A stretch of DNA of 37,564 nucleotides from an uncultured Alistipes sp. GTDB taxonomy: Bacteria; Bacteroidota; Bacteroidia; Bacteroidales; Rikenellaceae. Below the pieces are notes generated by a model. That model did not search any database. It was given only the letters and a program-made list of their open reading frames with translations, and was not told where the DNA came from. The stretch lies in assembly GCA_904502075.1 (NCBI GenBank), contig CAJGDL010000001.1:1-37564 (forward strand). The letters run 5' to 3'. The position numbers and the translations under genes were made by a program. How positions within the stretch are numbered: the first letter of the stretch is position 1; the number at the start of each line of letters is the position of its first letter. This document shows positions 1 to 37,564 of the stretch, in pieces.

Positions 1-1
1 C

Positions 2-820
2 GAGAGTCGACAGTTGCCCCGCATCCTGCGCGACCAAGGCTACGAAACCGCCTTCTTCTGCGGTTCGGAGGCGGGTTCGATGGGCTTCGGAGCCTATGCC
101 CGCTCGGCCGGCATTGAGCACCTCTACGCCCGAGAAGAGTACGAAGCCCGCCACGGCAAAGAGGACTTCGATGGCTATTGGGGGATTTGGGACGACAAAT
201 TTTTGCACTTCTTTGGCGAGGAGCTCACCACCCTCCGAGAGCCCTTCCTGGCCACCCTCTTCACCCTCTCGTCGCACCACCCCTTTGTGGTGCCCGAACG
301 GCTGAAGGACTCACTGCCCATAGGCCACACGGCCATCCATCGCTGCGCCGCCTACGAAGACTACGCCTTTCGGGAGTTTTTCCATCGCTACCGGGAGGCC
401 GAATGGTTCAAGAATACCCTCTTTGTCTTCGTAGCCGACCATGTCTCGTCGGAGCGCTACAGCACGGAGAGCCTCACCTGGCCGGGCGACCACCACATCT
501 TCGGTTTCTGCTACGCCCCCGGAAGCAACCTTAAGGGCGAGAGTTCGGAGCCGGCACAGCAGATCGACTGGATGCCCACCATCCTCGCTCTTTTGGGGAA
601 TACGGAGCCCTATTTCGCCTTTGGGCGCGACCTCTTCGCCGAGCCCGAGCGTCCGCGTTGGGCCTTCAGCTACGAAAACGGCTACCAACTCATCACCGAA
701 GAGGGGGCCCGCGCCCTCAGTCCCGAACTCTCGGAGCAAGACGAGGAGGCACAAAAATTGAAGGCCCTCATTCAGCAATACTACACGCATATCAGCCAAC
801 AGAGTTACCTGGTAAAATGA
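2..820 (+). CDS. LTA synthase / sulfatase-family membrane protein, C-terminal part (5' truncated by window edge)
   Basis: Frame is open from the window start. Motifs TLSSHHPF, FVFVADH, QQIDWMPTIL and FGRDL are typical of LtaS/sulfatase-like proteins. Confidence 0.8.
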   Translation, partial: ESRQLPRILRDQGYETAFFCGSEAGSMGFGAYARSAGIEHLYAREEYEARHGKEDFDGYWGIWDDKFLHFFGEELTTLREPFLATLFTLSSHHPFVVPERLKDSLPIGHTAIHRCAAYEDYAFREFFHRYREAEWFKNTLFVFVADHVSSERYSTESLTWPGDHHIFGFCYAPGSNLKGESSEPAQQIDWMPTILALLGNTEPYFAFGRDLFAEPERPRWAFSYENGYQLITEEGARALSPELSEQDEEAQKLKALIQQYYTHISQQSYLVK

Positions 821-2241
821 TCTCGTTCAAACCCGTAGAGCTGGCCGACAAGGCTACAATCGAACACTACACCCACCCCAGCGAGTGCCGCAACTGCGAC
901 ATGTCGTTCGCCAACATCTACTGCTGGCGCGCCTTTCACCAAACCCATTGGGCCGTGGTGGAGGGGTTTCTGATCATTCGCTTTCTGATCGACGGCCGAG
1001 AGCAACTGGGTTACATGCAACCCATCGGCGAGGGCGATTTCTCCCACTTGCTTCCCCTCTTGGAGCAGGATGCACGCGAAAATTTCGGACAGCCGCTGCG
1101 CCTCTACGGCCTCTGTCGCGAAGGCCGCAAGTGCATCTGCGAGAGCTCGCTCTGCCACGACTTCGCCTTCGACGACGACCGCGCCCTGTCGGACTACATC
1201 TACCTGGCCGACGACCTCCGCTCCCTCGCGGGCCGCAAGTACCAACCCAAACGCAACCACCTGAACCGTTTCCTAAACGGCTACAACTACCGCTACGAAC
1301 CCCTCACCCCCGACCACTTCGAGGCGTGTCTGCAACTCGAAGCCGCCTGGCGAGCTGCCCGCACAAGCGACACCGACAGCGAGGCGATGCGCCACGAGCA
1401 GCGAGCCCTGCGCGAGGCCTTCGACCATTGGCAGGAGCTCGACTTGATGGGGGGCGTGCTCTATGTCGACGACCGCCTGGCCGCCTTTACCTACGGCTCG
1501 CGGATCAACTACGACACCTTCGACTGCCACATCGAGAAGGCCGACACCCAATACGAGGGGATCTTCGCGGCCATCAACAAACTCTTTGCCGACCACCTGC
1601 CCGCGGAGTTTACCTACATCAACCGCGAGGAGGATATGGGTCTCGAGGGGCTGCGTCGCTCGAAACTCTCCTACTACCCCACCCTGCTTTGGCCCAAGAC
1701 CACGGCACTGCTCCTTGGTGACGAGCAGCGGGCCTGCAAAGCCCTTTGGCAGGAGGTCTTCGGCGACGAGGAGGCCTTTGTCGATCGCTTTCTGATCCAC
1801 CACTTCCGAAGCGACCGAATGCTCCGCATCGAGGAGGATTGCGCTGAACCATCGACGCTCACCAACCCCAAAAATCGAAAACTCCTCTCGATGCTCCACC
1901 TCCTTCCGTTCCGTACCGAGGAGGGCGAACATGTGGGCTATATCTACGGCGTGGCCACCACCCCCGAGGCCCGCGGTCGCGGCCTGGCCACCCGCCTCCT
2001 GCAGGAGGCAATCCAACGCGCCCAAGCCGAAGGGATGAAGGCGCTGATCTTGATCCCGGCCGATGACCAGGTGCGCGCGTTCTACGCCCACCACGGCTTC
2101 TCGGGTGAGGTGCCCGTGCGTCTGCTTGCCACTGCCGATTTCGACTTCGGCACCGGCACCCCCGACCACGACCGGGCCATGGTGCTCCCCTTAAGCGCGG
2201 AGTTTTCCACACCCCCCGAGTTGGAACTGCACAAAGACTGA
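817..2241 (+). CDS. DUF2156 (phosphatidylglycerol lysyltransferase C-terminal-like) domain fused to a GNAT acetyltransferase
   Basis: ATG at 817 overlaps the upstream TGA (ATGA). N-terminal part has GRKYQPKRNHLNRF, HIEKAD and YINREEDMGLEGLRRSKLSYYP. C-terminal part has the GNAT acetyl-CoA motif VATTPEARGRGLA and FYAHHGF. Confidence 0.8.
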   Translation: MISFKPVELADKATIEHYTHPSECRNCDMSFANIYCWRAFHQTHWAVVEGFLIIRFLIDGREQLGYMQPIGEGDFSHLLPLLEQDARENFGQPLRLYGLCREGRKCICESSLCHDFAFDDDRALSDYIYLADDLRSLAGRKYQPKRNHLNRFLNGYNYRYEPLTPDHFEACLQLEAAWRAARTSDTDSEAMRHEQRALREAFDHWQELDLMGGVLYVDDRLAAFTYGSRINYDTFDCHIEKADTQYEGIFAAINKLFADHLPAEFTYINREEDMGLEGLRRSKLSYYPTLLWPKTTALLLGDEQRACKALWQEVFGDEEAFVDRFLIHHFRSDRMLRIEEDCAEPSTLTNPKNRKLLSMLHLLPFRTEEGEHVGYIYGVATTPEARGRGLATRLLQEAIQRAQAEGMKALILIPADDQVRAFYAHHGFSGEVPVRLLATADFDFGTGTPDHDRAMVLPLSAEFSTPPELELHKD

Positions 2242-2413
2242 TTTTATAACATATAGGCATCCGTTTTCAGATAGATCGGTATTTTTTGCGATTGGAGCGC
2301 AATTCGAGGCCCATTTTTGACTTTTTTACATTTTTTTGGCAAAATTGTTGGTCGATTCATTTTTTTTTATCATCTTTGCACCCGCAATCGAGGAGAACCC
2401 GTTTCTCCGGAAG

Positions 2414-2485
2414 GCCGAAATAGCTCAGCGGTAGAGCACTTCACTCGTAATGAAGGGGTCCCGAGTTCAAATCTCGGTTTCGGCT
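2414..2485 (+). tRNA. tRNA-Thr(CGT)
   Basis: Acceptor stem GCCGAAA/TTTCGGC, D arm GCTC-AGCGGTA-GAGC, anticodon arm CTTCA-CTCGTAA-TGAAG, T loop GTTCAAATC. CCA is not encoded. Confidence 0.97.
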
Positions 2486-2487
2486 CA

Positions 2488-2680
2488 GAGCAAAAAGGAC
2501 GAAAAATACTTTCGTCCTTTTTGTTTTTTTGCTCTTCGCATATCGACATTCCCCCTAAATCCCCCTTTGAAAAGGGGGACTTGTCGCAGGATAACCCTAC
2601 TCCAAAATACTTTGAGCAAAAAGGACGAAAAATACTTTCGTCCTTTTTCTTTTTTGCTCTTCGCATATCGACATTCCCCC
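2488..2680 (+). repeat. Direct duplication of about 67 bp (2488-2555 and 2614-2680) flanking a small CCCCC/GGGGG palindrome
   Basis: Both copies read GAGCAAAAAGGACGAAAAATACTTTCGTCCTTTTT...GCTCTTCGCATATCGACATTCCCCC and differ only in the T tract. Confidence 0.95.
2492..2530 (+). terminator. Intrinsic terminator after tRNA-Thr (second copy at about 2618-2655)
   Basis: 13-bp stem AAAAAGGACGAAA/TTTCGTCCTTTTT followed by a T tract. Confidence 0.8.
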
Positions 2681-2952
2681 AAACCGAGGATTGCCCCAAA
2701 CCGCCTAATCGACCGGGCGGTTGAGCAAATCTGCAACTCTTTTATAATAGGAAGATCCCCACGAATTTTCATGCAACACCACCAGGCGATGCTACGCCTT
2801 AAAATGAAAATTCTCGGGATGACGCGATGTGTTTTCCCCACCAAATTCTTTCTGCCCCCCCGAAACCGATTCACCCGCTCCATTTTTCCCCTCGCGCATC
2901 GACACGCCTCAAAGTATTCGGAAAATTTGGGCCGAAATCCTATAATTTTTAC

Positions 2953-2960
2953 TACATTTG
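2953..2960 (+). promoter_or_regulatory. Bacteroidetes primary-sigma -7 box for cstA
   Basis: TACATTTG matches TAnnTTTG and lies 28 nt before the ATG at 2989. Confidence 0.6.
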
Positions 2961-2988
2961 TATGGTAAAACTTTATAAAAAGTACGCT

Positions 2989-4464
2989 ATGGTAACCTTT
3001 TTGATCTGTTTGGCGATGCTCATAGGGGCCTATTTCACCTATGGGCGTTATTTGGAGCGGGTCTGCGAAATCGACGCAAAAAACCCCGTCCCCTCGAAAA
3101 CCTGCTACGACGGAGTGGACTATCTTCCCCTCCCACGCTGGAAGGTCTTTCTTATTCAGCTACTCAATATCGCCGGCCTGGGCCCCATCTTCGGCGCGGT
3201 GCTGGGTGCCGCCTACGGCCCCGTAGCCTTTCTGTGGATCACCCTCGGAGGCATCTTCCTCGGAGCCATGCACGACATGATCTCGGGCGTAATTTCGCTG
3301 AAGCAGAACGGTATGAGCCTTCCGGAGATCATCGGCGACCTGTTGGGCGACAAGGTGAAGTTCTTCATGCGTCTCTTCACCGTGCTCCTGATGGTATTGG
3401 TCGGGGCCGTATTCCTCTCGCAGCCCGCCAACCTCATTGATTTCCACCTCGCGATCCCCGCCCTTGAAGGGATAAGCATTGGAAACTATAGTTGTATGCT
3501 GCTCCTGATTTTGGGGGCGATTCTCATCTACTACATCCTCGCCACGCTGCTGCCCATCGACAAGATCATTGGCAAGTTCTACCCCATCTTCGGCTTGGGC
3601 CTGCTTGTCATGGCCCTGGGCATCCTCTTCGTGCTGCTGACCCAAAGCGACAAATACCCCATTCCGGAGCTCACGTCGTTGGAGAACATGATTGCCAACC
3701 GGGAGAAATTCCCGCTCCTACCCATGCTCTTCACCACCATTGCCTGCGGAGCCATCTCGGGCTTCCACGCCACGCAGTCGCCCCTGATGGCGCGCTGCAT
3801 GACCAACGAAACACAGAGCCGCTCGATCTTCTACGGAGCCATGATCGCCGAGAGCATCGTCGCCTTGATTTGGGCCGCCATCAGCATGGCCTTCTGGGGC
3901 GGTGTGCAAGGACTCAACGAGGCAATTGCCGCCCACGGGGGCAATGCCGCCATCTTGATCGACCAAATTGCCACCGAGACCCTCGGCTCCACAATTGCCG
4001 GCCTGGTGATCTTCGGTGTGATCGCCTGCGCCATCACCTCGGGCGACACCGCCTTCCGCTCGGCACGCCTGATTGTGGCCGACTTCCTCAAAATTGATCC
4101 GAAGAGCCTCTCCAAGCGCATCTTTGTCTCGCTGCCCCTCTTTGCCTTGGGTCTCATTATTATCCTTGCGCTGCCGTTCCAAACCATTTGGAACTACTTT
4201 GCTTGGTGCAATCAGAGCCTGGCAGCCATTACCCTATGGGCCATCACGGTCTACTTGGCCAAGCAGCGAAAGCCGATTTGGATCGGTCTGCTACCGGCCC
4301 TCTTCATGACCTATGTCTGCACCAGCTACATTTTTGTATCGCCCCTGATGTTCGGTCTCGAAAGTCGCCTTACGGCCTACCTGCTGGGAGGGCTCCTCAC
4401 GCTGATCATCTTTGGAGCAGTCCTCAACCTCATAAAAAAATACACCCATGAAAAACGCGCCTAA
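2989..4464 (+). CDS. cstA: Carbon starvation protein A family transporter
   Basis: Multi-TM protein with DGVDYLP, QLLNIAGLGPIFGA, IACGAISGFHATQSP and ITSGDTAFRSARL. Start placed at MVTF, downstream of the -7 box. Confidence 0.9.
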   Translation: MVTFLICLAMLIGAYFTYGRYLERVCEIDAKNPVPSKTCYDGVDYLPLPRWKVFLIQLLNIAGLGPIFGAVLGAAYGPVAFLWITLGGIFLGAMHDMISGVISLKQNGMSLPEIIGDLLGDKVKFFMRLFTVLLMVLVGAVFLSQPANLIDFHLAIPALEGISIGNYSCMLLLILGAILIYYILATLLPIDKIIGKFYPIFGLGLLVMALGILFVLLTQSDKYPIPELTSLENMIANREKFPLLPMLFTTIACGAISGFHATQSPLMARCMTNETQSRSIFYGAMIAESIVALIWAAISMAFWGGVQGLNEAIAAHGGNAAILIDQIATETLGSTIAGLVIFGVIACAITSGDTAFRSARLIVADFLKIDPKSLSKRIFVSLPLFALGLIIILALPFQTIWNYFAWCNQSLAAITLWAITVYLAKQRKPIWIGLLPALFMTYVCTSYIFVSPLMFGLESRLTAYLLGGLLTLIIFGAVLNLIKKYTHEKRA

Positions 4465-5152
4465 ATACGCCCTAACCCCCACCGCCGAACAGACCTTCGA
4501 ATTGGAGGGATCGGGGCCTTGGGATTTTCGTAAGCGTCTCCGCACAGCCAACGAGATGCAACACTCGGGGCAGATCGAAGCCGCCTGCGAGGAGCGGTAC
4601 CGCGCCGTGCAACTCATCGAAGAGCTCCTGCCCGAGGAGGAGGAGATCAACCTCGAGTGGAACCACCCGAACTGCCGGGCCGCCCTGGAACTGATTCACG
4701 GATCGGCCATCGACCACTTCCTGATCGGCGATTTCGAACTCTCGGCAGCCCTGCTGGAACTCTGCCTGGAACTCGACCCCGAAGACCACCTCGAAGCAGT
4801 CAATCTCCTGGGATTCGACTATGTGGAGCTCGGCGAATACGATCTCTGCGAGGAGATCCTGCTTGACATCTCCGAAAAGAGCCCCATGCGCCCCCTGCTG
4901 GAACTTTGGCTCGCCTTCCGCCGAAGCGGAGAGTTGGCTGCCGCCCCGTTGCAGCACCTCAAGAGCCGCCACACGGCCCTCTTCGAGGAGTTTACGGCCG
5001 AGGAGCACCCCGCGGACGAAGCCTTCATAAAAGAGATCAACTCCGAACGCCCCTCGGCACGCGCCCAGGCTCGCGAAGTGTGGCTCCAAACCGAACCCCT
5101 GTGGGCTCTACACCCCGAATTTATCTCCGCCCTCAAGGCTGCCAAAGGATAA
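4448..5152 (+). CDS. Hypothetical all-helical (TPR-like) protein
   Basis: 234-aa ORF with host-like codon usage overlapping the cstA end. TPR-like segment GDFELSAALLELCLELDPEDH. Confidence 0.65.
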   Translation: MKNAPKYALTPTAEQTFELEGSGPWDFRKRLRTANEMQHSGQIEAACEERYRAVQLIEELLPEEEEINLEWNHPNCRAALELIHGSAIDHFLIGDFELSAALLELCLELDPEDHLEAVNLLGFDYVELGEYDLCEEILLDISEKSPMRPLLELWLAFRRSGELAAAPLQHLKSRHTALFEEFTAEEHPADEAFIKEINSERPSARAQAREVWLQTEPLWALHPEFISALKAAKG

Positions 5153-5252
5153 AAAGAGGTGAAGTATAAAATCTTTTTCTGCTCGAAAATCGAGAAAAAA
5201 CGAGGCTCGGGAGGAAAAAACCACCGGAAAAGAGATAAAAAAGGTGGAAATG

Positions 5253-5284
5253 TTTGGTAAATCGGGAAAATCGTTTTACCTTTG
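5253..5284 (+). promoter_or_regulatory. -33/-7 promoter of rpmH
   Basis: TTTG (5253-5256), 20-nt spacer, TACCTTTG (5277-5284). Confidence 0.75.
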
Positions 5285-5343
5285 CACTCCGCGAAATGTG
5301 ATTATTTGAGCAATAAATAACTAAAAACGAGATAGCTATGGCA

Positions 5344-5505
5344 ATGAAAAGAACTTACCAGCCTTCGCGCCGCAAGCGTATTAACAAGCACGGTTTCCGT
5401 CAGCGTATGGCAACCGCCAACGGTCGCAAGGTATTGGCCGCACGTCGTGCCAAGGGTCGCAAGAAGCTGACCGTTTCGGACGAGTCGACCTTCAAGTACG
5501 CTTAA
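5344..5505 (+). CDS. rpmH: 50S ribosomal protein L34 (absent from the ORF track, 53 aa)
   Basis: Manual translation: [53 protein letters not shown]. Confidence 0.98.
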
Positions 5506-5525
5506 TTCCCTCGGGAATGGGCCAT

Positions 5526-5565
5526 AGAATGGGGTGGTGCAAGGCATCACCCCATTCTGTTTTTG
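5526..5565 (+). terminator. Intrinsic terminator of rpmH
   Basis: Stem AGAATGGGGTGGTGC/GCATCACCCCATTCT followed by GTTTTTG. Confidence 0.85.
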
Positions 5566-5568
5566 ATT

Positions 5569-5672
5569 TTATAGGGCATATTTCACCTTGCCTTGCGCGC
5601 CCCGGATGGGTTGTACTTGAGGTACTACCCATCCGGGACTTGCTGCGTTAAGTCGAAATCTGCTCCTTATAA
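5569..5672 (+). repeat. GTAC-apex palindromic element, copy 1 (subfamily B-like)
   Basis: Apex CCCGGATGGG-TT-GTAC-TTGAG-GTAC-TA-CCCATCCGGG. Outer arms TTATAGGGCATATTTC / GAAATCTGCTCCTTATAA. Confidence 0.8.
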
Positions 5673-5676
5673 GCCA

Positions 5677-5955
5677 GTCATTGCGAAGAGGGCGAAATCC
5701 CGACGTGGCAATCTCCCGTGAAATTCAAAATTCAAGATTCAATTTTTTTTATTCCTAATTCTCCACGTCGTCATCCCGAGGGAGCGTGAGCGACCGTGGG
5801 GATCTTTTTATGGGCGACCAATCGCGAGAATAATTCTCCGATAAAAAGATGGCCACGTCGAGCTTACGCCCTCCTCGCCATGACGCGGCGCGGAGTGGTG
5901 ACGGCTCTCCGCTGCTCGGGAGATTGCCATGTCGCCTTCTGCTCCTCGCCATGAC
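5677..5955. repeat. Cluster of four REP-like GTCATTGCGAG...GGCAATCTC-type repeats (two forward, two reverse)
   Basis: Copies at 5677-5716 (+), 5770-5805 (+), 5847-5884 (-) and 5918-5955 (-). A fifth copy is at 14649-14684. Confidence 0.8.
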
Positions 5956-6020
5956 TGCCATAGGGAATTAGGAATAAGGAATAAAAAATTGTGAATTGAA
6001 ATAATTCCCAATTATTTTCC

Positions 6021-6028
6021 TATCTTTG
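6021..6028 (+). promoter_or_regulatory. -7 box for murA-tdk
   Basis: TATCTTTG lies 27 nt upstream of the ATG at 6056. Confidence 0.65.
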
Positions 6029-6055
6029 TATATCGAACCCGAACCAAAAGAGATT

Positions 6056-7354
6056 ATGGCTATTTTTCAAGTAGAAGGCGGACACCGCCTGCATGGTGAA
6101 ATCACCCCGCAAGGAGCCAAGAATGAGGCTCTTCAGATCCTCTGTGCCACGTTGCTGACCCCCGAAAAGGTGATCGTGAGAAACGTGCCCCAAATCCTGG
6201 ATGTGCTCCAACTCATCGAGTTGCTGAAGGCGATGGGGGTCGAGGTGGAAAAACTCTCCGACGACTGCTACTCGTTCCGCGCCGCCGAGATCAACCTCGA
6301 CTACCTGCAGAGCGAGGATTACCGCCGTCGTGGAGCCAAGTTGCGCGGTTCGGTGATGATGCTCGGCCCGCTGTTGGCCCGTTTCGGAGTAGCCTACATT
6401 CCCAAGCCCGGAGGCGACAAGATCGGTCGCCGTCGCCTGGACACCCACTTCCTCGGATTCCAAAAGCTCGGTGCCGAGTTAGACTTCTCGGCGGGCAAGG
6501 TCTCGGCCAAGGAGTTGAAGGGAACCTACATGCTCCTGGACGAAGCCTCGGTAACGGGTACGGCCAATATCGTGATGGCTGCCGTTTTAGCCAAGGGGAC
6601 GACCACGATCTACAACGCCGCCTGCGAGCCCTATCTGCAGCAGCTCTGCAAGATGCTCAACCGCATGGGTGCCAAGATCTCGGGTATCGCCTCGAACCTG
6701 CTGACCATCGAGGGCGTGGAGTCGCTCGGAGGCACCGAACACACGATGCTTCCCGACATGATCGAGGTGGGTAGTTTTATCGGTATGGCGGCCATGAACC
6801 GCTCGGAGCTTCTGATCCGCAATGTGTCGTTCGAGAACCTCGGCATCATCCCCACCCAATTTGCCCGCATGGGTATACAGTTCGAACAGCGAGGCGACGA
6901 CCTCTACATCCCGCAGCAGGATCACTACCGCATCGAGACCTTTATGGATGGGTCGATCATGACCATCGCCGATGCCCCGTGGCCGGGACTCACGCCCGAC
7001 CTGCTGTCGATCTTCCTGGTGGTGGCCACCCAGGCCAAGGGAGCCGTACTGATCCACCAAAAGATGTTCGAGAGCCGCCTCTTCTTCGTCGATAAACTGA
7101 TCGACATGGGGGCCCAGATCATCCTCTGCGATCCCCACCGTGCCACCGTGATCGGACACAACCACGAGGTGCGCCTGCGCGCTACGCGCATGTCCTCGCC
7201 CGACATCCGTGCCGGCGTGGCCCTGCTGATTGCCGCCATGTCGGCCGAAGGGGTCTCGACCATCCAGAATGTGGATCAGATCGACCGCGGATACCGCGAC
7301 ATCGACCGCCGATTGAATGCCCTGGGAGCAAGAATCACCCGCCTCGACGAGTAG
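6056..7354 (+). CDS. murA: UDP-N-acetylglucosamine 1-carboxyvinyltransferase
   Basis: Motifs [37 protein letters not shown] and IDRGY. Confidence 0.96.
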
Positions 7355-7406
7355 GTTAAAACACCACATAGGTATAACTGCAACAAATAAGGAAAAGAAT
7401 CGAAAT

Positions 7407-7988
7407 ATGTTTTTGGAAAGTTCAACAAAGAAGGGCTGGATCGAAGTGATTTGCGGCTCGATGTTCTCGGGCAAGACCGAGGAGCTGATTCGCCGCATGA
7501 AGCGCGCAAAGTTTGCCAACCAACGCGTAGAGATCTTCAAGCCCCGCATTGATGTACGATATTCGGAGGAGGAGGTTGTGTCGCACGACTCGAATGCCAT
7601 CCGCTCCACCCCCGTGGATTCGGCACAGACCATCCTACTGATGGCCTCGGATGTGGATGTCGTGGGTATTGACGAGGCCCAGTTCTTCGACGAGGGAATC
7701 GTAGAGGTCTGCCGCAAGTTGGCCGACAACGGCGTGCGCGTCATCCTGGCCGGCCTGGATATGGACTACCTGGGAAAACCCTTCGGCCCCATGCCGGCTC
7801 TGATGGCCACAGCCGAGTATGTCACCAAGGTACACGCCATCTGCGTCCGCTGTGGTAACCTGGCCCACCACTCGCACCGCCTGATCGTGGACGACAAGCA
7901 GGTGGTCCTGGGTGCGCAGGATAGCTACCAACCCATCTGCCGCCACTGCTTCGCCGAAGCGATGAAAGCCAAAGGGAACGAGCAATAA
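7407..7988 (+). CDS. tdk: Thymidine kinase
   Basis: P-loop [25 protein letters not shown], and Zn-binding CVRC...CRHC. Confidence 0.96.
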
Positions 7989-8011
7989 ATCGGCCTTCGA
8001 GGAAAGAGCGC

Positions 8012-8050
8012 TACGAGCCTGTCTTAAAACAAAGACAGGCTCGTACTTTA
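8012..8050 (+). terminator. Hairpin/terminator after tdk
   Basis: 14-bp perfect stem TACGAGCCTGTCTT/AAGACAGGCTCGTA with a short T-rich tail. Confidence 0.65.
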
Positions 8051-8087
8051 TGGGGATGCTTGCTTACAGAATAAATGGAATTTATCC

Positions 8088-8342
8088 CCCCCTCTATTGC
8101 ATGGTAAAGATGGGATACTAAGCGAGGAAATTCCGCGCCGACATGAAATTGGGGCGGATGGGTAGTACTTTCGTACGTCCCATTCACCCCAAGGATTGAA
8201 ATGCGAAATTTTCCCCCTCTATTGCATGGTAAAGATGGGATACTAAGCGAGGATATTCCGCGCCGACATGAAATTGGGGCGGATGGGCTGTACTTTGCGT
8301 ACTGCCCATTCGCCCCAATGATTGAGGTGCGGAATTTACCGC

Positions 8343-8358
<16 letters not shown>
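8088..8358 (+). repeat. Tandem pair of GTAC-apex palindromic elements, copies 2 and 3 (subfamily B, period 125 bp)
   Basis: Units 8088-8212 and 8213-8338. Apices ATGGG-TA-GTAC-TTTC-GTAC-GT-CCCAT and ATGGG-CT-GTAC-TTTGC-GTAC-TG-CCCAT. The copy 3 stem spans 8231-8358 and reaches into the PFOR CDS. Confidence 0.92.
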
Positions 8359-11873
<3,515 letters not shown>

Positions 11874-11976
11874 TTTTATCAGATTTTAACGTTATTTTCA
11901 ACTCAGTTTTCAACTAACCTATCCGATTTTCGACTCCTTGGTTTCACGAATCCATCCAATGCGCGAAAATCCGGTG

Positions 11977-12058
11977 CAAAGATACAAAAAATTCGCCAAG
12001 GTGATCACCTTTCGAGCCATTGCCAAGATAAAATTTGACAAAAAATCATTTATCTTTG
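11977..12058. promoter_or_regulatory. Divergent -7 boxes for nifJ (minus, 11977-11984) and the M16 peptidase operon (plus, 12051-12058)
   Basis: TATCTTTG occurs on each strand, facing the respective gene. Confidence 0.7.
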
Positions 12059-12088
12059 CCCAACGAAACCCAATATTATCAGGATCGA

Positions 12089-13333
12089 ATGATACCTTTC
12101 AAATCATACCGACTCAAGAACGGCCTTGTGGTGTTGGCCAACCGCGACCAACAGTCGAAACTCGCGGCCGTCAATCTGCTCTACAAAGTGGGGGCGAGAA
12201 ACGAAAATCCGACCCGCACGGGATTTGCCCATCTCTTTGAACATCTGATGTTTCGGGGCACAAAAGCCGTACCCGACTTCGACACCCCCGTACAGATGGC
12301 TTGTGGCGAAAACAACGCCTTTACGAACAACGACTACACCGATTTCTACATCACCCTGCCAAAGGACAACATCGAGACTGCTCTTTGGCTTGAGAGCGAC
12401 CGCATGACGGGACTCGAAATCACCCCCGAGGTACTCGAAACCGAAAAGCGCGTAGTGATCGAGGAGTTTCGCCAACGCTACCTGAACCAACCCTATGGCG
12501 ATCAGATGATGCTCCTGCGCGGATTGTGCTACCGAGAACACCCCTACCGTTGGGCCACCATAGGACTCACCCCCACCCACATCGAGGAGGCTACGCTCCA
12601 AGAGGTCGAGGCCTTCTATCGCCACTTCTACCGCCCCTCGAATGCCATCCTCTCGATCTCGGGCGACCTGGAGGAGGAGCGCATGTTCGAATTGGCCGAG
12701 CGTTGGTTCGGCTCGATTCCCGACGACGGCACCTTTACCCCCTCGCCTCTCCCCGTAGAGCCGACACAAAGCGAACCACGCCGCCTGATCGTCGAGCGCG
12801 ACGTACCCGCCACCTCGCTAATGATCGCCTTCCCGATGGGCGACCGCCTGAGCAAAGGTTTTTATCGGGGCGACCTGGCCTCGGATCTGCTCGCCGGAGG
12901 TGACTCGGCCCGCCTCTACGACCGCCTGGTGCGCCAACGCCGTCTTTTTGCCTCGACCAACGCCTATATCCTGGGCAGTGTCGATTGCGGACTCTTCATC
13001 CTGACGGGGCAACTCCTCCCCACCACCTCGGAAGAGGAGGCCGAAGCGGCCCTCCTCGAGGAGGCGCGCGCCCTCTGCGACCCCGCGCAAATCACCCCCT
13101 ACGAACTCGAAAAGGTGAAGAATAAATTCGAAGCCAACACCCTCTTTGGCGAACTCAACGTAATGAACAAGGCGATGAACCTCGGATTCTACGAGATGTT
13201 GGGCGACCGGGAGTTGATCAACCGGGAGGTCGATCTCTTCCGCGCAATCACCGCCGTCGACGTGGCCGACTTCTGCCGCGAAACCCTGCGTCCCGAGCAG
13301 CAATCGACCCTGATCTACCGCGCCAAAAAGTAG
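12089..13333 (+). CDS. M16 family zinc peptidase, catalytic subunit
   Basis: Inverted zincin motif GFAHLFEHLMF, plus NAFT and LWLESDRM. Confidence 0.92.
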   Translation: MIPFKSYRLKNGLVVLANRDQQSKLAAVNLLYKVGARNENPTRTGFAHLFEHLMFRGTKAVPDFDTPVQMACGENNAFTNNDYTDFYITLPKDNIETALWLESDRMTGLEITPEVLETEKRVVIEEFRQRYLNQPYGDQMMLLRGLCYREHPYRWATIGLTPTHIEEATLQEVEAFYRHFYRPSNAILSISGDLEEERMFELAERWFGSIPDDGTFTPSPLPVEPTQSEPRRLIVERDVPATSLMIAFPMGDRLSKGFYRGDLASDLLAGGDSARLYDRLVRQRRLFASTNAYILGSVDCGLFILTGQLLPTTSEEEAEAALLEEARALCDPAQITPYELEKVKNKFEANTLFGELNVMNKAMNLGFYEMLGDRELINREVDLFRAITAVDVADFCRETLRPEQQSTLIYRAKK

Positions 13334-13353
13334 CAACCTTTTTCTTTGACACC

Positions 13354-14631
13354 ATGAAAAACAACCCGATACAGATCCCTCCTCGGATTGAAATTCCCGA
13401 ACTGCTGGAGATCACCCCGGCCCACGAGGAGCTCCTCGAAAACGGACTGAAACTCTACACCCTGCAAGCCGAAGAGTTTGAGGTGGTACGCCTCACGCTC
13501 GTCTTCCACGCAGGCCCCGTCACCCAATCGGCCCCCTTTGTGGCCGGTGCCACGGCCAACCTATTGGCCGAAGGCTCCACGCGCCTCTCGGGGCGCGAGA
13601 TAGCCGAACAACTCGACTTCTACGGCTCCTACTTCGAGGTAAATCTCGACCGCGACTACATCTACATCAGTTTCTGCGCCCTTGGCAAATATATTCGAGA
13701 AACCCTCGAGATGGCCTCCGAGATCTTGTTGCACCCCGCCTTCCCCGAGCAGGAGGTTGCGACCTACCGCACGAAACGCCGCCAGCAGCTCGCCATCGAG
13801 CGCCAGAAGGTGGATGTCCAGGCCCGCGAACGCTTCGTGGAGGCCCTCTTCGGCGTGGAGCACCCCTACGGCATCTGCTACCCCGAGGCAGCCTACGACC
13901 ACCTCTCGCGCGAGCAACTCCTCGACCACTACCGCCGCCTCTATGTCGCCTCGAACGCCCTGGCCGTATGCAGTGGCCACATCACCTCCGAAGCCCGTGA
14001 AGCGATCCTTCACCTCTGCGAGCAATTTCCCAAGGGAGCACCCTTTAATGCCCCCTTCCCTCCGACCGAAAGCCGCCGCGAATGGTTCGTCGAGCGCCCC
14101 AAGGCGGTACAGTCGGCCATCCGCATCGGTCGCCTGCTCTTTCCGCGCAACCACCCCGATTTTGTAGGAATGCAGGTCGTGGCTACCCTCTTGGGTGGCT
14201 ACTTCGGAGCCCGCTTGATGCACAACCTGCGTGAGGTACACGGCTACACCTATGGGGTGATGGCCACGATGGTCAACTTCGAACGCGAAGGCTACTTCGC
14301 CATCGCCACCCAGGTGGGGTGCGAGGTGACACGCGAGGCCTTGAAAGAGATCTTCCACGAAATAGAACGCATGCGCACGGAGCCCGTCTCGGAGGAGGAG
14401 CTCGCCCTGGCCAAAAACATCCTCACCGGAGAGATGATGCGCATCCTGGACGGCCCCTTCGGCATTGCTGACGTAACGATCGAGAATGTACTCACGGGTG
14501 ATGACAACGAGGTGGTGAATCGCAACCTGCAGGAGATCCGCGCAATCACCCCCGAACGAATCCAATCGCTTGCATTTCAATACCTTGCCCCCGAAACCCT
14601 CTCGACCATCGTCGTCGGACGAATGGAATAA
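13354..14631 (+). CDS. M16 family peptidase-like protein, non-catalytic partner
   Basis: M16-fold motifs (LENGLKLY, HPYG, LGGYFGARLMHNLREVHGYTYG) without HXXEH. Confidence 0.88.
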   Translation: MKNNPIQIPPRIEIPELLEITPAHEELLENGLKLYTLQAEEFEVVRLTLVFHAGPVTQSAPFVAGATANLLAEGSTRLSGREIAEQLDFYGSYFEVNLDRDYIYISFCALGKYIRETLEMASEILLHPAFPEQEVATYRTKRRQQLAIERQKVDVQARERFVEALFGVEHPYGICYPEAAYDHLSREQLLDHYRRLYVASNALAVCSGHITSEAREAILHLCEQFPKGAPFNAPFPPTESRREWFVERPKAVQSAIRIGRLLFPRNHPDFVGMQVVATLLGGYFGARLMHNLREVHGYTYGVMATMVNFEREGYFAIATQVGCEVTREALKEIFHEIERMRTEPVSEEELALAKNILTGEMMRILDGPFGIADVTIENVLTGDDNEVVNRNLQEIRAITPERIQSLAFQYLAPETLSTIVVGRME

Positions 14632-14648
14632 TCGGAGGGGACATCGCT

Positions 14649-14684
14649 GGGAGATTGCCGCGTCGCTTCGCTCCGCGCAAGAAC
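14649..14684 (-). repeat. Single REP-like repeat, same family as 5677-5955
   Basis: GGGAGATTGCCGCGTCGCTTCGCTCCGCGCAAGAAC aligns with 5918-5955 GGGAGATTGCCATGTCGCCTTCTGCTCCTCGCCATGAC. Confidence 0.75.
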
Positions 14685-14735
14685 TCTTGTGCAGAATGGA
14701 GAGTGAGGTATTAAAAAATTTTGAATTTTGAATTT

Positions 14736-14855
14736 CAAACTCGCAGCCCCCTCCACCCAATTTGTTGTCAGGGGGCGTAACGCCCCTTTTGATTGGGGGC
14801 CGCAACCACAGAAGGGGCACAAACTCGCAGCCCCCACCACCCAATTTGTTGTCAG
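14736..14855 (+). repeat. 36-bp direct repeat (14736-14771 and 14820-14855) that includes the left end of the adjacent palindromic element
   Basis: CAAACTCGCAGCCCCC(T/A)CCACCCAATTTGTTGTCAG, 35/36 identical. The spacer contains the terminator-like GGGGCG-TAA-CGCCCC-TTTT. Confidence 0.9.
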
Positions 14856-14969
14856 AAGGCTGCAGATGCAACTATCGTGCAGTGAGCCCCGGATGGGGCA
14901 TACTTAGCGTATGTTCCATTCGGGGCTCGCAAGGGATAGGCAGCAGGTGCGGCCTTATCACAACAAATT
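14843..14969 (+). repeat. GTAC-apex palindromic element, copy 4 (subfamily A, MITE-like), abutting the fabH stop codon
   Basis: Imperfect terminal inverted repeats AATTTGTTGTCAGAAGGCTGCAGATGC / GCAGGTGCGGCCTTATCACAACAAATT. Apex GAGCCCCGGATGGGGCATAC-TTAGC-GTATGTTCCATTCGGGGCTC. 113/115 nt identical to 23849-23963 (inverted). Confidence 0.93.
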
Positions 14970-15978
14970 ACTCGGAGACTTTATCCCCATCATAGGCCCA
15001 CTTCACATAGACGGCACCCCAAGTGAATCCGCCACCAAACGAGGCGAGGATGAGGTTGTCGCCCTTGCGCAGGGCATTTTCATAGTCGTAAAGACACGAC
15101 GGGATCGTAGCCGCCGTGGTGTTGCCGTTGCGGTCGATATTGATCATGCATCGCTCGCGACCCAAGCCCATGCGACGGGCCGTGGCATCGATGATGCGCA
15201 GGTTGGCCTGATGGGGAACCAGATAGCGAATATCCTCCGACTTGAGGTGGTGACGCTCCATCATCTCCACCGAGACATCGGCCATGCTCGATACGGCATG
15301 CTTAAAGACTGCGGGACCATCCTGCGTAATGGTGTGCCAATTCTTCTCGAGGGTCTCCTTCGAGGCGGGATAGCGCGAGCCTCCGGCCTTCATGTGGAGG
15401 TGGATCTCGCCCGATCCATCGGAGTGAAGGATCGAATCGACGATACCATAGCCCTCCTTATTGGGTTCAAGGAGAACCGCCGCGGCACCATCGCCAAAGA
15501 TGGGGCAGGTGTTGCGATCGTTGTAATCCACGATCGACGACATCTTGTCGGCTCCCACCACAATCACCTTCTTGCAGAAGCCCGTCTCGATATACTGGGC
15601 ACCGGTGGTCAGAGCAAAAAGGAATCCGCTGCAAGCCGCCGAGACATCATAGGCAAAAGCGTTCTTGCAACCGGCTTGATCGGCAATCAAGTTACCGGTC
15701 GAGGGGAAAAACATGTCGGGGGTTACCGTGGCGCAGATCACCAAGTCAATATCCATCGGATTCACCCCGGTCTTATCCAAGAGATTCTTGATGGCACGAG
15801 CCCCCATGTAGGAGGTACCGAGCCCCTCGCCTTTTAGGATATGACGAGTCTTAATACCGATACGGGTCATGATCCATTCATCGGTCGTATCGACCATGCG
15901 GCTCAACTCTTCGTTCGTGAGCAGATAGTCGGGCAACCAGCAACCAACACCCGTAATCGCAGCAGTAATCTTTTTCAT
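14968..15978 (-). CDS. fabH: 3-oxoacyl-ACP synthase III
   Basis: Catalytic triad motifs AACSGF, PHQAN and GNTTAA, plus FGGGFTWG. Confidence 0.96.
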
Positions 15979-15989
15979 CCAAGTAAATA

Positions 15990-16937
15990 TTAGTTCTCGA
16001 ATACCTCCTTCAAACGAGCCGTAAAGTCAGCCTTAGCCACCTGCTCGGTTGTACGGATCATACTCTTGATGGCCAACGGCGTGGAACCTCCGTGGCCGAT
16101 AACTACGGGGTGGTTGATACCCAAGACGGGGGTGCCTCCTACATTCTCGTAGTTCATCGCTCCCCAGAACTTGTTGTCTCCACCCAACGCCTTGTTGATG
16201 CGGTAGAGGCCCTCGGCCATCTTCAGCACCACATTGCCTACAAAACCATCGCAAACAATGACATCGGCCACCTGGCCCGAGAAGATGTGCGAACCCTCTA
16301 CGTTGCCCACGAAGTTAAACTGGCCGCAGGCCTTCATCAACTCGTGCGTCGTCTTGGCCTGGGCATTGCCCTTGGCCTCCTCCTCACCGATGTTGAGCAC
16401 AGCCACGCGCGGATTCTCGATACCAAACACCGAACGGGCATAGACCGAGCCAATCAAACCGTACTGCACCAGCACCTCGGGCTTGCAGTCCACATTCAGG
16501 CCCACATCCAAAAGCAGGGCGGGACGGCCCGTGATGGTGGGAACCGACGAGGTGATCGTGGGACGAATAACGCCCTCGATGGGTTTCGATGCGTACATCG
16601 AACCGACCATCATGGCTCCGGTGCTTCCTGCACTGGCAAAACCATCAATAAGGCCCTTGGCCAGGTAACCAAAGCCAACCGTAATGCTCGAATTGCTCTT
16701 CGACTGGAAGGCCTTGGCCGGATGGTCGCCCATCTCGATCACCTCCGTCGTAGCCACAATATCGAAACGATCGGCCGGACAGTTCTCTGCGGCCAGAATC
16801 TCTCGGATCTTCTCCTCGTCACCAAAAAGGACGATACGGGTATCGGCACCCATCTCCTCCAGAGCCATTACAGCACCTTTGACAGCCGCCTCGGGAGCGT
16901 AATCGCCACCCATGGCATCAACACCAATCTTCAACAT
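15990..16937 (-). CDS. plsX: Phosphate acyltransferase
   Basis: Motifs [27 protein letters not shown] and VCDGFVGN. Canonical rpmF-plsX-fabH order. Confidence 0.95.
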
Positions 16938-16962
16938 AAATCAAGTGAGGTTCGTTCAACAT

Positions 16963-17008
16963 AAAAAAGGGCGTTGCACGGTGGTATTCCCGGACCGTGC
17001 AACTTTTT
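16963..17008 (-). terminator. Hairpin between rpmF and plsX (terminator or attenuator)
   Basis: Stem GTTGCACGGT/ACCGTGCAAC. On the minus strand it is followed by GCCCTTTTTT. Confidence 0.6.
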
Positions 17009-17021
17009 CTCTCAAAAGGGC

Positions 17022-17207
17022 CTATTCGGCAACCTTCTTCTCAATAGCCAACTTGCCACGGTAGAAACCGCACTCGGGGCAAACGCGGTGGTAGAGTACC
17101 GCTGCTCCGCAGTTCGAGCAAGCAACGACCGTAGGAACTACAGCCTTGTAGTGAGTTCTTCTCTTGTCGCGACGCGTCGACGACACTTTGTGTTTAGGAT
17201 GTGCCAT
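17022..17207 (-). CDS. rpmF: 50S ribosomal protein L32 (Zn-ribbon form)
   Basis: MAHPKHKVSSTRRDKRRTH...CSNC...HRVCPECGFYRG. Confidence 0.97.
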   Translation of the reverse strand: MAHPKHKVSSTRRDKRRTHYKAVVPTVVACSNCGAAVLYHRVCPECGFYRGKLAIEKKVAE

Positions 17208-17365
17208 TTTCTATTTAGTTTTTAGTTTAGTATATTTTCGTTTTCTCGGCTCCGAGCCCTCTTCCACTCCTCTTGGTCGCCTCGGTTTGTTGGGGTAATA
17301 GGAGCCCCGGGGTGCTAATCCTTAACCTAAACGACGATCGGGATAGAAAATTGCCCTTCGCCTTC

Positions 17366-17932
17366 TTATTTTTCTCCTTCCATCTGCGCCTTCAGGGCTG
17401 CCAACTTGGCCTTGGCATCCTCCGAGAGGGTCGAAGGCTCCTCCTCGGCCTCGATCTCGGCCTCCATGCGATCAAACTCCTCGGCCGTGATCATCTGAAA
17501 ACGCTTCAGCATCTCGGGGTTGCACTCCCCCTCGGGGTGAACACGCTGCAGGGGCAACGAGAGGATGATGCTCTCATAGATATAGGCGGCCAAATCGACC
17601 ATATCCTCCGAGGGGTGGAGCCACAGCACCTCGCCGTCGTACTCCCCGGGCTCGTCCGAGAACTTCACCACCAGATTGCCCTCATAGGCGATCGGCATCT
17701 CGCAATCTTCCAGACAGCGATCACACATCACCTCCACCTTGCCGGCAATCTCCACCTGCATATCGAGCATCGTCTCCAGACGGCGCAACTCCACGCGCAC
17801 ATCGCATGCGCCGTGCTCGATCTCCGGACACTCAAAGGCCTCAAAAAGCGAATCATCCACCTTAAAATCATAGGTATAGACCCCCGCTTTCAGCCCTTTA
17901 AACGGTATCAAAAACTCTTTTTCCACGTTCAT
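17366..17932 (-). CDS. yceD: DUF177/YceD family protein
   Basis: CDRCL motif and YESIILSLP. Conserved position upstream of rpmF. Confidence 0.88.
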   Translation of the reverse strand: MNVEKEFLIPFKGLKAGVYTYDFKVDDSLFEAFECPEIEHGACDVRVELRRLETMLDMQVEIAGKVEVMCDRCLEDCEMPIAYEGNLVVKFSDEPGEYDGEVLWLHPSEDMVDLAAYIYESIILSLPLQRVHPEGECNPEMLKRFQMITAEEFDRMEAEIEAEEEPSTLSEDAKAKLAALKAQMEGEK

Positions 17933-17950
17933 TTATACGCAGTTAGTGCG

Positions 17951-17958
17951 CAAAGGTA
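17951..17958 (-). promoter_or_regulatory. -7 box of the yceD-rpmF-plsX-fabH operon
   Basis: TACCTTTG on the minus strand, 18 nt upstream of the ATG. Confidence 0.65.
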
Positions 17959-18101
17959 CGAAAAATTCGATTATTCGCAAAAGATTTTTCCTTTTTCGTG
18001 CGATTTTTGCCCGAAAACAAACTCTTTTTGCCGAAAATTTGGAAATTCTACCACAAAATAACTATCTTCGCCATAGAAACCACGAAAGAGAAGACCGGGC
18101 C

Positions 18102-18545
18102 ATGAAAAAAAGTGCAACCTATCAGATCGAACTCCACAGCAACCACCCCGAATGGTGGCGCTTCAATGTGGTGATGACCGCCCGCGGATGGGATTCGACG
18201 GGCGAACCGGCCGGATTCTTCGCCACCTCCGATCAGATCGCCCCGATCGATGGAGAGCTCCACCCCAAGCCCGTTGATTCTCCCGACGAGCGCACCACAT
18301 GCCTCGTCTGCGGCCCCTGCCACAGCTTCGAGCTCTACCTCTATGTGCTCCCCCACCGCCTGCCCGAGGAGAACAGCCTGGAGCACACCCCTTCGTTCGA
18401 GGTTGAGTTGCGCATCTCGGCAGGGAAGACCCGCCTACAGACCCAAAGGTGTCGGTCAACCCCTGGGGTGGAACCACCCTACACCTCCGCTGGCCGGAAA
18501 AGTAGATTCCCGATTTTCGCCATGTTGTTGTGTGGCCTTATCTGA
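18102..18545 (+). CDS. Hypothetical protein; probable -1 frameshift near 18446 (likely original stop at 18503-18505)
   Basis: Codons are host-like from MKKSATY up to about 18445. After that, host-like codons continue in the -1 frame (VSVNPWGGTTLHLRWPEK*). Confidence 0.6.
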   Translation: MKKSATYQIELHSNHPEWWRFNVVMTARGWDSTGEPAGFFATSDQIAPIDGELHPKPVDSPDERTTCLVCGPCHSFELYLYVLPHRLPEENSLEHTPSFEVELRISAGKTRLQTQRCRSTPGVEPPYTSAGRKSRFPIFAMLLCGLI

Positions 18546-18566
18546 ACCGAATAAAAATATAGAATA

Positions 18567-18872
18567 ATGGAAAAGACGAGTTGGAAAGTATGTAACATCA
18601 ACGGCTGGGTCACGGCCTGCGACCCCGGGCGACTCACTTCGACCCCCTACCACAAGAGCTACCGCCGCGAAGAACTCTCCCGCGGGATGAACCTCACGGC
18701 CTACTGCGAAGACCTGCCCGATGTGAAGGTACGAGAGATCGGCCCCGATTTTCTGACGGTCGCCTTCTCGGGCCGACAGCACAAGATCCCCACCGGCGGC
18801 CATATTGACACCCCCCGCAAGGGGCTCAGCTATGCCTACTCTGAGGCCACGATCTACCTCAAGGCCGAGTAA
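18567..18872 (+). CDS. Hypothetical protein (101 aa)
   Basis: A-rich leader before the ATG and GC3-rich host-like codons. No recognisable family. Confidence 0.7.
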   Translation: MEKTSWKVCNINGWVTACDPGRLTSTPYHKSYRREELSRGMNLTAYCEDLPDVKVREIGPDFLTVAFSGRQHKIPTGGHIDTPRKGLSYAYSEATIYLKAE

Positions 18873-19008
18873 CTCCGCCTCCGTGACTGCCAAATCGCCT
18901 GTCGCCTGCCGCTCTTTCGGCCATCCGAACGGCAGCCACTATCCCAAAAGGGCGTTCGGCTCTTCGGTTTGGCCAAATTTGCATAAAATCAAATCCCGTG
19001 GCATACGA

Positions 19009-19023
19009 TGGCACGGGATTTGT
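19009..19023 (+). promoter_or_regulatory. Candidate sigma54 (RpoN) -24/-12 promoter
   Basis: TGGCACG-GGAT-TTGT versus consensus TGGCACG-N4-TTGC, with correct GG-N10 spacing. One mismatch at -12. Confidence 0.6.
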
Positions 19024-19034
19024 TCGTTAAAGAG

Positions 19035-19147
19035 TCAGCTGCGGCAGAACCGCAGTGAGGTTTCTTCATTTATTTAAGGTTGGGTTAGTAGTTAGGGAGA
19101 GTAATCTCCCGAGGTAGGCGGCAATCGTGAGATTCCCGCCTATTTTT
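19035..19147 (+). ncRNA. Candidate trans-acting small RNA (about 113 nt)
   Basis: Hairpin CTGCGG/CCGCAG, about 40 nt of unpaired U-rich sequence, hairpin GGGAGA-GTAA-TCTCCC, and terminator TAGGCGGCAATC-GTGA-GATTCCCGCCTA-TTTTT. Lies directly behind the sigma54-like promoter and contains no + strand ATG. Confidence 0.65.
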
Positions 19148-19232
19148 GTGCCAACGAAGATTGCCCCGGATAGGATGTACATGGCGTACTTCCCATTCGG
19201 GGCAAGCAAGGCGGTGCAAAATTTACCGCTTA
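19141..19232 (+). repeat. GTAC-apex palindromic element, copy 5 (subfamily B), 9 nt from the purB stop
   Basis: Apex TTGCCCCGGATAGG-AT-GTAC-ATGGC-GTAC-TT-CCCATTCGGGGCAA. The right end GTGCAAAATTTACCGCTTA matches GTGCGGAATTTACCGCTTA at 8327-8345. Confidence 0.85.
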
Positions 19233-19241
19233 AAATCAAAA

Positions 19242-20588
19242 TTAAAAGATGCCGGTGTAGGTAGAGGGCGACAACGCACGCAACTCCTGCTTTACCTCCT
19301 CGCTCACATTCAGCTCCTCGACAAAGGCGGCGATCGACTCGGCGGTGATGTGGGTGTTGGTGCGGGTGAGGGCCTTCAGTGCCTCGTAGGGCTTCGGGTA
19401 GCCCTCGCGGCGCAAGATGGTCTGGATACCCTCGGCCACCACGGCCCAATTGTTCTCCAGATCGCGGGCCAGGGCGGGCTCATTGAGGAGCACCTTGCCA
19501 AGACCCTTCATCAGCGACTGCACGCCGATCAGGGTGTGGGCCACGGGAACACCCACATTGCGCAGCACGGTCGAGTCCGTGAGGTCGCGCTGCAGACGCG
19601 AGATGGGGAGTTTGGCGGCCAGGTGCTCGTAGAGGGCGTTGGCCACGCCAAAGTTACCCTCGGCATTCTCGAAGTCGATGGGGTTCACCTTGTGGGGCAT
19701 GGCACTCGAACCCACCTCACCGGCCTTGATGCGCTGCTTGAAGTACTCCATCGAGATGTAGGTCCACATATCACGGCAGAGGTCGATCAGGATGGTGTCG
19801 ATACGCTTCAGGGCATCGAAGATGGCGGCCAGATTGTCGTAGTGCTCGATCTGGGTCGTATACTGCGAACGGTCGAGCCCCAGGGTGTTGTTCACGAAAT
19901 CGTTGGCAAAGGCGGCCCAATCAATGGCCGGATAGGCGGCATGGTGGGCGTTGAAGTTACCCGTGGCACCGCCGAACTTGGCCGGCACGGGAATGGCACG
20001 CAACTGCGCGTACTGCTTCTCGAGACGCTCGACAAAGACACGGAACTCCTTGCCAAGATGCGTGGGCGAGGCGGGCTGTCCGTGGGTGCGGGCCAACATC
20101 GGGATCTCCTTCCACTCGTCGGCGAAGCCCTTCAGTCGGTCGATAAGCTCCTCCACCGAGGGGTATAAAACCTCCTCGAGACCCTCCTTCATCGAGAGAG
20201 GAATCGAGGTGTTGTTGATATCCTGCGACGTAAGACCAAAGTGGACAAACTCCTTGCAGGCCTCCATACCGAGCTGATCCATCTTCTCCTTGAGCAGATA
20301 CTCAATGGCCTTCACATCGTGGTTCGTCACCGACTCGATCTCCTTGACGCGCTCGGCATCGGCGATCGAGAAGTTGCGATAGAGGTCGCGCAGAGCCTCC
20401 AATTTTTGGAGCTCCACCCCCTGAAGTTGCGGAAGGGGAAGGTTGCACAGGGCCACAAAATACTCCACCTCCACACGGATGCGGTAGCGGATCAGGGCGG
20501 CTTCGGAGAAATACTCTCCCAGCTTGTCGGTCTTCGAGCGATAGCGGCCGTCTACGGGCGAGATCGCAGTTAGGGCTGTCAATGTCAT
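19242..20588 (-). CDS. purB: Adenylosuccinate lyase
   Basis: Motifs ISPVDGRY, TNHDVKA, HFGLTSQD, ARTHGQPA and signature SSAMPHKVNPIDFEN. Confidence 0.97.
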   Translation of the reverse strand: MTLTALTAISPVDGRYRSKTDKLGEYFSEAALIRYRIRVEVEYFVALCNLPLPQLQGVELQKLEALRDLYRNFSIADAERVKEIESVTNHDVKAIEYLLKEKMDQLGMEACKEFVHFGLTSQDINNTSIPLSMKEGLEEVLYPSVEELIDRLKGFADEWKEIPMLARTHGQPASPTHLGKEFRVFVERLEKQYAQLRAIPVPAKFGGATGNFNAHHAAYPAIDWAAFANDFVNNTLGLDRSQYTTQIEHYDNLAAIFDALKRIDTILIDLCRDMWTYISMEYFKQRIKAGEVGSSAMPHKVNPIDFENAEGNFGVANALYEHLAAKLPISRLQRDLTDSTVLRNVGVPVAHTLIGVQSLMKGLGKVLLNEPALARDLENNWAVVAEGIQTILRREGYPKPYEALKALTRTNTHITAESIAAFVEELNVSEEVKQELRALSPSTYTGIF

Positions 20589-20619
20589 AGGATTTGCTTG
20601 ATTCTTGCTTTTCGTTCCA

Positions 20620-20687
20620 CAAAAATACTACTTTTTACATAGAAAGCATACACTTTTTGATCGAATCGCTAATTTTTTGTAATTTTG
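20620..20687. promoter_or_regulatory. Divergent -7 boxes for purB (minus, 20620-20627) and the DUF4834-mlaEF operon (plus, 20680-20687)
   Basis: TATTTTTG on the minus strand and TAATTTTG on the plus strand. Confidence 0.55.
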
Positions 20688-20762
20688 CACCGCAAAATCT
20701 CCCCGATATACAATATTTATATATAGGGAGACGCTTTAGGAACATAACCAAGAAGTGATAAG

Positions 20763-21170
20763 ATGAACTTTATAATGATCCTGATCGACTCGATCTCCAC
20801 CTTCGTAAGGCGCAATCCGCTGCTCTGCCTGCTGATCCTGATGCTGGCCCTGCTGGCCCCCTCGGTGCTGAAGGGTTTGGCGGCCTTTGTGCTCTACTTC
20901 GTGGTGGGAATCCTCTTCTTCGGCCTGATCATCCTGCTGACCATCCGTTGGCGTTTCCGTCGTCTACAGCGCGAGATGCAGGAGCAGTTCGGTCGCACGG
21001 GAGGAGGTTTCCATGGCCGCAACGAAGGCTACTCCCAACAGCAACGGCCCCACACCACGGCAAACGAGGGCGAGGTAAAGGTCTATGTCACCAACGAGAC
21101 CCCCGAGAAGCGCATTGCCAATGATGTGGGCGACTATGTGGAGTTTGAAGAGACCAAGGAGAAGAGATAA
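20763..21170 (+). CDS. DUF4834-like membrane protein
   Basis: Two N-terminal hydrophobic segments, a Q/G-rich linker and C-terminal VGDYVEFEE. Confidence 0.7.
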   Translation: MNFIMILIDSISTFVRRNPLLCLLILMLALLAPSVLKGLAAFVLYFVVGILFFGLIILLTIRWRFRRLQREMQEQFGRTGGGFHGRNEGYSQQQRPHTTANEGEVKVYVTNETPEKRIANDVGDYVEFEETKEKR

Positions 21171-21176
21171 CCCACT

Positions 21177-21920
21177 ATGTTGAAACTTTTTGAACAGATC
21201 GGCCGCTATGTCCTGCTTATGGGCAAGGTCTTCTCCAAACCCGAGAAGTTGGGCATCTATCGCCGGCGCATCCTCTTCGAGATGGATGCCCTCGGCATGA
21301 ACTCCATCGGCCTTACGGCGATCATCTCGATCTTCATCGGAGCCGTCATCACGCTCCAAATGTCGATCAACCTCGAGTCGCCCTTTATTCCCCAATACCT
21401 GATCGGCTATGCCACGCGAGAGACGATGATCCTGGAGTTTTCGTCTACGGTCGTCGCCCTGATTTTGGCCGGCAAGGTAGGCTCTACAATCGCCTCCGAG
21501 ATCGGCACCATGCGCATCACCGAACAGATTGATGCCCTTGAAATTATGGGTATCAACTCGGCCTCCTACCTCATCCTTCCGAAGGTGGTGGCCACGGTCT
21601 TCTTCTTCCCCTTTCTGACCATCCTCTCCATCCTGATCGGCGTGATCGGCGGCTACATGATCTCCGTCTTCACGGGCATCATGATTCCGGACGACTATGT
21701 GGAGGGACTCTTCTACTGCTTCCGTACCTACTCGATCATCTACTCGCTGATCAAGATGGCCTTCTTCGCCTTCATCATCACCTCGATTTCGGCCTTCTGT
21801 GGCTACTACGCCGCCGGCAACTCGCTCGAGGTGGGCAAGGCCTCGACCCGCGCCGTGGTGATCTCGTCGATCGTCATCATGCTCTTTAACCTCATCCTCA
21901 CCCAAATCCTGCTGATATGA
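21177..21920 (+). CDS. mlaE: MlaE family ABC transporter permease
   Basis: Signature AGKVGSTIASEIGTMRITEQIDALEIMG and VGKASTRAVV. Confidence 0.9.
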   Translation: MLKLFEQIGRYVLLMGKVFSKPEKLGIYRRRILFEMDALGMNSIGLTAIISIFIGAVITLQMSINLESPFIPQYLIGYATRETMILEFSSTVVALILAGKVGSTIASEIGTMRITEQIDALEIMGINSASYLILPKVVATVFFFPFLTILSILIGVIGGYMISVFTGIMIPDDYVEGLFYCFRTYSIIYSLIKMAFFAFIITSISAFCGYYAAGNSLEVGKASTRAVVISSIVIMLFNLILTQILLI

Positions 21921-22672
21921 TCAAAGCCGACCACCTGATCAAGTCCTTCGACGGACGCACCGTCTTAAAAGATGTTTCGACCACCTTCGAGACGGGAAAG
22001 ACGAACCTCATCATCGGAAAGAGCGGCTCGGGAAAGACGGTGCTGTTGAAGAGCCTCGTGGGGCTGCACGAACCCGACTCGGGGAGCGTGTGGTATGACG
22101 ACGTGAACTTTTCGGCCCTGGGCTTCACCGAGCGGAAGGCGATCCGCAAGGATATCGGCATGATCTTCCAGGGGGGAGCCCTGCTGGACTCCTCGACCGT
22201 GGAGGAGAACATCAAACTGCCGCTGGATCTCTTCACCGAGCAGTCGGAGGCCGAAAAGTTGGAGCGCGTAAACTTCTGTCTGAAGCGCGTGAACCTCGAA
22301 AATGCCAACCGCCTCTTCCCCTCGGAACTCTCGGGCGGTATGATCAAACGTGTGGCCATCGCCCGCGCCATCGTACTAAACCCGCGCTACCTCTTCTGCG
22401 ACGAGCCCAACTCGGGACTCGACCCGCAGACCTCGATCGTGATCGACAACCTGATCCACGAGATCACCAAGGAGTATAACATCACCACCATCATCAACAC
22501 CCACGACATGAACTCGGTGATGGAGATTGGCGAGAAAATTGTCTTCATCTACGAAGGCAACAAGTGGTGGGAGGGAACCAAAGAGGAAATTCTGCACGCC
22601 GACAACAAGGAACTCGCCGACTTTGTCTTCGCCTCGGCCATGGCAAAACGAGCCCGCAAAGGGGTACTCTAA
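21917..22672 (+). CDS. mlaF: MlaF-like ABC transporter ATP-binding protein
   Basis: Walker A GKSGSGKT, LSGGMIKRVAIARA and DEPNSGLDP. ATGA overlap with mlaE. Confidence 0.88.
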   Translation: MIKADHLIKSFDGRTVLKDVSTTFETGKTNLIIGKSGSGKTVLLKSLVGLHEPDSGSVWYDDVNFSALGFTERKAIRKDIGMIFQGGALLDSSTVEENIKLPLDLFTEQSEAEKLERVNFCLKRVNLENANRLFPSELSGGMIKRVAIARAIVLNPRYLFCDEPNSGLDPQTSIVIDNLIHEITKEYNITTIINTHDMNSVMEIGEKIVFIYEGNKWWEGTKEEILHADNKELADFVFASAMAKRARKGVL

Positions 22673-22742
22673 GGAGATTTATAAGCGGCAAACAACCCTA
22701 AAAAGAGGGTCGGAAGAGGGGTTCAAATTTAAAAAAACTTAA

Positions 22743-23843
<1,101 letters not shown>

Positions 23844-23848
23844 TCATC

Positions 23849-23963
23849 TGTTGTGATAAGGCCGCACCTGCTGCCTATCCCTTGCGAGCCCCGAATGGAA
23901 CATACGCCAAGTATGCCCCATCCGGGGCTCACTGCACGATAGTTACATCTGCAGCCTTCTGAC
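23849..23963 (-). repeat. GTAC-apex palindromic element, copy 6 (subfamily A), 5 nt after the gap stop
   Basis: Reverse complement of 14851-14965 with 2 mismatches. Confidence 0.95.
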
Positions 23964-23966
23964 GAT

Positions 23967-23991
23967 AAGCCGTCGTTACGATGGCTTTTTT
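23967..23991 (+). terminator. Intrinsic terminator of gap, downstream of the element
   Basis: AAGCCGTCG-TTA-CGATGGCTT followed by a T tract. Confidence 0.75.
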
Positions 23992-23993
23992 AT

Positions 23994-24116
23994 TGGGAGA
24001 TATGGAAGATATAGGAGATGTAGGATCTCTATATTTCTCAAAATTCCTATACCTCCTATACCTCCTATACCTCCTACAATTCCTATAATTCACACAACTC
24101 CCATAGTTCCTATCTT
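23994..24116. repeat. Degenerate 9-bp tandem repeat arrays in inverted arrangement
   Basis: About 3.5 units like TAGGAGATA (23994-24025), then about 10 units like TCCTATACC (24027-24116), three of them perfect at 24045-24071. Confidence 0.85.
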
Positions 24117-24163
24117 GTTTCCTCAAATGGTGAGCCAAGAATAGAACACCTTCCCCTCAACAG

Positions 24164-24288
24164 GGTTGTTGTCAGAAGGTTGCAGTTGCAACACTCGGCA
24201 AAAAAAACGCGGAAGGGTTGTACTTAAAGTACTACCCTTTCGCGAGTTTTTTGTTAGCGGCCGCAAATGCGACCTGATCACAACAACC
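24164..24288 (+). repeat. GTAC-apex palindromic element, copy 7 (divergent subfamily A), abutting the ROK gene stop codon
   Basis: Ends GGTTGTTGTCAGAAGGTTGCAGTTGC / GCAAATGCGACCTGATCACAACAACC. Apex CGCGGAAGGG-TT-GTAC-TTAAA-GTAC-TA-CCCTTTCGCG. Confidence 0.88.
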
Positions 24289-25286
24289 TAAGAATTTTGC
24301 CAAATTAGGGCCGACGCGCCCAAAATAGCCGCATTCTTACCCTGAATACCGCTGGGCAGGAGCTTCACCTTATTCTTAAATACGGCGAGCATATTCTCCT
24401 CCATGTACCACTGCGTGGGCTCGAAGATCAGCTTGCCAGCCTTGGCCAAACCGCCGAAGAGGAAGATCGCCTCAGGCGAGGTTACCGTCACGATGTCGGC
24501 CAGAGCACGACCCAGCATCTCGCCGGTAAAGCGGAAGGCCTCAAGAGCCACCTTGTCGCCCTTGGCAGCGGCAGTCGAGATCATCGAGGCATCGAAGTCG
24601 GCAAAGGCGATATCGCGCAACTCGCTGGGCTCGTTCATCTTGGCCATCAAATCGAAGGCGGTACGCTTGATACCCGTGGCCGAAACATAGGCCTCGAGGC
24701 AACCTTTGCGGCCACAGCCGCACTCACGCCCACCGCGCTCCACGATCACATGGCCGAACTCACCGGCAAAGCCATCGTGGCCGTAGATCATCTCGCCGTT
24801 GGCCACAAAGCCCGAACCGAGACCCGTACCGAGGGTGATCATAATGAAATCCTTCATGCCTTTGGCGTTGCCATAGACCATCTCACCGATGGTGGCTGCG
24901 TTGGCATCGTTGGTCATCAGCACCTCCACCCCGGGGAACTGCTCCTTGATGTCGTTGGCCAGGTGGAAGATACGACGCGACTCGTCGGGGTTCTGCTCCG
25001 TCGAGGGGAATTTCCAAAGATTCGCGGGCTGCTCGATCGTACCGAGGTGGTAGTTGGCATTGGGGGCTCCGATACCGATACCTACGAGCTCGTACTCGAA
25101 CGAAAGGCTATTGGCCATGGCATGCAGAGCCTCGCAAAGATCCTTCACATAAGATTTATAATCCTCGAAGAGGGGATACTTTTTGGTCGAAATAACCGAT
25201 TCGGCATAGAGGTCGCCCTTCTCGTCCACAAGGCCGAAGGCAGTGTTGATTCCTCCGATGTCGATGCCGATTGCAAGTTTTTTCAT
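24288..25286 (-). CDS. ROK family sugar kinase (glucokinase-like)
   Basis: Motifs IGIDIGG, NDANAA, TLGTGLG, GEFGH...CGCGRKGCLE and LFGG. Start placed at MKKLAIG. No HTH domain. Confidence 0.92.
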   Translation of the reverse strand: MKKLAIGIDIGGINTAFGLVDEKGDLYAESVISTKKYPLFEDYKSYVKDLCEALHAMANSLSFEYELVGIGIGAPNANYHLGTIEQPANLWKFPSTEQNPDESRRIFHLANDIKEQFPGVEVLMTNDANAATIGEMVYGNAKGMKDFIMITLGTGLGSGFVANGEMIYGHDGFAGEFGHVIVERGGRECGCGRKGCLEAYVSATGIKRTAFDLMAKMNEPSELRDIAFADFDASMISTAAAKGDKVALEAFRFTGEMLGRALADIVTVTSPEAIFLFGGLAKAGKLIFEPTQWYMEENMLAVFKNKVKLLPSGIQGKNAAILGASALIWQNS

Positions 25287-25444
25287 AGCGTGGTTATTAG
25301 TTGTTATTATTAGGTTTTTATCTGATTTCGGCTTGACGTGTAACATTTTTCTTGTAAATTTCATGTAAAGTTATTACAAATATTCGGTTGAACCAAACTT
25401 TTTTCGTATTTTTGAAAAATATTTGAGCATAAAACCCTAAGACC

Positions 25445-26416
25445 ATGCAAACCAACGACCAATTACTGGCAATTTTCGAGAATTATTTAGCACAGTTGAG
25501 CCTCCCCCAGGAGCCCGAACTGCTCTATAACCCGATCGAATATTCACTTGCCGGAGGGGGCAAACGACTGCGCCCGCTCCTGCTGCTGCTCTCGTGCGAG
25601 GCCTTCTCGGGCAGCCACAAAGCGGCCCTCGATGCCGCGGCCGCCGTGGAGGTTTTCCATAATTTCACCCTCCTGCACGACGACATCATGGACCACTCGC
25701 CCATGCGTCGTGGCAAGCCCTCGGTAGCGGCCCGTTGGGGCGAGAATGTGGCGATCCTCTCGGGAGATGCCATGCTGATTACGGCCTACCGCCTGCTGTG
25801 TGGCACCCCGGCACCGATGCTCAGTCGCGTCATGGAGGTCTTCAATACGATGGCCGTGGGGGTCTGCGAGGGACAGCAGTACGACATGGACTTCGAGACG
25901 CGCCAAAAGGTGAGTGTCGTGGAGTATATGCGCATGATCGAGCTCAAGACCTCGGTGCTGCTGGCCGGCTCGGCGATGATCGGAGCCCTGATCGGAGGTG
26001 CCTCGGAGAGCGACGCCCGCAAACTCTATAAATATGCGATCGAGTTGGGCCTCGCCTTCCAGCTGCAGGATGACCTGCTCGACAGCTACGGCGACGAACG
26101 ACTCGGCAAGCCCATCGGAGGTGATATCTTGGAGGGCAAGAAGACCTTCCTGATGATTACAGCCATGAGCCATGCCTCGGAAGAGGAGCGCGAGGTGTTG
26201 CGCAACACCCACCTCGACCCGACCCTTTCACGCGAAGAGAAGATCGCGCGCGTGCGTGCGGTATATGACAAATTGGAGATTCCCCATCTGACCGAGCAGC
26301 AGATCGCATTACGCTTCGAGCGTGCCCTGGCCCAGCTCACCACCCTCGACCTTCCGGAGGAGCGCACGGCCGGCCTTAGGGAGTTTGCCGAGAGCCTGAT
26401 GGGGAGAAAGAAATAG
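25445..26416 (+). CDS. Polyprenyl diphosphate synthase (IspA/GGPPS family)
   Basis: Motifs GGKRLRP, LLHDDIMD..RRG, GQQYD, KT, FQLQDDLLD and DILEGKKT. Confidence 0.93.
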   Translation: MQTNDQLLAIFENYLAQLSLPQEPELLYNPIEYSLAGGGKRLRPLLLLLSCEAFSGSHKAALDAAAAVEVFHNFTLLHDDIMDHSPMRRGKPSVAARWGENVAILSGDAMLITAYRLLCGTPAPMLSRVMEVFNTMAVGVCEGQQYDMDFETRQKVSVVEYMRMIELKTSVLLAGSAMIGALIGGASESDARKLYKYAIELGLAFQLQDDLLDSYGDERLGKPIGGDILEGKKTFLMITAMSHASEEEREVLRNTHLDPTLSREEKIARVRAVYDKLEIPHLTEQQIALRFERALAQLTTLDLPEERTAGLREFAESLMGRKK

Positions 26417-26421
26417 TTTTC

Positions 26422-26478
26422 AATTCAAGATTCAAAATGAATTGAATCGTGAATCCAAAATCTTGAATTTTGAATTTC
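26422..26478. repeat. Heptamer (AATTCAA-type) inverted repeat patch
   Basis: AATTCAAGATT (26422-26432) / AATCTTGAATT (26459-26469). The same heptamer occurs at 5721-5742 and about 14717-14736. Confidence 0.7.
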
Positions 26479-26489
26479 ATAAACCGGTT

Positions 26490-27734
26490 ATGAAACGCAA
26501 AGAGATAGAGATCATGGCTCCGGTAGGCTCTTACGAGTCGCTCCGAGCAGCCATTGCGGCAGGGGCGGACTCGGTCTATTTCGGGGTCGGAACCTTGAAC
26601 ATGCGCGCCAAGTCGGCCGCCAACTTCACCTTCGAAGATCTCGATGAGATCGTCCGCATCGCCCGAGAGGCGGGGGTAAAGACCTACCTGACGGTCAACA
26701 CGATTGTCTACGAAGAGGAGATCGAGGAGGTACACCGCACGATCGACCGTGCCCGTGAAGCGGGCATCACCGCCATCATTGCCACCGACATGGCCGCCAT
26801 CCTCTACGCCCGTCGCACCGGGGTCGAGGTCCACATCTCCACCCAAAGCAACCTCTCCAACTCGGAGATGGTGAAGTTCTACTCGCAGTGGGCCGACATA
26901 GTGGTTCTGGCCCGAGAGCTTACGTTGGAGCAGATCACCGCCATCTCGCGCAAGATCGAGGAGGAGCAGATCTGTGGCCCCTCGGGCGAATTGGTCAAGA
27001 TCGAGATGTTTGCTCACGGTGCCTTGTGCATGGCCATCTCGGGCAAGTGCTACCTGAGCCTTCACGAATCGGGCTGCTCGGCCAACCGCGGGGCCTGTCG
27101 CCAGGTCTGCCGTCGCAAATACCGCCTTACGAACATCGAGACCGGCGAGGAGCTCGAAACCGATGGTCGCTACCTGCTTTCGCCCAAGGATCTCTGCACG
27201 ATCGACCTGCTGGATCGCTTCATCGGAGCGGGGGTGCGCGTGCTGAAAATCGAGGGCCGAGCCCGCGGTGCGGAGTATGTGAAGCGGGTGGTGGAGTGTT
27301 ACGACGAAGCGTTGCGGGCCCTCGAAGCGGGCACCTACTCGCCGGAGTGGGCCCAGGGGTTGAAGACGCGTCTCGCAGAGGTATTCAACCGAGGCTTTTG
27401 GCAGGGTTATTACGCCGGAAAACCCACGGCCGAACTCTCGGAAAACTACGGTTCGGGAGCCACCCACCGCAAGGTCTATATCGGCAAGGTGACGAACTTC
27501 TACAAGAAGATCTCGGTGGCCGAGGTACTTGTGGAGGCCGCCCCCCTGAAGCAGGGCGAGCGGATCCTTTGGATGGGCGAGACGACGGGTTGCGTGGAGC
27601 AGACGGCCGAGCGCATCCACCTCACCGATTCGCCCGTCGAAGAGGTCAAGCAGGGACAACTCTGCGCCATTCAGTGCTCGGAGTTGATCCGCCGTGGCGA
27701 CAAACTCTACAAATTGGAGCCCATCAACCAATAG
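26490..27734 (+). CDS. Peptidase U32 family protein (Fe-S hydroxylase-type, TrhP/RlhA-like)
   Basis: Motifs EIMAPVG, GADSVYFG, HISTQ, VLAREL, HGALCMAISGKCYLS, NRGACRQVCR and KIEGR. Confidence 0.88.
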   Translation: MKRKEIEIMAPVGSYESLRAAIAAGADSVYFGVGTLNMRAKSAANFTFEDLDEIVRIAREAGVKTYLTVNTIVYEEEIEEVHRTIDRAREAGITAIIATDMAAILYARRTGVEVHISTQSNLSNSEMVKFYSQWADIVVLARELTLEQITAISRKIEEEQICGPSGELVKIEMFAHGALCMAISGKCYLSLHESGCSANRGACRQVCRRKYRLTNIETGEELETDGRYLLSPKDLCTIDLLDRFIGAGVRVLKIEGRARGAEYVKRVVECYDEALRALEAGTYSPEWAQGLKTRLAEVFNRGFWQGYYAGKPTAELSENYGSGATHRKVYIGKVTNFYKKISVAEVLVEAAPLKQGERILWMGETTGCVEQTAERIHLTDSPVEEVKQGQLCAIQCSELIRRGDKLYKLEPINQ

Positions 27735-27790
27735 GCGGCAATTGCCTGGCAATCGGTTAAAAAAAAGAACAAAATAAAAACCTAACAAGC

Positions 27791-29788
27791 ATGAAAAAAC
27801 AACTACTTGCCGCACTGACGGGCGCCGCCGTCCTGCTGAATGTCGGCTGCACGAAGAACAAAAATTTCGAATCCTTTGCCGAGTACCCCGTACCTGCGAA
27901 TCCCTACCAGGAGATGACCTACTCCCCCGAGGCTACAACCTTCACCCTTTGGGCTCCGACGGCCGACGAGGTGCGTCTTTCGCTCTACACGGAGGGGCTT
28001 GGCGGAGAGGCTCAAGAGATCCACAACCTCAAGGAGGGGAAGGCCGGTCTTTGGACCCTCTCGCTCGAGGGCGACAAGCAGGGGCTCTTCTACACCTTTG
28101 CCGTGCGCATCGGGGAGAATTGGATGCCCGAGTGTGCCGGTATTGATGCCAAAGCCGTGGGGGTGAATGGCCAGCGCGGAGCGATCCTCGACCTCGATAC
28201 CACCGATCCCGAGGGTTGGGCCGAGGACAAACGCCCCTCGTTCGAGCGCCTGGCCGATGCGATTCTCTACGAGATGCACCATCGCGACTTTTCGATCCAC
28301 ACCACCTCGGGGGTTGCGAACGGTGGTAAGTTCCTCGCCCTGACCGAAGAGGGCACCAAGAACCCGAAGGGTGAGGCCACGGGCATCGACCACCTCAAGG
28401 AGTTGGGGGTAACCCATGTCCACATCCTGCCCTCCTACGACTACGGCTCGGTGGACGAGACCAACCTCGCCGAAGGGAAGTACAATTGGGGCTACGATCC
28501 CGTGAACTACAATGTACCCGACGGAGGCTACTCGACCAATCCGTTCGATCCCGCCTGCCGCATCCGCGAGTTCAAGCAGATGGTACAGGCCCTGCACAAG
28601 GCCGGCATCCGTGTCGTACTGGATGTGGTCTACAACCACACCTTCTCGATCGACGGCTCGAACTTCGAGCGCACCGTACCGGGCTACTTCTTCCGTCAGC
28701 GGGAGGATGGCAGCTATGCCGATGCCTCGGGCTGCGGCAACGAAACGGCCAGCGACCGCGAAATGATGCGCCGCTACATGGTGGAGTCGGTGAAGTATTG
28801 GATCGAGGAGTACCACCTTGATGGCTTCCGCTTCGACTTGATGGGCATTCACGATGCCGAGACCATGCGCCAAATTCGTGCGGCAGCCGATGCCATCGAC
28901 CCCTCGATTCTGATCTATGGCGAGGGTTGGGCTGCCCAGGCTCCCCAGCTCCCGGCCGAGGAGCTCGCCATGAAGGCCAACATGCAGGCCATCCCGGGTA
29001 TTGCCGCCTTCAGCGATGAGTTGCGCGATGCGCTGCGCGGCCCCTTCCACTCCAACGAGCAAGGTGCCTTCCTGGCCGGCCTGGAGGAGATGGAGGAGTC
29101 GATCAAGTTTGGTATCGCAGGTGCCATTGCCCACCCCGGAGTCGACATGTCGAAGGTGAACTATGTAAAGGAACCCTGGGCCGGAGAGCCTACGCAGATG
29201 ATCTCCTATGTATCGTGCCACGACGACATGTGTCTGGTAGATCGTCTGAAGGCCACCATCCCGGGCATCGACAAGAAGCGTTTGGTGCGCCTCGACAAGT
29301 TGGCCCAGACCGCCGTATTCACCTCGCAGGGCATCCCCTTCATCTTCACCGGTGAGGAGGTGATGCGCGACAAGAAGGGGGTTCACAACAGCTACCAGAG
29401 CCCCGACGAGATCAACGCGATCGACTGGACGCTCAAGAGCGAGAACCGCGATCTGTTCGACTACTACAAGGGGTTGATCGCCTTGCGCAAGGCTCACCCT
29501 GCCTTCCGCCTCGGTAAGGCCGAATTGGTACGCGAGCACCTGGAGTTCCTGCCCGTTGAGGGTTCGAACCTCGTCGCCTTCCGTCTGAAGGAGCATGCCG
29601 GCGGCGACTCCTGGAGCGAGATCATCGTGGTGCTCAATGCCCGCCAAAAGAGTGCCGAGGTGGAGATCCCCGAAGGCAACTACACGGCTGTGTGCTACGA
29701 GGGCAAGATCAACCTCGATGGGCTGAAGCACTTCAGCGGAAAGAGCCTTACGGTTCCTGCCGAGTCGGCTATTATCTTACACAAGTAG
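27791..29788 (+). CDS. pulA: Type I pullulanase (GH13), predicted lipoprotein
   Basis: Signature YNWGYDP, DVVYNH, GFRFDLMG, YGEGW and YVSCHD. Lipobox LNVG-C. Confidence 0.93.
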   Translation: MKKQLLAALTGAAVLLNVGCTKNKNFESFAEYPVPANPYQEMTYSPEATTFTLWAPTADEVRLSLYTEGLGGEAQEIHNLKEGKAGLWTLSLEGDKQGLFYTFAVRIGENWMPECAGIDAKAVGVNGQRGAILDLDTTDPEGWAEDKRPSFERLADAILYEMHHRDFSIHTTSGVANGGKFLALTEEGTKNPKGEATGIDHLKELGVTHVHILPSYDYGSVDETNLAEGKYNWGYDPVNYNVPDGGYSTNPFDPACRIREFKQMVQALHKAGIRVVLDVVYNHTFSIDGSNFERTVPGYFFRQREDGSYADASGCGNETASDREMMRRYMVESVKYWIEEYHLDGFRFDLMGIHDAETMRQIRAAADAIDPSILIYGEGWAAQAPQLPAEELAMKANMQAIPGIAAFSDELRDALRGPFHSNEQGAFLAGLEEMEESIKFGIAGAIAHPGVDMSKVNYVKEPWAGEPTQMISYVSCHDDMCLVDRLKATIPGIDKKRLVRLDKLAQTAVFTSQGIPFIFTGEEVMRDKKGVHNSYQSPDEINAIDWTLKSENRDLFDYYKGLIALRKAHPAFRLGKAELVREHLEFLPVEGSNLVAFRLKEHAGGDSWSEIIVVLNARQKSAEVEIPEGNYTAVCYEGKINLDGLKHFSGKSLTVPAESAIILHK

Positions 29789-29801
29789 CGTAGCGAAGAT
29801 T

Positions 29802-31910
29802 TTGCAACTCGGTGACTCGATAAAATTCATCCCCGGTGTGGGCGAAGTGCGTGCCAGACTCCTGGAGAAGGAGCTTGGCATCCGCACCGCGGAGGATTTG
29901 CTGTGGCACATCCCGTTCCGTTACATCGACCGCACGAAGGTCTATGCAATCAACGAGATCACCGAGGAGCGCGAACTCTCGCTCGTACAGTTCCGCGCCC
30001 GCGTAACGGGGGTAAGCTACGCCGGCGAGGGGCGCAAGAAACGGTTCACGGCCTTTGTGTCGGATCGCACCGGATCGGCCGAGTTGGTTTGGTTTCAAGG
30101 GGTAAAGTGGATCGAGAAGCGGATCGAGGTGGGGCGCGAATACCTCATCTTCGGTCGTCCGTCATTCTACCGCCACGAGCTCTCGATGGTCCATCCCGAG
30201 ATCGAGACCATGGAACAGGCCCTCTCGCGTCGCGCCGAGAGTGGGATGCAGGGAATCTACTCCTCGACCGAGAAACTCTCGGCCACCTTCGGCACAAAAG
30301 GGCTCTACCAATTGCAGAGTACCCTTTGGTCCTTAGTCAAGGATTCGATCCGCGACTACATGCCCGCTTCGGTGCGCGAAAAATATGGGCTGATGTCGCT
30401 CCGCGATGCCCTGCACGACATCCACTTTCCCCCATCGGCCGAGGGGGTGCGCCAAGCACAGTATCGCCTGAAGTTCGACGAGCTGCTGGGCGTACAACTC
30501 GGGGTGCAATCGCGCCGCACGGAGCGTCTGCAGAAGATGGGGGGCTTCCTCTTTCCCAAGGTCGGGGAGCTCTTCAACGAATTTTACCACCACAAACTCC
30601 CCTTTCCACTCACCGGAGCCCAAAAGCGGGTGATCCACGAAATTCGTAAAGACACCGTAACGGGCTACCAGATGAACCGCCTGTTGCAGGGCGATGTGGG
30701 GTCGGGAAAGACCATGGTAGCCCTGATGTCGATGCTTCTGGCCGTGGACAACGGCTTCCAGGCCTGCATGATGGCCCCCACCGAGATCCTGGCCCGTCAA
30801 CACTTTGCTACCTTAAGTCGTATGCTCAAAGAGTTGCCCGTGAAGGTGGCCATCCTAACCGGGGCCTCGAAGGCCAAAGAGCGACGCACAGCCCTCGAGG
30901 GAATTGCCTCGGGTGAGGTGCAGATCCTGGTCGGCACCCACGCCCTCATCGAGGAGAAGGTGCAGTTCGATAACCTCGGTTTTGTGGTGATCGATGAGCA
31001 GCACCGCTTCGGCGTGGAGCAACGCGCTCGCCTTTGGACCAAAAATGCCCGGCCGCCCCACATCTTGGTGATGACCGCCACCCCCATTCCACGCACGCTG
31101 GCCATGACCCTCTACGGCGATCTGGATGTCTCGGTGATCGACGAGTTGCCCCCGGGTCGACAGCCCATCCGCACCTACCACTACACGGATGCCGCCCGCC
31201 TGAAGCTCTTCGGATTCATGCGCGAGCAGATCAAGGCCGGACGGCAGGTTTATGTGGTCTACCCCTTGATTAAGGAGTCCGAAAAGATGGACTACAAAAA
31301 TTTGATGGAGGGCTACGAGGCCATTTCGAGGGATTTTCCCCTGCCCGAATACATCACCGAAGTCTGCCACGGACAGATAAAGCCGCAGGACAAGGAGGCC
31401 TCGATGGATCGTTTCAAACGAGGTGAGGCCCATATTTTGGTCGCCACCTCGGTGATCGAAGTGGGGGTTGATGTCCCCAATGCCACGGTGATGGTGATCG
31501 AGTCAGCCGAGCGTTTCGGCCTCTCGCAGCTGCACCAGCTGCGCGGGCGCGTGGGGCGCGGCGGTGGGCAATCCTACTGCATCTTGATGTCGGGCGAAAA
31601 ACTCTCGCGTGAGTCGCGCGAACGCCTGCGCGCCATGTGCGAGACGACGGACGGCTTCCGCCTGGCGGAACTCGACCTCAAACTGCGCGGAGCGGGCGAC
31701 ATCAATGGCACACAGCAGAGCGGCATGGCCTTTGACCTGAAGGTAGCCAACCCAACGCTCGATGTGCAGATCCTGAGCCGCACGAAGGAGGCGGCCGAAG
31801 AGATTCTACAGCAAGATCCCAACCTCACACGGCCCGAGAACCAAGGGTTGCGCCTGCTGAAGAGTCGCTACTCGGGAGAGTCCCAAATTGATTTTTCGCG
31901 CATCTCCTGA
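29802..31910 (+). CDS. recG: ATP-dependent DNA helicase RecG (TTG start)
   Basis: Motifs RLLQGDVGSGKT, IDEQHRFGV, MTATPIPRT, QLHQLRGRVGRG and DGFRLAELDLKLRG. Confidence 0.96.
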   Translation: MQLGDSIKFIPGVGEVRARLLEKELGIRTAEDLLWHIPFRYIDRTKVYAINEITEERELSLVQFRARVTGVSYAGEGRKKRFTAFVSDRTGSAELVWFQGVKWIEKRIEVGREYLIFGRPSFYRHELSMVHPEIETMEQALSRRAESGMQGIYSSTEKLSATFGTKGLYQLQSTLWSLVKDSIRDYMPASVREKYGLMSLRDALHDIHFPPSAEGVRQAQYRLKFDELLGVQLGVQSRRTERLQKMGGFLFPKVGELFNEFYHHKLPFPLTGAQKRVIHEIRKDTVTGYQMNRLLQGDVGSGKTMVALMSMLLAVDNGFQACMMAPTEILARQHFATLSRMLKELPVKVAILTGASKAKERRTALEGIASGEVQILVGTHALIEEKVQFDNLGFVVIDEQHRFGVEQRARLWTKNARPPHILVMTATPIPRTLAMTLYGDLDVSVIDELPPGRQPIRTYHYTDAARLKLFGFMREQIKAGRQVYVVYPLIKESEKMDYKNLMEGYEAISRDFPLPEYITEVCHGQIKPQDKEASMDRFKRGEAHILVATSVIEVGVDVPNATVMVIESAERFGLSQLHQLRGRVGRGGGQSYCILMSGEKLSRESRERLRAMCETTDGFRLAELDLKLRGAGDINGTQQSGMAFDLKVANPTLDVQILSRTKEAAEEILQQDPNLTRPENQGLRLLKSRYSGESQIDFSRIS

Positions 31911-31987
31911 TCCATTGCACATACGGAACGAAGGAGAAAAACCGTTTATTAACCAAAACAACCCACTAACACGAAAAACTTCGAGCC

Positions 31988-32782
31988 ATGAAACACCTTT
32001 CGATTTTTCTGTTTTTGTTGCTGCCCAGCGTAGTTGTAGCCCAACTCTACCATCCGGGCGAAGAGCTCTCCTACAGCGTGAGCTACCGCGCCAAACTCAT
32101 CCCCAACGTGGAGGCCGCCACCGTCACGGTCAAGACCACGCGCGAGGAGTACAACGGCAAGGAGGTCTACAAGGTAGTGGGACACGGCAAGACCCTGCCC
32201 ACCTATCGTCTCTTCTTTACCCTGGACGACTACTACACGATCCGCATCGACCCCGAAACGATGCGCACCGTACGGTTCGACTCCGACCTGCACGAGGGCG
32301 ACTACACCTTCCGCAGCCGCTACGACTACGATTGGGAGCAGATGCAGGTCTCGACCTGGTGGCAATCGCGACAGCGTACCCCACAACAGCGAAAAATCGA
32401 CTTGACGACCGAGAGCATGGATGCCATCTCGCTCTTCTTCAATATGCGTTCGGCCAAGGCCGACAGCTTCCGCGAAGGCGAACAACGCACCCTACAACTG
32501 CTCCTCGAAGATACAGTGCGCTACCTGAACTACCGCTACATCGGCCGCGAGGAGAAGAAGATTCGCCGCATGGGCAAGTTCCGCACCCTGAAATTCGCCT
32601 GCCAGATCGGCTCCTCGGAGGGGTACTCCTTCACCGACGGCGACGAGTTCTTCCTCTGGATCTCGGACGACAAGAACAAAATCCCCCTTTGGCTCGAATC
32701 TCCAATCAAGGTAGGAAGCATTCAGGCCTACATCACAGAACTCAAGGGATTGAAATATCCGTTGGACAGCAAAATTAAATAG
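31988..32782 (+). CDS. DUF3108-like exported protein
   Basis: Signal peptide, GEELSY near the N-terminus, and C-terminal WISDDKNKIP...IKVGSIQA. Confidence 0.72.
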   Translation: MKHLSIFLFLLLPSVVVAQLYHPGEELSYSVSYRAKLIPNVEAATVTVKTTREEYNGKEVYKVVGHGKTLPTYRLFFTLDDYYTIRIDPETMRTVRFDSDLHEGDYTFRSRYDYDWEQMQVSTWWQSRQRTPQQRKIDLTTESMDAISLFFNMRSAKADSFREGEQRTLQLLLEDTVRYLNYRYIGREEKKIRRMGKFRTLKFACQIGSSEGYSFTDGDEFFLWISDDKNKIPLWLESPIKVGSIQAYITELKGLKYPLDSKIK

Positions 32783-32836
32783 CCCAAATATTTCTCTACG
32801 CAATACAACCCGAACAAAAAAATTAAGTTTAAAAAT

Positions 32837-33778
32837 ATGGAAGATTACAACAAGAACAACGAAGGGTATCGTCCCGAGTACGACTACGAAGACGAACCCC
32901 AAGGACTGAACGCCGAGAAGTCGATCCGCGGCTACCGCATCGTGATCATTCTCCTGGCCGTGATTCTGGCGGCCCTGTCGATCCTCTACTTCAACATCCA
33001 CCGCCAGCAGCAGGCCGACTACGCCCTGCTGGAGATCGACCGTGACTCGATCCAGAACAACCTCTCGAACCTGATGGTCGATTTCGACAGCCTGCAGTTC
33101 AACAACGACTCGATCAACGCCTCACTGGCCATCGAAAAGCAACGTGCCGACTCGCTGATGGATCGCCTCAAGAAGGAGCGTTCGTGGAGCTACGCCAAGA
33201 TCAAGAAGTATGAGAAGGAGGTGGGCACCCTGCAGAGTCTGATGCGCAACTACCTGCGCCAAATCGACTCGCTGAACACCCTGAACAAGAAACTCATCAC
33301 CGAGAATGTGAGCTACCGCAAGGAGATTTCGTCGATCACGCAGCGAGCCGAATTGGCCGAAGAGAAGGCCACGGAGCTCGACAACATGGTGAAAGCCGGC
33401 TCGGTACTGAAGGCCCGAAGCATCCGCCTCACGGCCCTCAACAACCGTGGCAACGAGGTCTCGCGCATCAAGAATGCTGCCCGTCTGCGTACCGACTTCA
33501 TGCTTGCCGCCAACGAGCTCACCACGCCGGGCGACAAGACGATCTATGTCCGCATCATCGCCCCTGACGGCTATGTCCTCTCGACCGAGGGTGCCCCCAC
33601 GTTTGAGTTCGAGGGCGAGCGCATCTCCTACTCGGCCCAGCGCACGATCGACTACCAAAACGAGGATATCGAGGTCGGTATCTTCTACTCGGGTTCGGGC
33701 TTCACGGCCGGCACCTACACCGTACAACTCTATGCCGAAGGCCGCATGATCGGCTCCTCGGAGGTAGCCATGCGATAA
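32837..33778 (+). CDS. Hypothetical single-TM coiled-coil protein
   Basis: One TM helix, a long heptad-rich region and a beta-rich C-terminal domain (GTYTVQLYAEG). Confidence 0.75.
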   Translation: MEDYNKNNEGYRPEYDYEDEPQGLNAEKSIRGYRIVIILLAVILAALSILYFNIHRQQQADYALLEIDRDSIQNNLSNLMVDFDSLQFNNDSINASLAIEKQRADSLMDRLKKERSWSYAKIKKYEKEVGTLQSLMRNYLRQIDSLNTLNKKLITENVSYRKEISSITQRAELAEEKATELDNMVKAGSVLKARSIRLTALNNRGNEVSRIKNAARLRTDFMLAANELTTPGDKTIYVRIIAPDGYVLSTEGAPTFEFEGERISYSAQRTIDYQNEDIEVGIFYSGSGFTAGTYTVQLYAEGRMIGSSEVAMR

Positions 33779-33784
33779 AGGACG

Positions 33785-34345
33785 ATGGATATAGCTCAAC
33801 AGAAACGACGCGAGAATATCGCCGAATACATCCTCTACCTTTGGCAGTTGGAGGATCTGCTGCGCGCCCTGCAATTCAGCCCCGAGGCGATCTACTCGCA
33901 GCTCGTGGCTCCGCGCCAAATCCCCGAGGAGGGGAAGAACAACTTCTTGATTTGGTACATGGAGATCGGCAACCTGCTACGTCAGGAGGGCAAGGAGTCG
34001 CAGGGACACCTCGACCACACCTTGCACCTGATCGGGGATCTACACAACCTCCATCTGCAACTCATGGAGCTTCCTATTGGGGAGCACTACCGCCAAACCT
34101 TTGCGCGCGTAGCCCCCGAGTTACCCCGCCTCAGGCTGATCCTGGGCAAGGAGAAGGCCGAGATGAGCGACACGGAGTTGCAGTTCCGCGCCCTCTATGC
34201 CGCGATGCTCTACCGCATCAAGGGCGAGGGAGAGAAGTCGCCCGTGAGCGATACGCTGGCCCTGATCTCCCCGGCAATTGGAGAACTCGCCGCCCTCTAT
34301 GGCAAGGTGGAGCGAGGCGAGATCGACCTCTTCAAGAGCGAGTAG
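33785..34345 (+). CDS. DUF4924-like protein
   Basis: N-terminal AQQKRRENIAEYILYLWQLEDLLRA is typical of this Bacteroidetes family. Confidence 0.75.
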   Translation: MDIAQQKRRENIAEYILYLWQLEDLLRALQFSPEAIYSQLVAPRQIPEEGKNNFLIWYMEIGNLLRQEGKESQGHLDHTLHLIGDLHNLHLQLMELPIGEHYRQTFARVAPELPRLRLILGKEKAEMSDTELQFRALYAAMLYRIKGEGEKSPVSDTLALISPAIGELAALYGKVERGEIDLFKSE

Positions 34346-34372
34346 TGCCCATGGCATACCCTATATAACCAC

Positions 34373-34408
34373 CAGCGGGGTCCCATAAAGGAGACCCCGC
34401 TGATTTTT
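34373..34408 (+). terminator. Intrinsic terminator between convergent genes
   Basis: Stem CAGCGGGGTC/GACCCCGCTG followed by ATTTTT. Confidence 0.75.
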
Positions 34409-35545
34409 CTACGTCGTCCGATCGCTCGCTAAAATGCCGTGGATGGCTCGGCGCAAATTTTCACGCGCCACCTCCGAGCGCATCGCCTCCGAGAGGGGTT
34501 GGCCCTCGGGAGTTACCCCACAGATCTGCGCAAAACCACTCTCAAGAAGCTCTTTACAAAGTTCGACACGGCCCGCCAGGGCGATGCACGGGATCTTCAT
34601 TCGTCGGGCCACCTGCAACACCCCCATCGGGAGTTTGCCCATCAGGGTCTGACGGTCGATACACCCCTCGCCCGTAATGATGCAATCGGCCCCCTCGATC
34701 TGCGACTCAAAACGCAGCATCTGCAACAGCCACTCGATGCCGCGCTCCAGGCGGGCACCCAACAGCGCCACCAAGGCACCCCCCACCCCACCGGCAGCAC
34801 CCGCTCCCGGGAGGTCGGCCATCTGCCTGCCATTGTAGTGCTCAACCACCACGGCGAAGTGGCGAAGTCCGCGATCCAACCGCTCCACCAGCGCGGGATC
34901 GGCCCCCTTCTGCGGGCCATAGACTGCGGCAGCCCCCTGGGCACCGCAGAGCGGATTGTGCACATCGCACGCCACGCGGATCTCCACCCCCTGCAACTCG
35001 CTCAAGCACTGCGAGGCATCTATTTTTTCGATCGCTTCAAGCACTTCTCCTCCGCCAATCAATTCGCTGCCCGCAGCATCCAAAAATCGAAATCCGAGGG
35101 CGCGCAACATCCCCACCCCGCCATCGTTCGTGGCACTGCCTCCGATGCCGAGCACCAGCCGTCGGCATCCGGAGCGAAGAGCGTGGGCAATCAGTTCGCC
35201 AAAGCCGTAGGTAGTAGCCCGCCACGGATCACGCTCCTCGGGGGACAGGAGTGTCAGGCCGTTTGCCCGAGCCAACTCCACCACGGCCGTTTCACCCCCA
35301 TCGACCCGACCATAACAAGCCCGAATGGGGCGACCCAACGGATCGCTCACCTCCACCTCAACATAGCGCCCCCCAAGCCCCTCGACCAGGGCCTCGAGGG
35401 TCCCCTCGCCTCCATCGGCCAGGGGGATGGAGTGCACCTCGCAATGAGGATCCGCCTCGCGAATCCCCGCAGCCAGAGCCTCGGCGACCTCGCGCGACGA
35501 GAGTGACCCTTTGAACGAATCACAAGCAATAACGATCTTCTTCAT
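34409..35545 (-). CDS. glxK: Glycerate kinase (GlxK/GarK family)
   Basis: Motifs DSFKGSL, ADGGEGT, GIGGSATNDGG, GAGAAGG and ITGEG. Start placed at MKKIVIA. Confidence 0.92.
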   Translation of the reverse strand: MKKIVIACDSFKGSLSSREVAEALAAGIREADPHCEVHSIPLADGGEGTLEALVEGLGGRYVEVEVSDPLGRPIRACYGRVDGGETAVVELARANGLTLLSPEERDPWRATTYGFGELIAHALRSGCRRLVLGIGGSATNDGGVGMLRALGFRFLDAAGSELIGGGEVLEAIEKIDASQCLSELQGVEIRVACDVHNPLCGAQGAAAVYGPQKGADPALVERLDRGLRHFAVVVEHYNGRQMADLPGAGAAGGVGGALVALLGARLERGIEWLLQMLRFESQIEGADCIITGEGCIDRQTLMGKLPMGVLQVARRMKIPCIALAGRVELCKELLESGFAQICGVTPEGQPLSEAMRSEVARENLRRAIHGILASDRTT

Positions 35546-35549
35546 AGAA

Positions 35550-35557
35550 CAAAGATA
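35550..35557 (-). promoter_or_regulatory. -7 box 4 nt upstream of the glycerate kinase ATG
   Basis: The minus strand reads TATCTTTG-TTCT-ATG. Confidence 0.6.
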
Positions 35558-35559
35558 AT

Positions 35560-35592
35560 AAAACTTTAGGTTGGGCAAAACCCAACCTAAAG
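35560..35592 (-). terminator. Terminator of the BlaI/M56-TonB operon
   Basis: 12-bp perfect stem CTTTAGGTTGGG/CCCAACCTAAAG, followed by TTTT on the minus strand. Confidence 0.7.
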
Positions 35593-35619
35593 AAATCTGC
35601 GATAAACCAGGCCCTCGCT

Positions 35620-37065
35620 TTAGAGGTTGAATATCAAGGGGAGCACATAACGCACCGAGACCTTTTGTCCCTTCTGCATGCCGGGCTCCCAGCGGGGCGA
35701 AGAGCTCACCACGCGGATAGCCTCGCTGCTCAATAGGGCGTGGGGGCTCTGTAAGACCTTGACCTCGGTCACCGCACCCTCCTCGTTGATCACAAACTGC
35801 ACCAGCACGCGCCCCGAGATCTTCTTGGCTATGGCCTCCTGGGGATACTTCATGTTTTCGGCCACCCAAACCTGAAATTCTCGGAGCCCTCCGCCCTGAA
35901 ACGAGGGCATCTTCTCGGCCGAGAGCATCGGCTGTGTCTGCTCCACGGGCTGCTCTTTACGGAGTTTCAGCACCAACTCCGTATCGTCGAGGAATTGGAA
36001 TGTCAGGCGGTCGTAACCCACCATCACCACTTCACCTTCACTGCCCGAGGCCACCCGGAGGTCAAATCGCCCCTCGGCATTGGTTACCACACCGCGCTCA
36101 CCACTGCGCACCACGGCACCCATGATCGGATTACCGGCCACATCGGTTACCACACCTCGGTACTCGGAAACAGCAACCTCGGGGGTCGGCATCGGATTCG
36201 AAGGCGCTTCAAATTGGGTTGCGCGGGCTGTAGAGCCAAAGGCTACCACCAGGGCCATAACCAGCGACAGCGTGGCTGCCGCGCGAAGCCGCGTATAACG
36301 GCTTACATTCTTCTGTGTCATCATTTGGAATCGTTTTTTTGTTAGTGAATTACGCAACCCGTTGGCAATGTCCGGACTATAGCCAAAAAGTTGCTTGAAA
36401 ATAATCTGAATATAGCGATCGGCTCTCTCACCGGAGGCCAGCACATCGTGGTCAGCCTCAAACTCTTGTACTTCGGTTAATCGACGGAATGCCAACCAAA
36501 TAAAGGGGTTCCACCACAGCAGGGCCCTCCAAAGCTCCATCCAAAGGCGTTCGTGGGAGTGGCGATGGCGGATGTGGCTCTCTTCGTGCCGAAGGATCAC
36601 CAACAACTCCTCCTCGGGGGTCGAAGCCGAGAGATAGACCGTGCCGAAGAACGAGAAGGAGGCAATGGGGGTCGAGGTGCGCACCACACGAATCCCCCGC
36701 CAGGTCTCGATCTCCGCCCCGCGCTCCAGCAGGCTGATCTTCCACACCTGGTAGGCCATCAACCCCAAGAGCAGGAGCACCCCTGCGCCATAGAGGAGTC
36801 CGAAGGCCTCCACCCAACCGAAAGTCGCGGCCTCGGGGGCAGTCTCAACAACCGCCTCGGCATGCGGCACTTCCGCCAAAGGGGCAAGCACCACCATCCG
36901 GCCCGGCCACAAGGGAATTTGCAGGAGCGGGATCACCACCGACAACAGCGGGAGCAGTGTAAGGTAGCGGCGGCACCAGCGAAAATCGACCCGCCGCTCC
37001 AAAAGCCAGGCATAACCAATAAAAAGCAGTCCGGCGACCGCAACCATTTCGAGCAAAGGTTTCAT
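35620..37065 (-). CDS. M56 (BlaR1/MecR1-like) metallopeptidase fused to carboxypeptidase-regulatory-like and TonB C-terminal domains
   Basis: HEESH zinc motif, LWWNPF and QEFEAD. Middle domain GVVTDVAGNPIMGA. TonB-C MPSFQGG...YPQEA...GRVLVQFVI...WEPG. Confidence 0.88.
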   Translation of the reverse strand: MKPLLEMVAVAGLLFIGYAWLLERRVDFRWCRRYLTLLPLLSVVIPLLQIPLWPGRMVVLAPLAEVPHAEAVVETAPEAATFGWVEAFGLLYGAGVLLLLGLMAYQVWKISLLERGAEIETWRGIRVVRTSTPIASFSFFGTVYLSASTPEEELLVILRHEESHIRHRHSHERLWMELWRALLWWNPFIWLAFRRLTEVQEFEADHDVLASGERADRYIQIIFKQLFGYSPDIANGLRNSLTKKRFQMMTQKNVSRYTRLRAAATLSLVMALVVAFGSTARATQFEAPSNPMPTPEVAVSEYRGVVTDVAGNPIMGAVVRSGERGVVTNAEGRFDLRVASGSEGEVVMVGYDRLTFQFLDDTELVLKLRKEQPVEQTQPMLSAEKMPSFQGGGLREFQVWVAENMKYPQEAIAKKISGRVLVQFVINEEGAVTEVKVLQSPHALLSSEAIRVVSSSPRWEPGMQKGQKVSVRYVLPLIFNL

Positions 37066-37099
37066 TTTGATCCGATTTAGGGAATGGGAAGAGGTGTTT

Positions 37100-37486
37100 C
37101 TAATGCTTCTTTACTTTTTCCATGATCTCGAGGATCTCGGACATCTCCTCATGCGAAATATCTTCGTGCTGTGAGAAGAACGACACGAGTTGCGAGAGCG
37201 AGCCTCCGAAGTAGGTCGAGAGCATCGAGCGCAGATTCCGTCCCGCATAGTGCTCTCGCTCCACCAACGGGAAGTAGCGAAAGCCTTTGCCCGCCACCTC
37301 GTGGCCCACAAATCCCTTGTTCTCCAAAATCTTGACAAAGGTGGCCACCGTCGTATACTTGGGTTTGGGCTCGCGCATGCGGGCAATAATCTCGTTGACC
37401 GACCCCGCGCCCAACTCCCAAAGGATCTGCATCACCTCCTCCTCGCCGCGCGTCAACTCCGGCATGTGATCTGTTGTATTTTTCAT
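37100..37486 (-). CDS. BlaI/MecI/CopY family transcriptional repressor
   Basis: Motifs LTRGEEEVMQILW, YTTVATFVKILENKG and YFGGSLSQLVSFF. Lies upstream of the M56 gene. Confidence 0.93.
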   Translation of the reverse strand: MKNTTDHMPELTRGEEEVMQILWELGAGSVNEIIARMREPKPKYTTVATFVKILENKGFVGHEVAGKGFRYFPLVEREHYAGRNLRSMLSTYFGGSLSQLVSFFSQHEDISHEEMSEILEIMEKVKKH

Positions 37487-37564
37487 TGCACTCTCTGATT
37501 TTTCCGACCCTCACGGTTTATCCGAACAGAGTCTTTTTCCTGTTTACGAAGACAAATCTACTAC

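Follow-up and report, generated by a model that had tools for sequence, protein, structure and literature searches.

The window analysed here is a stretch of 37,564 nucleotides from an uncultured Alistipes species, part of a metagenome-assembled genome of 1.55 Mb that is 78% complete. A gap of 369 nt separates an open reading frame on the + strand (18567-18872, no Pfam match) from purB, the adenylosuccinate lyase gene (19242-20588, - strand; Pfam Lyase_1 and ASL_C). The unit of interest lies in this gap, and the convergent purB is outside it. Upstream, four overlapping or abutting frames of 262, 199, 105, and 101 amino acids occupy 17273-18872 (+). None of them has a Pfam match, and they may be a single novel gene or a frame-shifted gene.

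The unit is read on the + strand. It presents a -24/-12 promoter of the σ54 type, TGGCAC-GGGAT-TTGT (19009-19023), with TGGCAC at 19009-19014, the GG at 19010-11, and TTGT at 19020-23. The predicted sRNA, of about 112-114 nt, follows at 19034-19147, where the covariance model R1 matches with 122 bits (E 2e-21). It consists of a genus-specific 5' hairpin of 7 bp (19038-19056), a stretch from 19058 to about 19094 that is unpaired in the centroid fold, a second hairpin, GGGAGA-GTAA-TCTCCC (19095-19110), and a terminator (19115-19147). The terminator hairpin (19115-19142) has an outer stem of 7 bp, a C/C mismatch, an inner stem of 4 bp, and a GNRA-like loop (GTGA), and it is followed by T5 at 19143-19147. 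We divide the unpaired stretch (the seed) into two modules. Module R1 (19058-19078) ends in GGTTTCTTCATTTATTTAAG. Module R2 (19079-19091) reads GTTGGGTTAGTAG in the window and TTTGGGTTAGTAG in all relatives. The original prediction, made from the letters alone, had placed the promoter, the 5' hairpin, the unpaired stretch, the second hairpin, and the terminator here, and all of them are in the sequence at those places. It had also proposed an RNA of about 113 nt starting near 19035, which agrees with the model match. Judging by the -24/-12 spacing, transcription would start at about 19035.

A perfect 11-bp inverted repeat (CAAATCCCGTG ... CACGGGATTTG) spans 18991-19021. Its right arm contains the -24 element, so the repeat includes a mirrored half-promoter that points the opposite way. 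This repeat is present only in the window and in its closest relative, G008 (loci L001 and L002). At the other end, the T-run of the sRNA adjoins a separate element (approximately 19140-19245), which is one member of a palindromic repeat family with a unit length of about 105 nt. The palindromic repeat has 45 blastn matches in the 1.55 Mb genome, with further copies in the window at 5561-5637, 8280-8345, 14886-14934, and 23880-23928. Its inner stem covaries among copies (GGGCC/GGCCC vs CCCCG/CGGGG), and contigs of two RNA libraries cover it.

The folding of the + strand at 18975-19150 has a z value of -5.3, and none of 200 shuffles equals it. We aligned the RNA of 25 genus copies (alignment A1) and tested 18 pairs, which belong to the two modelled helices (seven in the 5' hairpin and 11 in the terminator). 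Both helices covary. In A1, 98.2% of the cells pair, and 14 of the 18 pairs have changed on both sides. None of 500 shuffles reaches these pairing and compensatory values, and the slid controls pair at 31-50%. The terminator has 100% of its cells paired, with both-side changes in 10 of 11 pairs. Likewise, 95% of the cells are paired in the 5' hairpin, with double changes in 4 of 7 pairs. The second hairpin was not alignable by MAFFT, so the copies were folded one at a time. Two hairpins are present 3' of the seed in 63 of 63 copies folded singly, and their stem sequences are diverse. Outside the genus, the 5' part of the sRNA differs in length and sequence.

In the unpaired stretch, positions 19058, 19060-78, and 19080-90 are invariant across the 25 copies of A1. 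At position 19079 the window has G, and the other genus copies have T (24/24). In the 40 family matches of at least 59 bits, the stretch is kept, with no more than a few point substitutions or the insertion of one base.

At the DNA level, 23 of 24 genomes of the same genus gave a match at E ≤1e-10, and the remaining one reached only E 0.05. The top match among 16 other families of the order had an E of 0.017. The covariance model R1 describes the RNA alone, with the promoter excluded. It matches 121 of the 151 genomes of Rikenellaceae (75 of the 91 that are high-quality), and these represent 30 of 31 genera. Among Bacteroidales that are not Rikenellaceae, it matches 2 of 149 genomes, weakly both times. 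The housekeeping -7 box of Bacteroidetes is TAnnTTTG, and one of these two outside matches has a box of the housekeeping type upstream. Locus L258 (genome G259, another family of the order) gives a weak match (E 2e-4) whose terminator is similar and whose seed is degenerate, with a box of the TAnnTTTG type upstream; this may be a distant relative outside Rikenellaceae.

When a species-level genome collection was searched for exact copies of the core, at least 120 stretches came up. Among the 80 records listed, 79 have Alistipes, Tidjanibacter, Rikenellaceae, or Bacteroidales in the title, and the remaining one carries the label Alphaproteobacteria. From the distribution of the model matches and of the core, we therefore assign the sRNA family to Rikenellaceae. 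Nothing in the unit matches Rfam 15 at the gathering score, the sole match in the window being a tRNA (2414-2485). With E up to 10, the local region gives one spurious miRNA match, which is outside the unit. The sRNA gene of Rikenellaceae is previously uncatalogued.

The genes around the unit are not conserved. Over 35 loci, the flanking genes vary and include Fic, glycosyltransferase, NDK, GH2, deformylase, integrase, TnpB, and others. A conserved neighbourhood with purB, one of the initial suggestions, was not found: among these loci, purB lies beside the sRNA in the window only. In the relatives, the sRNA gene adjoins integrase, TnpB-like, GmrSD/HNH, TIR, and Fic genes at loci L005, L009, L012, L022, and L002. 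It is possible that the sRNA locus lies at the edge of variable or integrated islands.

It is hardly credible that the unit is a small protein gene, or a DNA element (the end of a mobile element, for example, or an attachment site), instead of an RNA regulator. A frame of 20 codons (GTG at 19055, +) and another of 26 codons (-) do cross the stretch, and integrase, TnpB, and defence genes adjoin the unit in some relatives. Nevertheless, the start codons and frames are lost outside the genus, and indels downstream of the stretch have lengths that are not divisible by three. The invariance is at the nucleotide level, with no third-position change. Moreover, the hairpins covary, and a genome carries merely 1-4 copies, often in tandem. 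We rejected the small-ORF and mobile-element readings on these grounds.

For the promoter, we scored the motif TGGCAC-N5-TTGC over 10 positions (with GG at -24, GC at -12, and a fixed distance between them). The window promoter has 9 of the 10 consensus positions, the mismatch being the last base of its -12 element (TTGT where the consensus has TTGC). Within the genus, a score of at least 8/10, with a constant spacing to the RNA, is reached by 24 of 25 copies. When 26 copies are aligned, the upstream sequence is unrelated, and conservation starts exactly at the -24 element. Since model R1 was built without the promoter, the sequence upstream of its matches is an independent test. The examined loci contain 60 model matches, of which two were left out (a partial one of 33.7 bits and one at E 0.2). 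The best upstream motif in the remaining 58 family copies scores 10/10 in eight, 9/10 in 22, and 8/10 in nine. Hence, 30 copies have at least 9/10 and 39 have at least 8/10, compared with 0 and 1 in the reverse-strand control. Of the 40 copies with 59 bits or more, 36 have a motif of at least 8/10, and in the other four, the 150-200 nt or so that lie upstream contain no good σ54 motif. Promoter and seed are 17 to about 165 nt apart in the family copies. With a weight matrix made from the copies of 23 other genomes, the window site ranks third in the 1.55 Mb genome, where 101 sites score 12 bits or more. The promoter and the seed, whose conservation in relatives had been set as a check at the beginning, are both conserved.

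We also searched for a conserved upstream activator site and found none that was convincing; no shared k-mer emerged. TGTTCY is present in 10 of 43 upstream regions, clustered 50-75 nt upstream, and is absent from the window copy.

A very unlikely alternative is that the -24/-12 match is incidental, and the RNA comes from another promoter or is processed from the 3' end of the transcript of the upstream gene. The imperfect -12 of the window agrees with it. So does the position of the -24 element within an arm of the inverted repeat, which could be the terminator of the upstream gene, and the housekeeping-type box of the low-scoring paralogs. However, the motif keeps its fixed spacing in 24 of 25 genus copies though the sequence farther upstream is unconserved, and it recurs in family copies that were detected without it. 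The upstream genes, in addition, vary by genome, and the gene is linked to rpoN. We favour transcription from the σ54-type promoter, and these motifs suggest that the sRNA would depend on σ54 in vivo.

The genome does contain rpoN, as a σ54-driven sRNA would require and as the original prediction had demanded. The gene is complete (472 aa) and has the AID, CBD, and DBD domains. In the family, rpoN is present in 147 of 151 genomes. Loss of rpoN was considered for genera with weak or absent sRNA matches and was ruled out, the gene being kept in 14/14 and 14/15 genomes. The source genome has one clear activator of 404 aa (Sigma54_activat and HTH_8; contig C95, locus L189:829-2043, - strand). Its AAA+ domain starts at residue 15, without an N-terminal sensor or receiver domain, and lptE is adjacent. 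Complete relatives carry 2-6 activators each.

The best sRNA match and rpoN share a contig in 45 genomes, and we compared their coordinates by hand. In 35 of the 45, from seven genera, they are at most 20 kb apart, and in seven genomes the distance is 0.8-1.0 kb. In the remaining 10, it is 38-279 kb; these include all six same-contig cases of the window's genus. The genomes are related, and therefore these counts are not independent events. In one locus examined fully, rpoN is followed by a 214-aa ORF, a terminator, two σ54-like boxes, and then the sRNA. Comparison among genomes shows the gene, its structure, its promoter motif, and its linkage to rpoN.

To our knowledge, Bacteroidota have neither σ32 nor Hfq. 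In the source genome, σ54 motifs lie upstream of several chaperone genes: htpG (10/10, 59 nt from the start codon), groES (9/10, 76 nt), and clpB (9/10, 45 nt). The dnaK and grpE genes have a weaker form, TGGTAT-N5-TTGA (7/10). We looked for a σ54 motif upstream of lon in this genome and found none. A motif of at least 9/10 within 200 nt upstream is present in only 12 of 1327 predicted genes. The top-scoring σ54 site of the genome lies upstream of an ECF sigma factor gene. The sites near htpG, groES, clpB, dnaK, grpE, and the ECF gene are at C3:23184, C43:12069, C26:2349, C108:4111, C94:2256, and C118:353. In Flavobacterium psychrophilum, the mapped σ54 promoters include those of GroES/EL, Lon, DnaK, GrpE-DnaJ, HtpG, Skp, and ClpB, according to the accessible part of PMC9723704. 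The motifs suggest that σ54 runs the heat-shock regulon in Rikenellaceae, as in Flavobacterium. By analogy, the sRNA would probably be co-induced with the chaperone genes under proteotoxic or envelope stress.

A further σ54-like site of 18.7 bits was seen on contig C15 of the same genome (C15:131-300). It is followed by about 100 nt with GGTTGGGTTAAGG and no convincing ORF. This may be a second σ54-driven non-coding RNA.

Sequenced RNA libraries were also consulted. In four runs, from at least three studies, a fraction of 0.05-0.07 of the sampled words was present. Contigs of relatives in RNA libraries cover 19049-19147, with T at 19079; they extend past both ends and may be DNA. Neither ends nor strand are visible in these contigs, and for this reason we do not take them as evidence of expression.

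Taken as a whole, the comparison confirms in the genomes a real, conserved, and structured sRNA gene with a σ54-type promoter; the family is new, though its kind is known. Such an independent unit on the + strand, equipped with a promoter of this type and a terminator, had been proposed at the outset, and its conservation in relatives supports the proposal.

The wider family is less uniform than the genus. The deepest-conserved piece is R2: its exact 13-mer is present in 131 of 151 family genomes, and the reversed control is scattered. One genus has the exact R2 13-mer in 14/14 genomes and the full model R1 in 2/14. Module R1 is lost or altered in most of the 18 low-scoring paralogs. On the other hand, most of the weak paralogs keep TTTGGGTTAGTAG despite other 5' parts, hairpins, and promoters. 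In seven of the 18 weak matches, TACCTTTG lies 12-69 nt upstream, presumably a form of the housekeeping -7 box TAnnTTTG. These seven carry this type of box instead, so the σ54 control is not universal in the wider family. On this evidence, the unit looks modular. R2 and the hairpins look like a shared scaffold, and R1 together with the σ54 promoter would mark the main member.

The edge of contig C50 of the same genome (C50:1-80) contains a sequence that can pair with 21 seed positions in a row if G-U pairs are included. No gene starts there. The sequence resembles a diverged copy of the seed in antisense, which could be an opposite-strand paralog or a decoy.

We consider it probable that 19034-19147 (+) encodes a trans-acting sRNA, with its own σ54 promoter and an intrinsic terminator, that pairs with start regions. 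Action in trans is proposed because the sRNA is independent of the neighbouring genes. Under proteotoxic or envelope stress, an enhancer-binding activator would turn on the promoter, probably jointly with the chaperone promoters of the σ54 type. The RNA would fold into the 5' hairpin, a single-stranded stretch of 33-34 nt, the second hairpin, and the terminator. The single-stranded stretch would be the working part, and it looks bipartite. The original prediction had compared it with the antisense of a translation start. This resemblance stands for R1 (UUUCUUCAUUUAUUUAAG), whose complement is an A-rich leader plus AUGAAGAAA. R2 (UUUGGGUUAGUAG) is the part common to paralogs with other 5' parts. 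Most likely, the stretch would pair with a limited number of mRNAs at their translation starts and block initiation there. We infer both the stress induction and the base pairing.

A global masking of MKK-type start codons, as first proposed, was not borne out. Tested against 1384 predicted start regions, the seed is no more complementary than 60 shuffled seeds are. Between 22 and 55% of the 60 mononucleotide shuffles match the real seed in start-region complementarity, and the reversed seed does likewise. In five complete genomes, the halves of the anti-seed show no excess over the reversed control, and the source genome has no long complement of the seed. When duplex energies were calculated for the 1384 start regions, the top matches were mostly GC-rich and loop-ridden, and their proteins (Pfam) had no common theme. 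Feedback pairing with the start regions of rpoN, the activator, and the chaperones is within background. Some R2-like sequences are located 6-15 nt before a start codon; these are anecdotal, and the shuffle control is negative. The gene calls in the target scans were approximate and no accessibility model was used, so the scans amount to an absence of support and not to a refutation.

Individual targets were considered and discarded. The best ungapped complement outside the sRNA itself, C50:39, is not a gene start. The best single candidate, C139 (an exported protein of 176 aa), was dropped as a core target because only 4 of 31 genus genomes have it. A recurrent 18-mer lies opposite a gene whose product starts like ribosomal protein L11 (judged by eye), and consequently has the same sense as the sRNA and is no target.

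The main rival, which we regard as rather unlikely, is that the σ54-driven RNA binds a protein instead of mRNAs. The protein could be of the RRM type (a homologue of RbpB, for example) or a ribosomal component, and the invariant stretch, R2 above all, would be its docking site. The 33 invariant bases exceed what a seed typically needs, and the persistence of R2 in most paralogs that differ in 5' parts, hairpins, and promoters would fit a docking site. The failure to find a complementary target or an enrichment in start regions points the same way. Besides, FopS and GibS of Bacteroides are bound by RbpB in their 5' portion (PMC11697453, as far as its accessible text goes). Nevertheless, the sRNA has no repeated binding motif of the sponge type, and chaperone binding is compatible with mRNA pairing. 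Invariant stretches of about 30 nt are also present in multi-target sRNAs such as Qrr. Pairing with start regions is still the reading that we prefer.

A broader proposal is possible, and we offer it tentatively. The sRNA could be the σ54-wired head of a modular superfamily of Rikenellaceae, acting as the repressor arm of a σ54 stress response and carrying a module for chaperone docking. The modules may be a variable 5' seed, the invariant UUUGGGUUAGUAG, and the two hairpins, with UUUGGGUUAGUAG docking an RNA chaperone. The response itself may be the σ54 heat-shock and envelope-stress response of Bacteroidota, of which the sRNA would be the post-transcriptional arm.

Knowledge of RNA regulation in gut Bacteroidota is almost confined to Bacteroides. 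In our searches of the literature outside subscription journals, we met with no sRNA of Alistipes or Rikenellaceae, and with no characterised σ54-dependent sRNA in Bacteroidota. Likewise, a 2026 review of commensal sRNAs mentions neither RpoN nor Alistipes nor Rikenellaceae. The family described here provides an experimental handle, being conserved, recognisable, promoter-defined, and often located beside rpoN. It gives a route to the role of σ54 in abundant gut bacteria, and to whether their stress response has an RNA arm. The invariant module of 13-33 nt could serve as a probe for the missing RNA chaperone or for the targets.

Two of the nearest known systems are those with which the original prediction had suggested a link: GibS of Bacteroides and a σ54-dependent sRNA of Flavobacterium. 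The first link was not supported: no Rfam family matches the RNA, and the promoters of GibS and FopS are of other types (PMC11697453, accessible part). According to the same text, these sRNAs are found in the same order of bacteria and are multi-copy, and in each a terminator comes after a single-stranded seed. They act as repressors that pair with the translation starts of their targets (susC, BT_0771), and FopS is possibly induced by membrane stress. In contrast, their promoters are those of the housekeeping σABfr or of the motif PM2, not σ54 (PMC11697453, same portion). They are from Bacteroidaceae, not Rikenellaceae, and no Rfam family, theirs included if Rfam holds it, matches the RNA of the window. 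The second link stood in part. Sigma-54-dependent sRNAs of F. psychrophilum exist (Rfp1, Rfp36, and Rfp45), but they are uncharacterised in the available text of PMC9723704 and, by eye, unlike the RNA of the window. They share no seed or architecture with it in this comparison, which was by eye only. Two of the three are antisense to coding genes (PMC9723704, supplement file 9), and the available portion of that paper reports no family-wide conservation for them.

In enterobacteria, the stress sigma factor σE also drives the sRNAs MicA, RybB, and MicL, which form a repressor arm on mRNAs of exported proteins. FoxI and FoxJ of Fusobacterium, named in PMC13750123, are of the same concept. The likeness of these systems to our proposal is in the concept: a stress sigma factor activates protective genes together with an sRNA that acts as a repressor arm. 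They differ in the sigma factor and in sequence, and the repressor arm of the window RNA is a conjecture at this stage.

The Qrr1-5 sRNAs of Vibrio are driven by σ54 and LuxO. As in the present case, they are of about 100 nt, have a σ54 promoter, and are present in one to several copies per genome. They also share the layout in which an unpaired, invariant stretch of about 30 nt precedes hairpins and a terminator, and one copy adjoins a gene of the σ54 machinery. Conversely, there is no relation in sequence or in Rfam, the phylum is another, and the neighbour here is rpoN, not an activator. If the broader proposal is true, the superfamily of Rikenellaceae would be a functional counterpart of σE with MicA, RybB, and MicL, or of LuxO and σ54 with Qrr.
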